The notes under the pieces were generated by a model. It saw nothing but the letters and a program-made list of their open reading frames with translations, ran no database searches and was not told where the DNA came from. The position numbers and the translations under genes were made by a program. From assembly GCA_021107455.1 (NCBI GenBank), contig JAIOSU010000212.1, positions 5,123-69,122 on the forward strand: a DNA stretch of 64,000 nucleotides, in the 5' to 3' direction. This document shows, piece by piece, positions 1-64,000 of this stretch (positions are counted from its first letter, which is position 1; every line of letters begins with the position of its first letter). The DNA is from Clostridiales bacterium. GTDB taxonomy: Bacteria > Bacillota > Clostridia > Peptostreptococcales > Acidaminobacteraceae.

Positions 1-1140
1 GAAGTCTACATGAACCACACTGAAGTTGGCACCGGCCTCTTTAAGCTGTGCTATGGACTTATGGATGCCATCTTCTATAGTAGAAGGGTAAGCACGTCCA
101 ATAGCGAAGTGACATGTGGCGTTTTCATCATATAATGTATTGAAGAATACTTTTTTGGATTGATAGATCGGGGAGGTTACAGGTACCAGTGCCACTTCTC
201 CGAGATACATGGATCCCTCATCGGTTTCAAGAAGTCCCTTAAGCGTCTCATAACCTTGCTTTGCTGTGAAGTCTACAATTTTACCAGATTCAAAGGTAAA
301 AGAAAATTCATCGATTAGCACTCCGTTATAACTCAGTGGCATAGTCGAAGCCAAAGTTCCATCAACACCAAGTCTATGAGGCATGGTGAACACTTCCTCC
401 GTTGGAATATTGGGAACGAAATAGGCGTCATTTTTAGTATTGACGCTTCCTCCGCCTTCCCAAACATACCCCTTGGGAAGTTTTACCTTGAGATCTGTAC
501 CGGGTGCCTCAAAGATCAGATGGTCGATATTCAAATCGTTGAGGTAATCCACTTTGCCTTGAAGAATCGTCACATGATCTTCCCAGGCTTTGATTGGATC
601 ATCCTGGTCCGCTCTGGTGATTTTGAGGATATTCTCCCATAAGGCATTGATGCCGTCTTCCTCTGAGAGTTCAGGGTAGACTTTTTTTGCCCATTCTGGT
701 GACGGAACAGCTATACCAAGCCAGCTGACACCGCCTTTGTTTACAATTTCCCTGTAGGGTTGTATGGCCTTTGCCGTAGCTTTGTTGGCTTTCGATAATT
801 TGGAAGGTTCCACATCCGCCATCAGATCTGGATTTGGAGCCAGCACACTGATTACCGCCGCACCATCTGCAGCAAAGTTTTCCATGTATTTGGCACGCCA
901 ATCCGGAAAGTATTCAAGATAACTCTCATCGGAATGCGTGTATCTGAGTTTGGTCTGCAGATCATCATGATACTCTGCACGGACTATACTTGCACCACAT
1001 TCATAGGCAACTTTGGTGATTGCTCTTACGAAATCACTTGCACCAATTGGAGCATTAACGATAAGGGGTTGCCCCTTTTGAAGATTGACGCCTACCTTGA
1101 CCGCTATGCGCGCGTATTTTTCAAGCAACTGCTCATTCAT
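1..1140 (-). CDS. M29-family aminopeptidase (PepS/AmpS-like), partial; the C-terminus runs off the left edge
   Basis: My own minus-strand translation from ATG (plus-strand cat 1138-1140), preceded by AGGAGG (1148-1153), stays open to position 1: MNEQLLEKYARIAVKVGVNLQKGQPLIVNAPIGASDFVRAITKVAYECGAS...GEVALVP...HFAIGRAYP. It is absent from the ORF track because there is no stop inside the window. Confidence 0.8.
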   Translation of the reverse strand, partial: MNEQLLEKYARIAVKVGVNLQKGQPLIVNAPIGASDFVRAITKVAYECGASIVRAEYHDDLQTKLRYTHSDESYLEYFPDWRAKYMENFAADGAAVISVLAPNPDLMADVEPSKLSKANKATAKAIQPYREIVNKGGVSWLGIAVPSPEWAKKVYPELSEEDGINALWENILKITRADQDDPIKAWEDHVTILQGKVDYLNDLNIDHLIFEAPGTDLKVKLPKGYVWEGGGSVNTKNDAYFVPNIPTEEVFTMPHRLGVDGTLASTMPLSYNGVLIDEFSFTFESGKIVDFTAKQGYETLKGLLETDEGSMYLGEVALVPVTSPIYQSKKVFFNTLYDENATCHFAIGRAYPSTIEDGIHKSIAQLKEAGANFSVVHVDF

Positions 1141-1247
1141 ATTTAGACCTCCTATTATGTTTCACTATAATTCTATCAAATGAAATGGCAATGTGGCAAT
1201 GAAATGGTATAATTTACATAAGATCAAATAAAGTTGGAGATAATAAT

Positions 1248-3548
1248 ATGCAGTATTATGAAACAATTGATGAGAATAGAATATTTGAAGATTATAAAGA
1301 TGCACGCATTCTGATCGTTACCGATGTAAATGTTTACAAGCTTCATGGATACAGATTTCAGTCGTGTGAATTTCTGGTTTTACCTTCAGGAGAGACTTCA
1401 AAGAATTTTGATAATTATATGAAGATCATAGATGTGCTGTCGAAACTCAAGATGAACCGTTCGGATGTAATTTGCGCGCTTGGAGGGGGAGTCATTGGTG
1501 ATTTGGCAGGTTTTGCCGCGTCCACATATATGCGCGGAATGGAATTCGTTCAAATTCCCACGACTTTACTTGCAATGGTGGACAGCAGTGTGGGTGGAAA
1601 AACGGGAATCAACCTTCATGCGGGTAAAAACAGAATCGGCACATTTTATGAGGCTAATCATGTCTACAGAGATCCCACGTTTTTGAATACATTGCCAAAA
1701 GAAGAAGTTTCAAATGGATTTGCCGAAATAATAAAATACGCTATAGGTTTTGATCGGGGTCTTGGAGATCTGCTTGATCAGGTCAATTTGGATTTGATGA
1801 ATGATATAGATCTTATTATGAAAATCGTTGAAATTTGTGTTGATATCAAACAAAATATTGTGAAGCAGGATGAAAAGGACAAAGGAATCAGACAACTTTT
1901 AAATTTTGGTCACACCATAGGACATGCCATAGAATCCTATTATGATTATGAAGGTTTAAGTCATGGTCAGGCTGTAGCCATAGGAATGGTCATGAAACTT
2001 AAAATGGCGCTTGATGAGAAGCTCCTCTCGGATGTGGAATTTCACACATGGATGAAGCGCATTCTCAAATTCGGACTTCCGGTGAAGCTGGATCAGAACA
2101 GTGATTTATGCAAAATTTTGGAACGCATGAGTTATGATAAAAAAGCGAGCGGTAAAAATATCAGGTGGATTGAGATTCGAAAGATCGGCGAACTTAAAGT
2201 GGTCGAAAACAGTATGGACGTTCTTATGAAAAAACTAGGCTGCACGAATGAAGCTTATAGTGTGATTATTGAGCCTATGAAACTGAAAGGAGCAGTGTCC
2301 ATTCCGCCTTCAAAAAGCCTGAGCCATAGAGCCATCATTTGTGCAGGTTTATCCGAACAGGTTTCAGTCATAGGTCCGCTATCCGAGTCGGTGGATATTC
2401 AGGCGACACTTGATGCCATGATGAAATTTGGAGCGGAAATCACACGCGTCAAGAAGGAACAACTGGGAGCTTACTATCAAATCTGCAATGAGAAAATAGG
2501 AGATTACTATAAAACGAGAAAACCTGTGATCCATGAACCACTGACTATTGAATGCCATGAATCCGGTTCCACTTTGAGATTCTTGATTCCGTTCACATTT
2601 TTAACATCAAGGGCAGTTATGTTCACAGGCGAGGGACGACTTGTCAAAAGACCTCTAGGACCCTACTACGATTTATTTGATCAAAAGGGAATGAAGTATG
2701 AAACAAGTACAGGAGAACTGCCATTGACCCTCTATGACAGTTTCAGTCCTGGTAGATACGACTTGCCCGGAAACGTGAGCTCTCAATTCATAACTGGACT
2801 GTTGATGACTTTGCCGCTTATGAATGATGATTCTGAAATACACATCACAACGGATTTGGAGTCTGGACCCTACATCGATCTGACGATAGAAACTATGAAA
2901 AAATTCAATATAGAGATTGAACATTCATCGGAAAATGTTTATCATATTCCTGGGAACCAAGTCTATAGTGCAGCGGATCTTACTCTTGAAGGGGATTATT
3001 CACAAGGCGCATTTTGGCTTGTTGCCAATAGCATAGGCAGCAATGTGGATGTGGAGGGACTAGAGCCTTTATCTTTACAGGGAGATCGTGTCATTACTGC
3101 TATACTAGATGCGTTCGATCTTGAGCCTAATGAAGACTCAAGACGTGAGTTCGATATATCACAGTGCCCGGATCTGTTGCCGATTCTTGCAGTGAAGGCT
3201 GCCCTTACAAAAGGGTTGACTGTATTTGAGAATGGGGAACGAGTCAGACTCAAGGAGTCAGATAGAATTCATGCAATGGCGGTTGAACTCGAAAAAATGG
3301 GTGCAGATATTGTTGAAACTTCAGATGGTCTAATGATCAAAGGCGTAGATCGATTAGAAGGTGCCACAGTATCGTCTTGGAACGATCACCGGATCGCCAT
3401 GGCACTGGCCATTGCGGCAACTTGTGCAGCGGGGCAGGTACGCATTGAAGGTGCTGATTGTGTGACCAAGTCCTACCCTGAATTTTGGGAAGATTATAAA
3501 AGAGTTGGAGGAAGTATCGATGTCGAGCCAATTTGGGAAATTATTTAA
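1248..3548 (+). CDS. aroB/aroA: Bifunctional 3-dehydroquinate synthase (AroB, about aa 1-340) / 3-phosphoshikimate 1-carboxyvinyltransferase (AroA/EPSP synthase, about aa 345-766)
   Basis: N-terminal half has GGGVIGDLAGFAASTYMRGMEFVQIPTTLLAMVDSSVGGKTGINL (AroB signature). C-terminal half has KGAVSIPPSKSLSHRAIICAGLS...LESGPYIDLT...NDHRIAMALAIAA (EPSP synthase). It is a single uninterrupted 766-aa ORF. Confidence 0.9.
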   Translation: MQYYETIDENRIFEDYKDARILIVTDVNVYKLHGYRFQSCEFLVLPSGETSKNFDNYMKIIDVLSKLKMNRSDVICALGGGVIGDLAGFAASTYMRGMEFVQIPTTLLAMVDSSVGGKTGINLHAGKNRIGTFYEANHVYRDPTFLNTLPKEEVSNGFAEIIKYAIGFDRGLGDLLDQVNLDLMNDIDLIMKIVEICVDIKQNIVKQDEKDKGIRQLLNFGHTIGHAIESYYDYEGLSHGQAVAIGMVMKLKMALDEKLLSDVEFHTWMKRILKFGLPVKLDQNSDLCKILERMSYDKKASGKNIRWIEIRKIGELKVVENSMDVLMKKLGCTNEAYSVIIEPMKLKGAVSIPPSKSLSHRAIICAGLSEQVSVIGPLSESVDIQATLDAMMKFGAEITRVKKEQLGAYYQICNEKIGDYYKTRKPVIHEPLTIECHESGSTLRFLIPFTFLTSRAVMFTGEGRLVKRPLGPYYDLFDQKGMKYETSTGELPLTLYDSFSPGRYDLPGNVSSQFITGLLMTLPLMNDDSEIHITTDLESGPYIDLTIETMKKFNIEIEHSSENVYHIPGNQVYSAADLTLEGDYSQGAFWLVANSIGSNVDVEGLEPLSLQGDRVITAILDAFDLEPNEDSRREFDISQCPDLLPILAVKAALTKGLTVFENGERVRLKESDRIHAMAVELEKMGADIVETSDGLMIKGVDRLEGATVSSWNDHRIAMALAIAATCAAGQVRIEGADCVTKSYPEFWEDYKRVGGSIDVEPIWEII

Positions 3549-4614
3549 AATCAGTTTATATGGTGAATCCCATGGAGAGAGTGTCGGTTGCGTTATAGAC
3601 GGACTGCCGTCTGCTATTGTGATTGATTTTGATTTGATTCGTGCGCGACTCGATCAGAGGAAGCCCGATTCTTCAGGATTAACAACAAAAAGAGATGAAA
3701 CCGATGAGTATGAAATCCTGAGTGGCGTCTATAATGGAAAAACGACTGGAACTCCATTATGCGTTCGTTTCGTAAACAGGGACAGAAAATCTTCCGATTA
3801 TCTGGAATCAGGTCGAATCTACAGGCCAGGACATGCGGATTATACAGGTGCTATAAAATATGAAGGCGCAAATGATCCACGAGGTGGTGGTCATTTCTCC
3901 GGAAGATTGACTGCTCCGATTGTATTTGCAGGAGCGATTGCAGAACAAATATTAATGACGAAAGGCATTGAGGTCATTTCCCAGCTCGTATCCGTAGGAA
4001 CATTACAAGGAAGAACACTTGAAGAAATGGATGATCAAGCGGTGAAACATATCGATAAGTTGAAATATGCCATCCATCCTGATCACTCTGAAGAGTTTAT
4101 GGAAGAGATTCGAAAGACGGGTGATCACGGGGATTCTGTAGGTGGTGTTGTGGAAACTATGATCACTGGTGTGAAGGCAGGTTTGGGAGAGCCATTTTTT
4201 GATAGTTTGGAAAGTACACTTGCACATGGTTTGTTTTCAATACCCGGTGTAAAAGGTGTGAGCTTTGGTGCCGGATTTGGCCTATCAAGGATGAACGGCT
4301 CTGTAGCCAATGACCGATTCCTTAAAAACAGCAAAGGCGATGTGATCACTGCAACCAATCGCAACGGTGGAATCAATGGTGGCATAAGCAATGGGATGCC
4401 GATCAAATTTGACTGTGCGATCAAACCGACGCCATCCATTGCGATGGAGCAGGAAACACTTGATTTTGATACGTTTGAAACATCGGTGCTAAAAATAAAA
4501 GGTCGACATGACCCTTGTGTGGCGCTGAGAGCGGTCCATGTGGTCAGGGCAATTGCGGCTATCGCCATTTGCGATCAAATCTTTATTGGCAGAGGTATAA
4601 ATGGTAATGTATAA
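3520..4614 (+). CDS. aroC: Chorismate synthase
   Basis: MSSQFGKLFKISLYGESHGESVGCVIDGLP...GRHDPCV. ATG at 3520 is preceded by GGAGGA; the track start at 3505 is a TTG inside the aroA end. Confidence 0.92.
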   Translation: MSSQFGKLFKISLYGESHGESVGCVIDGLPSAIVIDFDLIRARLDQRKPDSSGLTTKRDETDEYEILSGVYNGKTTGTPLCVRFVNRDRKSSDYLESGRIYRPGHADYTGAIKYEGANDPRGGGHFSGRLTAPIVFAGAIAEQILMTKGIEVISQLVSVGTLQGRTLEEMDDQAVKHIDKLKYAIHPDHSEEFMEEIRKTGDHGDSVGGVVETMITGVKAGLGEPFFDSLESTLAHGLFSIPGVKGVSFGAGFGLSRMNGSVANDRFLKNSKGDVITATNRNGGINGGISNGMPIKFDCAIKPTPSIAMEQETLDFDTFETSVLKIKGRHDPCVALRAVHVVRAIAAIAICDQIFIGRGINGNV

Positions 4615-5413
4615 AAAATATGGTCTTTTGGGAGCAAATATTGCTTATAGTTTTTCTCCCGATCTTCACAACCAGATGTTTCAGCTCTCTGGAATCAAAG
4701 CTGAATATTCACTGATAGACATCCCCAGAGATGAGTTTGGTCTCGATGTGGTTTCAAAAGCTGTGAAGTTTTATTCGGGTTTCAATGTGACGATTCCATA
4801 CAAAGAGGCAATCTTAGGATTCCTGGATGAAGTGGATGAGAGAGCCCGAAAAATCGGGGCAGTAAATACTGTGGTTTTAGAGGATGGGAAATGGAAAGGC
4901 TATAATACAGATTATGACGGGTTTATCTTTCTTTTCAATCAATTGAATCTATCGTGTAGAAGAGCCGCAATAATTCTCGGTACAGGCGGTGCCGCGAAAA
5001 TGGTTTATCAAGCGCTTGTCGATCTCGGATTTGAAAACATTATGGTAGTTACGAGATCAACGGATAGCGAATTGTCTTATTTCAATAAAGCCAAATGTCT
5101 GGACTATGCTGAACTTGAAGCTGGTAACAAAACCTCTGATCTTTTGGTCAATTGTACACCCATCGGCATGAGCACTCATGTGGACGTCATGCCTGTATCG
5201 AGTGAGTTGATCAGTCGCCAGGGCGCTGTGCTTGACCTCATTTATAATCCACCGGAGACAAGGCTGATGCGTGAGGCCTCAAAGCTGGGAATAAAAGTGC
5301 TGGGTGGTCTTGATATGTTGATTGTCCAGGCTCTCGAAGCGGAAAGGCTTTGGACAGGCAGGGAGATGAATGTTGAAAACAATAGAACGATCCTTATGGG
5401 GATGTTCAGATAG
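4601..5413 (+). CDS. aroE: Shikimate dehydrogenase
   Basis: YGLLGANIAYSFSPDLHNQMF...FNVTIPYKEA...GAVNTV...YNTDYDGF...ILGTGGAAK. Overlaps the aroC stop. Confidence 0.88.
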   Translation: MVMYKKYGLLGANIAYSFSPDLHNQMFQLSGIKAEYSLIDIPRDEFGLDVVSKAVKFYSGFNVTIPYKEAILGFLDEVDERARKIGAVNTVVLEDGKWKGYNTDYDGFIFLFNQLNLSCRRAAIILGTGGAAKMVYQALVDLGFENIMVVTRSTDSELSYFNKAKCLDYAELEAGNKTSDLLVNCTPIGMSTHVDVMPVSSELISRQGAVLDLIYNPPETRLMREASKLGIKVLGGLDMLIVQALEAERLWTGREMNVENNRTILMGMFR

Positions 5414-5607
5414 TGTACAGAAAAATGTACATTATTTGAACATCCTTTGTTTTATAAATGAACATCTTCAGTATCATCAAGCAACCAACGTTGAAAATGG
5501 GATGTTTAGAGTCCTTTTGGAATACAACCGATTTTGGCATAGGAATTGCTTAATATTAGAATGAACGACAATTGGCTTTATAAATTTGATCAAACGAGGT
5601 GAAGTGA

Positions 5608-6483
5608 GTGAGTACTTTTTTACAAGTCATATTCAGAAGCTTGGAAACCGGAAGTTTGTACGCATTGGCCTCTTTAGGCATAATCATTGTATTTAGGACT
5701 TCCAATATAACGAATTTCTCACAGGGTGCTGTGGCGATGTTCAATACCTTTGTAGTCACCTATTTTTTTAATTCTATGGGATGGCCACTTTGGATGGCAA
5801 TCATCGCGGGTGTCATCAGCGCCATCATAGTCGGGCTGCTGATAGACCTTGTGATCATCAGACATACTAGGAAAGTATCACCGGTGGCGAAACAGATTGT
5901 CACACTCGGTATGGTCATGATTGTGCTGGGAATAGCACCAATGCTTTTTGGAGTCGACCCACTTAGACTGCCAAGACTTATTGAAAATGGAAACATATCT
6001 ATACTGGGTGCGGATATCTCCTATAATGGACTATTTAATATAGTGTTTGGCATTGCAATCATGGCGACACTTTTTTACATCTTGCAAAAAACAAAAGTGG
6101 GGCTTGCAGTTAGGGCGACTGCATCGAATGAGTACACAGCAAAACTTATGGGCGTGCCTACAAAGACCGTGACCATGGGTGCATGGGCTGTCGCTGGCAT
6201 ACTGGGAGTGCTTTCAGGAGTCATGGCGGCACCGATGACATCGGTGACACTTAACTTGATGGATGAGATCCAAATCAATGCACTCATTGCAGTGGTTCTT
6301 GGTGGTTTTCAAACGTTTTATGGACCGGTCATCGGTGCATATATCATCGGAATCAGCAGAAATCTTTTGCTCTATTATGGTTCTTCAGTATGGGGCGGGC
6401 AAATCCTGTATATTCTGATCCTTGTTTTCCTGGTCTTTAGGCCTTATGGACTCATCGGTAAAAAAATCATTAAGAAAGTATAG
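5608..6483 (+). CDS. livH: Branched-chain amino acid ABC transporter permease (LivH-type)
   Basis: Polytopic membrane protein with FLQVIFRSLETGSLYALASLGIIIVF...FSQGAVAMF, typical of LivH. Confidence 0.85.
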   Translation: MSTFLQVIFRSLETGSLYALASLGIIIVFRTSNITNFSQGAVAMFNTFVVTYFFNSMGWPLWMAIIAGVISAIIVGLLIDLVIIRHTRKVSPVAKQIVTLGMVMIVLGIAPMLFGVDPLRLPRLIENGNISILGADISYNGLFNIVFGIAIMATLFYILQKTKVGLAVRATASNEYTAKLMGVPTKTVTMGAWAVAGILGVLSGVMAAPMTSVTLNLMDEIQINALIAVVLGGFQTFYGPVIGAYIIGISRNLLLYYGSSVWGGQILYILILVFLVFRPYGLIGKKIIKKV

Positions 6484-6491
6484 GTGGAGAG

Positions 6492-7487
6492 ATGAAAACA
6501 AAATTTAACTGGCTGAGGAATCCATATCTTCAATTCCTATTGTTTGGAGTGTTACTGGCAATGGTCCCTGTACTTGCAAAAATGGGCGTTTTCAAGGTGA
6601 GCTATATCACAACACTCGGTGGTGCTTTCATATTTGCCATCGCCGCACTTGGACTGAACATCCTACTAGGATATTCAGGACTTATATCTCTTGGAACAGC
6701 AGGCTTTATGGGACTCGCGGCATATCTTTCAGCTTATGCTACCATGGATTTGAATTTGCCTTTTGAAGTTGCGATTTTCCTGGCGATACTGATCCCGACA
6801 CTCATAGGAGTTATGGTTGGACTTGTATCACTGAAAATTGAAGGCATATATCTTGCGATTGCAACACTTGCCGTGTCGGAAGTCATGAGAAAGACTTTTG
6901 AGGAATTCGACTTCTTTACAGGCGGATTCAGTGGAAAGACAGCCAATTATCCGACACTCTTTGGTACGTTTGAACTTGATCGGGCTACCATGTATTATTT
7001 TATCGTGTTTGTTCTGATAATGATTATGATATTGACTCATAATATGGTCAACGGTAGGCTTGGCAGAGCGCTCAATGCCATGAGGGGCAGTGAGGCGGCA
7101 TCCCAGGCAATGGGCGTCAACCTTCTGAATCATAGACTGATCGCTTTTGCACTGGCAACTATCTATGCGAGTGTTGCTGGTGTACTGTATGTACATTTTA
7201 TCAAATACTCATATCCCAGCATCTGGTCACTTAAGTTGTCTCTTGACTTCCTTGCAATGATCATCATAGGTGGACTCAGATCGATTTATGGTACCTTGCT
7301 TGGAGCTGTCATTGTATTTGCGGTACCTGACCTTTTTCTGAAACAATTGCCTTACTTCAATCAATTGTCTTATATTCTCAACGGGATACTGATTATACTG
7401 GTCATCATATTCTATCCACATGGGTTGATTTATGCTGGACATGACATAAAAAGAGCATTCAATAAATTGAGAAAGGGAGCAAAGTGA
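6492..7487 (+). CDS. livM: Branched-chain amino acid ABC transporter permease (LivM-type)
   Basis: Membrane protein with LNILLGYSGLISLGTAGFMGLAAY...AMRGSEAASQAMGVN, typical of LivM. Confidence 0.85.
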   Translation: MKTKFNWLRNPYLQFLLFGVLLAMVPVLAKMGVFKVSYITTLGGAFIFAIAALGLNILLGYSGLISLGTAGFMGLAAYLSAYATMDLNLPFEVAIFLAILIPTLIGVMVGLVSLKIEGIYLAIATLAVSEVMRKTFEEFDFFTGGFSGKTANYPTLFGTFELDRATMYYFIVFVLIMIMILTHNMVNGRLGRALNAMRGSEAASQAMGVNLLNHRLIAFALATIYASVAGVLYVHFIKYSYPSIWSLKLSLDFLAMIIIGGLRSIYGTLLGAVIVFAVPDLFLKQLPYFNQLSYILNGILIILVIIFYPHGLIYAGHDIKRAFNKLRKGAK

Positions 7488-7488
7488 T

Positions 7489-8304
7489 ATGCATAACAAT
7501 GAAGTGGATATGAATGGTCTTGTTCTGAAAATTGAAGAGCTATCCATTGCGTTCGGTGGACTTAAAGCAGTTGACGGACTCTCTTTTGAAATCAAGGAAA
7601 ATGAAGTTTTCGGTCTGATTGGTCCAAACGGAGCCGGGAAGACGACTGCCTTCAATTGCATCACACAATTTTACAAACCGGATTCCGGTGCGATTTATTT
7701 TAAGGATAGAAAAGGGCAAACTCAAAATCTTCTTGATCATGGCGTCCATGAAATCATAGAGCTAGGACTGGTGAGAACTTTTCAGAACGTTGAATTGATC
7801 CGAGAACTCAGTATCATAGACAATGTTTTGATCGGGGCACATACAGATTTTAAAGCCACGATTTTTTCTCAGGCTTTTAGATTCCCAAAAGCAGTTAAGG
7901 AAGAACGGGAAATGCGCGCAAAAGCTTACAAGATCTTAGAGACTCTGGGGATTGAAGATCGAGCAAATCTTCCAGTGGGCGGTCAACCATACGGTATCCT
8001 AAAAAAGGTGGAGTTTGCAAGATCTTTGATTTCAAACCCCAAGCTGATCATACTGGATGAGCCGGCTGCCGGTCTCAACGATGTGGAAACCATCGAACTG
8101 GCCAGCAGGATCAGAAAAATTCGTGATGAACTCGGTTGCTCCATATTGCTGGTGGAACATGACATGCGCCTGGTGATGGACGTTTGCGACAGAATATGTG
8201 CCATATCATTTGGAAAGTTCCTGGCTAAAGGCACACCCAAAGAAATCAAAGAAAATAAGGCAGTACAAGTCGCCTATTTGGGAATCGAGGTGGATCATGA
8301 CTAG
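7489..8304 (+). CDS. livG: Branched-chain amino acid ABC transporter ATP-binding protein (LivG-type)
   Basis: Walker A GPNGAGKTT, signature and Walker B LIILDEPAAGLN, and a LivG-type C-terminal tail. Confidence 0.88.
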   Translation: MHNNEVDMNGLVLKIEELSIAFGGLKAVDGLSFEIKENEVFGLIGPNGAGKTTAFNCITQFYKPDSGAIYFKDRKGQTQNLLDHGVHEIIELGLVRTFQNVELIRELSIIDNVLIGAHTDFKATIFSQAFRFPKAVKEEREMRAKAYKILETLGIEDRANLPVGGQPYGILKKVEFARSLISNPKLIILDEPAAGLNDVETIELASRIRKIRDELGCSILLVEHDMRLVMDVCDRICAISFGKFLAKGTPKEIKENKAVQVAYLGIEVDHD

Positions 8305-9028
8305 AAATAGTAAAAAAACAGCTCTCTCTGTCAAAAATCTGGTTGTAAGGTATGGAGCCATTGAAGCGCTCAAAGGGATAGATATCGAGGTCAAGGAGGG
8401 TGAAATCGTAGCATTGCTCGGTGCAAACGGAGCAGGAAAGACCACAACTCTCAGGACGTTATCAGGACTCATTGAATCAGCAGGGGGATCGATTGAATAT
8501 TATGACAAAGAAATTTCAAAGGTGGAGCCTGAGAAAATCGCCGCCATGGGAATCGCACAGTCGCCGGAAGGCAGACAGGTGTTCAGGGACTTCACAGTTG
8601 AGGAAAATCTAAAAATAGGATCATTCACACTAAAAGACAAGAAACAGATCCAGAAGAACTTTGAAACTGTCTATCGTTATTTTCCAGTACTTGAAGAAAG
8701 AAAGAATCAGGTGTCCTCGACACTTTCTGGCGGTGAACAGCAAATGCTTGCAATTGCCAGAGCACTGATGAGCAGTCCGAAAATCCTACTACTCGATGAA
8801 CCTTCACTAGGACTTGCACCACTTATAGTTCAGGGTATCATGTCTATAGTGGAAGAAATCAAAGCAGCGGGAACAACTGTGATCATCGTTGAACAAAATG
8901 CGGCTCAAACCCTTAAGATTGCGGATTACGCTTATGTATTGGAACTCGGGCAGATCAAGATGCATGGAGAAGCCGAAAAACTCATGAATGATCCACAACT
9001 GATTGAAGCGTATTTGGGGGCACACTAA
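8297..9028 (+). CDS. livF: Branched-chain amino acid ABC transporter ATP-binding protein (LivF-type)
   Basis: GANGAGKTT, LSGGEQQMLAIARAL, LLLDEPSLGLAP. I start it at ATG 8297 (MTRNSKK), which overlaps the livG stop; the track start at 8198 lies inside livG. Confidence 0.88.
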   Translation: MTRNSKKTALSVKNLVVRYGAIEALKGIDIEVKEGEIVALLGANGAGKTTTLRTLSGLIESAGGSIEYYDKEISKVEPEKIAAMGIAQSPEGRQVFRDFTVEENLKIGSFTLKDKKQIQKNFETVYRYFPVLEERKNQVSSTLSGGEQQMLAIARALMSSPKILLLDEPSLGLAPLIVQGIMSIVEEIKAAGTTVIIVEQNAAQTLKIADYAYVLELGQIKMHGEAEKLMNDPQLIEAYLGAH

Positions 9029-9093
9029 TATGGTATTTGATCGAATATGTTTCGATCTGATATAGTGCATCAAAACTAGAGGAGGAAATTTAT

Positions 9094-10359
9094 ATGAAAA
9101 GAATTTTAGCGCTTTTATTAGTATTCGTATTGGTGTTTTCTGTGGCAGGTTGTGCTAAGGAAGAACCTGCAGCAGCAGTTACGCCAACTGATGGCGATGC
9201 AACTGAAGCACCTGAACCTGCACCGGAACTGGAATGGGCTCAGGGAATCACCGACACTGAAATCGTTGTGGCCAACTCAGCTGCGACTTCAGGAGCTTTT
9301 GCACCTGTTGGAGTACCTTTCAATGCCGGTATCGAAGCTTACTTCGGTATGATCAACGAGCAAGGTGGTATTCAAGGTAGAAACCTCGTGTTCAAGCACA
9401 CAGATGACGAGTTTGACCCGATCAAAGGAAAAGCGGCACTTTCAAGCATGGTAGAAGATGAAAAAGTGTTTGCGATAGTAGGTCATTTTGGTACGCCAGT
9501 AGTTGCGGCAACACTAGAGGACTTAAAGAGCTATGGTATTCCAGCGGTTTACTTTGCAACTGGTATTGGACAACTTTATAATGACAATGCTGTAGGCGAT
9601 GAAAGAAACATATTCCCTGTTCAACCAATTTACAAGACAGAAGGCAAAATCATGGTCGCACGTGCTGTCGGTGACTTTGAAGCTAGTAAAATTGGTGTCA
9701 TCTACACTAACGACGATGCTGGAAAAGACCTCTTATGGGGAGCTGAAAACATGGCAGCTGAACTTGGTGTGGAACTTGTGATTCAACAGGTTGCAGCTGG
9801 TGCGACTGACGTATCTTCAGCAGTTACATCTATAAAAGATGCAGATGTGGACTTTATAATTGGTGCGGCGATTCAAGCTACGATTCCTACAATTCTTAAG
9901 GAACTTGCAGCACAAAACGTGAACAAAGATGTCATCACGACTTATGTCAACGTTTCTCCTGTAATCGCACAAGGTGTAGTCAATGAAATCGCAGGGAAAT
10001 TTGATGTTTACGGCAATGGTTGGGTATCATTTGAAGGCGAAAGAGCGCTTGCTCTTGAAGAGTTTGCTAAGTATACTGTTGGTTACGAGACAAATGTCTA
10101 TGCTATGACCGGTTGGATTGCGGCACACTTCTTTGTTGAAGGTCTTAAAAGAGTCGATGGCGTCATCACTTGGGACACTTATATGGACGCTCTTGAATCC
10201 GCGCCGATTGTGAACCCTTTCGGTGGAGAGATTGACTTTGGTAACGGACTCAGAGCCGGTACTCAAGAAATGAATCTTTCAAAAATCAGCCATGACAATC
10301 TTGATGGTGAATGGCTTGAAGTCAAACCGCTCCAATCAATAGATTCAATTATCAACTGA
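9094..10359 (+). CDS. Branched-chain amino acid ABC transporter substrate-binding lipoprotein
   Basis: Signal peptide with lipobox VFSVAGC. Periplasmic-binding-protein type I fold features. Last gene of the liv operon. Confidence 0.8.
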   Translation: MKRILALLLVFVLVFSVAGCAKEEPAAAVTPTDGDATEAPEPAPELEWAQGITDTEIVVANSAATSGAFAPVGVPFNAGIEAYFGMINEQGGIQGRNLVFKHTDDEFDPIKGKAALSSMVEDEKVFAIVGHFGTPVVAATLEDLKSYGIPAVYFATGIGQLYNDNAVGDERNIFPVQPIYKTEGKIMVARAVGDFEASKIGVIYTNDDAGKDLLWGAENMAAELGVELVIQQVAAGATDVSSAVTSIKDADVDFIIGAAIQATIPTILKELAAQNVNKDVITTYVNVSPVIAQGVVNEIAGKFDVYGNGWVSFEGERALALEEFAKYTVGYETNVYAMTGWIAAHFFVEGLKRVDGVITWDTYMDALESAPIVNPFGGEIDFGNGLRAGTQEMNLSKISHDNLDGEWLEVKPLQSIDSIIN

Positions 10360-10383
10360 TATGGTATAATGATATCGATGAAA

Positions 10384-10411
10384 GGGGAATCGCTGAGTCG
10401 ATTTCCCTTTT
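10384..10411 (+). terminator. Intrinsic terminator after the liv operon
   Basis: GGGGAATCG-ctgagt-CGATTTCCC followed by TTTT. Confidence 0.6.
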
Positions 10412-10423
10412 ATTGGTTAAGTC

Positions 10424-11329
10424 ATGAAAGTAGGTCATAAGATGAAAGAATTTGAATTTAAAAAAATACAGGTAAGAAATGAAGTCTTGGCATATAGAGA
10501 AGGTGGCAAGGGAGAGAGAAACCTTTTATTGATTCATGGCAATATGTCTTCATCGCTTCATTTCGATAAACTGATGGATGAGCTTTATGACAACTTCAAG
10601 ATTTTTGCGGTGGACATGAGAGGTTTTGGTCATTCGTCTTATCATGAGCGTTTTGACAGTTTGAAAGATCTCAGTGAAGATCTCGAATTTTTCGTGGATA
10701 AACTCAGACTTAAAGATATTGAACTGGTGGGCTGGTCCACCGGCGGCGGTGTGGCAATGCAGTTCGCATGCGACAACCCAGATATGGTAAAAAGAATCGT
10801 ATTACTTGAAAGTGTCGGCATCAAAGGATACCCTATGTTTAAAAGGGATTCAAATGGTCAGCCGATCCTCGATCAATTGCTTATGACGAAAGATGAAATT
10901 GAAATGGATCCTATCCAAGTCGCTCCAGTATTGAGGGCTCTTGAGTCTGGAGATGCGAAGTTTTACAAAATGCTTTGGAATATGGCAATTTACACTGCGG
11001 GCAATACGCCTGATGAAGATGATTATGATCGATATATCAAAGAAATGCTCTTGCAAAGAAATCTTGTGGATGTGGATTATGCACTCACCAGATTCAATTT
11101 ATCCAGTGAACATAACGGATATTCACTAGGTACAAATGAAATATCGAAAATAAAGTGTCCAGTTGTCGTTGTTCAGGGAGATAAAGATTTGGTTGTTCCA
11201 ATGTCAATGGCCGAAGGCATCTATGATGCCCTTAAACCAAACGCCAGACTTGAAATACTAGAAAACTCTGCTCACAATCCAATGGTGGACAGGCTTGATA
11301 AAGTTGTTGAAATCATTAAGGGGAACTAG
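10424..11329 (+). CDS. Alpha/beta-fold hydrolase
   Basis: LLIHGNMSS...GWSTGGGVAMQFA (nucleophile elbow G-x-S-x-G)...AHNPMV. The start may instead be ATG 10442. Confidence 0.7.
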   Translation: MKVGHKMKEFEFKKIQVRNEVLAYREGGKGERNLLLIHGNMSSSLHFDKLMDELYDNFKIFAVDMRGFGHSSYHERFDSLKDLSEDLEFFVDKLRLKDIELVGWSTGGGVAMQFACDNPDMVKRIVLLESVGIKGYPMFKRDSNGQPILDQLLMTKDEIEMDPIQVAPVLRALESGDAKFYKMLWNMAIYTAGNTPDEDDYDRYIKEMLLQRNLVDVDYALTRFNLSSEHNGYSLGTNEISKIKCPVVVVQGDKDLVVPMSMAEGIYDALKPNARLEILENSAHNPMVDRLDKVVEIIKGN

Positions 11330-11330
11330 C

Positions 11331-12149
11331 ATGGCATTTTTGAAAACAAATAACGGCAAAGTGTATTATGAAGTTCACGGTGAAAGTGCAAAAACATTGA
11401 TGATCCTCAATGGCATCATGATGAGCAGTGCAAGCTGGAAACCGTTTCTCACTTATCTTGTAAATCATGTGAAAGTGGTTCTTGTCGATTTTTTCGACCA
11501 GGGGAAATCAGAATATTTGGATGCTGATTACGACCAAACCATTCAGTCTGAACTCGTGAGTGATATCATCAATGGACTGAACCTTAAGTCGGTGACTCTT
11601 CTTGGGATATCCTATGGTGGAGAAGTGGCTATGAATTTTGTGACACGATATCCAGGAGTGATAGAAAATTTGATTCTAGCCAATACGACGGCTTATACGG
11701 GGAAACAACTGAAAGCAATTGGTGTGAACTGGATTCATGCGGCCTCTACCTATGATGGCAAGAAATTTTTTAGTGCAACCATTCCACATATCTATTCCAC
11801 AGGATTCTACGAATCAAGGGCGGATTGGTTGGAGGCTAGAGAAAAAATGTTTGATCAATTGTTTGACGATAGATGGTACGAGGGATTCATCCGTCTGGTT
11901 CGAAGTGCTGAGACCCATGATGAACGGGAAAATTTGAAGTATATCAATGTACCCACACTAGTCATTGGAGCAAGTGAGGATATCATAACGCCATTATCTT
12001 GTCAAAAAGAGATTGTCGAGAACATCCCGGATTCGAAGTTTCTTGTGATAGAAAATTGTGGTCACGCATCGATGTATGAAAAGCCAACCGAATTTTTCAG
12101 CAGTGTCATCGGGTTTGTCTATACAGCCGGTTGCACCTTCAAAATATAA
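11331..12149 (+). CDS. Alpha/beta-fold hydrolase (second, tandem)
   Basis: LNGIMMSS...GISYGGEVAMNF...CGHASMYEKP. ATG at 11331 lies immediately after the stop of the previous gene. Confidence 0.7.
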   Translation: MAFLKTNNGKVYYEVHGESAKTLMILNGIMMSSASWKPFLTYLVNHVKVVLVDFFDQGKSEYLDADYDQTIQSELVSDIINGLNLKSVTLLGISYGGEVAMNFVTRYPGVIENLILANTTAYTGKQLKAIGVNWIHAASTYDGKKFFSATIPHIYSTGFYESRADWLEAREKMFDQLFDDRWYEGFIRLVRSAETHDERENLKYINVPTLVIGASEDIITPLSCQKEIVENIPDSKFLVIENCGHASMYEKPTEFFSSVIGFVYTAGCTFKI

Positions 12150-12156
12150 AAGAATT

Positions 12157-12180
12157 CACCCATTTCGGGTGTTTTTTTTT
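12157..12180 (+). terminator. Intrinsic terminator
   Basis: CACCC-atttc-GGGTG followed by a 9-T run. Confidence 0.75.
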
Positions 12181-12293
12181 GTGTGTGTCACCAAAACTTA
12201 ATATTATGAACGTATAACTTAGTGAAAACAATTTTGGGACTTCAGTGATATAATGAAACATAATGTCATGCATAATCATCATTGGAGGATTAG

Positions 12294-12965
12294 ATGGATT
12301 CAATATCTGCGAAAGAAGCCAAGATAGATCCCGTATCTAGAGAGGTTTTTATAAAAGAACACATTCCGTTTGTAATTTACACGGTTTCATCAGTAACGGG
12401 AAGATACATAAGCACAGAAAATGACATGGAATATTCAATTGGCCTTGAAGCCCTGAATAATGCCATAGATGCTTATGACGGATCAACAAGTAAATTTGAG
12501 ACTTTTGCCACTACAGTCATCAAAAATAGAGTCATTGATTTTTTGAGAAAAGAGAATCGAAAAGGTTATCAGCTTTCAGAATCGGATGTCATGGAAGCTA
12601 TCATGGATGAGAGTGATTCAGTGGATATGCGCATGGAAATCGCTGAATTCACCGAGCATTTGAAAAAATTCGGTTTCACGTTCGATGATCTGGTGGATGT
12701 CAGTCCCAAGCATGTGGATTCAAGGAAAAGGGCAATCAGGCTTGGCATGAGGATATCTGAAAACGAAAATTTCATGACTTATATCTATAAGGAACTAAAA
12801 TTGCCGGTTTCAAATATTGTCAAGTTGTTCAAAGAGAGTAGAAGATTTGTATATTTACACAACAAATATATTTTATCAATAGCAGTGATTTTCGATAAAG
12901 ACTATTCCATCATAAAAGAGTGGATCGGAGATGTGATAAGGGGTGATGAGTATGAGAGCCAGTAA
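12294..12965 (+). CDS. sigI: RNA polymerase sigma factor, SigI type
   Basis: Sigma-70 region 2 (FATTVIKNRVIDFLRKE) plus the SigI-type C-terminal part (FGFTFDDLVDVSPKHVDSRKRAI...YLHNKYILSIAVIF). Followed by an RsgI_N-type anti-sigma gene. GGAGG RBS. Confidence 0.8.
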   Translation: MDSISAKEAKIDPVSREVFIKEHIPFVIYTVSSVTGRYISTENDMEYSIGLEALNNAIDAYDGSTSKFETFATTVIKNRVIDFLRKENRKGYQLSESDVMEAIMDESDSVDMRMEIAEFTEHLKKFGFTFDDLVDVSPKHVDSRKRAIRLGMRISENENFMTYIYKELKLPVSNIVKLFKESRRFVYLHNKYILSIAVIFDKDYSIIKEWIGDVIRGDEYESQ

Positions 12966-13917
12966 AGGCAAAATAATGGAAATATTAGAATCTCATGCAG
13001 TGGTTATGACTAGTGATGGCCATTTCAACCGCATCAAAAGAAAAGACTCCATGAGAATCGGAGCTGATGTGATTTACACATCCAGTGATTTAGTGGAAAA
13101 ACCTTCCTCAAAAAAGGGATGGGTCTTTGGTTTGAAGGCGCAAGTAGCCGTTGCCATGTTTGTATTGCTCACACTTGTTATGTCACAAATCGCTATGCCG
13201 GCTGCATATGCCGTCGTTTCACTGGATATCAATCCGAGTCTTCAAATCACTGTGGATGAATCCAGAAAAGTCGTAGGCATTGATCCGATGAATACCGAGG
13301 CCGATGAACTGCTTGAAGCTTACGTGATTGGTGAAGATAAGGATCTTCATGCGGTCATCAATGAGCTCATAAAGCTATCGAATGCCATGGGTTATCTGAC
13401 TAGTGAGAACCATAATGTGATTCTTGCAACTGCAATGGTTGATAGAAAAAATTCCAAATCCAGCTCAGATGAGCTTATGACTGAGATTTTGGATGTAATA
13501 GAAAAGACCGAATATACCTTTGATTTCACTTTGGTATCCACGGTTCGAGAATCGAGTGAACTTAAGAATGCGAAAAGTGAAGGATTGTCACTTGGTCGTT
13601 ATGCTATGGCCAAAGAAAACTTCTTACCACCAGGTCAAGAGAAAAAGATAGAAGAACCAGCAGAAACAGAACCGGTTGCTCTTGATGCAGAACCTCAAAT
13701 TGAAGAGGAAGAAAAACCTACTATACCACCTGGACAAGAGAAGAAAGTTGAAGAAAGCAAAAATATAGATAACGAAAAACCTGTCCCACCAGGACAAGCG
13801 ATCAAAGAACAAAATACACCATCCAAATTTGTAATCACCGAAAAGAAAGCGAAACAATCAAATGACAATAATGGCAATGGAAAAGGAAACAATAAAGGTG
13901 GAGGAAAAGGCAATTGA
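12952..13917 (+). CDS. rsgI: Anti-sigma-I factor RsgI-like. It has an N-terminal RsgI_N domain, one TM segment, a juxtamembrane domain and a low-complexity tail
   Basis: KGKIMEILESHAVVMTSDGHFNRIKRK (RsgI N-terminal signature). TM segment VAVAMFVLLTLVMSQIAMPAAYA. Overlaps the sigI end. Alternative starts at 12943 and 12946. Confidence 0.75.
   Translation: MRASKGKIMEILESHAVVMTSDGHFNRIKRKDSMRIGADVIYTSSDLVEKPSSKKGWVFGLKAQVAVAMFVLLTLVMSQIAMPAAYAVVSLDINPSLQITVDESRKVVGIDPMNTEADELLEAYVIGEDKDLHAVINELIKLSNAMGYLTSENHNVILATAMVDRKNSKSSSDELMTEILDVIEKTEYTFDFTLVSTVRESSELKNAKSEGLSLGRYAMAKENFLPPGQEKKIEEPAETEPVALDAEPQIEEEEKPTIPPGQEKKVEESKNIDNEKPVPPGQAIKEQNTPSKFVITEKKAKQSNDNNGNGKGNNKGGGKGN
13627..13815 (+). repeat. 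Three in-frame PPGQ(E/A)(K/I)K repeats inside rsgI
   Basis: PPGQEKKIEE (from 13627), PPGQEKKVEE (from 13726), PPGQAIKEQ (from 13786). Followed by a G/N/K-rich tail, NDNNGNGKGNNKGGGKGN. Confidence 0.8.
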
Positions 13918-13981
13918 TTTGATGTGCTCCAGAGTAAATCTGTGATATAATATTGAAAGATTACTGACTGGAGACATACAA

Positions 13982-15517
13982 ATGAAAAATAAATTCGCAA
14001 GAAATTTAGGAATATTAGGCATCATCGGCATATTGATCAAAATCATTGGGGCACTTTATCGTGTCCCTCTTGCTGTGTTTATGACAGAAGATGCGGTAGC
14101 ATATTATTCGCTCGCATACCCGTGGTACAACATGTTGATTGTTCTCTCATCAGCGGCTATTCCCGCCGTAATTGCAAAATTGACGGCTGAAGCCGTTGCG
14201 AACGATGACATCTCATCGGGACTCGACGTTTTGTCGGTAGCAAAAATGCTGATGAATTTTTTTGGTCTGTTTACAGCGCTTTTTCTGATTGGGTTTGCAA
14301 AAATCATATCTGGAGCTCTGGGGTTCCCGGAAAGCACCTATTCATTTTATGTGCTGGGGGTCGCCTCGTATTTTGTGGCGATCAATGCGAGCTATAGAGG
14401 CTTCTTTCAAGGTGAGCAGAGATTGCAGATCTATGGTGTGTCACAATTGATTGAACAGATTGGTCGAGTGACTTTTGGACTGGCGCTTGTAGTCATATTT
14501 GCAGGATTGTCTTTAGGTGACAGTATGCTGGCTGCCGCTGGAACATCAGGAGCCGCTTTCGGAGCTCTATCCAGTTGGGCATATGTAGTAGTCAAATTCA
14601 GGAAATTTCATCCTGGAGGAAAACATAAAGTAAAAGATGTTCGTGCGGTGATGAAGAAAATCGGAAAATTGGTGTTGCCACTTGCTATGGGCGCCTCAAT
14701 CATGCCGCTGCTTTCCATGATCGATGGGGTGCTTGTAATCTGGAGACTCGGTCAAATTGGATATGCCGCCGAATCGGCGATCATGTATTCTTTTGTATCA
14801 TTTTATTCCGCACCGATCATCAATCTGTCACAAGTGGTATTCTCAGCACTTCAGGTGAGTTTGCTTCCAATGGTGACCAAAAGTTTCACGAGACGAAGTC
14901 CGGAACTGTCCCATCAGATTCAGTTCGGAATTTTACTTTCAATACTGCTCGGTCTTCCAATGGGGCTTGGCATAGCGGCATTTTCTGAACAAATATTACT
15001 TTTCCTATATCCATCAAAAGTTGATGTTGCAATGGGTGCCGCATCGGTGCTATCAATCCTTGGGCTCTCGATCGTATTTCTATCGCTTTATCTGGCTACG
15101 ACGAGCATCCTGCAAGGACTCAATGAATACAAGAGACCTGTCAGACACCTTTTGATCGGAGCAATTGTAAAAGTAATAGCCGCTTATGTGTTGATCGGCA
15201 CACCATCAATAAACATCAATGGTGCGGCAATCTCAACTTTGCTTGCATACGCTGTGGCGGCTGTACTGAATCTGTGGCGGGTTTATAGTATTCAGCCACC
15301 AGATTATCAGACCATGAAGAAAATCGGGCTCACGCTACTCAGCAACGCTCTGATGATCATATCCGCGACAAGTTTGTTTGGAAGACTCGAAGGAACGCTT
15401 CCTATGAGATTGAATTTGTTGGTTTCAATATTTGCAGCAGTACTGGTTTATGTGGTGTCCATTTACTTGTTCAAGGTGATCATTAAACAGGATTTTGAAA
15501 ATTTAGGTCAAAGTTAA
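13982..15517 (+). CDS. MOP-superfamily polysaccharide/lipid II flippase-like protein (MurJ/SpoVB/YtgP family)
   Basis: 511 aa with about 14 predicted TM helices. N-terminus FARNLGILGIIGILIKIIGALYRVPL is typical of the SpoVB/YtgP family. Confidence 0.7.
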   Translation: MKNKFARNLGILGIIGILIKIIGALYRVPLAVFMTEDAVAYYSLAYPWYNMLIVLSSAAIPAVIAKLTAEAVANDDISSGLDVLSVAKMLMNFFGLFTALFLIGFAKIISGALGFPESTYSFYVLGVASYFVAINASYRGFFQGEQRLQIYGVSQLIEQIGRVTFGLALVVIFAGLSLGDSMLAAAGTSGAAFGALSSWAYVVVKFRKFHPGGKHKVKDVRAVMKKIGKLVLPLAMGASIMPLLSMIDGVLVIWRLGQIGYAAESAIMYSFVSFYSAPIINLSQVVFSALQVSLLPMVTKSFTRRSPELSHQIQFGILLSILLGLPMGLGIAAFSEQILLFLYPSKVDVAMGAASVLSILGLSIVFLSLYLATTSILQGLNEYKRPVRHLLIGAIVKVIAAYVLIGTPSININGAAISTLLAYAVAAVLNLWRVYSIQPPDYQTMKKIGLTLLSNALMIISATSLFGRLEGTLPMRLNLLVSIFAAVLVYVVSIYLFKVIIKQDFENLGQS

Positions 15518-15519
15518 GC

Positions 15520-15554
15520 AAAAAAAGAACTTGCGAAAGCAAGTTCTTTTTTTT
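15520..15554. terminator. Bidirectional intrinsic terminator between convergent genes
   Basis: A-run, GAACTTGC-gaaa-GCAAGTTC, T-run. Confidence 0.8.
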
Positions 15555-16401
15555 ATAACATAGCGAGCATAAGCTCTCTTATGACTTTACATGCCGTTGC
15601 CGTACTGACACCGGTTTGGTCGTAATGAGGAGATAATTCCACCACATCGGCTCCAATGATATTGAGACCGGTGATGGTTTTCAGAATCTTGATCATATCA
15701 CCAAAGAAAATTCCACCTGGTTCAGGCGTACCTGTTCCGGAAAAAATAGAAGGATCGAAAACATCAAGATCAATGGTGATGTAAACCGGTTCATCGCTTC
15801 CAATAGAGTTTACAACAGACTCCAGGGTTTCATAACCGAATTTTTCGAGATGGGTATGAGATTTCGCCCATTCGAATTCTGCTCTTTCACCAGAACGGAT
15901 CCCGAACTGGAAAATAGTTCCGTCGCCCATGAAGTCCCAAGAGCGTCTGATGACAGCGGAGTGGGAAAGAGGTTCGCCCATATACTGGTCACGAAGGTCT
16001 GCATGTGCATCAAAGTGCAATAGTTTCATGTTAGGATATTTCTTGTATGCCGCTCGGATTGAGCCAAGTGAAACGAGATGCTCGCCACCGATCAGAAAAG
16101 GTTTTTTTCCTGCGCTGAGAATTTCTGTAGTTGTATCTTCAATCATTTGGAGTGATTTTTCAGCATTACCAAAAGGCAAATCCAGATTGCCTATATCGGT
16201 GAGTGCGTAATCAGTCAAATCCTTTTCATTGTACGGGCTATAGGTTTCCAGACCGTAGGAATCCATTCTGATATAATCCGGTGCAAAACGCGTACCGGGC
16301 CTGAATGAAGTCGTGGAGTCAAACGGTGCTCCGAAAATAATGAGTTCTGATTCTTCAAATGAGGAATCGCAACCTATAAAAGTATGGATATTCGAATGCA
16401 T
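15553..16401 (-). CDS. speB: Agmatinase
   Basis: Ureohydrolase motifs GGEHLVS, DAHADL, ITIDLDVFDP. Last gene of the polyamine operon. Confidence 0.88.
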   Translation of the reverse strand: MHSNIHTFIGCDSSFEESELIIFGAPFDSTTSFRPGTRFAPDYIRMDSYGLETYSPYNEKDLTDYALTDIGNLDLPFGNAEKSLQMIEDTTTEILSAGKKPFLIGGEHLVSLGSIRAAYKKYPNMKLLHFDAHADLRDQYMGEPLSHSAVIRRSWDFMGDGTIFQFGIRSGERAEFEWAKSHTHLEKFGYETLESVVNSIGSDEPVYITIDLDVFDPSIFSGTGTPEPGGIFFGDMIKILKTITGLNIIGADVVELSPHYDQTGVSTATACKVIRELMLAML

Positions 16402-16410
16402 TCTATGCTC

Positions 16411-17256
16411 CTATTCTTCAAGCATCTTCTTTACGAAAGTAGGGAGCGCGAAACACCCTAAATGTAAGTCAGTGTTGTAGTATTTGGTTTCAAGACCAAG
16501 CTTTGTCCATGCCTCTGGATTAAAATCCTTGATAGGATCGAGTCTTTTTGAAGCAAAACCAAACAGCCAATGTCCTGATGGGTACGTAGGCATATGGAAC
16601 TGATAAACCTTACTAATTGGAAAAATCTTTTTGATCTTTGAGTGTGAACGCTTCATTTCGCGGGCGTAGCCTGGGTAATAAGGGCTCTCGTGCTGGTTGA
16701 TCAAAATGCCGTTTTCAGAAAGAGCGGCATAGCAATCGTTGTAGAAGGCTTCAGAAAAAAGACCTTCACCAGGACCGATTGGGTCTGTTGAATCCACTAA
16801 TATCAAATCGTAGACATTTTCTTTGCCATGAATGAATTTCAATCCATCTTCAAAATAAAGACTTACTCTAGGATCTGTAAGTTTTGAGGCAGTAATCGGA
16901 AGGTATTTCTCACAAGCGCGAACGACCATTTCGTCGATTTCGACCATATCGATCTTCTCGATATGAGGATATCTAGTAAGTTCTCTCACTGTGCCGCCGT
17001 CACCACCACCGATGACAAGAACGCGCTTGATATCAGGGTTAGTTGCCATTGCAACATGTGTAATCATATCATGATAAACGAATTCGTCTTTCTCGTTGAC
17101 CATCATGAGACCGTCAAGAGTGAAAAATGTGCCGAATTCCTCAGATTCAAAGAAATCAATTTGTTGAAAAGGGCTCGTTTCAGAGTAAAAGTGTTTTTTT
17201 ACCTTAATTGAAAAATCTACGGTGTCCGTGTGTTTTTCTGTGTACCAAAGTTCCAT
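16411..17256 (-). CDS. speE: Spermidine synthase
   Basis: MELWYTEKH...VLVIGGGDGGTVRE...VDSTDPIGPGEGLF. AAGGAGG RBS precedes the internal ATG at 17256. Confidence 0.9.
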   Translation of the reverse strand: MELWYTEKHTDTVDFSIKVKKHFYSETSPFQQIDFFESEEFGTFFTLDGLMMVNEKDEFVYHDMITHVAMATNPDIKRVLVIGGGDGGTVRELTRYPHIEKIDMVEIDEMVVRACEKYLPITASKLTDPRVSLYFEDGLKFIHGKENVYDLILVDSTDPIGPGEGLFSEAFYNDCYAALSENGILINQHESPYYPGYAREMKRSHSKIKKIFPISKVYQFHMPTYPSGHWLFGFASKRLDPIKDFNPEAWTKLGLETKYYNTDLHLGCFALPTFVKKMLEE

Positions 17257-17270
17257 TTTTACCTCCTTAG

Positions 17271-18716
17271 TCACTTAATGACTTTAATGGTGTTTGCTTC
17301 TGGATCTTCCATGCCGGTGATAATACCATGGGAAGATTTGAAAAGCTTGATTTGTTCGATGACGGAAGCATTGATGAGTTCGCCGTAACTGACGACAGGT
17401 ATCCCCGGGGGATAACTCATCAGTGATTCACCGCTGATTCTTCCGGCGGTGTCCTCGAGAAGGACAACGTCCTTTTCAGCGTAGAATGCCTCTCTTGGTG
17501 TTAATACCACTTCAGGGTAATGTAAATCTATTTTTTTATATTCGATTCTCTCACCATGGAATTTTGATTGAATATCTGTGAGTGCATCAATCAGTGCATC
17601 CACGTGATCGTAATCATCTCCGAGGCTTAAAATAGCTAGTGAGTTGAATATGTCACCGGTTTCCATTTGGATATTGTACTCGTCTCTTAGCAAATCGTAG
17701 AGTTCCATACCGTTGAGACCCATATTTCTAGTGGTCACACTGAGTTTTGTTGGGTCGAAATTGAATATGCCTGGATTTCCGATGGATTCACGTCCGATAG
17801 CATAACAACCGGGAATCTCATTGATTTTCTTTCGTGCGTATTCCGCCACTTCAATAATATGATCAAGCATGGCTTCTCCATGAAGTGCAAGTTGTTTTCT
17901 GGCTACATCCAGTGAACCCATAAGCAAATAGGATGGACTCGTGGTCTGCATGAGGTTGATGACTTTACGGACATAATGGCCGTCAATCACTCGATCGTTG
18001 ACGAGAAGTGCTGAACTTTGTGTCAAAGAACCTCCTGTTTTATGAAGACTGACTGCAGAAACATCCGCTCCAGCCTGCATACCACTGAGTGGAAATGAAT
18101 CATTGAAGTGAAAATGTGTGCCATGAGCCTCGTCGACGAGAACCAACATATCTCTTGAATGGCAATATTCCACAACGGCCTTCAAATCACAAACCGCACC
18201 ATAATAGGTCGGGTTGATGATGAATACCGCTTTTGCATCAGGGTGAGCTGTATAAGCTTTTTCAAGAGATTCGAGTGTGATGTTATGTGAGACACCCATC
18301 TCTTCGTCGATTTCAGGTTCCATATATACCGGAAGCGCTCCACATAATATGAGAGCGTTGATGGCTGATTTGTGTACATTTCGTGGAAGAATAATTTTGT
18401 CTCCACTTCGGACAGCAGCCATGATCATAACCTGAACGGCGAATGATGTGCCGTTGACGATAAAATATCCGTGGTCTGCACCGAATGCGTCTGCAAGCAA
18501 AGCTTCAGCATCTTTGATAACTCCAATAGGGTTGCCTAGAAAATCCAGGGGCTTCATTGAGTTGACATCCAGCTCAAGCATGGCGTCGCCAAAATAGTCT
18601 TTATATTCCTTCAGTCCTCGGCCATGTTTGTGACCAGGAACGTCAAATGGAATCACTTTGCGATCTCTGTATTCTTGCATGGCTGTAAAGACAGGTGTTT
18701 TTTTATGATCAAACAT
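17271..18716 (-). CDS. speA: PLP-dependent arginine (Orn/Lys/Arg family) decarboxylase
   Basis: FDVPGHKHGRG...SLHKTGGSLTQSS (PLP lysine region). About 480 aa, like the B. subtilis SpeA type. Operon context with speB and speE. Confidence 0.8.
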   Translation of the reverse strand: MFDHKKTPVFTAMQEYRDRKVIPFDVPGHKHGRGLKEYKDYFGDAMLELDVNSMKPLDFLGNPIGVIKDAEALLADAFGADHGYFIVNGTSFAVQVMIMAAVRSGDKIILPRNVHKSAINALILCGALPVYMEPEIDEEMGVSHNITLESLEKAYTAHPDAKAVFIINPTYYGAVCDLKAVVEYCHSRDMLVLVDEAHGTHFHFNDSFPLSGMQAGADVSAVSLHKTGGSLTQSSALLVNDRVIDGHYVRKVINLMQTTSPSYLLMGSLDVARKQLALHGEAMLDHIIEVAEYARKKINEIPGCYAIGRESIGNPGIFNFDPTKLSVTTRNMGLNGMELYDLLRDEYNIQMETGDIFNSLAILSLGDDYDHVDALIDALTDIQSKFHGERIEYKKIDLHYPEVVLTPREAFYAEKDVVLLEDTAGRISGESLMSYPPGIPVVSYGELINASVIEQIKLFKSSHGIITGMEDPEANTIKVIK

Positions 18717-18741
18717 TTATAACCTCCTTTTACAGGGTGTT

Positions 18742-19554
18742 TTAGATTTTGCTGATGTTTCTTCCATAATAGATTTCTGCCATTTCCTTTTTGAGTTTTG
18801 TCATGATCTCTCTTTGGTCTTTAGGTGGCAGTTCATCTTTGGACACAGCAAAAAGATAGTTGTTGAGTTCAAAATCCTTCAACATCATTTTGGTGTGGAA
18901 TATATTTTCCTGATAAACGTTGACGTCAATCAATTGATATTTGTTCAGGGTTCTTTTGGCAATATAATTTTGGATGGAATTGATGTTGTGGTCTATGAAA
19001 AGTTTTTGACCAGTGGCATCTCTTGTAAATCCTCTTACTCTATAATCTGCAGTGATGATGTCCGAGTCAAAGCTGTCAATCAGATAGTTGAGTGCTTTAA
19101 GTGGAGAAATCTGGCCACATGTGGAAACATCGATATCCACTCTGAACGTGCTGATGCCGTTTTCAGGATGGTATTCAGGATATGTGTGGACAGTCAAGTG
19201 ACTTTTGTCAAGGTGTCCGACAACATGCTGAGGCACGTTGACCAGAACGCCTTTGTTGCAAGATGGATCAACAGCCTCATCCGGTACTTCCTCTTCGGAA
19301 ATAAGTATGGTGACGCTTGCGCCCTGTGGATCATAATCTTGCTTAGCAACATTCAGTACATGCGCACCTATCATTTTGGTGACATCCTGTAATATGTTCG
19401 TCAAACGCTCTGAATTGTATTGTTCATCGATATATTCGATGTATTTGATTCGATCTTCTGTTGTTCGCGTATAACAAATGTCGTAAATGTTGAAGCTCAA
19501 TGTCTTTGTGAGGTTGTTGAAACCATGGAGTTTGATTTTTTTATAACCTTTCAA
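18742..19554 (-). CDS. speD: S-adenosylmethionine decarboxylase proenzyme, long E. coli-type form
   Basis: [21 protein letters not shown] and [15 protein letters not shown] (self-cleavage K|S site) closely mirror E. coli SpeD. Confidence 0.88.
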
Positions 19555-19770
19555 TTTAAACCCTCCTTAAACCTAATCCATTTCAAGCGTAAGCAAATGC
19601 ATCCGTTACTTAATACTTAAAATATTAACCGGTAAGTATACTAATACTGTTTTTTACACAAGTACAATTATAACAGAAAAACATAGAAATACTAGTGTTT
19701 TATCGATTTTATTTTTGTTATTTTTTAGTGACAAAAAAGCATAAAAAGATTTAAAATATTAAACTGGATT

Positions 19771-19796
19771 AAAAGAAAAACAGCGCTTTTGCGCTG
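19771..19796 (-). terminator. Intrinsic terminator of cadA
   Basis: CAGCGC-tttt-GCGCTG; on the minus strand it is followed by TTTTTCTTTT. Confidence 0.7.
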
Positions 19797-19813
19797 TTTG
19801 ATGGTTTGTATAT

Positions 19814-21928
19814 TCAATTGACAGAGGATTTGAAGTGCAAGATCCTTACAGAATTCATGACCGCTATGAGTGCTACGCCGACATCTGCGAATATTGCCAT
19901 CCACATAGAGCTCAGTCCAAATAAACCGAGACCCATGATCAGGAATTTTGTTCCGAGTGCAAATACAATGTTCTGAGTGACAATTTGCTTCGTTCTTTTG
20001 GAAATCTGAATTGCATGAACAAGTTTTGATGGTTCATCTGTCATGAGTACCACATCAGATGCTTCAATAGCGGCATCGCTGCCTATTGCACCCATGGATA
20101 TGCCTACAGTGGCACCTGCAAGTACAGGGGCATCGTTGATACCATCGCCAAGGAAAGCTACTTTTGCTCCTGATGAAATCAAAGACATGACCTTATTGTA
20201 CTTATCTTCTGGCAAGAGTTCACTGTAGATTTCTTCGATACCGAGTAATTCACCTACTTCATCTGCTGAAGCTTTGCGGTCTCCCGTCAGCATGACAGTG
20301 TGAATGCCATTTTTTTTCATGGCATCTATTGTCATTTTCGAGTCTGATTTAATTCTATCCCTAATATCAAATGCTCCTAGATACTGGTCATCAATTGCAA
20401 TATAGACAACACTGTAGGCACTTTGAACTACTGGTACCTCAATGTTATGTTCTTCGAGTAGTTTTTGATTTCCCGCGAGTATTCGTCCATACTTGGAAGA
20501 CATACGAATACCGTAACCACTGAGTTCTTCATAGTCGATGATATCACTTTCTGAAATCTCTGTATCACAGTAAGCAACAATGGATTTGGCAATTGGATGA
20601 TTGGAATGGCTTTCAGCTAGCTTGGCGTACTTAATGAGTTCATCTCTTTTGCTTTCTTCTATAGGATGAACTTTGGACACTTCGAAAACACCTTCAGTTA
20701 AAGTACCAGTCTTATCAAACACCACAGTATCAATGTTGTTGAGTGCTTCAAGATAATTGCTGCCTTTGATCAAAATGCCTTGGTGTGAAGCATTGCCAAT
20801 ACCGGAGAAGAATCCAAGCGGTACCGAAACGACCAGTGCGCATGGACATGAGATTACCAGGAAGATCAGACTTCTATAAAGCCATTCATCAAATGTCCCC
20901 ATATTTAAAAGGAATGGGGGAACTGTTGCGATGAACAGAGCTGAAAATACAACAACAGGGGTATAATAACGAGCAAATTTAGTTATGAAATTTTCTGTAG
21001 GAGCTTTATGTGCCGTGGCATTTTCAACGAGATCCAGAATTCTGGCAATGGTGGATTCCGAAAAAATCGCCGTTGTCTCAATCTGAAGCAAACCGTTCTT
21101 TACAACGCTACCGCTGAGCACACGATCTCCGGGAATCACATTGACAGGAACAGATTCACCAGTAAGTGCAGATGTGTCAAGAGCACTGGTTCCGCTTATT
21201 ATTGTGCCGTCCAGTGGTACACGTTCACCGGGTTTGACCAGAAGCACTTCGCCTTTTTCTATGGATTCGGGAGAAACGGTGATCCAAAAACCATCTCGTC
21301 TGACTACAGCCGTATCCGGTCTGATATCCATTAAGGCACCAATGGCATTTTTGGATCTGGCAACAGCGAGATCTTGGAAATATTCCCCGATTTCATAGAA
21401 GATCATTACAGCAACTGCTTCGGGATATTCACCTATTGCTTTCGCACCGAAAGTGGCGATGGACATGAGGAAATTCTCATCAAAGACATCGCCTCTTAGG
21501 ATATTCCTAAAAGATCTCATCAATACCTTATGACCAGAAAGCACATAGGCAATGATCAGTGCTCCAATATGAATATAAGGAAGGCTTTTGAAAATGAGTC
21601 CGATTATAAAAAGGGAGAGTGAGACGCCAAGTCTAATCAATTCTTTGCGATCATGCACATATTTTATGTTTGTGACCGACCTGCCTGAATGCACTTGGCC
21701 AGGAAGTTGAAGCTCCACTTTGACATCGGGTTCAAGCTCGTTGACAATAGTTGTGACTCTACGGATCAACTCGTCCTTTGAACCTTCATGTATTTCAAGT
21801 GTCAGTTTTGATTTTGCGAAATCAAGTACGACATTTTCGATTCCTTCAAGCTGCTTGGATCTCGATTCAATTTTTGCTGCGCAATTGGCGCATCCGAGCC
21901 CATCAAGTGATAAACTGATTTTTTCCAT
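19814..21928 (-). CDS. cadA: Heavy-metal (Cd/Zn/Co-type) translocating P1B-type ATPase
   Basis: N-terminal HMA domain GLGCANCAAKIE, CPC motif (SCPCALVVS), DKTGTLT, GDGINDAP. Confidence 0.9.
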   Translation of the reverse strand: MEKISLSLDGLGCANCAAKIESRSKQLEGIENVVLDFAKSKLTLEIHEGSKDELIRRVTTIVNELEPDVKVELQLPGQVHSGRSVTNIKYVHDRKELIRLGVSLSLFIIGLIFKSLPYIHIGALIIAYVLSGHKVLMRSFRNILRGDVFDENFLMSIATFGAKAIGEYPEAVAVMIFYEIGEYFQDLAVARSKNAIGALMDIRPDTAVVRRDGFWITVSPESIEKGEVLLVKPGERVPLDGTIISGTSALDTSALTGESVPVNVIPGDRVLSGSVVKNGLLQIETTAIFSESTIARILDLVENATAHKAPTENFITKFARYYTPVVVFSALFIATVPPFLLNMGTFDEWLYRSLIFLVISCPCALVVSVPLGFFSGIGNASHQGILIKGSNYLEALNNIDTVVFDKTGTLTEGVFEVSKVHPIEESKRDELIKYAKLAESHSNHPIAKSIVAYCDTEISESDIIDYEELSGYGIRMSSKYGRILAGNQKLLEEHNIEVPVVQSAYSVVYIAIDDQYLGAFDIRDRIKSDSKMTIDAMKKNGIHTVMLTGDRKASADEVGELLGIEEIYSELLPEDKYNKVMSLISSGAKVAFLGDGINDAPVLAGATVGISMGAIGSDAAIEASDVVLMTDEPSKLVHAIQISKRTKQIVTQNIVFALGTKFLIMGLGLFGLSSMWMAIFADVGVALIAVMNSVRILHFKSSVN

Positions 21929-21937
21929 GATTTTCTC

Positions 21938-22294
21938 CTATTTATGTGTGATATGATCTAATCCCTGATTCAAAATGGTCAAGACGTGTTCGTCATCGAG
22001 AGTGTAATATACCACTTTTCCATCTTTGCGATTTTTGACAAGACCGGCTTGTTTCAGAGAACTGAGCTGATGTGAGATTGCTGATTGAGTCATCCCGAGA
22101 ACAGTTGAGATGTCACAGACACACATCTCATCTATAGAAAGCAGATGCAGTATTTTTATACGTGTAGGATCACCGAACACTTTGAAAAGCATTGCGACAT
22201 GCTCTGCACTTCGCTCCTCAATCAGCTCTTTTTTTCCTCGATTCACGGCATCTTCATGAACAATATTACATTGACAAAATTCTGAACTTGACAT
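21938..22294 (-). CDS. ArsR/SmtB-family metalloregulator (CadC-like)
   Basis: FKVFGDPTRIKILHLLSIDEMCVCDISTVLGMTQSAISHQLSSLK. N-terminal Cys pair (CQC). I start it at ATG 22294, preceded by AAGGAGAAG. Confidence 0.8.
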   Translation of the reverse strand: MSSSEFCQCNIVHEDAVNRGKKELIEERSAEHVAMLFKVFGDPTRIKILHLLSIDEMCVCDISTVLGMTQSAISHQLSSLKQAGLVKNRKDGKVVYYTLDDEHVLTILNQGLDHITHK

Positions 22295-22310
22295 TGATCT
22301 TCTCCTTATA

Positions 22311-22332
22311 TGAATATATGAGCAAGTGTTCA
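22311..22332 (-). promoter_or_regulatory. Candidate ArsR/SmtB operator (imperfect 10-2-10 inverted repeat)
   Basis: TGAATATATG-AG-CAAGTGTTCA, 7 of 10 arm positions complementary. Lies between the -10 and the RBS of the cadC-like gene. Confidence 0.4.
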
Positions 22333-22344
22333 TTTGTTAATTTT

Positions 22345-22373
22345 ATTATAATCCGCCCCAATTGACATGTCAA
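22345..22373 (-). promoter_or_regulatory. Sigma-A type promoter of the cadC-like/cadA operon
   Basis: Minus strand reads TTGACA-17 nt-TATAAT. The -35 sits in the palindrome ATTGACATGTCAAT (22361-22374). Confidence 0.65.
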
Positions 22374-22402
22374 TAAAAAAAACCTATCCAAATGGACAGG
22401 TT
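22374..22402 (-). terminator. Intrinsic terminator after the MarR gene
   Basis: Minus strand: AACCTGTCC-attt-GGATAGGTT followed by a T-run. Confidence 0.6.
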
Positions 22403-22423
22403 TCAGATTACTTCATGATTCAA

Positions 22424-22906
22424 TTAGTTACGTCTAGTAGATGCAGGTTTAAGTGTTTCGTTTATAACGTTGTTGAGATCCGAGATGGATTGGTTTAGTC
22501 TCTCCAAACTTTTCACATCAAGATCCACCAATTGTTGACCCATGTCATCTGTAAAGTTGATAAGTGTCGATTCGACGATGGAACGACCCTTTTCAGTAAG
22601 TGAGATATAATAAATGCGTTTGTCATCAAGGTCGATCTGTTTCTTAATATAGCCATCTTCGATTGCAGTCTTCACGTATCTGCTGCAGTTTGGTAAAGAA
22701 ATATTCAATAGTTCGGATACTTCCGTGATCATCAATTTTTCATGACGGTATACCGTGTGCAACAATCTAAACTCAAGTTTGCTGACCGCTTGATTTTGAT
22801 TTTTCATAAAACTAGTCTGGATAACCTCTTCATAAAAATCATTGAAAATCATCACTTGTTTTATAATGCTCTTTATCTTATTGTTGTTGTCTTTCATGAT
22901 CATCAC
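22424..22906 (-). CDS. MarR-family transcriptional regulator
   Basis: Winged-helix region LMITEVSELLNISLPNCSRYVKTAIEDGYIKKQIDLDDKRIYYISLTEKG. Confidence 0.75.
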   Translation of the reverse strand: MMIMKDNNNKIKSIIKQVMIFNDFYEEVIQTSFMKNQNQAVSKLEFRLLHTVYRHEKLMITEVSELLNISLPNCSRYVKTAIEDGYIKKQIDLDDKRIYYISLTEKGRSIVESTLINFTDDMGQQLVDLDVKSLERLNQSISDLNNVINETLKPASTRRN

Positions 22907-22995
22907 GCTCCTATGATAATTATAAAATGAGAGGTATATAAATGCAAGTAATCTTTGAAGATTGTTATCAAATTGTCACATCGAAATTACCGATA

Positions 22996-24264
22996 TCACT
23001 TTCTGATTTGTCCATCACCATAGATTACATATTTTGAAGAGGTGAGGGCTCGGAGTCCCATAGGACCTCTGGCGTGCAATTTCTGTGTGCTGATTCCTAT
23101 TTCTGCACCGAAACCAAACTGGCTTCCATCTGTGAATCTTGTGGAGGCATTGACATAGACAGCGGAACTATCCACAGCTGCAAGAAACATTCTGGCATGT
23201 TCATAATTATGTGTCAATATCGCTTCTGAGTGCCCGGTACTGTATTCATCGATATGGTTCAGCGCATCTTCAAGCGTATCCACGATACGAACAGCGAGTT
23301 TGAAATCAAGGTATTCCGTGCTCCAATCCAAATCGGTTGCGAGATTTACCGAAGCGGGGATATCATCTAAAAGATCAAGTGCGTTTTGACAGAGAAATAG
23401 CGACACTTTTTGCTCGGTCAGGTGCTTGACCAATTCGGGTACTAATGCCTTTGATGCATTCTTTTGAATCAGAACAGTTTCAACGGCATTGCATGCACCT
23501 GGTCTTTGAACCTTGGCATTGGTGATGATTTCAAGCGCCGCATCAATTTCATAGCCTTCATCCACATAAATGTGACAATTGCCTGCACCGGTTTCAATCA
23601 CAGGTACTTTGGCATTTTCGACCACGAACTTGATCAGTCCTGCACCACCTCTTGGTATGATACAGTCCACATACTTTGTAGCCTCAAGCAATTCTTTTAC
23701 AAGATTCCTATCTGTGGATTCCACTAGTTGGACACATCCATCAGGAAGTTCTTGATCGATTAGTGCTTCTTTTACAGAGGCCATGATAGCTTGATTGGTT
23801 AAAAGCGCATCTGAACCACCTTTTAGAATCACTGCATTTCCTGTTTTAAGGCACAGTGCCGCAGCATCAATAGTGACATTGGGACGTGATTCATATATGA
23901 TGCCTATGACTCCTAGAGGAACTCGTTTTGATCCGATTTCAAGTCCATCCTGGTTGATGTGCATGCTGTCGATTTCTCCTACTGGGTCATCAAGCTCCAT
24001 GACTTGTTTCAGACCCGTCACCATGTCACCGAATTTTTTCTCATTCAATTCGAGCCGTTCGAGCAAAGCATCCTTGAGGCCCGCTGCGCGTGCTGCGTCG
24101 AGGTCCAGCTGATTGGCTGCAAGAATGGAAGATTTATGTTTTTCAAGCGTTACCGCCATTACTCCGAGAAGTTTGTTTTTTTGCACGCTCTCAAGCATTC
24201 TGAGTTTCCGTGATGCGATTTTTGCGTTTTGACCCATTTGATCAATTCCAATAAAAGTTTCCAT
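22996..24264 (-). CDS. proA: Gamma-glutamyl phosphate reductase
   Basis: RVPLGVIGIIYESRPNVT...NAVILKGG...CNAVETVLI...HSEAI. Confidence 0.9.
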   Translation of the reverse strand: METFIGIDQMGQNAKIASRKLRMLESVQKNKLLGVMAVTLEKHKSSILAANQLDLDAARAAGLKDALLERLELNEKKFGDMVTGLKQVMELDDPVGEIDSMHINQDGLEIGSKRVPLGVIGIIYESRPNVTIDAAALCLKTGNAVILKGGSDALLTNQAIMASVKEALIDQELPDGCVQLVESTDRNLVKELLEATKYVDCIIPRGGAGLIKFVVENAKVPVIETGAGNCHIYVDEGYEIDAALEIITNAKVQRPGACNAVETVLIQKNASKALVPELVKHLTEQKVSLFLCQNALDLLDDIPASVNLATDLDWSTEYLDFKLAVRIVDTLEDALNHIDEYSTGHSEAILTHNYEHARMFLAAVDSSAVYVNASTRFTDGSQFGFGAEIGISTQKLHARGPMGLRALTSSKYVIYGDGQIRK

Positions 24265-24275
24265 TTCATCCTCCC

Positions 24276-25079
24276 TTAAGATGATTTATTCCTACCTGAA
24301 AATCTAAATAATGTTCCATGAGCTTTGCCTGTGAATACGAGGTTGAGTATGTTTTCAGTCTGGCTGTTGACAATCAGAAGGTCTTTGTGTGCCCCTGAGA
24401 GCAATCTTGCTGCACCTAATTTTGTTTGCATGCCTCCTGTACCGACTTCACTTCCTGAGCCTCCAGCTGAAATCTGGTCCATAGCCTTAATGGACTCGAT
24501 AAGTGGAATCATTACAGCATCCGGATTGGATCTTGGGTCTTTATCGTAGACACCATCTATGTCAGAAAGGATGATCAGCATCTCGTAATCCATCATGGAA
24601 CATACTTCCGCAGAGAGTGTATCGTTGTCTCCGACCTTGATCTCATCAATTGCAACGACATCGTTTTCATTGACAATAGGAACAATCCCATGCTTTATGA
24701 GCGTTGAGAGTGCATTGATACTGTGTTGACGTCTGGAAGGGTTGTCCATGTCTTCTTTGGTAAGCAACACCTGAGCCACTGTAATGCCATATTCCGAAAA
24801 AAACTTTTCATACATATGCATGAGTGTGCTTTGTCCTACTGCTGCAGCAGCTTGCTTTTCAGGGATTTCCTTGGGTCTGCTCTCAAATTTCATTTTTCCC
24901 ATACCAGCTGCAATGGCACCAGATGAGACAACGATAACAGAGAGTCCTTTATTATATAAATTGGCGATTTGCTTGACGAGTTGTTCCATTTTCCACAAAT
25001 CGATCAGACCGCTGTCGTGCGTTAATGATGAAGAGCCGATTTTGATGACGATTTTTTCATATTCCGTTAAAGAATGCAC
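24276..25079 (-). CDS. proB: Glutamate 5-kinase (short form without a PUA domain)
   Basis: IVIKIGSSSLT...VVSSGAIAAG...PIVNENDVVA...GDNDTLSA...GTGGMQTKL. Confidence 0.9.
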   Translation of the reverse strand: MHSLTEYEKIVIKIGSSSLTHDSGLIDLWKMEQLVKQIANLYNKGLSVIVVSSGAIAAGMGKMKFESRPKEIPEKQAAAAVGQSTLMHMYEKFFSEYGITVAQVLLTKEDMDNPSRRQHSINALSTLIKHGIVPIVNENDVVAIDEIKVGDNDTLSAEVCSMMDYEMLIILSDIDGVYDKDPRSNPDAVMIPLIESIKAMDQISAGGSGSEVGTGGMQTKLGAARLLSGAHKDLLIVNSQTENILNLVFTGKAHGTLFRFSGRNKSS

Positions 25080-25125
25080 TGTAAAGCCTCCTATATCAAT
25101 CTATTTCGAAACAGTATATCATAAA

Positions 25126-25168
25126 AATAAAAAAAAGGCATCTGGTTTATGAATCACCAATGCCTTTT
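25126..25168 (-). terminator. Intrinsic terminator after fabZ
   Basis: AAGGCAT...ATGCCTT hairpin; on the minus strand it is followed by a T-run. Confidence 0.65.
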
Positions 25169-25181
25169 GAGAAGGAAGAAT

Positions 25182-25607
25182 TTATCCAATCATAAATGAA
25201 AGTTCGGCTTCGCAGACAACAGCGCCGTCAACTTTAGCGACAGCCTTGCCGACTCCGAAATTCGCTCTGGATTTGATCATTTCAATCTCTAGAACCAATG
25301 AATCACCAGGAATAACTTTCTTTCTGAATTTGCAATTATTGATGCCTGCAAAGTAGGCTATTTTTCCAATGTTTTCGGGCTTCTTCAGGAGAAGTACGGC
25401 TCCGACCTGAGCAAGTGCCTCTACTATGAGCACTCCTGGCATGACGTGTTCTTGTGGAAAATGTCCTTGGAAGAAATATTCGTTGACAGTGACGTTTTTA
25501 ATTCCAGTTGCCCGCACACCTTCTTCAATTTCGGTGATTCTATCCACTAAAATAAAGGGGTATCGGTGTGGTATGATTTCTTGGATTTGATTGCTGTTAA
25601 GTAGCAT
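25182..25607 (-). CDS. fabZ: 3-hydroxyacyl-ACP dehydratase
   Basis: [17 protein letters not shown]...[23 protein letters not shown]. Confidence 0.92.
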
Positions 25608-25616
25608 ATTGGACTC

Positions 25617-26870
25617 CTAGCCTTTGTATTTTGCAAAAATGAGTGTCGCATTATGACCACCGAATCCAAGAGAATTCGTCAGAGCATAATCAACGGTTTG
25701 ATTTCTACCGGTTTTTGGAACATAATCCAGATCGCATAAAGGATCGTTATCTTCGAGATTGATGGTAGCAGGTATAAAGTCATTTTCAACGGCAAGTGAA
25801 CATACTGCTGATTCAATTCCGCCTGCTGCTCCAAGTAGGTGACCAGTCATGGATTTAGTAGAGGATACCGGAATTTTATAGGCATGTTCTCCAAATGTCG
25901 CCTTGATGGCGGCAGTTTCAAAAATGTCGTTATAAGGTGTGCTTGTTCCATGGGCATTGATGTAGTGGATGTCTTCATTTGTAATTCCTGCGTCTTTGAT
26001 GGCCATTTTCATAGCTCTTGCTCCACCTTCGCCACCTGGTGCAGGGGTAGTGATATGATGAGAATCACTCGTTGAACCATAACCAACCAGTTCAGCATAG
26101 ATGTGTGCGCCTCTATTTAAAGCGTGTTCCAGCTTTTCGAGAACCAGCATTGCTGCACCTTCTGCCATTACGAATCCACTGCGGTCCTTATCAAACGGTA
26201 TGGATGCACGGTTTGGGTCATGAGACTCACAAAGAGCGGTCATAGCTTGGAAACCACCAACTCCAAGTGCTGAAATGGATGCTTCAGTACCACCTGCGAT
26301 CATTACATCGTGATTGCCATATCTAAGTTCTTTGAGAGCCTCGCCTATAGCACTAGCGCTTGATGCGCAAGCCGTGTTGTATGTCAAGCATGAACCTTTG
26401 ACACCTAATTCGATGGAGACGTTGCCGGCAGCCATATTGGATATGGACATAGGGATGAAGAACGGAGAGATTCTATCCGCTCCTTTTGAGAACAATTTTC
26501 CAGCAGAATCTTCAATAGTAATCAGTCCACCGATTCCACACCCCATATAAATACCAACGTTTTCTGCATTATCATCATTTATAGTCAGATTTGCATCTTC
26601 GATTGCGAGTTTTGAAGCTCCTATAGCGAACTGGGTGAACCTGTCCATACGTTTGGCTTCTTTTTTGTTTACAAATACAGTCGGATCGAAATCTTTGACT
26701 TCACCAGCCACTTTGACCTTGAAATTTTCGGTATCGAATGATTCGATCATACCGATTCCACATTTGCCTTCCTTGATGCCTGTCCAAAACGCATCTTTTC
26801 CTGTTCCAATAGGAGATATGATTCCAAGTCCTGTTACAACTACTCTATTTTTCACGTAAAATTCCTCCAT
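25617..26870 (-). CDS. fabF: 3-oxoacyl-ACP synthase II
   Basis: RVVVTGLG...NTACASSASAIG (active-site Cys)...HGTSTP...GHLLGAAG...NSLGFGGHN. Confidence 0.92.
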   Translation of the reverse strand: MEEFYVKNRVVVTGLGIISPIGTGKDAFWTGIKEGKCGIGMIESFDTENFKVKVAGEVKDFDPTVFVNKKEAKRMDRFTQFAIGASKLAIEDANLTINDDNAENVGIYMGCGIGGLITIEDSAGKLFSKGADRISPFFIPMSISNMAAGNVSIELGVKGSCLTYNTACASSASAIGEALKELRYGNHDVMIAGGTEASISALGVGGFQAMTALCESHDPNRASIPFDKDRSGFVMAEGAAMLVLEKLEHALNRGAHIYAELVGYGSTSDSHHITTPAPGGEGGARAMKMAIKDAGITNEDIHYINAHGTSTPYNDIFETAAIKATFGEHAYKIPVSSTKSMTGHLLGAAGGIESAVCSLAVENDFIPATINLEDNDPLCDLDYVPKTGRNQTVDYALTNSLGFGGHNATLIFAKYKG

Positions 26871-26887
26871 TAATCATCTTATGAATT

Positions 26888-27610
26888 TTAGATGGCCATT
26901 CCGCCATCGACTTTTATGACTTGACCTGTGATATAAGCGGCTTTGTCCGATGCGAGAAATGCAACGACATTCGCTACGTCCTCTGGTGTTCCGAACGTGC
27001 CGAGAGGAATCTTTGAAAGTGCGGCAGATTTTGCTTCATCACTGATTGCATCGGTCATTTTAGTTTTGATGAATCCAGGAGCGATGGCATTTACTGTAAT
27101 TCCTCTTGGTGCAAGCTCACGAGCCACTGATTTGGTGAACCCTATGACACCAGCTTTTGATGCCGCATAATTGGCTTGACCGATGTTCCCTGTGATGCCA
27201 ACGACAGAAGCTATGTTGACTATTCGACCGAATCTTTGTTTCATCATGATTCGGGCAATATGCTTTGTACAGTTGAATGTGCCTTTAAGATTTGTGTTTG
27301 ATACAGAGTCAAATTCTTCTTCTGTCATTTTGATGAGCAGGTTGTCACGTGTGATGCCAGCATTGTTCACGAGTAGATCAATCTGACCGAAGGTATCTTT
27401 TGTGATTTTAATGATTCTTTCGGCATCGGCATAATCACTGACATCGCCTTGAACCAGCAATACTTTTGTTTTTAGGGTTTGAACAAACTGCTCCAGTTCG
27501 TCTTTATTGCTTCTATAATTGAGCACAAGATTGTAGCCTTCGTTCGCAAGAACTTCTGCGATTGAGCGTCCAATTCCTCTGCCCGCGCCTGTTACTATGG
27601 CAACTTTCAT
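26888..27610 (-). CDS. fabG: 3-oxoacyl-ACP reductase
   Basis: SDR motifs VTGAGRGIGR, NNAGI, YAASKAG. Cluster context. Confidence 0.9.
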   Translation of the reverse strand: MKVAIVTGAGRGIGRSIAEVLANEGYNLVLNYRSNKDELEQFVQTLKTKVLLVQGDVSDYADAERIIKITKDTFGQIDLLVNNAGITRDNLLIKMTEEEFDSVSNTNLKGTFNCTKHIARIMMKQRFGRIVNIASVVGITGNIGQANYAASKAGVIGFTKSVARELAPRGITVNAIAPGFIKTKMTDAISDEAKSAALSKIPLGTFGTPEDVANVVAFLASDKAAYITGQVIKVDGGMAI

Positions 27611-27624
27611 TTTTCACCTCATAA

Positions 27625-28584
27625 TTAGATAGCTTTGTGAAGATCGGATTGATCTTTGATATACGAAATAGCATCGTGGAATGATTCCAAATTGTGAATG
27701 GAAAGCACTTTGATAGAACGGTCGATTTTTGCAACGAATGAAGAAAGCGCGTTACCAGGACCGAACTCGACAAGGGTATCAATTCCCATCATTTTCATGG
27801 ATTTGATGCAATCCACCCATTGAACCGCCGATGTTACTTGTTTTGCAAGATAATGTTTGATTCTTTCTTCTGAAGAGACAATTCTGCCATCCACATTTGA
27901 GATTACAGGAGTGCTCATCTTTTCAAATGATACTGTTTCAAGCACTTCGGCGAGTTCGGTTTCAGCTCTTGACAGCATCGAAGTATGAAACGGTGCACTG
28001 ACCGCAAGAGGTACAACTCGCTTGGCACCTTTTGCCTTTGCGATTTCACCAGCTTTTTCAAGTGCTGCCAGCTCGCCACCGAGGACGATCTGCTGTGTGG
28101 AATTATAATTGCAGACTTCGACAATTCCATATTCAGAAGCCTCTGCTACAATTTCTTCCACGGTTTCAGGTGTGACGCCTGTAAGAGCCGTCATGCCACC
28201 AACACCAAGTGGAACTGCATTTTGCATAAATGCGCCTCTTTTTTTGACGAGTTGTACAGCATCTTCAAATTGTAACGATCCAGAGGAGACATGTGCTGAA
28301 TATTCACCTAATGAAAGACCAGCTACTGCGGATGGCACCATATCGATTTTAGTTTCAAAAGCCTTCAAAATGGCAATGGAAGTAGTCAAAATTGCAGGTT
28401 GTGTGATTTCCGTCTTGTTGAGTTCCTCTTGTGAACCATGAAAACAAAGTGATTTCAAATCATAACCGAGTGCGAGATTTGCACGGTCGTAAACGACGCG
28501 GGATGCTTCGAAATTATCGTAGAATTCTTTGCCCATTCCAGATTTCTGAGCGCCTTGTCCTGCGAAAATGTATCCTATTTTCAT
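27625..28584 (-). CDS. fabD: Malonyl CoA-ACP transacylase
   Basis: FAGQGAQKSGMG...GLSLGEYSA...APFHTS. Confidence 0.9.
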   Translation of the reverse strand: MKIGYIFAGQGAQKSGMGKEFYDNFEASRVVYDRANLALGYDLKSLCFHGSQEELNKTEITQPAILTTSIAILKAFETKIDMVPSAVAGLSLGEYSAHVSSGSLQFEDAVQLVKKRGAFMQNAVPLGVGGMTALTGVTPETVEEIVAEASEYGIVEVCNYNSTQQIVLGGELAALEKAGEIAKAKGAKRVVPLAVSAPFHTSMLSRAETELAEVLETVSFEKMSTPVISNVDGRIVSSEERIKHYLAKQVTSAVQWVDCIKSMKMMGIDTLVEFGPGNALSSFVAKIDRSIKVLSIHNLESFHDAISYIKDQSDLHKAI

Positions 28585-28601
28585 AATGTCCTCCTATTTA
28601 A

Positions 28602-29552
28602 TTATCTACCTGCGATCCACTTGAATTTTTCAAGTATGGTGGTCTCACATTCAGATACGATTTCTTCAATGATTTCTGCAGATGTTTGTTCTTTTTTGAT
28701 CAGACCAGCAATTTGGCCGGCCATGACAGATCCAAAGGAGACATCTCCTTCAATAACTGCCTTTCTTAGACTGCCAGCTCCAAGCGCTTCAATTTCTTCA
28801 ATGGACGCACCGTTTTTTTCAAGATCTGAGTATTTTCTGAATAGTTTATTTTTGATGATTCTCACCGGGTGTCCTGTGGAACGTCCAGTCACTGCCGTTG
28901 AAGTGTCTTTGGCATCGAGAATCAAATCTTTGTAAGCTTGATGAACATTACATTCCTTGGCGACAAGGAAGCGCGTTCCGATTTGAAGGCCTTTAGCTCC
29001 CAGCATGAGTACTGCTGCCGCACCACGCCCATCACCGATGCCGCCAGCTGCGATAACTGGAATTTTTAGGGCATCGACTACTTGAGGGACTAAAGACATG
29101 GTAGTGAGTTCTCCAACGTGCCCTCCGGCTTCTGTACCCTCGGCGATGACTGCATCAACACCAAGACCCTCCATACGTCGGGCTAGTGCGACCGAAGGCA
29201 CAACTGGAATAATCTTTATGTTTGCAGCCTTGAGACGCTCAATGTATTTTCCAGGACTACCGGCACCAGTAATGACAATAGGCACCTTTTTTTCTATGGC
29301 CAAATCAATGATATCATCAGCAAATGGACTGAGCAACATGACGTTGAGGCCATAGGGACGGTTTGTCAGCGACTTCATTTTATCTATTTGTTCCGCCACG
29401 ATATGTTTTTCGGCGTTGCCGCCCGCTATTACTCCAAGTCCGCCTGCATTCGATACCGAAGCTGCAAGTTCGGCATCTGAAATCCATGCCATACCGCCTT
29501 GAATGATCGGGTAATCGATGGACAACATTTCACACAGTAGTGTTTTCATCAT
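28602..29552 (-). CDS. fabK: Enoyl-ACP reductase II (FMN-dependent, nitronate monooxygenase fold)
   Basis: YPIIQGGMAWISDAELAASVSNAGGLGVI...GTEAGGHVG. Sits between acpP and fabD, as in streptococcal and clostridial fab clusters. Confidence 0.85.
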   Translation of the reverse strand: MMKTLLCEMLSIDYPIIQGGMAWISDAELAASVSNAGGLGVIAGGNAEKHIVAEQIDKMKSLTNRPYGLNVMLLSPFADDIIDLAIEKKVPIVITGAGSPGKYIERLKAANIKIIPVVPSVALARRMEGLGVDAVIAEGTEAGGHVGELTTMSLVPQVVDALKIPVIAAGGIGDGRGAAAVLMLGAKGLQIGTRFLVAKECNVHQAYKDLILDAKDTSTAVTGRSTGHPVRIIKNKLFRKYSDLEKNGASIEEIEALGAGSLRKAVIEGDVSFGSVMAGQIAGLIKKEQTSAEIIEEIVSECETTILEKFKWIAGR

Positions 29553-29598
29553 AAAGCCTCCAAAGTTTATAAAAAGTTTATTTTATTTATTATGAAAG

Positions 29599-29626
29599 AA
29601 AATCCAAGGTGTATTCCATGGATTTT
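29599..29626 (-). terminator. Possible partial terminator/attenuator hairpin between acpP and fabK
   Basis: AAAATCCAAGG...CCATGGATTTT hairpin; only a weak T-tract follows on the minus strand. Confidence 0.3.
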
Positions 29627-29642
29627 GAGGGTGTTCATTTTA

Positions 29643-29867
29643 TTATTCTTTTTCGATGTAACTTACAATATCGCCAACTGTTTTAATGGAAGCAGTGTCA
29701 CTTTCCTCAACTTTGATATCAAATGCATCTTCAATAGACATAATCAAATCGACCATATCAAGCGAATCTGCTCCAAGGTCTTCACGAATGTTGCTTTCAA
29801 GTGTCACTTCATTTTCATCTAAGTCCAACTCTTCTACTAAAAGTGCTTTTACTTTTTCAAAACTCAT
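29643..29867 (-). CDS. acpP: Acyl carrier protein
   Basis: LGADSLDMVDLIMSIEDAF (phosphopantetheine Ser in DSL). Confidence 0.92.
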   Translation of the reverse strand: MSFEKVKALLVEELDLDENEVTLESNIREDLGADSLDMVDLIMSIEDAFDIKVEESDTASIKTVGDIVSYIEKE

Positions 29868-30036
29868 TTTTATTCCTCCTAAAATCTTTAAACGTCATTA
29901 GAACAATCAAAGTATAAGATAATAAAAATGATGAATCAAGGGCTTTTATAAATTGTTTATAATTGAGTATAAAAAGTTAATAGGTTCATGATAGAATGGA
30001 ATAAGGATATTTAAAACACATTTATAAGGAGGAAAC

Positions 30037-31092
30037 ATGGGACTTTTTGATTTTATCAAAGGTGAATTTATTGAAGTTGTCCACTTTGAGGACGAGAGTC
30101 AAGATACGATGGTTTATAAATTCCCCATTAAAGGGAAGCAACAAATAAAAGAGAATGCACAGTTGATCGTCAGACCATCTCAAATGGCTATTTTTGTATA
30201 TGAAGGTAAAATTGCAGATGTTTATGAACCTGGAAAATACAGCCTTAATACCGATACAATGCCGATCATGACTACACTTTCAAATTGGAAGACATTATTT
30301 GAGAATCATTTCAAAACAGATGTTTACTTTATTAATATGAAACAATTCATCAATCAAAAATGGGGAACGACCAACCCGATCATGATGAGAGATGCGGATT
30401 TTGGAATATTGAGACTTAGAGGTTTTGGAGTTTACTCCTTCAGAGTTAAAGAACCTGTGACCTTTTTAAAGGAAGTATTCGGATCCAACAAGTTTTATAC
30501 TGTGAACGAAGTCAATGAACATTTGAAGAGTCTTGTCGTATCATCAGTATCTGATGTGCTTGCAGAAGCAGGGATTCCCGCAATCGATCTTGCGACCCAA
30601 TATGATGAGATAGGAAGAGTCGCTCAGGCAAGAATTCTGGAACGATTTTCAGTATACGGATTAACCATTTCAGATTTTGTGATTGAGAACCTTTCATTAC
30701 CGGAATCTGTCGAAGAGGCTATAGACAAACGTACTCAGATGGGTGCACTTGGAGACCTCAATCAGTATATGAAGTTCCAAACAGCTGAAGCCATAAGAGA
30801 CGCTGCGAAAAATGAAGGCGGAGGAATGGCGGGTATGGGTGCCGGTATGGGCGCTGGAATGGGTATTGGAAATATGATGGCAGGTGCCATGGCTGGAGCC
30901 GTCACGACTACTACAGAGAAGGAAGTCCCAAAAGTTATGGTAAGGTGTCAAGATTGTGGTCACTTAGTGGATGAGAACGCTAAATTCTGCGCTGATTGCG
31001 GAGCGAGTATGGTTAAAAAATGCGCTGAGTGTGGCGCGTCACTTGTAGGCAATCCGAAATTCTGTCCAGAATGTGGCAGCAAGCAAGCATAG
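30037..31092 (+). CDS. SPFH-domain protein with a Gly/Met-rich linker and C-terminal double zinc ribbon (COG4260 / B. subtilis YdjI-like)
   Basis: MGLFDFIKGEFIEVV...IVRPSQMAIFVYEGK... SPFH core. GGGMAGMGAGMGAGMGIG linker. CQDCGHLVDENAKFCADCG and CAECGASLVGNPKFCPECG. Confidence 0.75.
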   Translation: MGLFDFIKGEFIEVVHFEDESQDTMVYKFPIKGKQQIKENAQLIVRPSQMAIFVYEGKIADVYEPGKYSLNTDTMPIMTTLSNWKTLFENHFKTDVYFINMKQFINQKWGTTNPIMMRDADFGILRLRGFGVYSFRVKEPVTFLKEVFGSNKFYTVNEVNEHLKSLVVSSVSDVLAEAGIPAIDLATQYDEIGRVAQARILERFSVYGLTISDFVIENLSLPESVEEAIDKRTQMGALGDLNQYMKFQTAEAIRDAAKNEGGGMAGMGAGMGAGMGIGNMMAGAMAGAVTTTTEKEVPKVMVRCQDCGHLVDENAKFCADCGASMVKKCAECGASLVGNPKFCPECGSKQA

Positions 31093-31102
31093 GGAGGTAA
31101 AC

Positions 31103-32182
31103 ATGACTGACAGAACACAGGTCAATATGTGTCCTTCCTGTGGCGGAATGATGAGATTTGATCCAGAGTCGGGGCATTTGAAATGTGATTACTGCGACAC
31201 TTTGACAACTATTGAGCGAGCTGAAGTGGAAATTGTCGAACATGGACTAAAGGGTGTTCTCGAAGAGGGGGTCCATTCATGGTCGGACGATGATGTCAAA
31301 TCGATTTCATGCAAAAATTGTGGTGCCGAGCTTGTATTTGAAGCCCATAACAGTGCCAAATTCTGCAATTATTGCGGTTCATCTCATATTAGTGAACATC
31401 AACTGGAAAAAACGATTCCACCAGGATACCTGGTGCCATTCAAAATCACAGAAAAAGAGGCCGGAACCAGATTTGTGGAGTGGCTCAAAAAGAGATGGTT
31501 TGCACCGTCGGATCTAAAGTCTTCCTATAAGAATGACCGACTGAAAGGTACATATGTCCCATACTGGACTTACGATACAGATTCCCGTTCTTATTACACT
31601 GCTCAAAGAGGGGATTACTACTATGTTACGAAGACAAGAACAGTAAATGGAAAGACTGAGACCTACCAAGAGCGCCACACGAGATGGACAAATGTCAGTG
31701 GCCACTATAACCGGTTTTTTGATGACGTTCTTGTTTGTGCCTCCTCAAAGATTGATGGAACGGTCCTTCATAAACTTGACGGATTCGGTCTCAGTGAACT
31801 TGAAACCTATAAACCGGAATATCTTTCAGGATTTTTTGCAGAAAGATACAGTGTTCCTCTGGATACAGGGTGGGAGGAAGGCAAAAGAATGATTGAAAGC
31901 ATGCTGGAATCCGACATAAGACATAGAATCGGAGGCGATACGATCCGAATGCTGAACATCCAGTCCGATTATCATGCGGTGACATTCAAACACATCTTAT
32001 TGCCGGTATGGATGTCGAGCTATTTGTATAAAAGCAAAAGCTATATTTTTATGATCAATGGCCAAAACGGAGAAGTGGAAGGAACTTATCCGAAGAGTGC
32101 ACTGAAAATTGCTCTGGCAGTTTTGGCGGTAGTAGTTATAGTATTTGTACTTTATGTATTTATATCAAGTAATTTTTTGTGA
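31103..32182 (+). CDS. Multi-zinc-ribbon protein with a C-terminal TM anchor (B. subtilis YdjG-like)
   Basis: CPSCGGMMRF...CDYCD and CKNCGAEL...CNYCGS ribbons. C-terminal TM segment IALAVLAVVVIVFVLYVFI. GGGAGG RBS before ATG 31103. Confidence 0.6.
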   Translation: MTDRTQVNMCPSCGGMMRFDPESGHLKCDYCDTLTTIERAEVEIVEHGLKGVLEEGVHSWSDDDVKSISCKNCGAELVFEAHNSAKFCNYCGSSHISEHQLEKTIPPGYLVPFKITEKEAGTRFVEWLKKRWFAPSDLKSSYKNDRLKGTYVPYWTYDTDSRSYYTAQRGDYYYVTKTRTVNGKTETYQERHTRWTNVSGHYNRFFDDVLVCASSKIDGTVLHKLDGFGLSELETYKPEYLSGFFAERYSVPLDTGWEEGKRMIESMLESDIRHRIGGDTIRMLNIQSDYHAVTFKHILLPVWMSSYLYKSKSYIFMINGQNGEVEGTYPKSALKIALAVLAVVVIVFVLYVFISSNFL

Positions 32183-32279
32183 AACAAAAAATCGCGTAGG
32201 TAAGTTTCCGAAGGAAACTTATTAGCGCCACAGCTGACATCTCGAGATGTTACTGAAGCGAAACTATACTAACATGAAA

Positions 32280-32323
32280 CAGCTACAGTTTTCAGCAAAG
32301 CTGAAAATCGTAGCTGTTTTTTT
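32280..32323 (+). terminator. Intrinsic terminator (copy A of two related hairpins)
   Basis: CAGCTACAG-TTTTCAGC-aaa-GCTGAAAA-TCGTAGCTG followed by T7. Confidence 0.7.
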
Positions 32324-32394
32324 ATGTCAATCCAAATCATTAGTATCAGCATAAACTTGTGGCTCCTGTGTTTGTAAACAAACACTACGTCGCC

Positions 32395-32434
32395 CGATAT
32401 TTCAGCTTGCTGAAATATCGTAGATGATTTTTTA
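32395..32434 (+). terminator. Second terminator-like hairpin (copy B, related to copy A)
   Basis: CGATATTTCAGC-tt-GCTGAAATATCG, then TAGATGA and T6. Confidence 0.5.
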
Positions 32435-32464
32435 TTGCCAAAATCACAAATCTCTGAGATAATG

Positions 32465-32494
32465 TATATGAGCATATTTGAATATACTCATATA
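32465..32494 (+). promoter_or_regulatory. ArsR operator, 14-2-14 inverted repeat
   Basis: TATATGAGCATATT-tg-AATATACTCATATA, one mismatch between arms. Lies 18 nt upstream of the arsR start. The architecture matches the 12-2-12 type sites of ArsR/SmtB repressors. Confidence 0.65.
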
Positions 32495-32511
32495 GTTTAC
32501 CGGAGGTTAGT

Positions 32512-32907
32512 ATGACAGAGCTGTTTAAAGCACTTGGTGATGAAAACCGATTGAGACTTTTAAATGTACTGGACCAAAAGGCGTTATGCGTCTGTGAAAT
32601 AGAAGTGCTGCTTGGGATGTCCCAATCCAATGCTTCTAGACACCTAAGCAAATTGAGGGCAGTGGGGATACTATCCTCGGAAAAAGATGCACAATGGGTG
32701 CATTACAAGATATCGGATGACTTTATCAAGTTGAATCGAGAGTTGTATTTGTTTTTGAAGGAAGGTTTCCAGAAAGGCGAATCCTTCATCAATGATTTGC
32801 AAAGGCTTGAAATTTATACGAAAAAAGGTCTGAATTGTCAGTATATCGCCAATGACAAAGACTATGTGCTAAGAGAAATAGATATTCATTTAAAGAAGGA
32901 GGCGTAA
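32512..32907 (+). CDS. arsR: ArsR-family arsenic-responsive repressor
   Basis: FKALGDENRLRLLNVLDQKALCVCEIEVLLGMSQSNASRHLSKLR (CVC metalloid site). Confidence 0.85.
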   Translation: MTELFKALGDENRLRLLNVLDQKALCVCEIEVLLGMSQSNASRHLSKLRAVGILSSEKDAQWVHYKISDDFIKLNRELYLFLKEGFQKGESFINDLQRLEIYTKKGLNCQYIANDKDYVLREIDIHLKKEA

Positions 32908-32908
32908 A

Positions 32909-33970
32909 ATGTCTGAAATCAAAGATTTGACAGTCAAGGATGAGATGGGTGTATTTGGCAGATACTTGTCGGTTTGGGTGGCACTATGTATTGTGGTCGG
33001 TGTTGCCATAGGAAGATTTCTCCCAATGATTCCGGAGACACTAAGCAGATTTGAGTACGCCAATGTTTCAATTCCTGTTGCGATATTGATCTGGCTCATG
33101 ATTTATCCTATGATGCTGAAAGTTGACTTTTCCAGCATTGTCAATGCCACAAAAAAACCGAAGGGTTTGACGGTCACTTGTGTGACCAATTGGTTGATCA
33201 AACCATTTACCATGTATATCATTGCCGCATTCTTTCTCAAGGTACTTTTTGCACCATGGATTGGTGAATCCCTTGCGAACGAATACCTTGCTGGAGCCGT
33301 GCTTCTTGGAGCCGCACCTTGTACAGCGATGGTTTTTGTATGGAGTCACCTCACCAAAGGAGACCCTGCTTATACAGTGGTTCAAGTGGCTGTGAATGAT
33401 TTAATACTACTCGTTCTGTTTGCTCCAATAGTTGCTTTTTTGCTGGGAGTGACAGATGTGACAGTACCATATGACACACTATTTTTATCCGTTGCATTAT
33501 TTGTTGTCATTCCGCTTTTCTTTGGGTATATTTCACGTAGAATTGTAATCAAAAATAAAGGAATGGAATATTTTGAAAATGTATTTCTCAAGAAATTCGA
33601 TCAGACTACAATTATCGGATTATTGTTGACACTCATCATTATTTTTTCATTCCAAGGAGAAATCATTTTAAGTAACCCTGCTCATATTCTATTGATCGCA
33701 ATTCCACTCACCATTCAGACATTTTTAATTTTCACAGTAGCATATGTATGGTCAAGAGTATGGAAATTGCCTCATGATATAGCTGCACCAGCTGCAATGA
33801 TAGGTGCGAGTAATTTTTTTGAACTTGCGGTAGCCGTTGCGATCTCATTATTCGGTTTGACATCTGGAGCCACTCTTGCCACCGTTGTTGGTGTATTGGT
33901 GGAAGTTCCGGTCATGTTGACACTAGTTAAGATTGCCAATAAGACAAAAGGCTGGTTTAAGACTGCCTGA
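32909..33970 (+). CDS. acr3: Arsenite efflux permease, ACR3 family
   Basis: FGRYLSVWVALCIVVGVAIG...MIYPMMLKVDF...GAAPCTAMVFVW, typical of Acr3. Confidence 0.88.
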   Translation: MSEIKDLTVKDEMGVFGRYLSVWVALCIVVGVAIGRFLPMIPETLSRFEYANVSIPVAILIWLMIYPMMLKVDFSSIVNATKKPKGLTVTCVTNWLIKPFTMYIIAAFFLKVLFAPWIGESLANEYLAGAVLLGAAPCTAMVFVWSHLTKGDPAYTVVQVAVNDLILLVLFAPIVAFLLGVTDVTVPYDTLFLSVALFVVIPLFFGYISRRIVIKNKGMEYFENVFLKKFDQTTIIGLLLTLIIIFSFQGEIILSNPAHILLIAIPLTIQTFLIFTVAYVWSRVWKLPHDIAAPAAMIGASNFFELAVAVAISLFGLTSGATLATVVGVLVEVPVMLTLVKIANKTKGWFKTA

Positions 33971-33987
33971 TCTGAAAGGAGATCCAT

Positions 33988-34398
33988 ATGAAATATAAAG
34001 TAGCATTTGTGTGTGTTCATAATTCCTGTAGAAGCCAAATGGCGGAAGGTTGGACAAAAAAACTTGGTAGTGATATTTTCGATGTGTATTCTGCAGGTAC
34101 TGAAGATTACCCGGAAGTCAAACCGCTTGCTGTCCAGGTCATGGAGGAAGTTGGTGTGGATATGAGTGAGCATAAACCTAAACTTCTCAGTGACATACCT
34201 AGTGAGCTCGATTTACTCATCACTATGGGATGCAATGTGGTTTGTCCGTTTGTTCCGAACCAACATTCTGAAGATTGGGGACTCGACGATCCATCGGGAG
34301 GGCCGATTGAAGGATTCAGAGAAACCCGTGAACTCATAAGGCAAAAGGTAGAGGAATTGATCCAGCGTGTGAAAACCGGAGAGATTGAACTGAAGTAA
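33988..34398 (+). CDS. arsC: Arsenate reductase, thioredoxin-coupled LMW-PTPase type
   Basis: KVAFVCVHNSCRSQMAEGW (CX5R P-loop) plus downstream Cys residues. Confidence 0.88.
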   Translation: MKYKVAFVCVHNSCRSQMAEGWTKKLGSDIFDVYSAGTEDYPEVKPLAVQVMEEVGVDMSEHKPKLLSDIPSELDLLITMGCNVVCPFVPNQHSEDWGLDDPSGGPIEGFRETRELIRQKVEELIQRVKTGEIELK

Positions 34399-34468
34399 TC
34401 GGATTAAATGTTTAAGCCCACCTGATTGACCGTATATATAAGATATATACTGGTTGGAGGTGGGCTTT

Positions 34469-34867
34469 ATGTTTGAATCGATTGAAATTAAAACTACACA
34501 AAAAAATGAAATGGTCGAAGTTCAAAAGGAAATCAAAACTTTTATTCAAAGAAGTGGAATTTTGCACGGGATCATTGTCATCACAGTACCTCATACCACT
34601 GCGGCCATTACACTCAGCAAGAATTATGATGAAGGTGTACAAAACGACGTGATGGTCGAGATGGAAGAACTGGTACCAAGAGAAGGCAAGTATACGCACA
34701 TCGAGGGCAATAGTTCAGCAAATGTAAAAGCTTCATTATTTGGTAATTCCGTGACTTTGATAATTGATGACGGAAGACTTGAACTCGGTATGTTCCAGTC
34801 TGTATTTCTTTGTGAATTCGATGGTCCGAGAAAAAGAAAATTATTTATGAAGATTATCGAGGGATAA
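34469..34867 (+). CDS. YjbQ/UPF0047-family protein (secondary thiamine-phosphate synthase family)
   Basis: VPHTTAAITLSKNYDEGVQND...GNSSANVKASLFG...GMFQSVFLCEFDGPRKR. Confidence 0.75.
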   Translation: MFESIEIKTTQKNEMVEVQKEIKTFIQRSGILHGIIVITVPHTTAAITLSKNYDEGVQNDVMVEMEELVPREGKYTHIEGNSSANVKASLFGNSVTLIIDDGRLELGMFQSVFLCEFDGPRKRKLFMKIIEG

Positions 34868-35761
34868 GTCACAAGGTTTCTCCATTTTCTTAAGGAGTTC
34901 TACAAAATCCTCAACAGCAGGTGACAGTGTCCGCCTTCTGTTTGTGAGGAGGTAGATGTGTCTGGTGATATTAAGTCCTCTGATCTGAAAATCTTTGATG
35001 TTGATGAAATTTCTGTAGCAGTTGAAGATGCTTTTTGACATGTATGAAATGCCTACATTTTCCGCGACGAGTTGTAAAGTCAGATTCATGTTGTCGATTT
35101 CAATGATGTTTTCAAGCATTGACACATCAATGCCTTGTTCAACCATGGCTCGTTCAAGATCGACTCTTGTGGCGGATTGATCAGTTCTTCCGATAAAATT
35201 ATGACCCGCAAGTTCAGATATTTCAACAACACCATCAAGTGGGGCGTCTTTTGAGCAGATAAAAACAAGTTCATCATCAAACAGATGAGTTGAGAAGAAA
35301 CGATCGCTCTCGACTTTCATCCCCACAAGTCCAAGATCGGAGTTTAGTGAGCAAACATCTTCAAGAATCAGAGTGGAACTTTTTTCCTCTATTATGAATT
35401 TGACGTCAGGATTCAGTTGTTGGAAAGCTTTGATCGCCCTTGGCAGAAGAACCAGATTTGGTGTGGTCGATGTAGATATATGAATAGATCCCGAGATAGT
35501 ATTTTCTGATGTCATTATATGATGAAGGGCTTTATTTTTCATATTGATCATGTCCAGTGCGTATGTCAAAAATTCTTTTCCCGAAGGTGTCAGATTCACT
35601 TCTTTTGATGTCCGGTCAAACAATGAAACGGACAACTCTTTTTCCAAATTGGATATATGAAGACTTATGGTGGGCTGGGATAAATAAAGAGCTTTTCCCG
35701 CTTTGGAAAAATTCTTATATTTTGCCACATTCACAAATGCTTCAAGTTGTCTAAAATCCAT
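34841..35761 (-). CDS. LysR-family transcriptional regulator
   Basis: MDFRQLEAFVNVAKYKNFSKAGKALYLSQPTISLHISNLEKEL. Divergent from the cysK leader. The 3' end overlaps the yjbQ end by 27 nt. Confidence 0.85.
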   Translation of the reverse strand: MDFRQLEAFVNVAKYKNFSKAGKALYLSQPTISLHISNLEKELSVSLFDRTSKEVNLTPSGKEFLTYALDMINMKNKALHHIMTSENTISGSIHISTSTTPNLVLLPRAIKAFQQLNPDVKFIIEEKSSTLILEDVCSLNSDLGLVGMKVESDRFFSTHLFDDELVFICSKDAPLDGVVEISELAGHNFIGRTDQSATRVDLERAMVEQGIDVSMLENIIEIDNMNLTLQLVAENVGISYMSKSIFNCYRNFINIKDFQIRGLNITRHIYLLTNRRRTLSPAVEDFVELLKKMEKPCDLSLDNLHK

Positions 35762-35866
35762 AAAATCACCTCTGTGAAAGTATTTTAACACAACTTTACA
35801 GAAAATAATACATGTAGAGTTATTTTTTTAACAATGGGATTTGACAAAAAAATCTAAAAATAACTG

Positions 35867-35895
35867 TTGACAGATATAAATTCATCTAGTAAAAT
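35867..35895 (+). promoter_or_regulatory. Sigma-A type promoter of the cysK leader
   Basis: TTGACA-17 nt-TAAAAT. Confidence 0.6.
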
Positions 35896-35939
35896 TAGTT
35901 TAATTAATTCAGACTAGATTAGTGGGGATTAAACAAATT

Positions 35940-36187
35940 AAAGGTTATGAAGAAGGAAAGTAGATTTGCCGTAGACTTAGCAGAGAGAAAACCATTGGTG
36001 AGAGGTTTTTAGTCAAAGTGATTCGAAGTGCCCTTCGGAACTGTGTACCGAAGTCTAGTAGGCTGCACCGGGTTTCTCCCGTTATTGAGATAGAGCATGG
36101 TGTGCTCGAAGAGTGGATATTTCAATTAGAGTGGAACCGCGGAGTTTAGCTTCGTCTCTTGACAAAGAGACGGGGCTTTTTTTGTAT
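35940..36187 (+). promoter_or_regulatory. T-box leader (tRNA-sensing riboswitch), probable Cys specifier, with terminator
   Basis: GA/K-turn-like UGAAGAAGGAAAGUAG. AGAGA plus GGUGAGAG distal motifs (35983-36005). AGUA..UGC-A candidate specifier (TGC at 36064-36066). T-box sequence AGAGTGGAACCGCGG (36128-36142). Terminator CGTCTCTT-gaca-AAGAGACG plus a T-run (36153-36187). Confidence 0.78.
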
Positions 36188-36213
36188 AATAAAAGTATAA
36201 AGGATGGTAAATT

Positions 36214-37125
36214 ATGAAATTTAATAATTCGATTGAATTGATTGGTAAAACACCTATAGTTAAACTGAATAAAGTAGTCGAGCCAGGTATGGCTGATGTA
36301 TATGTAAAGCTTGAGGGCTTTAACCTCACAGGCAGTGTCAAAGTCAGAGCTGCCTATGGAATGATAGGTGGTGCGGAACGTGACGGTCTTTTGAAACCGG
36401 GAATGACCATTGTCGAACCAACCAGCGGCAACACTGGAATAGCGCTTGCTTTAATCGGCAAGATGAAAGGATACAGAGTTGTGATCGTCATGCCAGAGAC
36501 AATGAGTGTGGAGCGTCGTAACATCATCAAATCCTATGGTGCGGATCTGATCCTTACAGATGGTGCCAAAGGAATGACTGGAGCGATTAATGAAGCCACT
36601 AGATTGTCAGAGGAGAGTGGTTATTACATGCCACAACAATTCAAAAATAAGTATAATAGCCAGATTCATTACGAAACTACAGCAGAGGAAATTATTGAAG
36701 ATTTTGAACATCTGGACGCATTCGTAGCGACTGTGGGTACTGGAGGTACAATCACCGGGGTTGGTCGAAAGTTGAGAGAGAAAATGGTAAGCACTCAAAT
36801 TTTTGCTGTGGAACCTGAAGAATCGAAAGTGCTATCTGGTGGTACTCCCGGACCACATAAAATTCAGGGAATCGGTGCAGGTTTTGTCCCCACAATCCTG
36901 GATGTGGATTTATATGATGAAATCATCACTGTAAGCAGTGAGGAATCCTTCATCATGACCAAAAGACTTTTGGATGAAGAGGGTCTTTTCCTGGGGATTT
37001 CATCAGGAGCCGCAGTAGTGGCCGCACTGAAAGTGGCGAGGAGACTGGGCGAAGGCAAGTCGGTTCTCACAGTATCTCCTGACAATGGCGACAAATATAT
37101 ATCCAATCAAGTGTTCAACAATTAA
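36214..37125 (+). CDS. cysK: Cysteine synthase A (O-acetylserine sulfhydrylase)
   Basis: IGKTPIVKLN...NLTGSVKVRAA (PLP Lys)...EPTSGNTGIALA...GTGGTITG. Confidence 0.92.
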   Translation: MKFNNSIELIGKTPIVKLNKVVEPGMADVYVKLEGFNLTGSVKVRAAYGMIGGAERDGLLKPGMTIVEPTSGNTGIALALIGKMKGYRVVIVMPETMSVERRNIIKSYGADLILTDGAKGMTGAINEATRLSEESGYYMPQQFKNKYNSQIHYETTAEEIIEDFEHLDAFVATVGTGGTITGVGRKLREKMVSTQIFAVEPEESKVLSGGTPGPHKIQGIGAGFVPTILDVDLYDEIITVSSEESFIMTKRLLDEEGLFLGISSGAAVVAALKVARRLGEGKSVLTVSPDNGDKYISNQVFNN

Positions 37126-37138
37126 GATGGAGGAAAAC

Positions 37139-37717
37139 ATGTTTAAAAATATAAAAGATTATTTTAAGAATGTCAAAGACAATGACCCAGCGGCACATAG
37201 TTACTGGGAAGTGCTCCTTTATCCCACAGTTCATGCTGTGGCACTCTATAGAGTGGCAAATAAGCTCTATGGATTGAGGATGTTTTTTATCGCCAGATTC
37301 ATATCTCAGTTTGCAAGATTGATCACAGGTATCGAGATCCACCCTGGAGCGACTATAGGTAAAGCATTGTTCATAGATCATGGTATGGGTGTTGTGATAG
37401 GAGAAACCAGCGTTATTGGCGATTATGTGACTATCTATCAAGGTGTCACACTCGGAGGTACTGGAAAAGATAAAGGAAAGAGACATCCAAGTGTCGGTGA
37501 TCGGGTTGTGATCGGAGCTGGCGCAAAAATTCTCGGACCTATTCATTTGGCATCGGGAAGTAAAATCGGTGCAGGATCAGTTGTGCTCACTGATACTAGA
37601 ACAGAATCAACAGGTGTTGGTGTTCCGGCCAGGGTTATCGGAGGAAGAGACAGCGCTGTGATTCCCATAGAAATGTACAAAGAGAAAGTACAGATCTATA
37701 ATGATATGGTCATATGA
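37139..37717 (+). CDS. cysE: Serine O-acetyltransferase
   Basis: DPAAHSYWEVLLYPTVHAVALYRVA...IHPGATIG...FIDHGMGVVIGET, hexapeptide repeats. GGAGGA RBS before ATG 37139. Confidence 0.9.
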   Translation: MFKNIKDYFKNVKDNDPAAHSYWEVLLYPTVHAVALYRVANKLYGLRMFFIARFISQFARLITGIEIHPGATIGKALFIDHGMGVVIGETSVIGDYVTIYQGVTLGGTGKDKGKRHPSVGDRVVIGAGAKILGPIHLASGSKIGAGSVVLTDTRTESTGVGVPARVIGGRDSAVIPIEMYKEKVQIYNDMVI

Positions 37718-37807
37718 AGAGAAAAGTAACATATGTTACCGAAGGAAACCTGGCTTCAGTGTATGATGAGGACATAAAGTGAGAATAAATTCTGGAGGGA
37801 TCATATA

Positions 37808-38557
37808 ATGAAAAGAAATGTAATAGAGATCAATGAAGAAACCTGTATCGGTTGTGGACTTTGTGCGACAGCGTGTATGCAAGGTGCAATAGAAATCATC
37901 GACGGTAAAGCGAAGCTTGTCAGCGAATCCTATTGTGACGGGCTCGGTATGTGTCTTCCCAAATGTCCGGTGGATGCCATCCACATGGTTGAAAAGGATA
38001 CGGATACATTTGATGACAGCAGAAAGAATATCAAGGCCAAAACACATGATCATGGTGAAGAAGGATGCGGTTGTGCCGGTTCTGCAGCCAAGACCATTGA
38101 AAGAAAACCCATTACGACTTTTGAGCTTCAAACTGTAAAGACCATCACCAACACAGCACCTCAAAAGACTTCAGAGCCGACGGGATTCATTGGTTCTGAG
38201 TTGATGCAATGGCCTGTTCAGCTTAGACTTGTCAGCCCCAATGCTCCGTATTTCAAAGATGCTGATCTTTTGGTGGCAGCGGACTGTACCGCTTTTGCCT
38301 ATGGAGATTTTCATAGGGATTTCATCAAAGATAAAGTGACTGTGATTGGATGTCCAAAGCTGGATGACAACAATTACAATATCGATAAAATTGCTGAAAT
38401 ATTGACTGCCAACACCATCAAGAGTATCACGGTTGTCCGTATGGAAGTGCCATGCTGTAACGGTATCATTCATGCTGTAAAAGAAGCGATGTTAAAATCA
38501 AAATGCATAGTTCCTTACCGTGAAGTCACAATCTCAACGGATGGAAGAATCAAATAA
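37808..38557 (+). CDS. 4Fe-4S dicluster ferredoxin-domain protein with a conserved Cys-containing C-terminal domain; function unknown
   Basis: CIGCGLCATAC and CDGLGMCLPKCP cluster motifs. C-terminal QWPVQLRLV...AADCTAFA...IGCPKLDD...VPCCNG. Confidence 0.6.
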   Translation: MKRNVIEINEETCIGCGLCATACMQGAIEIIDGKAKLVSESYCDGLGMCLPKCPVDAIHMVEKDTDTFDDSRKNIKAKTHDHGEEGCGCAGSAAKTIERKPITTFELQTVKTITNTAPQKTSEPTGFIGSELMQWPVQLRLVSPNAPYFKDADLLVAADCTAFAYGDFHRDFIKDKVTVIGCPKLDDNNYNIDKIAEILTANTIKSITVVRMEVPCCNGIIHAVKEAMLKSKCIVPYREVTISTDGRIK

Positions 38558-39428
38558 GATCATGGAGATCAATGGTTTTCACCCAATGACATACACCCCC
38601 GACCCAAATTTCATGATGGTCTGAATCAATATGTGAACGAACAGTGATTGAACTGGTGGCGTTCATGGATTCACCTTGCAAAACAGTGGCGTCAAAGCTC
38701 GATTCCGCACTATGGAGATGATGGTGTAGGTATGCGGCTAAGGCGCCATTTGATGTTCCCGTGGCAGCTTCTTCATCGATACCATATAATGGGGCGAAAT
38801 TTCTTGCAAAAATATTTCCGGACTCGACTGTAAAAACATGCGCACCGACAACACCGAGTTCATCTGATAATGCTGAAAACTCTTTGAAATTAAGAGCCAA
38901 AGTGTTGAGTGTCTCGCGATTTTTGACACCAATCATTAGATCCTTAAGACCAGTACTCCATACCTCAATAGGAAATGATTCGTGGAACGGTTCCGGATCG
39001 CTGGAATGAAAGCATTTCTTAATTCGAAGTACATCAGTGTTTGAGAGTTTGATTTTTTCAGGCTCTGCTTGACGCATCATTATAATCACATGACCTGAGT
39101 CAACAATCAATTTAATTTCAAGATCTCCTGCAGCTGTGCGTTGCAGGATTTCGTTTTTTTTGATGACTCCCAATCGATACAACATGTATGCGCTTGCCAG
39201 AGTAGCATGACCACAAAGAGGCACTTCCTCGGTCGGTGTGAAAAAACGGATCTGATAATCCGGTTTATCGTCACAAGGCATGATAAAAGCAGTTTCCGAC
39301 AAACCCAGATGAGAAGCTATGGTTTTCATGGTTGCCTCGGTCATGTCGTGTTCACCGAGTATAACTACTCCAGCGGGATTCCCTCCTTTTTCTTCGTGAA
39401 CGAAGCTGTTGATGATATAAGCGTTCAT
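38550..39428 (-). CDS. PhzF-family isomerase
   Basis: MNAYIINSFVHEEKGGNPAGVVI...FFTPTEEVPLCGHATLA...DEEAATGTSNGALAAYL. Confidence 0.8.
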   Translation of the reverse strand: MNAYIINSFVHEEKGGNPAGVVILGEHDMTEATMKTIASHLGLSETAFIMPCDDKPDYQIRFFTPTEEVPLCGHATLASAYMLYRLGVIKKNEILQRTAAGDLEIKLIVDSGHVIIMMRQAEPEKIKLSNTDVLRIKKCFHSSDPEPFHESFPIEVWSTGLKDLMIGVKNRETLNTLALNFKEFSALSDELGVVGAHVFTVESGNIFARNFAPLYGIDEEAATGTSNGALAAYLHHHLHSAESSFDATVLQGESMNATSSITVRSHIDSDHHEIWVGGVCHWVKTIDLHDLI

Positions 39429-39963
39429 TCAATCCTCCTTGATTCTAGACTTGTAAGATACATAAGTGTTGAGTGTATCAATGTAGTTGAGCAGTCCACC
39501 GCCACGTTCCTTTTTTATTAAAAAATCAGTATCCATGGATTTATATGGGATTGATCTGCGTTCTTTCTTAATGAAGTACTCATTGATAGTTTCGTAAGGA
39601 ACCAAATAATAAGTATCGTTGAATTTAAAATGAACAATTATGAATGCGAGACCACCTTGTTTGTCCACATCTTTCATATATTCGATCTGATGCTCATGAA
39701 TATTGCTGAGTGGCAGGCTTTTTAGATTGGTTTCTTTAGCATCGAAAGCGATAAATACTCCCTGGACGATTCCAATGAAGTCCACCGTGGACTTTTTTTC
39801 GAAAAAGCCTTTGGTGACCATACCTGTATTGCTGATTTCAACAACCTTGACCGGAGTGCTGATCTTATCAACGCGACACAGTCCAAGTTGGTGGTAGTAC
39901 TGATTGGTATAAAGCAGTAGTTCTTCCAGTACATCACCACGATGTCCGCTTTTTGACCACATT
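39429..39963 (-). CDS. recU: Holliday junction resolvase RecU
   Basis: GHRGDVLEELLLYTNQYYHQLGLCRVDKISTPVKVV...VDFIGIVQGVFIAFDAKET. I start it at MWSKSG (ATG 39963), preceded by CAGGGAGG; the longer track ORF has no RBS. Confidence 0.82.
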
Positions 39964-40038
39964 ATGTTTGTCCTCCCTGTATTATCATATATCAAGTCTA
40001 TCATGATTTTGTAAACCTGTGAATAATGAAGAATAAGT

Positions 40039-40059
40039 TGTGGATAAAAGTGTGGATAA
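40039..40059 (+). promoter_or_regulatory. Tandem pair of perfect DnaA-box 9-mers (TGTGGATAA x2 = complement of TTATCCACA)
   Basis: TGTGGATAA at 40039-40047 and 40051-40059. A one-mismatch copy, TGTGGATAg, lies near 40247-40255. About 75-95 nt upstream of the recU start. Confidence 0.55.
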
Positions 40060-40298
40060 TGTGCATAACCGAACGTTGACAAATAGACATTGGCCTCAAT
40101 AGAGCCAGTTTTGACCAGGAAACATCAAATTGATGAATTAATAGAGGCAAATGTTAAAGAATGTTCGACATTTGTTTACAATTTCTTAACATTAAACTAA
40201 ATAAGTCGATAATTTTGAATAGTGTTGGTTCACATAATAATTATAATAATGTGGATAGGCTGTTAACAATATGTTCATAGGTTTTTATTTAAAATCAT

Positions 40299-40327
40299 TT
40301 GACAGGGTATTAAAAAGATAGTATTAT
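40299..40327 (+). promoter_or_regulatory. Consensus sigma-A promoter of the selenoprotein operon
   Basis: TTGACA (40299-40304), 17 nt, TATTAT (40322-40327). Confidence 0.7.
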
Positions 40328-40333
40328 ATTATT

Positions 40334-40354
40334 ACACCCCCAAGGCAGGGGGAT
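40334..40354 (+). promoter_or_regulatory. Candidate CsoR/CstR-family operator (C5-N6-G5 inverted repeat)
   Basis: ACACCCCC-AAGGCA-GGGGGAT, between the -10 and the RBS. CsoR-family operators are C-tract/G-tract inverted repeats. Confidence 0.45.
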
Positions 40355-40365
40355 GGGAGGCTTTG

Positions 40366-40653
40366 ATGAAAATTTCACTAACTCAGAGTGCTATTGAGAA
40401 ATTAAAAAAAGAATCGAACCCCAAAAGTGGTTACCGAATCAATGTACTCGGCGTTGGCTGAGGCGGTCCAAAATTTGGATTTGTTCGGGACGAACAAAAG
40501 GAAAATGATTACTTGGAAGTAATAGAGGGTATCAAAGTATTTGCAGACACTGAACTTATCGAAACTCATCATGGATTCAAGGTGGATTACTCCAGTTTCC
40601 TATTGACACGAGGTTTTTATGTCCAGGCTTTGCATTACGGTTCGAGATGTTAA
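40366..40653 (+). CDS. HesB/IscA-like selenoprotein; in-frame TGA (40459-40461) read as selenocysteine
   Basis: Manual translation: MKISLTQSAIEKLKKESNPKSGYRINVLGVG-U-GGPKFGFVRDEQKENDYLEVIEGIKVFADTELIETHHGFKVDYSSFLLTRGFYVQALHYGSRC*. GGGAGG RBS at 40355-40360. The TGA aligns with the first conserved Cys of IscA ([12 protein letters not shown]). The frame stays open for 63 codons after the TGA. Confidence 0.75.
40480..40498 (+). promoter_or_regulatory. Candidate bacterial SECIS hairpin
   Basis: UUUGUUCG-GGA-CGAACAAA: an 8-bp stem with G-containing apical loop. It starts 21 nt after the first base of the UGA (18 nt past the codon), and the loop G is 29 nt from it. Confidence 0.5.
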
Positions 40654-40678
40654 GAAATCATGATTTGGAGGTATTAAA

Positions 40679-40912
40679 ATGTCTAAAAATGTTGTAATTT
40701 ATTCAAGCAATACTTGTGGTTATTGTACTATGGCAAAAGAGTACTTAAATGAAAAAGGCGTCTCTTTTACAGAAAAAAATGTGTCAACTGATATCGAAGC
40801 TCGCAAGGAGTTGATGTCAAAAGGATTCATGGGCGTTCCAGTGATTTATGTTGAGGACGAAGTGATCCAAGGTTTTGACAAAGCAAGATTGGATACGCTT
40901 TTGGGATTATAA
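40679..40912 (+). CDS. Glutaredoxin-like protein (YruB/NrdH-like, CGYC active site)
   Basis: VVIYSSNTCGYCTMAKEYLNEKGVSFTEKNV...GVPVIYV. Confidence 0.85.
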   Translation: MSKNVVIYSSNTCGYCTMAKEYLNEKGVSFTEKNVSTDIEARKELMSKGFMGVPVIYVEDEVIQGFDKARLDTLLGL

Positions 40913-40926
40913 GCGGAAGCATTGGA

Positions 40927-40950
40927 AGAGCCCCGTATGGGCTCTTTTTA
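40927..40950 (+). terminator. Intrinsic terminator/attenuator between the glutaredoxin gene and the CoADR-fusion gene
   Basis: AGAGCCC-cgtat-GGGCTCT followed by TTTTT. Confidence 0.55.
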
Positions 40951-40977
40951 TTTGAATATGATTAAATGGAGGTAACA

Positions 40978-43461
40978 ATGAAACAGAAGGTTTTGATAGT
41001 CGGCGGTGTCGCCGGTGGAGCTAGTGCAGCAGCACGTCTTAGAAGGGTAGATGAAAACGCGGAAATTATCATGCTTGAAAGAGGACCGTACATATCATTT
41101 GCGAACTGTGGTCTTCCTTATTATGTAGGTGGAACAATTGAAGAAAGAAGTGCGCTTTTACTTCAAACTCCAGAAGCGATGAAAGCAAGATTCAATATTG
41201 ATGTCCGTGTGGAAAATGAAGTTTTGTCAATTGATAGAGAGAAAAAGACAGTAGAGATCAGAGACATCAAATCAGCCAATGTCTATGAGGAATCATATGA
41301 TGTATTAGTACTTTCACCTGGATCAACACCGCTTAAGCCTCCAATTCCTGGCATTGATGCCCCAAATATTTTTTCGTTATGGAACATTCCTGATGTTGAT
41401 AGAATCAAAGGCTTTGTTGATGGCATGAAGCCAAAGACTGCCGCAGTCATAGGGGGAGGTTTCATCGGTCTTGAAATGGCTGAAAACTTGCACGATTTAG
41501 GTATTGAGGTCTCTGTTATTGAAATGGCTGACCAAGTCATGGCTCCAGTAGATTTTGAAATGGCCCAAATTGTTCATAAACATATGAAGACCAAAAATGT
41601 CGGACTTTATTTGGGTGATGGAGTAAAATCATTCGAATATCATAACGGCAAAACAAGAGTTACACTTCAAAGCGGAAAATCTGTAGAAGTGGACGTTGTA
41701 ATCCTTTCCATTGGAATCAGACCACAAAGTGAACTTGCCAAAAATGCAGGTCTTGAAATGAACCAGAGAAACGGAATTGTTGTGGATGCCTCATTAAAGA
41801 CGTCAGATCCAAGCATATATGCAATTGGGGATGCCATTGAAGTTGTTGACTTCATAGGTGGACAAAAAACCATGATTCCTCTTGCTGGACCAGCCAACAA
41901 GCAAGGTCGTATCTGTGCTGACAATATCGCTGGAATTCAGAGCACGTACAAAGGCACTCAAGGTACATCTGTAGCGAAAGTATTCGACCTTACGGTTTCA
42001 GCTACCGGTGTCAATGAAAAAACACTGATCAGAGAAGGCAAAGTATACGGAAAAGATTATTACACGACACTTATTCATCCGAATTCACATGCAGGATACT
42101 ATCCAGGTGCAATTCCTATGACACTTAAGTTGATCTTCGGTATGGACGGAAAAGTACTTGGCGCACAAAACGTTGGATATGATGGAGTAGAAAAACGTAT
42201 TGACGTCATCGCCACTGCCATCAGATTCAATGCAACTGTATTTGATTTGACAGAACTTGAACTTGCTTATGCACCGCCGTATTCTTCAGCGAAGGATCCT
42301 GTGAATATGGCAGGTTTCGTCGGTGAGAATATTCTTAAGGGAATCACAAAACCATTTCAATGGCATGAGTTCAAGTCCATCGATAAAGATGTGATCATTC
42401 TGGATGTCAGAGAGCCAATCGAAAGAGATATGGGATTCATCACCGGTTCGATCAACATCCCTGTGGATTCACTCAGAGACAGAATGCATGAACTGGATAA
42501 AAACAAGAAAATTGTAATATACTGTGCGGTAGGAATCAGAGGCCATGCTGCATCCAGAATTTTGATGCAAAATGGATTTGAGAATATCTACAATCTCATG
42601 GGTGGGTATACAACTTATGCGACTGTCCTTTGTCAGGATGACAACAAAGCATGTGGAGGTATTTCATTCAATTCAGAAATACATCTTACAGAATCAGGAG
42701 ATGTAGAAGATGCACATGAAATAGATGACGCAAATGCAGAAGTGATCAAACTCAATGCCTGTGGACTACAATGTCCTGGTCCGATCATGCAAGTGAGCAA
42801 ATCCATAGAAGCGATGAAAGTCGGCGATATTCTGGATGTCAAAGCAACAGACCCGGGTTTCATGAGTGATATCGGTGTTTGGTGTGATAAGACAGGAAAT
42901 ACGTTGATTGATTCGGGCAAAGAAGACAAACAGTTTTTCGCTCGTATCAGAAAAGGTAAGAAGAAAGTGGCAAATGCTCTTGTAGAATCTAAAGATGATA
43001 AGACCATTGTGGTATTCAGTGGTGATCTTGATAAAGCTATTGCGACACTCATCATAGCAAACGGTGCAGCATCCATGGGTAAAAAAGTGACGCTTTTCTA
43101 TACATTCTGGGGACTCAATATACTCCGAAGACCTGAAAAAGTCAATGTAAAGAAAGATTTTATCGGGAAAATGTTCAGTTCCATGTTGCCTAGAGGTACA
43201 AGGAAGTTAGGGCTTTCAAAAATGAACATGCTCGGAATGGGTCCAAAGATGATTCGTATGGTCATGAAAAAACATAATGTGGATTCACTTGAATCCATGC
43301 TTCAAATGGCTATAGATAATGGTGTTCGCATGGTGGCATGCAACATGTCGATGGATTTGATGGGAATTACACAGGAAGAGTTGATAGACGGTATTGAACT
43401 CGGTGGTGTGGCTTCTATGCTTGGTGCCGCTGAAGATTCAAATATGAGCTTATTCATATAG
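40978..43461 (+). CDS. Four-domain fusion: CoA-disulfide reductase/NADH-persulfide-reductase-like flavoprotein + rhodanese + TusA/SirA-like + DsrE/DsrF-like
   Basis: VLIVGGVAGGASAA...SFANCGLPYY (redox Cys)...GGGFIGLE. Rhodanese: IILDVREP...IVIYCAVGIRG. TusA-like: LNACGLQCPGPIM. DsrE-like: KTIVVFSGDLDKA...VACNMSMDLMG. ATG 40978 follows GGAGG. Confidence 0.8.
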   Translation: MKQKVLIVGGVAGGASAAARLRRVDENAEIIMLERGPYISFANCGLPYYVGGTIEERSALLLQTPEAMKARFNIDVRVENEVLSIDREKKTVEIRDIKSANVYEESYDVLVLSPGSTPLKPPIPGIDAPNIFSLWNIPDVDRIKGFVDGMKPKTAAVIGGGFIGLEMAENLHDLGIEVSVIEMADQVMAPVDFEMAQIVHKHMKTKNVGLYLGDGVKSFEYHNGKTRVTLQSGKSVEVDVVILSIGIRPQSELAKNAGLEMNQRNGIVVDASLKTSDPSIYAIGDAIEVVDFIGGQKTMIPLAGPANKQGRICADNIAGIQSTYKGTQGTSVAKVFDLTVSATGVNEKTLIREGKVYGKDYYTTLIHPNSHAGYYPGAIPMTLKLIFGMDGKVLGAQNVGYDGVEKRIDVIATAIRFNATVFDLTELELAYAPPYSSAKDPVNMAGFVGENILKGITKPFQWHEFKSIDKDVIILDVREPIERDMGFITGSINIPVDSLRDRMHELDKNKKIVIYCAVGIRGHAASRILMQNGFENIYNLMGGYTTYATVLCQDDNKACGGISFNSEIHLTESGDVEDAHEIDDANAEVIKLNACGLQCPGPIMQVSKSIEAMKVGDILDVKATDPGFMSDIGVWCDKTGNTLIDSGKEDKQFFARIRKGKKKVANALVESKDDKTIVVFSGDLDKAIATLIIANGAASMGKKVTLFYTFWGLNILRRPEKVNVKKDFIGKMFSSMLPRGTRKLGLSKMNMLGMGPKMIRMVMKKHNVDSLESMLQMAIDNGVRMVACNMSMDLMGITQEELIDGIELGGVASMLGAAEDSNMSLFI

Positions 43462-43479
43462 TATTGATGGAGGTATTTA

Positions 43480-43746
43480 ATGGTTGAAATGGATGATGAC
43501 AAAAAGAAAATCATCAATCGACTAAAGACAATCAAAGGTCATGTCCAAGGAATTGAGAATATGGTTGAAAGTGATAAGGGCTGTGATGAGATTCTGGTTC
43601 AAATTGCCGCAATCAAACAATCCATCCACAAAGTCGGACTGGCAATCATGGAAAGGCAAGCTACAAGCTGTTTCATGGAAGAGGACAAAGTCGATAAGGA
43701 AAAAATGGAAGAGTTGATCAAATTGATGTTCAATTACACCAAATAG
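43480..43746 (+). CDS. CsoR/RcnR-family (DUF156) repressor, CstR-like (no Cu-ligand His)
   Basis: IINRLKTIKGHVQGIENMVESDKGCDEILVQIAAIKQSIHKVGLAIMERQATSCF. Two Cys are present, but Gln sits at the position four residues before the second Cys, where CsoR has His. Confidence 0.75.
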   Translation: MVEMDDDKKKIINRLKTIKGHVQGIENMVESDKGCDEILVQIAAIKQSIHKVGLAIMERQATSCFMEEDKVDKEKMEELIKLMFNYTK

Positions 43747-43753
43747 ACAGAAT

Positions 43754-43805
43754 AAAAACCGTACATGTATCCTATGTCAAAGTAGGAGGCGTGTACGGTT
43801 TTTTG
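43754..43805. terminator. Bidirectional terminator between convergent genes
   Basis: A-run, AACCGTACA...TGTACGGTT, T-run. Confidence 0.7.
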
Positions 43806-43811
43806 ATGGGA

Positions 43812-44987
43812 TTATAAAGATTCTATAAAATCTTTCTTACTGATGCGATTAGCCAGTGCCTTTTTAAGCTTTGAGGATTTGGATATGTCATCGAGCAAAA
43901 TGCCACCGACAAGAATATCATCCACAAAGAAATATTTTTCGAAATGGTTGTCGTCTTTGACCTTGTGAGAGTCATATGTCGTACCTGGATCACTGCCCAC
44001 ATCCCCGATGGAAAACAGTCTCATGTTCATCCCTTGATAAATGTTGAAAGGAATCACAGGTTCATAGACAGATCGGATTCCGACAGAGTTGAGTCCGGCA
44101 ATCTTTCCTTGGTCTACTGATTCTGGCCAAATTGCATAATTGATACCTTTGTGTTCCGCACAGTCTCCGGCGGCATAAATATCGGCATGGCTGGTTTTCA
44201 TGAAATCATCGACCACAATTCCGCGTTCGATCTTTAGTCCTGCTTCCTTGGCAAGTGCTGTGTCTGCTCGGACACCGATTGAAAAAATGACAAAATCTGC
44301 ATCAATTATGGTGCCATCAGACAATTCTACACCTTTTGCTGAATCCTCACCAACAATACCTTTGGTTTGAACCCCTTTCATAACTTTGATTCCTGTGCTA
44401 GCGACCTTATTTTCAAATATCTCCGAAGCTTCAAGATCCAGTTGTCTCGGCAACAGTCGGTCCATCATTTCAACCACATCTACTGAAATGTCAAGCTTTC
44501 TAAGCTGCCAGCCCAGTTCCAGGCCAAGTAAGCCGCCGCCAATGATCACTGTTTTTTTTGAGGTGCTCGCAAGTTCTTTAATCTTTTCAGCATCGTCAAG
44601 GTTTCGGAGAGAAACGACATTTTTAAGTGTTGAACCAGGCATTGGAGGTATGAAGTTGTTGCTGCCTGAACAGATGATCAGGGCATCATAAGAAATTTCT
44701 TCACCAGAGTCAAGAATTAACTCATGTGCTTCAGGAAGAATCTGCTTGACTATACTGGATGTCTTAAGAAGGATATTATTTTCTTTATACCAATTCAAGT
44801 CGTGCAAATAGAAACGCTTTGGAAGGGATTCCTCACTCACGTATTCTGAAAGCATCGGGCGATAGTAAACTGGCCTTTCCTCTTTTGAGATGATTGTGAT
44901 TTCATATGAGTTATTTTGGTTCAAAATTTCTTCGGCGGCAGCATTTCCAGCCGCGCCATTCCCGATGATAACTATTTTTTTTGACAT
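43812..44987 (-). CDS. FAD-dependent pyridine nucleotide-disulfide oxidoreductase, probable NADH:rubredoxin oxidoreductase (NROR)
   Basis: KIVIIGNGAAGNAAA...VIIGGGLLGLELG...AAGDCAE. Divergent from the rubredoxin gene. Confidence 0.65.
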   Translation of the reverse strand: MSKKIVIIGNGAAGNAAAEEILNQNNSYEITIISKEERPVYYRPMLSEYVSEESLPKRFYLHDLNWYKENNILLKTSSIVKQILPEAHELILDSGEEISYDALIICSGSNNFIPPMPGSTLKNVVSLRNLDDAEKIKELASTSKKTVIIGGGLLGLELGWQLRKLDISVDVVEMMDRLLPRQLDLEASEIFENKVASTGIKVMKGVQTKGIVGEDSAKGVELSDGTIIDADFVIFSIGVRADTALAKEAGLKIERGIVVDDFMKTSHADIYAAGDCAEHKGINYAIWPESVDQGKIAGLNSVGIRSVYEPVIPFNIYQGMNMRLFSIGDVGSDPGTTYDSHKVKDDNHFEKYFFVDDILVGGILLDDISKSSKLKKALANRISKKDFIESL

Positions 44988-45120
44988 TGTAGTGCCTACC
45001 TTTCTTTTGCAATTTCATTATGTTACAATTTTTATACCAAATAAACTCCAGTTCAAGCAAAATAATATTTATAATTTTGTTTGGTTGGAATGATTATTGG
45101 GGTATAAACAAAAAAGACTG

Positions 45121-45149
45121 TTGACATTAAAATTTATTAGTGTTATTAT
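45121..45149 (+). promoter_or_regulatory. Sigma-A promoter of the rubredoxin-perR-dfx operon
   Basis: TTGACA-17 nt-TATTAT. Confidence 0.65.
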
Positions 45150-45153
45150 CAAA

Positions 45154-45168
45154 TTGTAATCGTTACAA
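45154..45168 (+). promoter_or_regulatory. Candidate PerR/Fur-type box (7-1-7)
   Basis: TTGTAAT-C-GTTACAA immediately downstream of the -10. Resembles the B. subtilis Per box TTATAATnATTATAA. Confidence 0.5.
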
Positions 45169-45221
45169 CTTGAGAATGAAAACAGTCAAAACAAAATTTA
45201 AAGTATAAGGAGAGTATGATT

Positions 45222-45380
45222 ATGAAGTATGAATGTGTAGCTTGTGGTTATGTTTATGATCCTGAAATTGGAGATCCAGATGGCGGAGTAGCTCCTGGAA
45301 CAGCTTTTGAAGATATTCCAGAAGATTGGGTATGTCCACTATGTGGAGTAGGCAAGGATATGTTTGAGCCTTTGGCTTAA
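45222..45380 (+). CDS. Rubredoxin (52 aa; below the ORF-track length cutoff)
   Basis: [52 protein letters not shown]. Two CxxCG knuckles. AAGGAGAG RBS. Confidence 0.9.
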
Positions 45381-45411
45381 TTGTTGATGAAAGTGTGGGA
45401 AGGTGAATGAT

Positions 45412-45825
45412 ATGCAAGAAAATTATTTTGGAGATTTTTTGAGGAACAATGGAATAAAACCGTCGTTTCAACGGATCAAAATCTATGAATATTTGCTTCA
45501 AAACAAGGAGCATCCGACAGTTGAAACCATTTACAATGCCTTGAACAGTCAAATCCCCACACTTTCAAAAACTACTGTTTACAATACCTTGAAAGTTTTC
45601 ATAGAAAAAGGAATTGCAATGGCGATTACCATTGATGACACTGAAGTTCGTTTTGATGCGGATGTAAAAGTGCATGGTCATTTCAAATGTGAACATTGCC
45701 ATAAAATTTATGATTTTGAAGTCGATGTGGAGAGCATTTCCAGTGAGGCTCTCAAAGATTTTGATGTATATGATCAACAAATGTTTTTCTATGGGGTCTG
45801 CAAGGTTTGCAAGAACAATTCATAG
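45412..45825 (+). CDS. perR: Fur-family peroxide-responsive repressor (PerR-like)
   Basis: GIKPSFQRIKIYEYLLQNKEHPTVETIYNAL...HGHFKCEHCHKIYD...CKVCKNN. The PerR assignment rests on context. Confidence 0.7.
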   Translation: MQENYFGDFLRNNGIKPSFQRIKIYEYLLQNKEHPTVETIYNALNSQIPTLSKTTVYNTLKVFIEKGIAMAITIDDTEVRFDADVKVHGHFKCEHCHKIYDFEVDVESISSEALKDFDVYDQQMFFYGVCKVCKNNS

Positions 45826-45835
45826 GAGGTACTAA

Positions 45836-46213
45836 ATGAAGAAGCTTGATGTCTATAAATGCGAAGAATGCGGTAATATCGTAGAAGTTTTGCATTGGGG
45901 TGGCGGCGATCTTGTATGTTGTGGCGAAAACATGAAACTGATGGAAGAAAAATCAGCGGATTCAACAACTGAGAAGCATGTACCAGTGGTGGAAGCGATT
46001 CAAGGTGGCTATAAAGTGACCGTTGGTTCGACACTTCATCCAATGAAAGAAGAGCACTATATTGAATGGATAGAACTTATTACTGAAACTGATACATTGA
46101 TCACATTCCTCAAACCTGGCGATGAGCCTGTGGCTATTTTCAAAACTGATGAAAAGGCTGTTATGGCAAGAGAATATTGTAATCTCCACGGTTTGTGGAA
46201 AAACGAAATGTAA
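45836..46213 (+). CDS. dfx: Desulfoferrodoxin (2Fe superoxide reductase)
   Basis: [28 protein letters not shown] (desulforedoxin domain)...EKHVPVVE...[14 protein letters not shown]...CNLHGLW. Confidence 0.88.
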
Positions 46214-46276
46214 TCCAATATGAAGAGTTTAGGATCTAAACATTCTAAACTCTCTCTATGATAAAGGAGAGAAATT

Positions 46277-46783
46277 ATGATTAATCCAAGACTTGAAGAA
46301 GCAATTAACAAACAAATCAACGCTGAACTTTACTCAGCGTATCTTTATCTATCTATGGCAGCTTATTTTGAAGATGCCAATCTACCGGGATTCGCAAATT
46401 GGATGCGCGTACAGTTCGAAGAAGAGCAATTTCATGGAATGAGATTCCTGAACTATCTTGTTGAACGAGGTGGCAGAGTAAAACTTGAAGCAATTGAAAA
46501 ACCTAGATTTGAATGGAATAGTGTTCTTGAGGTATTCGAAGAGACACTTGAGCATGAGAAACATGTAACTGCTTTGATCAACAACATCGCAGATATCGCT
46601 GAAGAAGAAAAAGACCGTGCAACACGTAACTTGTTGATTTGGTTCATCGATGAGCAAGTTGAAGAAGAAGGTGCTGCGGAGAAAATTATAAATGAACTCA
46701 AAATGATTGGTGGAGAAGGTCACGGCATGTTGATGCTCGATAGAGAATTTGCAGCTAGAACTTTTGTGCCACCTGTTATATAA
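46277..46783 (+). CDS. Non-heme ferritin
   Basis: LNKQINAELYSAYLYLSMAAYFE...FEEEQFHGMRFLNYL...LEHEKHVT. Confidence 0.85.
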   Translation: MINPRLEEAINKQINAELYSAYLYLSMAAYFEDANLPGFANWMRVQFEEEQFHGMRFLNYLVERGGRVKLEAIEKPRFEWNSVLEVFEETLEHEKHVTALINNIADIAEEEKDRATRNLLIWFIDEQVEEEGAAEKIINELKMIGGEGHGMLMLDREFAARTFVPPVI

Positions 46784-46815
46784 ACTTTAAACTTTAAACT
46801 GGAGGGTAAATTAAT

Positions 46816-47391
46816 ATGGCGAGTATTAAAGGAACTAAAACTGAACAGAATTTATTGAAAGCATTTGCTGGAGAATCACAAGCTAGAAACAGATATCAAA
46901 TGTTTGCTAAGCAAGCTGAAAAAGATGGCTTTAGACAAATTGCGGATATTTTTATGGAAACCGCTGATAATGAGCGTGTTCACGCAGGAAGATTCTTCAG
47001 TTATCTCGAAGGTGGAGACGTGGAAATCACTGCAACTTATCCTGCAGGTAAAGTAGGCACAACACTTGAGAACCTTAAAGCAGCTGCAATGGGTGAAAAT
47101 GAAGAGTGGACTACACTTTATCCTGAATTTGCTAGAATTGCACGTGAGGAAGGCTTCCCGAAAGTTGCAGCAACATTTGACTTCATCTCAAAGGCTGAAA
47201 TTGAGCATGAGAACAGATACAACAAACTTGCAAGCAACATTGAAAACGACATCGTGTTCAAAAGAGATGAAGTTGTGAGATGGAAATGCAACAAGTGTGG
47301 ATATGTACATGAAGGCAATGAAGCTCCTGAAATTTGTCCGACATGTTTACATCCAAAAGAGCATTTTGAACTCAAGGAAACTAATTATTAA
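46816..47391 (+). CDS. rbr: Rubrerythrin
   Basis: GTKTEQNLLKAFAGESQARNRY...ADNERVHA...EIEHENRY plus C-terminal rubredoxin-like WKCNKCGYVHEG...CPTCLHP. Confidence 0.9.
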   Translation: MASIKGTKTEQNLLKAFAGESQARNRYQMFAKQAEKDGFRQIADIFMETADNERVHAGRFFSYLEGGDVEITATYPAGKVGTTLENLKAAAMGENEEWTTLYPEFARIAREEGFPKVAATFDFISKAEIEHENRYNKLASNIENDIVFKRDEVVRWKCNKCGYVHEGNEAPEICPTCLHPKEHFELKETNY

Positions 47392-47413
47392 TTGAATTTT
47401 CAGTTAAAGATCA

Positions 47414-47453
47414 AAAGTCTTATGCAACGAGAGGTTGCATTGGACTTTTTTTT
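47414..47453 (+). terminator. Intrinsic terminator after rbr
   Basis: AAAGTCttATGCAAC-gagag-GTTGCATtgGACTTT followed by a T-run. Confidence 0.75.
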
Positions 47454-47512
47454 CATTTATTATAAGAGATAACAAATTATTTCGAGAATCGAAATCAAAA
47501 GGGGAGGACCAT

Positions 47513-48073
47513 ATGGATAGAACTGAAGGAATGACCTGGTTAAGAGAAAAAGTAGAAAGTGAAAGTTTGATCAAACACTGTTTGGCAGTTGAAGCGGCAA
47601 TGCGCGGTTATGCGAGAATTTATGGAGAAGATGAAGAAAGATGGGGGCTTTGTGGTTTGCTTCATGATATAGATTTTGAAAAGCATCCCGATGAACATCC
47701 CTTTGTAGGCACAGAATGGTTGAGAGAAAAAGGATTTGATGAGGATTTTGCTCTTGCCGTAAAAGGACATGGAGATTATACGAATACTCCGAGAGAAACC
47801 CTGATGGCGAAAGTATTATATGCTGTGGATGAAATGTCAAGTTTCATAATTGCTGTTGCGCTTGTCAGACCAGACAAGTTTGAAGGATTGGCATCAAAAT
47901 CGGTGAAGAAAAAATTGAAGGATAAGGCATTTGCCCGTGCTGTGAATAGAGAAGGAGTGCTTCAAAGTGCAGAAGAACTAGGCGTGGATTTTACTGAACA
48001 TATAGAAAATGTGATAGAAGCACTTAGAACTCGTGAAAGTGAACTTGAAAAAGAAGGGCTGTCTTTGATATGA
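47513..48073 (+). CDS. HD/HDIG-domain phosphohydrolase
   Basis: LIKHCLAVEAAMRGYA...GLLHDIDFEKHPDEHP. GGGGAGG RBS before ATG 47513. Confidence 0.75.
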   Translation: MDRTEGMTWLREKVESESLIKHCLAVEAAMRGYARIYGEDEERWGLCGLLHDIDFEKHPDEHPFVGTEWLREKGFDEDFALAVKGHGDYTNTPRETLMAKVLYAVDEMSSFIIAVALVRPDKFEGLASKSVKKKLKDKAFARAVNREGVLQSAEELGVDFTEHIENVIEALRTRESELEKEGLSLI

Positions 48074-48711
48074 GAGTTCTTATTACTGGATTTGAACCTT
48101 TTGGTGGAGAAATTGTGAATCCTGCGCTGGAAGCCGTGATGAAAATAGATAATAAGCTCAATCACATAGATGTGATCAAAGCGAAATTACCAGTAGTGTT
48201 TCATCAATCCATCAGTATCTTAAGGCAGTTGATAGAGTTGCACAAACCAACTGTAGTCATTTGTGTCGGTCAAGCTGGTGGGCGGACATCCATCACGCTG
48301 GAACGAGTTGGAATAAATGTCGATGATGCGCGTATACCTGATAACGAAGGCAACACACCTGTGGATCAAAAGATTAATCCTAATGGTCCAGATGCATATT
48401 TTTCTTCGTTACCAATCAAAGCAATTGTTAGTGCTATCAATGAAAGTGGCATTCCAGCAAATATTTCAAATTCAGCAGGTACTTACGTCTGCAATCATGT
48501 GCTTTATGGTCTTTGTGACTTAATAGCCTCTAGTTCGTTGGATATTAAGGGTGGTTTCATGCATGTTCCATTTGCTCCAGAGCAAGTGGTGAAAAATCCA
48601 GGTCAACCATCCATGTCAGTTGAAAACATCGTAAGTGCAATAGAGACTGCAATTAGGATCAGTTGCACAGTGACTAATGATATAGCTGTTGCCGATGGCT
48701 CAACCCACTGA
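48070..48711 (+). CDS. pcp: Pyroglutamyl-peptidase I
   Basis: MRVLITGFEPFGGEIVNPA...VGQAGGR...SAGTYVCNHVLY...GGFMHVP. Confidence 0.9.
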   Translation: MRVLITGFEPFGGEIVNPALEAVMKIDNKLNHIDVIKAKLPVVFHQSISILRQLIELHKPTVVICVGQAGGRTSITLERVGINVDDARIPDNEGNTPVDQKINPNGPDAYFSSLPIKAIVSAINESGIPANISNSAGTYVCNHVLYGLCDLIASSSLDIKGGFMHVPFAPEQVVKNPGQPSMSVENIVSAIETAIRISCTVTNDIAVADGSTH

Positions 48712-49257
48712 TTATTTCTTGAAAGGTTCCATACCTTTATTTGCGAGTGCGTCGGCCAAATGATTCAGTTCGATGAGAGATTTGAACTCTTCCAGGCTCA
48801 AGTTTGTCTTATTGTCCGCATTGAATTTATTGTGCCATTTGGATACATCAGCAGTCTTTTTAACATCAAGATGGCCTTTGATTTTGTAAAAAGTCACCTG
48901 AGCAAAAGAATTTACCAGTTCAATTAAAGTTTGCCATAAGAGCTTGTTTTCAACAGGCTCTTTTTTTGATGTCTGCCAACCGTTGATCATCCATTTGTGA
49001 TACCATCCATTTCTGAAACAATTCACAACGTAAGCACTATCCGAATAGATATCAACTTTCAGGTTTTTTGTCTTGAGTTGCTTAAGTGCCTCAATTGCCG
49101 CAGTAAGCTCCATTATATTGTTTGTTGTTTGATCGGATCCACCAAAAATTTCTTTTACCTGATCACCAGATTTCAGTACTGCTCCCCATCCGCCGACATT
49201 TTCAGCCTGACCATTACCGGAGCAGGCACCGTCGCAGAATATTATAACGTTTTTCAT
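48712..49257 (-). CDS. rnhA: Ribonuclease HI with a C-terminal extension
   Basis: IFCDGACSGNG...GGWGAVL...NNIMELTAAIEAL...IYSDSAYVVN. DEDD-type catalytic residues. Confidence 0.8.
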   Translation of the reverse strand: MKNVIIFCDGACSGNGQAENVGGWGAVLKSGDQVKEIFGGSDQTTNNIMELTAAIEALKQLKTKNLKVDIYSDSAYVVNCFRNGWYHKWMINGWQTSKKEPVENKLLWQTLIELVNSFAQVTFYKIKGHLDVKKTADVSKWHNKFNADNKTNLSLEEFKSLIELNHLADALANKGMEPFKK

Positions 49258-49395
49258 AAGTCACCTCATCGTTATTATACCAATCTCAAGTAAGCATTTC
49301 AATCAAAGCCTAAGAGTCAGAATTTTCGCACAAATCACATGAATTTTGGTATGATTAAAGTGCAATACATAAAATTTGTCTTGGAGGGCATGTGG

Positions 49396-50823
49396 ATGTT
49401 TAAAAATTATCTCGAAGTACAGGAATTTTGCAAAAAGAATCAAATCAAGTTGATAGATTTCAAGATATTGGACTTGGCTGGTCGTTGGCACCACTTGACT
49501 ATCACACCTAGAAGATTTACATCGGAAACAATCGAGCATGGGATCGGGTTTGATGGTTCAAGTTATGGATTTTTGACTGTCGAGAAATCCGATATGGTTT
49601 TCAAACCGGACCTTACCTCTTATTTCATAGATCCTTTTGCTGAAATCAAGACATTGGTGTTCATGACAAAAGTTTATAAATTGGGCGATGTCCATACCAG
49701 ATTTGAAAGTGATCCAAGATTTGTTTGTGAGAAAGCAGAAGCCTATATCAAAGAAAAGAAAATTGCAACCAGAGTGATGCTTGGTCCTGAATTTGAGTAT
49801 TATACATTCGATTCAATGCATTTTAGTATGAAACCTGAATCATACGGTTATAAACTAGATGCCAAACAGGCGCATTGGAATTCGGATACGGAAGACAACA
49901 ATAATGGTTATATCGTTGGACATCATGGTGGGTATCACGTGGATCTTCCTAAAGATATCAATTTTGATATGCGTAATGAGATGGTTCTAATGCTTGAAAA
50001 CCTATGCGTGCCAGTAAAATACCACCATCCGGAAGTTGGTGGTCCCGGTCAACAGGAAATTGAACTCGACTTTGACAATACCTTAGTCATGGGAGATCGA
50101 ACCATGCTGGTCAAATATGTCGTTAAAAACGTTGCAGCATCACATGGCAAGACAGCGACATTCATGCCGAAACCGATATTTGGAGAAGCGGGAAATGGAA
50201 TGCATGTCCATATACAACTCTTTGACGGTGAGACACCGCTTTTCTATGAAAAAGGTGGATATTCGGATATGAGTAAAATTGGGCTCTATGCCATCGGTGG
50301 TATTCTGAAACACTCGGCATCTCTTATGGCGTTCACAAATCCGAGTACAAATGCATTTAAAAGACTTGTACCAGGTTATGAAGCGCCTGTAAGTATATGC
50401 TTTGGTACTGCGAACAGAAGCTCGGTCATCAGAATTCCAGGCTATGCTACTGAGCCTTCTGAGAAAAGATTTGAGTTTAGACCATCTGATGCAACTGCAA
50501 ACCCTTATCTTGCATTTTCAGCACTTGTAATGGCTGCTATTGATGGCATCATTGAAAAAATTGATCCTACTGATGAAGGTTTTGGACCATATGATATCAA
50601 CGTTTTTGACTTGCCGGAGGACCAGAAGCACAAGATCAAAGGTTTACCTAAAAATCTATATGAAACCATAAGTGCTCTGGAGACGGATTCCGACTATCTG
50701 TTAAGAGGTGATGTTTTCACAAGGGAACTTCTTGATAACCAGATCAAATATCTCAGAAAGGAAGCTGCAGCCGAGAGTACCATGCCTTCACCAAGGGAGT
50801 TCATGGCATATTATGATTTGTAG
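49396..50823 (+). CDS. glnA: Glutamine synthetase (type I family)
   Basis: GPEFEYY...HHPEVGGPGQQEI...KPIFGEAGNGMHVHIQLF...NAFKRLVPGYEAP...NRSSVIRIP. Start chosen for GGAGGG spacing. Confidence 0.85.
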   Translation: MFKNYLEVQEFCKKNQIKLIDFKILDLAGRWHHLTITPRRFTSETIEHGIGFDGSSYGFLTVEKSDMVFKPDLTSYFIDPFAEIKTLVFMTKVYKLGDVHTRFESDPRFVCEKAEAYIKEKKIATRVMLGPEFEYYTFDSMHFSMKPESYGYKLDAKQAHWNSDTEDNNNGYIVGHHGGYHVDLPKDINFDMRNEMVLMLENLCVPVKYHHPEVGGPGQQEIELDFDNTLVMGDRTMLVKYVVKNVAASHGKTATFMPKPIFGEAGNGMHVHIQLFDGETPLFYEKGGYSDMSKIGLYAIGGILKHSASLMAFTNPSTNAFKRLVPGYEAPVSICFGTANRSSVIRIPGYATEPSEKRFEFRPSDATANPYLAFSALVMAAIDGIIEKIDPTDEGFGPYDINVFDLPEDQKHKIKGLPKNLYETISALETDSDYLLRGDVFTRELLDNQIKYLRKEAAAESTMPSPREFMAYYDL

Positions 50824-50931
50824 ATCCCACCTGAACAACTAAAAAAATCCGCATTTGACGTTGTAAAAGCCTAAAGATAATGAGATAATATGTTAACACC
50901 AAACTATTGATTATTTAAGGATGATGACTAT

Positions 50932-52431
50932 ATGCGAGATATGCAAATATTGGATCTGCTAAAAAAGTTGATAGCGGTTCGGAGTGACAATGGAACCGTT
51001 TTTGAGAAGAAATTTGAACAGACCATTCTGTCTATTATAAAGAATATGGATTACTTTGTACAAAATCCCAATCACTTCGGATCGGAATCGATTGAGGATG
51101 ATTTGATGGGAAGGCGCATTGTTTGGGCATTCAAAGATAATTCCAGTGAAAAGACGGTTGTGCTTTTCGGCCATTATGATACAGTGGGTCTGGAAATGTA
51201 TGAGAATTACGATTATGATGAGGATGAAGACTGGCTATACGGTAGGGGAAGCTGCGATATGAAAGCGGGGCTTGCAATACAACTTCGACTCATGGAGAAG
51301 ATAGAGAGCACTGATTGTCCCAATTTGATTTTAATCAGTGTACCTGATGAAGAAGGTATGTCAGTAGGAATGCGTAGCGCCTCTATGCTTCTTAAGAGAC
51401 TGAAGAAGCAATTCAAACTGTCCTATAAATTGGCGATACTTTCAGAACCTCAACAAAAAGATGATAATCAGGTCTTCAAAGTGCATACCGGTTCGGTCGG
51501 AAAAATGTTGCCATTCATTATGACCAAAGGATCACCATCGCATGCTGGAATCCCTTTTTCGGGGTTGAGTTCCGTGGGTCTGATGAATGAGATCATAAAA
51601 GCCATTGAATTCAATACTGAAATGGGAGATATTGTAGAGCGTAAGATGTCACCTCCTCCAATTTTTCTTGGTATCAAATCCATGAAAAACAATTACGATG
51701 TGACCATGCCTGAATTTACTGCATCATATTTTAATTGGCTTTTTTTGAAAGATGATTTAGATAAAAAGATGAATCAACTCAAAAGTCTTTGTGTATGGTC
51801 TGCAGAAGATGCTATCAATCAATACAATTATTCCTATAATGAATTCCTTAGAAAACAAGGATTGCCTAGTTATGAGTGTTGTCATCAGATTGATGTCGAA
51901 GTCCTGTTTTATGATGAACTTATGGAAGTCGCATCGCAACATGTGGACACGAAAGCTTTGATAGAGAGAATCACATCTGATCATACTGATTTGTCCACAC
52001 AGGATTTGTCACTTTTGATCACAAAAGGATTGCTTGAAGCCATAAAAAGTCCGGAACCCATGATTGTCATTGGACTCCTGGCACCTTATTATCCAGTGGT
52101 GGACAGCGGCGATCACTATGAATCCGTAATCAAAGGAATTCTTGAAAAAAGTGTTGATGACCTTCAGTTGGAACTCCAGAAAGAATCATACTTCATGGGC
52201 ATATCGGATATGAGTTTCATTAAGAACACAAAAAATAAAAATCAAAGAATAAGGAATCTGATGCCTGTTGATTTTACGATTCATTTTGATGTGATTGATG
52301 AACTGGGGATAGAAGTGATCAATATAGGACCTTGGGGAAAGGATCTTCACAAAATCACAGAACGCGTTTATATTCCTGATGTCGTGGAGACTGTTCCTGA
52401 AATTATTAGAGATTTGATTAGAAACTTATGA
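50932..52431 (+). CDS. M20/M25/M40-family metallopeptidase, RocB-like
   Basis: VVLFGHYDTVG...GRGSCDMKAGLA...VPDEEGMS. Confidence 0.65.
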   Translation: MRDMQILDLLKKLIAVRSDNGTVFEKKFEQTILSIIKNMDYFVQNPNHFGSESIEDDLMGRRIVWAFKDNSSEKTVVLFGHYDTVGLEMYENYDYDEDEDWLYGRGSCDMKAGLAIQLRLMEKIESTDCPNLILISVPDEEGMSVGMRSASMLLKRLKKQFKLSYKLAILSEPQQKDDNQVFKVHTGSVGKMLPFIMTKGSPSHAGIPFSGLSSVGLMNEIIKAIEFNTEMGDIVERKMSPPPIFLGIKSMKNNYDVTMPEFTASYFNWLFLKDDLDKKMNQLKSLCVWSAEDAINQYNYSYNEFLRKQGLPSYECCHQIDVEVLFYDELMEVASQHVDTKALIERITSDHTDLSTQDLSLLITKGLLEAIKSPEPMIVIGLLAPYYPVVDSGDHYESVIKGILEKSVDDLQLELQKESYFMGISDMSFIKNTKNKNQRIRNLMPVDFTIHFDVIDELGIEVINIGPWGKDLHKITERVYIPDVVETVPEIIRDLIRNL

Positions 52432-52442
52432 TTAAATTAATA

Positions 52443-52491
52443 GGGGAAATTTCAAAACTAGATGGTTCAAAGTTTTGAAATTTCCCCTTTT
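52443..52491 (+). terminator. Strong intrinsic terminator
   Basis: GGGGAAATTTCAAAAC...GTTTTGAAATTTCCCC (16-bp stem) followed by TTTT. Confidence 0.85.
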
Positions 52492-52508
52492 ATTGTGTAT
52501 AACTTTTC

Positions 52509-52586
52509 TTATCCCCACTGTAAAGGGTTTAAATTAACATGATTTCAACAAGTAAAACAGGTAATTGTGGATAAAACTGTGGATAG
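52509..52586 (+). promoter_or_regulatory. DnaA-box-like cluster (three boxes)
   Basis: TTATCCcCA (52509-52517), TGTGGATAA (52566-52574), TGTGGATAg (52578-52586). The tandem pair has the same 12-nt register as the pair at 40039-40059. Confidence 0.5.
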
Positions 52587-52607
52587 TGTGGGCAAACATC
52601 CGTTTGG

Positions 52608-54389
52608 TTATTGGGTTTTAGCTGTTACAATTGCTTCGAATGCGTCCACATCACTTTTTATTTGCTCAAGTGAAGCCTTCCAAAATGATTTTTGAGTCGG
52701 ATCGATACCAACGAGTTTACATACATCGTATATGCTCATTTTACCGGTTGCTTTGAGTAGTGCATCATATTCCGGTATGAATGACTCGCCTTTTTCAAGG
52801 TAAATGGCATAAAGTCCACGAGCAAATAATAGCCCGAAAGCATAAGGGAAGTTATAGAAATTTCTGGATGCATAATAGTAATGAGTTTTATTGAGCCACA
52901 TATATGGATGCAGATATTCAGGGTCAAGGCAATCGCCGTAAGCTTTTTTTTGTGAGTCCAGCATCAGGTTGTTCAGTTCGTTGACTGAAAGCGGGTGATC
53001 TTTTCTGGTTTCAAAAACCTGAGATTCAAAATAGAATCTTGAAAGAATATCTACGACAACACCTGTAGCTCCTTGTAGGCTGTTTTCAAGTATGGAAAGA
53101 GCCAAATCTTCGTTTGCATCTTTTAAGACCGCATTCCTAACGATTGTTTCGCAGAATATTGAAGCGGTTTCGGCGAGTGGCATCGGGTAGGTAGTGTTAA
53201 GAATGCTTTCGCTCATGATTCTGTCGCCGTGGAAACCATGTCCCAGCTCGTGGGCAAGCGTCAGCACATTTTTGAGTTTTCCGGTGAAATTCGTGAGGAT
53301 TCGGCTTTCTTTTATGCTAGGAATGTTGGAACAGAATGCTCCACCGACTTTACCCTCGCGAGGCTCAAAATCAATCCAGTCATTATCAAAGCTTTTGCGT
53401 GCAAAACTTGAGAGTTCTTCACTAAAATCTCCAAAATATTTGATGATAAATGCCTTAGCTTCATCAATAGTGAATTCTTGGTCCAAATCCGAGACAGGGG
53501 CAAATAAATCGTAAAAAGGCATTGGACCTTGGTGACCGATGAGTTTAGCCTTTAGGAGCACGTAGCGCCTGAACACGGGTAGATAATCTTCCATGGTTCC
53601 AATCATTGCACTTAGTATTTCGCGATTCATCCTTGAATTCCACAAAGTTTCGTCAAGTGGTGAATCAAATCCTCTGAGTTTGCTTACTGTGAGCACCTCT
53701 CCCTTGATTCCATTCAGAGCCGCCGCAGAAATCTCAGCATGTTTATTATAGGCAATCAGTTCTGATTCATAACCAAGACGTCTCATTTGTGGATCTTTTG
53801 AAAACGCAAGATTTCGAATTTTCATAATTGGCCAGTTTTCAATTTTGTTATCGATTACTACAGTACCAGTCAATTGAGAGGATACTTTGCTTTGTAGAGT
53901 TTCCCAAGCGCTGGATCCAGTCAACTTGAGTTTTGAAATCAAGACTTCCTCATTCAATGAAAGCATATGCTTAGTGGATGCAAGTGCTTCTTCAAGAAAG
54001 AATCTATGGGTGGCAATAAGCTCTGAACGACTACATAATTCATCCAAATCCACTTCTTTGAGAAGTGTTTTGAAAACAACCATCGGCTCAGTCAATTCGC
54101 TCTGCTTGCTCTGAATTTTACTGACTAAAGAGGTTGCTTTTTCTGATCTGGAGTCCACGGTAAAACTTAAATGTCCAAAGGCTTGCAAACGTCTAAGTCT
54201 CGTGGTGTCCTCTATCAAATAATTCAAAAATATTTCTATTAGTTTGGTTCTATCAATGGATTTGTCACTTATGTCCTCAATCCATTTCAAGTATTTTTCA
54301 TTTAACCGATCTATGGCACTCAAATCAGTTTGAAGTTCCGGAGAGTCAAATCCTTTATATAGTGCATCGAGGTTCCATGTGTTTTTCAT
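52608..54389 (-). CDS. pepF: M3B oligoendopeptidase F family
   Basis: HELGHGFH zinc motif, PLAETASIFCE, about 590 aa. Confidence 0.85.
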   Translation of the reverse strand: MKNTWNLDALYKGFDSPELQTDLSAIDRLNEKYLKWIEDISDKSIDRTKLIEIFLNYLIEDTTRLRRLQAFGHLSFTVDSRSEKATSLVSKIQSKQSELTEPMVVFKTLLKEVDLDELCSRSELIATHRFFLEEALASTKHMLSLNEEVLISKLKLTGSSAWETLQSKVSSQLTGTVVIDNKIENWPIMKIRNLAFSKDPQMRRLGYESELIAYNKHAEISAAALNGIKGEVLTVSKLRGFDSPLDETLWNSRMNREILSAMIGTMEDYLPVFRRYVLLKAKLIGHQGPMPFYDLFAPVSDLDQEFTIDEAKAFIIKYFGDFSEELSSFARKSFDNDWIDFEPREGKVGGAFCSNIPSIKESRILTNFTGKLKNVLTLAHELGHGFHGDRIMSESILNTTYPMPLAETASIFCETIVRNAVLKDANEDLALSILENSLQGATGVVVDILSRFYFESQVFETRKDHPLSVNELNNLMLDSQKKAYGDCLDPEYLHPYMWLNKTHYYYASRNFYNFPYAFGLLFARGLYAIYLEKGESFIPEYDALLKATGKMSIYDVCKLVGIDPTQKSFWKASLEQIKSDVDAFEAIVTAKTQ

Positions 54390-56155
54390 AACGCCTCCTC
54401 TGATGTGAGTTTTATAAACAAATCAATATCTTTTTTTATGATGCTTAAAGAAGCGTCCCAGAAATCTACTGATTCAACATCAATTGACATTGTTTTGCAG
54501 ACATCAACAATGGATAATCTGCCCGATACGGCTAAAAGATTATCATAGTTTGCTTTGAAGTACTCAGGGTTTTCGAGGTATTTTGCGTATAATCCTTTAG
54601 CAAACAAAAGTCCGAAAGCATAAGGGAAATTGTAGAAATTTCGCTCGGCCGAATAATAATGAGGCTTAATCAACCACATGTAAGGATGGAGGATATCCGA
54701 ATCAATACCTTCGCCATAAGCTCTTTTTTGTGCTTCCATCATCAACTCGTTCAGTTCTGCAACCGAGAGTGGATGATCAGATCTGTTTTCAAACAAATTG
54801 GTCTCAAAAGTATATCTCGAAAAAATATCGCAAATGACTTGTGTGGCATCTTGCAAGCTGCTCTCAAGGATAGTGATCGATTCATCAACAGAAGCAATCT
54901 TAAGAGCTGCATTGTTGACAATTGTCTCACAGAATGTCGATGCTGTTTCTGCAAGTGGCATTGGATAATGAGTGTTCAATATATGCTCGTCATTCGTACA
55001 GATGGCATGATAGCCATGGCCGAGTTCATGGGCCATTGTAGTCACATCGCTTAAGTTTCCTGTATAGTTGAGCATAACCCTGAACTGTCCAAGCGGGTGA
55101 AGTGAGGCACAAAATGCGCCACTGACTTTACCTTGTCTAGGCTCAACATCGATCCAGTGATTATCTAGAGCCATCTGTGCGACATCAGCGAGTTTGTCTG
55201 AGAAACTTCTGAAATTGTCTACAACAAATCGACTGCCCTCTTCAAATGAATATTGTTTGGAAAAAGAACCCACTGGTGCGAACAAATCATAAAAAGGTAA
55301 ACTGCCTTTGTGTCCGAGTACTTCTGATTTCTTTTTCAGGTATTTTTGAAATTCGGGAAGTGAATTCTCAATTGCCTCCATCATGGCGTCGAGTGTACCT
55401 TTGGTCATCCTGGACTCGGTGAGAGTCATATGAAGGGGCGAGTCGTAACCTCTCATTTTACTGGTGGTTATTACCTCGCCTTTGATGCTGTTTAGCGCCA
55501 TTGCCACGGCTTCGGATATGTTTTTATATGCAGACAGTTCTGTCTCATAGGCCATTTTGCGTACTTCTGGTGAAGAATCATAGGCATAATTCCTTATAGT
55601 GGTTATAGGGAGTTCTTTTGTTTCACCATCTATTGTGATTGGAGCGGTCAACTTTGAAACCAGTTTGCTCTGAAGAGTATTCCACGATTTTGAACCGGTG
55701 ATGCTGAGTTCAGACAGAAGCAATTCTTCAGGCTCTGAAAGCATATATCTTGATTTGTTTTTTTGTTCTCTGATTATAAAAGTGAGAGACTTTAGATACT
55801 CAGATTTTGAAATCAGAGCATCGATGTTTTGAATGGAGTTAAGATAAACAGTCAACCTGGTTTCTGAAGCAGTTGTTTTAGAAAGGAGTTGTTGAAGTTT
55901 GCTTCTCCATTGCAATGCTTTTTCATGGCTTGTATCTACTGAAAATGTTAGACTGGAGTAACTGATCAGTTTGACTCCCGTTTGTTGGATTTTTTCTAAG
56001 GTTTTAAAATATTCTTCGAGAGAGTTATCTGATTGAATGGTCTCTGAAATTGAATCCAATGATTTAATCAGGTGTTCCAGTAGTTCATAATCGGCTCTAT
56101 ACTCCGCTGAGTCGAAGCTTTTATACAGTTCGTCCAAGGACCAGGTTTTGATCAT
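54386..56155 (-). CDS. pepF: M3B oligoendopeptidase F family (tandem paralog)
   Basis: HELGHGYH, PLAETASTFCE. Collinear with the downstream paralog; stop and start overlap by 4 nt. Confidence 0.85.
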   Translation of the reverse strand: MIKTWSLDELYKSFDSAEYRADYELLEHLIKSLDSISETIQSDNSLEEYFKTLEKIQQTGVKLISYSSLTFSVDTSHEKALQWRSKLQQLLSKTTASETRLTVYLNSIQNIDALISKSEYLKSLTFIIREQKNKSRYMLSEPEELLLSELSITGSKSWNTLQSKLVSKLTAPITIDGETKELPITTIRNYAYDSSPEVRKMAYETELSAYKNISEAVAMALNSIKGEVITTSKMRGYDSPLHMTLTESRMTKGTLDAMMEAIENSLPEFQKYLKKKSEVLGHKGSLPFYDLFAPVGSFSKQYSFEEGSRFVVDNFRSFSDKLADVAQMALDNHWIDVEPRQGKVSGAFCASLHPLGQFRVMLNYTGNLSDVTTMAHELGHGYHAICTNDEHILNTHYPMPLAETASTFCETIVNNAALKIASVDESITILESSLQDATQVICDIFSRYTFETNLFENRSDHPLSVAELNELMMEAQKRAYGEGIDSDILHPYMWLIKPHYYSAERNFYNFPYAFGLLFAKGLYAKYLENPEYFKANYDNLLAVSGRLSIVDVCKTMSIDVESVDFWDASLSIIKKDIDLFIKLTSEEAL

Positions 56156-56230
56156 TATTGCCTCCTAATTTCTTTAGATTATCGAAATGATTTTCAAGAT
56201 TATTATAACATGAATATTCAAAATATTCAT

Positions 56231-56264
56231 AAAAAAAATCCTGCACGGCTTCCGTTCCAGGATT
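56231..56264 (-). terminator. Terminator after the GGDEF gene
   Basis: AATCCTG...CAGGATT hairpin flanked by A- and T-runs. Confidence 0.6.
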
Positions 56265-56265
56265 T

Positions 56266-57486
56266 TTAAAACATCAATGCTTTTTTGTTCTTGTCTTTAT
56301 ACTGGTACATCCTGACATCTGCAATCCGTACTAAAACATCATAAACCATTGAATCATCAGGTGAAATTGCTGTACCATAACTAAAACTCATAGGAATTTT
56401 AATTCGTTGATGTTCAAGTTTTGCTGATTCAATCTTATCGATCAAACCCGTCATTTTCTCCTCAGCTTTTTGTGCATCGGTATTTCTAAAAAGAAGTGCG
56501 AATTCATCGCCTCCAATTCTGGCGAAAACATCGGACTCGCGTATGGACTCCTTGACAATTTTGGTGAACTCCATAAGGACCAAATCACCTACAGAATGTC
56601 CAAAGCGGTCATTGATGATTTTAAGATCGTTGAGGTCGCACATGACCAAAGCATAGGATTCCATATTTTCCAGTGCATAAGATCTATAGGCATTGAAAAT
56701 TTTCTCGAAATAATTACGGTTGTAAATACCTGTCAAACTGTCGTATCGAGACATATTGAGGGTTTCGTCGACGAGTTTTTTATTTTTTAGAGCAATGGCG
56801 ATTTGTGTGGAAAAGAAATGAATAAGCTGCCGGTCCACTTCATCAAATGCTCCGGAGACTTCACTATCAATATTGAGTATACCAACGATTTTACCTTCGA
56901 TGATAATTGGTGCAGACAGTGATTCTTTTGGATCTAGACCACCGGCTGCTCCAAGAGTCAGATTGGTTGAAGGATCAAGTGATTTAGAATCGTAAGCGGC
57001 GATATCCTTTATTATGATTGGCTGATCATACTGACCGCCGGCATTCATATATAAAAAGGTTTCTTCAAGTGTAAAACTGATTTTTTGAAGTTGATCCAGT
57101 GGATATCCTACGCAGGTTTTGAATTCATATCTTCCGGAAAGAGGATTGTGAATCAGAAAACTGCCTCTACTTGCTTTTTCGACCACATCGATGGCAGATT
57201 TCAGAATGAAATTGTAGTAATCTTCATTTTGATCCATATCCATGAACAAGTGACTGACTTTCAAAACCGTATCAAGCGTATGATTCTTAAAATCACTTAT
57301 TCTTTTATATTTCCTAAGCTTATCAGCTTTCACGAAGGCAAAATAAGCGCTGATCCAAAGAATCACTGCTAGAAAAATATACCCCATCAGCGAGTTTATG
57401 ATGAAGATCTGGTTGAAGAGTATTGTACTTAGAATCGCAAATAAACTTGGAATCAAAAGGGTCAGATAAAACTTGTGATTTGACAT
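56266..57486 (-). CDS. Membrane-anchored GAF-GGDEF diguanylate cyclase
   Basis: Two N-terminal TM helices, a central GAF-like region, DSLTGIYNR and RIGGDEFALLF. Confidence 0.82.
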   Translation of the reverse strand: MSNHKFYLTLLIPSLFAILSTILFNQIFIINSLMGYIFLAVILWISAYFAFVKADKLRKYKRISDFKNHTLDTVLKVSHLFMDMDQNEDYYNFILKSAIDVVEKASRGSFLIHNPLSGRYEFKTCVGYPLDQLQKISFTLEETFLYMNAGGQYDQPIIIKDIAAYDSKSLDPSTNLTLGAAGGLDPKESLSAPIIIEGKIVGILNIDSEVSGAFDEVDRQLIHFFSTQIAIALKNKKLVDETLNMSRYDSLTGIYNRNYFEKIFNAYRSYALENMESYALVMCDLNDLKIINDRFGHSVGDLVLMEFTKIVKESIRESDVFARIGGDEFALLFRNTDAQKAEEKMTGLIDKIESAKLEHQRIKIPMSFSYGTAISPDDSMVYDVLVRIADVRMYQYKDKNKKALMF

Positions 57487-57680
57487 GAGATTTCCTTTCA
57501 GGTTACAAAGTTATAATATATTGTGTGTTTTTTAAGGGTTTCTTAATAATTATGGTGTATAACTAAATTAACACATGAATAAATGATTGAATAGATATTG
57601 TATATTTAATTATACAATATTAAAGATACCAAAGAAAGTGTCCGGAATGGATTCTTTTGAATTATGTAAGGAGGCATTTT

Positions 57681-58121
57681 ATGACCCTGGATATTGCAAC
57701 TATCACTTGGGCAGTACTTATTGTAGTTTTCACGATTATCGAAGCTTTGACACTGGGACTCACTTCCATCTGGTTTGCAGTGGGCTCGCTGGCAGCACTT
57801 ATTACTGCATCATTGGGTTTTGGGTTACCAGTACAAATTATAGTATTTGTGATCGTGGCCGTCATTTTATTGGTATATACTAGACCAATAGCAAAAAAAG
57901 TGCTCAAAGTAGGTCATAATAAGACCAATATCGATGCATTGATTGGTCAGTATGGCTATGTGGTTAAAAGTATAGAGTCAAAATCCGTAGGACAAGTAAA
58001 ACTTGGTGGGCAGATATGGACAGCCAAAGGCCCAGGACAAGAAACTTTCGAAGTGGATGAAAAAGTTGAAGTACTGGCAATTGAAGGTGTAAAGTTGATC
58101 GTCAGGAAAGTGGATAAATAA
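57681..58121 (+). CDS. NfeD-family membrane protein
   Basis: Three TM helices, then an OB-fold tail GQVKLGGQIWTAKG...VEVLAIEGVKLIVRK. AAGGAGG RBS. Confidence 0.8.
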   Translation: MTLDIATITWAVLIVVFTIIEALTLGLTSIWFAVGSLAALITASLGFGLPVQIIVFVIVAVILLVYTRPIAKKVLKVGHNKTNIDALIGQYGYVVKSIESKSVGQVKLGGQIWTAKGPGQETFEVDEKVEVLAIEGVKLIVRKVDK

Positions 58122-58145
58122 ATATAATATAAATAGGAGGTTTTT

Positions 58146-59084
58146 ATGGAATTCATTATTGGAGCAGTGCTCGCCATTTTAGCGTTGTTGTTGGTTGTGC
58201 TCAACATCAAAATCGTACCACAATCCAATGCGTACGTCGTTGAACGTCTTGGAGCATATCACACCACTTGGGAAACCGGATTACATCTCAAGATTCCGCT
58301 GTTCGATAGAATAGCCAAAAAAGTTACCTTGAAAGAATTGGTTGTCGATTTTCCACCTCAACCCGTAATCACCAAAGATAACGTTACTATGAAAATCGAC
58401 ACGGTAGTGTACTATCAAATCACAGACGCAAAACTCTATACTTATGGAGTCGCTCAACCGATTGTTGCCATCGAGAATCTCACAGCGACAACTCTCAGAA
58501 ATATCATCGGTCAGCTGGAACTGGATGAGACGTTGACCTCCAGAGATTTGATCAACACCCAAATGAGAAGTATATTAGATGAAGCAACAGATCCATGGGG
58601 CATCAAAGTCAATCGTGTTGAAGTCAAAAACATACTTCCTCCGAAAGACATTCAAGAAGCAATGGAAAAACAAATGCGTGCTGAACGTGAGAGAAGAGAA
58701 TCCATACTTAGAGCTGAAGGTGAAAAAAGAGCAGCCATCTTAACGGCTGAAGGTCGTAAAGAAGCGGTGATCCTGGATGCTGAAGCGGATAAACGTTCTG
58801 CAATCTTAAGAGCCGAAGCGAAGAAAGAAGCACAAATCAGAGAGGCTGAAGGTGAAGCTGAAGCTATCCTTAAAGTTCAACAAGCGACAGCACATGGTCT
58901 TGAAATGATCAAGAAAGCTGACGCAAATCAAGCGGTCTTGACAATCAAAAGTTTTGAAGCACTCGTAAAAGTTGCAAATGGCAACGCGACCAAGATGATT
59001 ATTCCATCAGATCTTGGAAGTGTAGCAAATTTGGTGGCTAGTATTTCTGAAGTTTCTGGATTCAGCAAAGAAAAAACTGAATAA
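58146..59084 (+). CDS. SPFH/Band 7 (stomatin-like) protein
   Basis: IKIVPQSNAYVVERLGAY...ITKDNVTMKIDTVVYYQITD...RAEGEKRAAILTAEG repeats. Confidence 0.88.
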   Translation: MEFIIGAVLAILALLLVVLNIKIVPQSNAYVVERLGAYHTTWETGLHLKIPLFDRIAKKVTLKELVVDFPPQPVITKDNVTMKIDTVVYYQITDAKLYTYGVAQPIVAIENLTATTLRNIIGQLELDETLTSRDLINTQMRSILDEATDPWGIKVNRVEVKNILPPKDIQEAMEKQMRAERERRESILRAEGEKRAAILTAEGRKEAVILDAEADKRSAILRAEAKKEAQIREAEGEAEAILKVQQATAHGLEMIKKADANQAVLTIKSFEALVKVANGNATKMIIPSDLGSVANLVASISEVSGFSKEKTE

Positions 59085-59100
59085 TTAAGATTTGAATGAG

Positions 59101-59126
59101 CCGAGGATTGATTCCTCGGCTTTTTA
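59101..59126 (+). terminator. Intrinsic terminator
   Basis: GCCGAGGA-ttgat-TCCTCGGC followed by TTTTT. Confidence 0.8.
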
Positions 59127-59261
59127 TTTTAATATAATCAATACTCTGATTAATATATTTAACTTAAAAGTTAGAAAATGGTTAGAATTATGTGTTTTAG
59201 ATTGACATTGTTTATAGGGAAGCGTATTTTATAATTATAAACAATGTGAAAGGAGTTGCGG

Positions 59262-59639
59262 ATGAGAAAAGAAGTCATCGGAAAGTGTCCTGTTTGTGAT
59301 TCGAAATTGAAAGTCGTCAAATTGAACTGCGATCGATGTAATACGACCATTGAAGGCCATTTTGAATTAGATAAGTTCACTTATCTCAGTAAGGAACAAA
59401 AGCATTTTATTGAAATATTCATCAAGAACAGGGGCAATATAAAAGAGATTGAAAGAGATCTTGGAATATCGTATCCAACAGTCAGGAGAAGCCTGGACCA
59501 AGTAATTGAAGCGCTCGGATACAGCGTGAAGGTTGAGAATGAAGATCCAAAAGTGGACAAGAAGGAAATCCTTGAAAAACTCAGTAAAGGTGAAATGAGC
59601 TCAGAAGAAGCCCTTAAGCTTCTTCGTGGTGAAGAATAG
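59262..59639 (+). CDS. DUF2089-family protein (zinc ribbon + HTH) with a C-terminal SHOCT-like helix
   Basis: CPVCDSKLKVVKLNCDRCNTTIEG...LSKEQKHFIEIFIKNRGNIKEIERDLGISYPTVRRSLD. Tail is ILEKLSKGEMSSEEALKLL. Confidence 0.7.
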   Translation: MRKEVIGKCPVCDSKLKVVKLNCDRCNTTIEGHFELDKFTYLSKEQKHFIEIFIKNRGNIKEIERDLGISYPTVRRSLDQVIEALGYSVKVENEDPKVDKKEILEKLSKGEMSSEEALKLLRGEE

Positions 59640-59648
59640 GAGGGCCAG

Positions 59649-60023
59649 ATGAAAGAAGAACAAATGAAGATCTTGAAAATGATTGAGGATGGTGTAATTA
59701 CTGCGGCGGATGGAATGAAATTGCTTGAAGCAATCAGTGATGAGCCAGAAGTTAATGAAAGTGCTAAAAATGAATCTGTGGAATGGGTACGAATAAAGGT
59801 TTCAGATCCCAAAAGAGTCAACAAAGATGTCAATATAAAGTTGCCAATGAGTCTGATCAAGATTGGAATGAAAATCGGTGAGAAATTCTCTGGGAATTTT
59901 GGAACAAATTTGGATCCAGGTGATTTTCAAAAGATTTTGGAAGCGATTAAAGAGGGTGGTGCAGGTGAGGTCATCAATATTGAAACAGATGATGGACAAA
60001 TAGTAGAAATTTCACTTGTGTAG
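59649..60023 (+). CDS. Small protein with a YvlB/LiaX-type N-terminal (SHOCT-like) helical domain
   Basis: MKILKMIEDGVITAADGMKLLEAIS, then a short beta-rich part. Confidence 0.55.
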   Translation: MKEEQMKILKMIEDGVITAADGMKLLEAISDEPEVNESAKNESVEWVRIKVSDPKRVNKDVNIKLPMSLIKIGMKIGEKFSGNFGTNLDPGDFQKILEAIKEGGAGEVINIETDDGQIVEISLV

Positions 60024-60033
60024 GAGGTGTCTA

Positions 60034-60987
60034 ATGAGCAGCAAACTTGAGATATTAAAAATGATAGAAGCCGGCAAAATTTCAGTGGAGCAAGGTCTTG
60101 AACTGATTGAAGCCCTTGAACAGACCGAAAGGATCGAAGGCGATATCAGAGATGAGTCAGAAGTATATGAAAAGGAATCCGACCGCGTAGAGCAATCTGT
60201 GATGATGAGTTTTGATGTTGCCCTGACCACATGTAAAATCAACATTGAAAGATCAAATGTTGATGATGTCACCATTGAACTGTTTGACGACAAGACAAGA
60301 GAACTGGTTGCAAAACCAGAGTGGCTGCACTTTTATGAGGAAGCACATTATATATCCATCAAAGAGACGAGGGTAACGAATCTTACAGATATATTTGATT
60401 TTTTCAAGAGTGGTACAGGCGGTCTCAGTCCAATTTTCATCAATGTCAAAGTCCCACTTGAGTACGATGTGGATAGGGGGAAATTTTCAACTGTCTCCGG
60501 TAATATTTCCTTGATAGGTCTAAGAGCAATTGATCTTGAGGCGAAAAGCGTCAGTGGTAAAATTGTGGCGACTGACCTCAAGGCAAAAGTCATTCAACTG
60601 AAGTCCACATCTGGAAATGTCATTGCAGATCATATAAAGGCTGCGCGTATTTATCTGAATTCCACATCTGGGAAAGTAAAGACTTCTGGCATTTACAATA
60701 AAGCGGAATGTAAGACCATTTCTGGCAATATAGAATTAGATGGCAGTGAAACTTTGGATGAGATCACACTCAATAGTGTATCTGGAAAAATTTCTGTTTA
60801 TGTTCCTGAACCTGAGCTTTACAATCTTTTCTTTGATTCGGTTTCGGGATCAATTGATACGAGTGGATTTGCTGTAGTGGATAAAAACATCGCAGGGAAG
60901 AAACATATTTCGATTGATAACCGTTCAGATCACAAAACCATAAAAATAGGCACCATATCGGGAAAAATACTACTGGATAAGAAGTAA
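60034..60987 (+). CDS. YvlB/LiaX-like protein: SHOCT-like N-terminus + DUF4097 beta-strand-repeat (putative adhesin) domain
   Basis: LEILKMIEAGKISVEQGLELIEAL. Repeated SGNI/SGKI/SGKV units (TVSGNISL, SVSGKIVA, STSGNVIA, STSGKVKT, TISGNIEL, SVSGKISV, SVSGSIDT, TISGKILL). Confidence 0.65.
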   Translation: MSSKLEILKMIEAGKISVEQGLELIEALEQTERIEGDIRDESEVYEKESDRVEQSVMMSFDVALTTCKINIERSNVDDVTIELFDDKTRELVAKPEWLHFYEEAHYISIKETRVTNLTDIFDFFKSGTGGLSPIFINVKVPLEYDVDRGKFSTVSGNISLIGLRAIDLEAKSVSGKIVATDLKAKVIQLKSTSGNVIADHIKAARIYLNSTSGKVKTSGIYNKAECKTISGNIELDGSETLDEITLNSVSGKISVYVPEPELYNLFFDSVSGSIDTSGFAVVDKNIAGKKHISIDNRSDHKTIKIGTISGKILLDKK

Positions 60988-61004
60988 TCAAAAGGCGGAA
61001 CCAT

Positions 61005-62651
61005 ATGAAAGACTTGCTAAACAAAAGAAAAAAGGCGTTTGCAGTGTATGTTGCCGCCTGTTTGATTCCAGTGATCACTCAAATGATGAACAACTATGTT
61101 TTTGCCAGATTGCTTGGAAGTGTCGAATCGCAAAACATGAGAGAATTTTATATAGCCATTTACATTGCAGCAAGTTTTGTGATTCTTTCCACATTGCTTT
61201 ATATCCTGTCACGATTTCTTAGAATCCGTTTCATGAGGGACACGATACTTGATATAAGGCTTCAGGCATTTGACAAAATACTGAGATACAATTTGGAAAG
61301 ATTCGGAAAGAAATCCAAAGATGTGTATGTCTCCAATTTGATCAATGATATCAATCTGTTTGAGCAGAACTTCTTTTTCAAACTCATCAACATCATTTTC
61401 AGAGGAGGCGTATATGTTGTTTCCCTCGTTGTGCTTCTGATTCTTGATCCAAGATTCGCACTGGCTATATTTGCTGTATCTGTAGTTATTTTCTTGATTT
61501 CCAAGCGTTTTGAAAAGAAAACCATAGATCTTCAAGAGGATGTTTCCGGACGAAATGAAGCGTTTACTGTCAATGTTGCAAATACATTCAATGGACTCGA
61601 GATATTGAAGCTCAATAATATTGAAGAAACCTTTCTTGATAAGACACTGAAAATGATTGATCGAGTAGAAAGTAAAAAAATGCATTACGGCATTTTCGCA
61701 GAAGGACAAAGGAGTATTACTAGACTGCTTGGAACAGGTATTTTTGTAGTCATATTGATTTATATGCTGGAACAATTGAACCAGGGACTATCCATCACAA
61801 GAATGACGTTCATGATCCAACTTGCAAATGGATGTGTTTGGCCTCTTGAGCAGGTCATGCCTATGATTAATGAACTAAAAGCCTCAGTTAAAATCTATGA
61901 TAAGATTGCCGGTAACGATGTCGGTGAAAGTACTGCGGTTGAAGGTCAATTGCCCTTCGTATTCAATGAGTGTATTGAAATCAAGAATCTTTCTTTTCAT
62001 TTTGAGGATAGAAAGGTGTTGAGTGATATCAATCTGAAGATTGAAAAGGGCAAAAAGTATCTCCTAAAAGGTTCAAGCGGATCGGGAAAATCGACACTCA
62101 TCAAGCTTTTGTCCAAAGTATACGACGATTATGAGGGAACAATTGAAATTGACGGTGTGAATTTAAAGGATATCAAAATTTCTGAGTTCAATGATAAAGT
62201 CTCATTTATTTTTCAAGATGTCTTTTTATTTGAAGACACTTTATACAACAACATTGCACTATTCAAGCCAGATTATGAAGAGCGTGTCAAAGAAGCTGTA
62301 AAAAAATCCGGTCTGAGTGATTTGGCGGAACGGAACCTGAATTTCATAAATATGGATTTGAGTGAAAATGGAAAAAATTTATCCGGTGGCCAGCGACAAA
62401 GGATTTCAATTGCTAGAGCCATAGCAAAAGATGTGGATGTGCTATTTGCGGACGAAGCCACTTCCAGTCTTGATGCTGAACTGGGGAGAAAAATTGAGGA
62501 GACGCTGCTGACAATGGAGTGTACATTGATTGCAGTCTCCCATAGAACCTATGAGGAAGTATCTGAAATGTATGACTTTGTGCTTGAACTGAAAAATGGG
62601 CATTTGACGACTTATTCGGGATTTGAGTATTTTGAGGAGGTCGTGGCCTGA
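61005..62651 (+). CDS. ABC exporter half-transporter (TMD-NBD fusion)
   Basis: N-terminal 6-TM region. GSSGSGKST Walker A, LSGGQRQRISIARA, VLFADEATSSLD. Confidence 0.85.
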   Translation: MKDLLNKRKKAFAVYVAACLIPVITQMMNNYVFARLLGSVESQNMREFYIAIYIAASFVILSTLLYILSRFLRIRFMRDTILDIRLQAFDKILRYNLERFGKKSKDVYVSNLINDINLFEQNFFFKLINIIFRGGVYVVSLVVLLILDPRFALAIFAVSVVIFLISKRFEKKTIDLQEDVSGRNEAFTVNVANTFNGLEILKLNNIEETFLDKTLKMIDRVESKKMHYGIFAEGQRSITRLLGTGIFVVILIYMLEQLNQGLSITRMTFMIQLANGCVWPLEQVMPMINELKASVKIYDKIAGNDVGESTAVEGQLPFVFNECIEIKNLSFHFEDRKVLSDINLKIEKGKKYLLKGSSGSGKSTLIKLLSKVYDDYEGTIEIDGVNLKDIKISEFNDKVSFIFQDVFLFEDTLYNNIALFKPDYEERVKEAVKKSGLSDLAERNLNFINMDLSENGKNLSGGQRQRISIARAIAKDVDVLFADEATSSLDAELGRKIEETLLTMECTLIAVSHRTYEEVSEMYDFVLELKNGHLTTYSGFEYFEEVVA

Positions 62652-64000
62652 TGAAAAAAGCATATTGGAAGGTACTGCCTTATCTTGCGGGCACAATTAT
62701 TGTTGCAATTTTTGCTCTTTCTGTCGAAGGATTACTTTCAATCAAGATGATGAAAACTATAGATGCGGCGCTTGGTGGGAACCGAGAATTACTTTTGGAT
62801 GAAGTGAAGTATCTTTTGATGATTACTCTTTTGGTATTACCATTTCAGCTTTTGTTGGTGTTTTCTAAAGCCATGTACAAAAGGAAAGCCATCACCAATT
62901 TGAAGTGGTACTATATCAACGAGGTGTTTTATCAAGACATCAGTTCATTTCATTCAGAAAACGCCGCCAATCACATCTCAGCCATGACCAATGATGTCAA
63001 TACAATTGAAAACAACTATGTTGAAGGTGTTTATGAAGTCGCATATGGAGTGGCATCTTTCCTTGTTGGGATTGCGGTCATCGCATATGTCAACCCTGTT
63101 ATACTCGTCGTCGGTGCGGGATTTGGCGTTTTGAGTGCAGTACTATCGAGTTTGCTTGGAAAACCTGTACAGAAGCATCATTCACAGCGGAGTATCCTGT
63201 TTGGCAATTATACTGTCTACATCAAAGAATTTTTAGGAGCATTTCAGATTATCAAGGCCAACAATCTGTCTTCTAAAGTAAAATCCGATTTTGAAGTGAA
63301 AAGTAAAGCCATTCAAGATAAAGGCTATGTGATCGATAAGATTTTCACTTTCATTAGCGCGCTACAAAATCTAATGATGACTTTATTGATGTTCGGTATT
63401 GTGGGCTTCTCGGTTTATATGGCCTTAAAAGGCGAAATCACGTTTGGTGGAGTGATATTGGTAGTGAACAATATGGAAAAAACCATGTTCCCACTTTCAC
63501 AAATTGGCGAGTGGATGCCCAAGATCATTTCGACCAAAGGGTTGTTTGAGAAACTTGATCAAGGATTGAAACGTGAGGAGCACAATGATGAGATTCTGGA
63601 AGTTGATGCTTTCAGAGAGTCATTCAGATTTGAATCTGTCGCTTTTGGATATGATGAAAAAAGCATATTCGAAGATGTTGATCTCGAATTCAAAAAAGGC
63701 GGCAAGTATCTTTTGGTTGGACCAAGTGGTGGGGGGAAATCCACCTTGCTTAGATTGTTCAGGAAATATGTGAAACCTAACGGTGGCAGGATGTTACTCG
63801 ATGGAAATGACATTGCACACATCAAGAAAGCTTCTTTTTACAAATTGATCTCCAATGTTGAGCAACAAGTGTTCTTGTTTGAAGATACTCTTAAAAACAA
63901 TATCGCCCTCCACAAAGAATGTACTGATGAAGCGCTTGAAAGAGCTATTCATCGAGCTGGTTTGGATGACTTTGTCCTTAATCACCCAGATGGTGTGAAC
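62651..64000 (+). CDS. ABC exporter half-transporter (TMD-NBD fusion), partial; runs off the right edge
   Basis: My own translation from ATG 62651 (TGATG overlap with the previous stop): MKKAYWKVLPYLAGTIIVAIF...GPSGGGKSTLLRLF... The frame is open to position 64000. Absent from the track because there is no stop in the window. Confidence 0.85.
   Translation, partial: MKKAYWKVLPYLAGTIIVAIFALSVEGLLSIKMMKTIDAALGGNRELLLDEVKYLLMITLLVLPFQLLLVFSKAMYKRKAITNLKWYYINEVFYQDISSFHSENAANHISAMTNDVNTIENNYVEGVYEVAYGVASFLVGIAVIAYVNPVILVVGAGFGVLSAVLSSLLGKPVQKHHSQRSILFGNYTVYIKEFLGAFQIIKANNLSSKVKSDFEVKSKAIQDKGYVIDKIFTFISALQNLMMTLLMFGIVGFSVYMALKGEITFGGVILVVNNMEKTMFPLSQIGEWMPKIISTKGLFEKLDQGLKREEHNDEILEVDAFRESFRFESVAFGYDEKSIFEDVDLEFKKGGKYLLVGPSGGGKSTLLRLFRKYVKPNGGRMLLDGNDIAHIKKASFYKLISNVEQQVFLFEDTLKNNIALHKECTDEALERAIHRAGLDDFVLNHPDGVN

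Follow-up and report, generated by a model that had tools for sequence, protein, structure and literature searches.

Genes and features at the locus

The window analysed here, a 64-kb stretch of DNA from a Clostridiales bacterium, holds between recU and a glutaredoxin gene a reading frame that runs from the ATG at 40366 to the TAA at 40651-40653, spans 96 codons from start to stop, and has a single interruption, the TGA at 40459-40461 (codon 32). An earlier note, made from the sequence by eye, had described this frame, with its lone TGA and 63 further codons before the TAA, and had read it as an unannotated HesB/IscA-like selenoprotein gene. All coordinates of the frame matched on recomputation, the translation quoted in the note was identical to ours, and the consensus promoter (TTGACA-17-TATTAT) and GGGAGG ribosome-binding site that it had placed ahead of the ATG were both found (Table 1). 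The note had added that callers working from stop to stop would not see the gene, and indeed the mechanical ORF list has only a 46-aa ORF at 40513-40653 in this place. Its 600-nt gap between recU and the glutaredoxin gene is right if recU is taken as the mechanical ORF, with its end at 40082, but not for the gene as we read it, since recU more probably starts at 39962, leaving a gap of 716 nt.

On the other side, the frame is followed by a dithiol glutaredoxin-like gene (hereafter grx), a terminator-like hairpin, a four-module fusion gene (hereafter the CoADR fusion) and a gene for a CsoR-family repressor. Further on lie an NADH:rubredoxin-oxidoreductase-like gene and genes for rubredoxin, PerR, desulfoferrodoxin, ferritin and rubrerythrin, and the window also holds a heavy-metal P-type ATPase and an ACR3 arsenite pump.

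Table 1 Features of the locus, in window coordinates, with the evidence for each.
Feature	Position	Strand	Evidence
Sigma-70-type promoter, TTGACA-17-TATTAT	40299..40327	+	11/12 consensus positions
C5-N6-G5 inverted repeat, candidate CsoR/CstR operator or 5'-terminal mRNA hairpin	40337..40352	+	about 10 nt past the -10 box
Ribosome-binding site GGGAGG, 5 nt ahead of the ATG	40355..40360	+	read from the sequence
HesB/IscA-like selenoprotein gene (very probable), 95 codons	40366..40653	+	MKISLT...GVG-U-GGP...HYGSRC; translation, family matches, orthologs, fold
In-frame UGA, predicted selenocysteine 32, motif U-G-G-P	40459..40461	+	TGA kept across 11 diverged lineages; ligand-Cys alignment; UxGP motif
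SECIS-like hairpin, 8-bp stem, GGA loop at 40488-40490	40480..40498	+	begins 18 nt past the UGA; fold and covariation
Dithiol glutaredoxin-like gene, 77 aa, C-G-Y-C	40679..40912	+	25 nt past the selenoprotein stop; PF00462 68.9 bits, TIGR02196 (YruB-type) 82.3 bits
Terminator-like 10-bp hairpin, then UUUAUUUG (U-run), putative function	40924..40956	+	-16.2 kcal/mol, z = -2.5
CoA-disulfide-reductase + rhodanese + TusA + DsrE fusion gene	40978..43461	+	Pyr_redox_2, Rhodanese, TusA, DrsE_2 (Pfam); TIGR03385 502 bits
CsoR-family repressor, Cys35/Gln60/Cys64, no His, CstR-like; candidate regulator	43480..43746	+	PF02583 85.7 bits; residues from the translation

Conservation of the in-frame UGA and of the hairpin behind it

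A word-indexed protein search, with U replaced by C in the query, returned three relatives of 95 aa (97%, 74% and 57% identity), whose database entries have Trp at position 32; the DNA of all three has TGA at codon 32, and these entries are therefore gene calls made under genetic code 4. Three metagenome-assembled genomes (Bacillota/Clostridia) from a genome collection, with 95-99% identity, also carry the TGA, and the ortholog set as a whole covered 57-99% identity. An exhaustive profile search extended the relatives to 252 cluster representatives, and among the best 153 of these the Sec column is W (that is, U) in 109 and Cys in 26, with 16 C-terminal fragments that begin just past the column. 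All nine of the W proteins sampled have TGA in their DNA, two of them on contigs of 12-29 kb, and code-11 callers have split the gene on L021-L024 in two, one piece having 35-42 aa and the other 55-60 aa, both in one frame with a single TGA between them. The annotation error is thus widespread in public data, either as a spurious Trp or as a gene cut in two. Altogether, the TGA keeps its codon position across 11 diverged lineages, represented by more than 25 independent assemblies with protein identity down to about 33%, and it is present in every fetched related locus that encodes a U-type protein.

The earlier note had proposed aligning orthologs for an alternation of Cys and Sec, and both forms do occur at this column: besides the 26 Cys proteins, codons of the TGT/TGC type occupy it in L013-L017, GMGCGGP-type Cys forms are found among the relatives, and a metagenome scan with a 4-sequence alignment returned mostly known lineages and Cys forms. 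As possible evidence against its reading, the note had named broken ortholog frames and noncoding-like sequence behind the TGA. The orthologs retain the TGA and the downstream frame, and this part has a coding signature, in that differences at the first, second and third codon positions 3' of the TGA number 14/5/34 against L002 and 18/14/35 against L003, and so fall mainly on third positions. Judged by these sequence comparisons, purifying selection acts in many lineages both on the UGA32 codon and on the frame that follows it.

The TGA could in principle be a nonsense mutation or a sequencing error, the locus then being a pseudogene or two unrelated small ORFs, and the 46-aa ORF that is all the callers report here, like the two small genes listed in code-11 annotations elsewhere, would fit such a reading. 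We consider it extremely improbable, given that the same codon is TGA in so many independent assemblies, that both halves share one frame and are under purifying selection, and that neither half alone makes an IscA fold. A second possibility is that the UGA is read as tryptophan (GWGGP), through an alternative genetic code or near-cognate read-through, as the W stored in most of the best relatives would suggest. Yet all nine checked W proteins have TGA and not TGG, none of the relatives showed a genuine TGG codon, the alternative residue at the column is Cys, and a conserved SECIS-like hairpin lies 3' of the codon. Moreover, TGA terminates about 15 of the 58 long ORFs in the window, many of them ordinary genes, and it also terminates ORFs on the long related contigs, so that these organisms do not generally read TGA as sense. 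Tryptophan at this position is accordingly very unlikely. Code-4 decoding, a pseudogene and a sequencing error are ruled out as explanations by the conserved TGA, the third-position pattern and the use of TGA as an ordinary stop. A crude scan of the window for other genes with an in-frame TGA gave only out-of-frame or antisense noise.

The hairpin with an 8-bp stem and GGA loop that the earlier note had proposed as a SECIS is present at the place it gave, and it is conserved with covariation. Folded on its own (27 nt), it reaches -6.7 kcal/mol with z = -3.06, and 2 of 200 shuffled sequences fold as well. Folding of the wider region behind the UGA, which the note had also suggested, fared less well: in the single sequence, stretches of 47-66 nt after the UGA gave z = -0.6 to -1.65, not better than shuffles. 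The stronger evidence is comparative. In a gap-free alignment of 54 nt from the TGA onwards across the 11 diverged lineages, stem columns 23-29/33-39 (40481-40487 and 40491-40497 in the window) can pair in 89.6% of cells, as against 34-57% in slid controls, with compensatory changes in five of the seven core pairs; none of 500 shuffles reached the observed values, and the GG that opens the loop (G30, G31) is invariant in the 11 sequences. Because conserved codons (V-x-x-E-Q) make up part of the stem, sequence conservation alone would overstate the structure. In L020, though, four stem pairs are swapped and the peptide changes from V-R-D-E-Q to T-L-E-E-S, which argues that the structure has been kept at the expense of the protein sequence.

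In position, in its loop G and in the covariation of its stem, the element at 40480-40498 has what is expected of a bacterial SECIS. Insertion of Sec by SelB is the established mode of Sec decoding in bacteria. By analogy, a complex of SelB, GTP and Sec-tRNA(Sec) would dock on the hairpin and insert selenocysteine at UGA32. According to PMC1794560 and PMC1976440, SECIS elements of the fdhF type and of clostridial selenoprotein genes likewise form hairpins within the coding sequence shortly 3' of the UGA, with conserved G residues in the apical loop and a covarying stem. Unlike those elements, the hairpin here has a short stem of 7-8 bp, reduced to just 4-5 bp in the lineage of L019, L025 and L026, and no bulged U is evident in it.

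Searches for the decoding machinery itself, by family scans of 40 window proteins and by Rfam, found no selA, selB, selD or tRNA-Sec in the 64-kb window or the fetched flanks, and ARAGORN, run on the window and 10 related loci, detected no tRNA; the Sec-decoding trait of the source genome is therefore deduced solely from the conservation of the gene itself. Taken together with the family and fold evidence below, we conclude that the locus very probably encodes a genuine selenoprotein of 95 residues with HesB/IscA fold, and the analysis supports the earlier note as right in both its observation and its selenoprotein interpretation.

Family membership and predicted fold

The HesB-like selenoprotein family has been known since 2004-2006, and the core finding is unsurprising to a specialist. 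It had 11 members in 2006, clostridial ones included (PMC1794560), its motif is UxGP (PMC13188914), and the HesB-like protein of Methanococcus maripaludis has been confirmed by 75Se labelling (PMC11097638). The earlier note had named the family as TIGR01911 and had suggested searching the product against this model and PF01521. With U replaced by C, TIGR01911 (HesB_rel_seleno) does exist and is the best NCBIfam match at 49.6 bits (E = 4.6e-13; curated cut-off 66.35), followed by NF038090 (IscA_HesB_Se) at 43.5 bits (E = 3.1e-11; curated cut-off 85), and PF01521 is matched at 24.6 bits (gathering score 26.3), but all three scores lie under the curated cut-offs. The best matches outside the seleno models are TIGR00049 (38.9 bits against a curated cut-off of 58.8, again with U replaced by C), ErpA and SufA. 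Some relatives come closer to the models: 11 of 36 reach E <= 4e-18 for NF038090, the best of them at 1.7e-23, which is roughly the cut-off score, and two of the 36 reach the E-value equivalent of the TIGR01911 cut-off.

Scores that are significant but sub-threshold, together with these bridging relatives, place the window protein at the edge of a continuous family, and on sequence we class the product as a divergent HesB-like selenoprotein that lies outside the current model boundaries. It shares with them (PMC1794560, PMC13188914) a length of about 95-100 aa, the relation to HesB/IscA, Sec in place of the first conserved Cys as part of U-x-G-P, a loop G in the SECIS hairpin, a C-terminal tail of the Cys/Ser/Gly type, the existence of Cys homologues, and an occurrence in anaerobic Firmicutes. 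Unlike the curated members, it scores under the TIGR01911 and NF038090 cut-offs and sits in a small clade of its own, which has the C-terminus LTRGFY[IV]xA[LM]xYGS[RK]C (P0001-P0004, P0183, P0199, P0202, P0204, P0205) and in which no relative from the protein collection bears a selenoprotein name. A real protein-coding gene is thus missed by stop-to-stop callers, and the present NCBIfam thresholds would not rescue it.

The earlier note had further drawn a parallel with E. coli IscA and had put the TGA exactly on the first conserved Fe-S-ligand cysteine, and a sequence search of the PDB agrees on both counts. It returned HI1723, AQ_1857 and E. coli IscA, in all of which the Sec column falls on the first ligand Cys; the UGA aligns with the cysteine of the GGGCSG motif in HI1723 (2apn) and AQ_1857 (1nwb). 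For the fold we relied on an AlphaFold (AF2) model of P0001, the relative with 97% identity, which has W at position 32, so that the geometry of Sec and Cys95 is not to be read from it. The model has a pLDDT of 90.7, with low confidence for the last residues, and its top eight Foldseek matches are IscA, SufA, HI1723 and AQ_1857 (TM 0.64-0.73, E 4.5e-6 to 1.2e-4). The product is accordingly predicted to have the IscA/SufA (HesB) fold.

Compared with the A-type carriers IscA, SufA and ErpA (PDB 1r94, 1s98, 1x0g, 2d2a), the modelled protein would share the fold at TM 0.64-0.73, with the reactive residue at the same position, in a turn between two strands, and with a flexible tail bearing the other ligand. 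It differs from their C-X(n)-C-G-C pattern in having Sec for Cys and one C-terminal Cys, in its sub-threshold scores for PF01521 and TIGR00049, and in a gene context that contains no isc, suf or nif genes. The ligand pattern is reduced to Sec32 and the terminal Cys95, without C-x-C, and Cys95 is the very last residue, on the low-confidence tail. Of 103 U-type relatives, 59 have Cys as their last residue and 6 have C-x-C in the tail. We infer that the selenol replaces the first cluster-ligand cysteine of A-type carriers and is accompanied by a single terminal thiol on a flexible tail.

From the fold one might take the protein for a true A-type Fe-S carrier, in which Sec32 and Cys95 of two protomers would ligate a [2Fe-2S] cluster for delivery like that by IscA, SufA and ErpA, with the glutaredoxin as transfer partner. 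Fold and ligand position do agree with those of SufA and of IscA holding its [2Fe-2S] cluster (1x0g), the best non-seleno family matches are those named above, and 'iron-sulfur cluster assembly accessory protein' is the annotation of those Cys relatives that have names. Against it stand the missing C-x-C (CGC) ligand pair, of which a single C-terminal Cys is left, and the disruption of the M. maripaludis homologue, which gave no nif phenotype, in a paper that calls the function unclear (PMC11097638). The gene neighbourhood, to which we now turn, bears on the same question.

Gene neighbourhood, promoter element and possible function

Every locus with enough flanking sequence has the order recU(-), Sec-HesB(+), grx(+), and even the L022 lineage retains it, with a RecU 51% identical to that of the window and a HesB-like protein of about 34% identity. 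The glutaredoxin, 72-100% identical, is encoded immediately downstream in L001, L003-L012 and L021-L024, and in the more distant L025-L028 lineage a glutaredoxin gene lies 450-900 nt upstream instead; a dithiol glutaredoxin gene thus almost always adjoins the Sec-HesB gene. The earlier note had the gene anchor the neighbouring operon. This stands in so far as the gene forms a conserved pair with grx and is the first cistron of the two, but a terminator-like hairpin, missed by a pattern scan and recovered by folding, separates grx from the next gene and argues against simple co-transcription with the CoADR fusion gene. There is no room for a promoter between this hairpin and the fusion gene, which is possibly reached by read-through from grx. 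The fusion gene follows grx also in L004-L007 and L012, and is not adjacent in L022 or L025-L028.

Monothiol glutaredoxins with CGFS are the type that works with A-type carriers. The partner here is a dithiol CGYC protein, which speaks against the Fe-S carrier reading, as do the lack of isc or suf genes nearby, a promoter with a CsoR/CstR-type element, and neighbours that are sulfurtransferase and oxidative-stress genes. All told, we regard an Fe-S carrier as possible, if somewhat unlikely.

The promoter that precedes the pair is conserved, with -35 and -10 boxes at the same place in L002, L003, L007, L018, L021 and L022. Between it and the ribosome-binding site lies the palindrome CCCCC-AAGGCA-GGGGG, the sole CCCC-N4-9-GGGG element in the 64-kb window and the only such element on L005, L006 and L022, loci of 18-20 kb. 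In 17 loci the Sec-HesB gene is immediately preceded by one copy, and in six further lineages its position with respect to the promoter is the same. Extended, the window element reads ACACCCCC-AAGGCA-GGGGGAT, against ATACCC-N-GGGGTAT for the cst-type operator; the element of L026, ATATACCC-TAT-GGGGTATAT, is near-identical to the operator core of the cst genes of S. mitis, ATATACCCTTATGGGGTATAT (PMC8643695). The conservation of the palindrome and the likeness of the L026 element to the S. mitis core suggest, at the level of sequence, that a CstR-like repressor may control the gene through the candidate operator at 40337-40352, with a 5'-terminal mRNA hairpin as the alternative reading of the same palindrome. 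A further AT-rich near-palindrome at 40228-40246, considered as a PerR/Fur box, was dropped, as it is not conserved in L002.

A candidate for such a repressor is encoded just behind the CoADR fusion gene. Its product has two cysteines and no Cu-ligand His, as does CstR, a persulfide sensor (PMC8643695), and a 48%-identical CsoR-family homologue with C/Y/C is encoded 4 kb from the L022 gene. Membership of the regulator in the CsoR/RcnR family would also fit a different role, in which the Sec/Cys pair binds a soft metal (Cu(I), Hg, As) and the protein, controlled by a CsoR that senses metal, serves in metal chaperoning or detoxification; the P-type ATPase and arsenite pump of the window could be read the same way, and a recent review proposes that some selenoproteins use Sec to bind metal (PMC13188914). 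We think this quite improbable, because the Cu-ligand His is absent from the regulator (C35/Q60/C64 here and C/Y/C in L022), as it is from CstR (PMC8643695), the metal pumps lie 7-20 kb off in other transcription units, and the immediate neighbours handle sulfur.

The likeness to CstR regulons (the cst genes of S. aureus and cstR-rhd-coaP of E. faecalis and S. mitis) goes beyond the regulator. Both have a CsoR-family dithiol repressor without Cu-ligand His, an enzyme joining CoA-disulfide/persulfide reductase to rhodanese, together with TusA and DsrE modules, and a C-tract/G-tract palindrome at the promoter, which in L026 is near-identical to the published core. Unlike in those regulons, the palindrome here precedes the Sec-HesB/grx pair and not a sulfurtransferase gene, and the regulation is putative. 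The literature that was searched describes no selenoprotein or HesB-like gene in CstR regulons and contains no publication linking CstR and HesB-like proteins.

HesB-like selenoproteins have gone two decades without an assigned function, and what the present locus adds is context, namely the pairing with a glutaredoxin and a CstR-type promoter element, conserved across lineages at 33-57% protein identity. Together with the CoADR-rhodanese-TusA-DsrE neighbour, the pairing and the palindrome lead to a testable hypothesis, that the protein takes part in the handling of reactive sulfur or thiol stress; the glutaredoxin and the CsoR/CstR-type palindrome point to reactive-sulfur control, not to housekeeping Fe-S assembly. 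Mechanistically, the Sec32/Cys pair might act in chalcogen transfer or as a redox protein, cycling through a selenenyl-sulfide or an Se-S-substrate adduct that the co-transcribed dithiol glutaredoxin would reduce. A CsoR/CstR-type repressor would gate the promoter, and reactive-sulfur or oxidative stress would switch on the pair together with the neighbouring CoA-persulfide-reductase-like rhodanese/TusA/DsrE enzyme. We tentatively favour this stress-gated chalcogen-transfer or redox role as the most likely of the functional readings, while holding it short of an even chance; a constitutive Fe-S scaffold role is less likely. More speculatively, and with considerable doubt, we posit that HesB-like selenoproteins at large are not Fe-S assembly factors but form the selenol part of a CstR-type reactive-sulfur response, in which Sec32/Cys95 would take up sulfane sulfur or reduce persulfides, the obligatorily linked dithiol glutaredoxin would recycle the protein, and a CsoR-family dithiol sensor would derepress the entire module on leaving the C-tract/G-tract operator.

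The ligand cysteines of A-type carriers are lacking altogether in DsrR. This protein, from the dsr sulfur-oxidation cluster of Allochromatium vinosum (PDB 2k4z), is an instance of an IscA fold recruited to a sulfur-metabolism cluster and not to Fe-S assembly; it ranks 11th among the Foldseek matches of the model (TM 0.70), with a sequence identity of only 18%.

Database entries and genomic surroundings of the Sec-HesB clade

Most database entries for the clade of the HesB/IscA-like selenoprotein (Sec-HesB) are artefacts, and they take two forms: full-length products in which the Sec codon has been mistranslated as tryptophan (TGA at that position in all nine cases checked), and protein entries broken into fragments at the TGA. 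A selenoprotein name is carried by none of the Sec-clade database proteins (P0001–P0007, P0040, P0154–P0205 and others).

At related loci from distant clostridial lineages (L022, L025–L028), a metG-tatD-rnmV(Toprim/DUF4093)-ksgA neighbourhood is retained around the Sec-HesB gene. In L025–L028, the dithiol glutaredoxin-like gene (grx) and the Sec-HesB gene are separated by a DUF1858 gene; about 0.5 kb upstream of grx there is an ArsR-family (HTH_5) gene. In L022 (8021–8050), a T-rich run and then ~100 nt of further leader follow the C/G-tract palindrome, a candidate CsoR/CstR-type operator located past the −10 box. Since the palindrome here also scores as terminator-like, this leader could contain an attenuator.

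The recU start and DnaA boxes

The mechanically called recU ORF (39429–40082, minus strand) is overextended at its 5' end. Because family-model alignments to it begin only at residue 43–48, and because the ATG at 39962 is preceded by a GGGAGGA RBS, the true gene is probably 39429–39962 (minus strand). With this start, the DnaA boxes on the recU side of the region between recU and the Sec-HesB gene would therefore fall in the recU promoter region, outside its coding sequence. This DnaA-box cluster (40018–40068, plus 40250–40258) comprises two perfect TGTGGATAA boxes spaced 12 nt apart and three one-mismatch boxes, the latter on the plus strand like the perfect ones. DnaA boxes adjoin recU in the window and in L001, L002, L005–L007, L010, L012 and L022–L024, with perfect boxes occurring in pairs or triplets at the equivalent position, even in the distant L022 (three boxes). 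DnaA control of recU and a DnaA-titration cluster are both possible roles. A smaller second cluster of DnaA-box-like sites (one perfect and three one-mismatch) was observed at 52494–52586, in the gap from the end of a peptidase M20 gene (52431) to the next minus-strand gene.

Sulfur, oxidative-stress and other features of the window

The fused sulfur protein downstream of the Sec-HesB gene unites modules of the Enterococcus faecalis CoA-persulfide reductase and Staphylococcus aureus CstA. Separately, window positions 43812–47391 form an oxidative-stress island of the kind typical for anaerobes.

Coordinates of annotated features in the window
Feature	Position	Strand	Remark
T-box leader	35938–36162		113 bits; upstream of cysK-cysE
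Perfect DnaA box	40039–40047	+	TGTGGATAA
Perfect DnaA box	40051–40059	+	TGTGGATAA
CoA-disulfide reductase, rhodanese, TusA and DsrE-like domains	40978–43461		one fused protein, 827–831 aa
PerR, desulfoferrodoxin, ferritin, rubrerythrin	within 43812–47391		
NADH:rubredoxin-oxidoreductase-like flavoprotein	within 43812–47391	-	
Rubredoxin	45222–45380		absent from 60-aa ORF list

The ~1.3 kb at 62651–64000 contains no ORF longer than 88 aa; as its fragments resemble remnants or antisense of ABC-ATPase-like sequence, it may represent a decayed gene.
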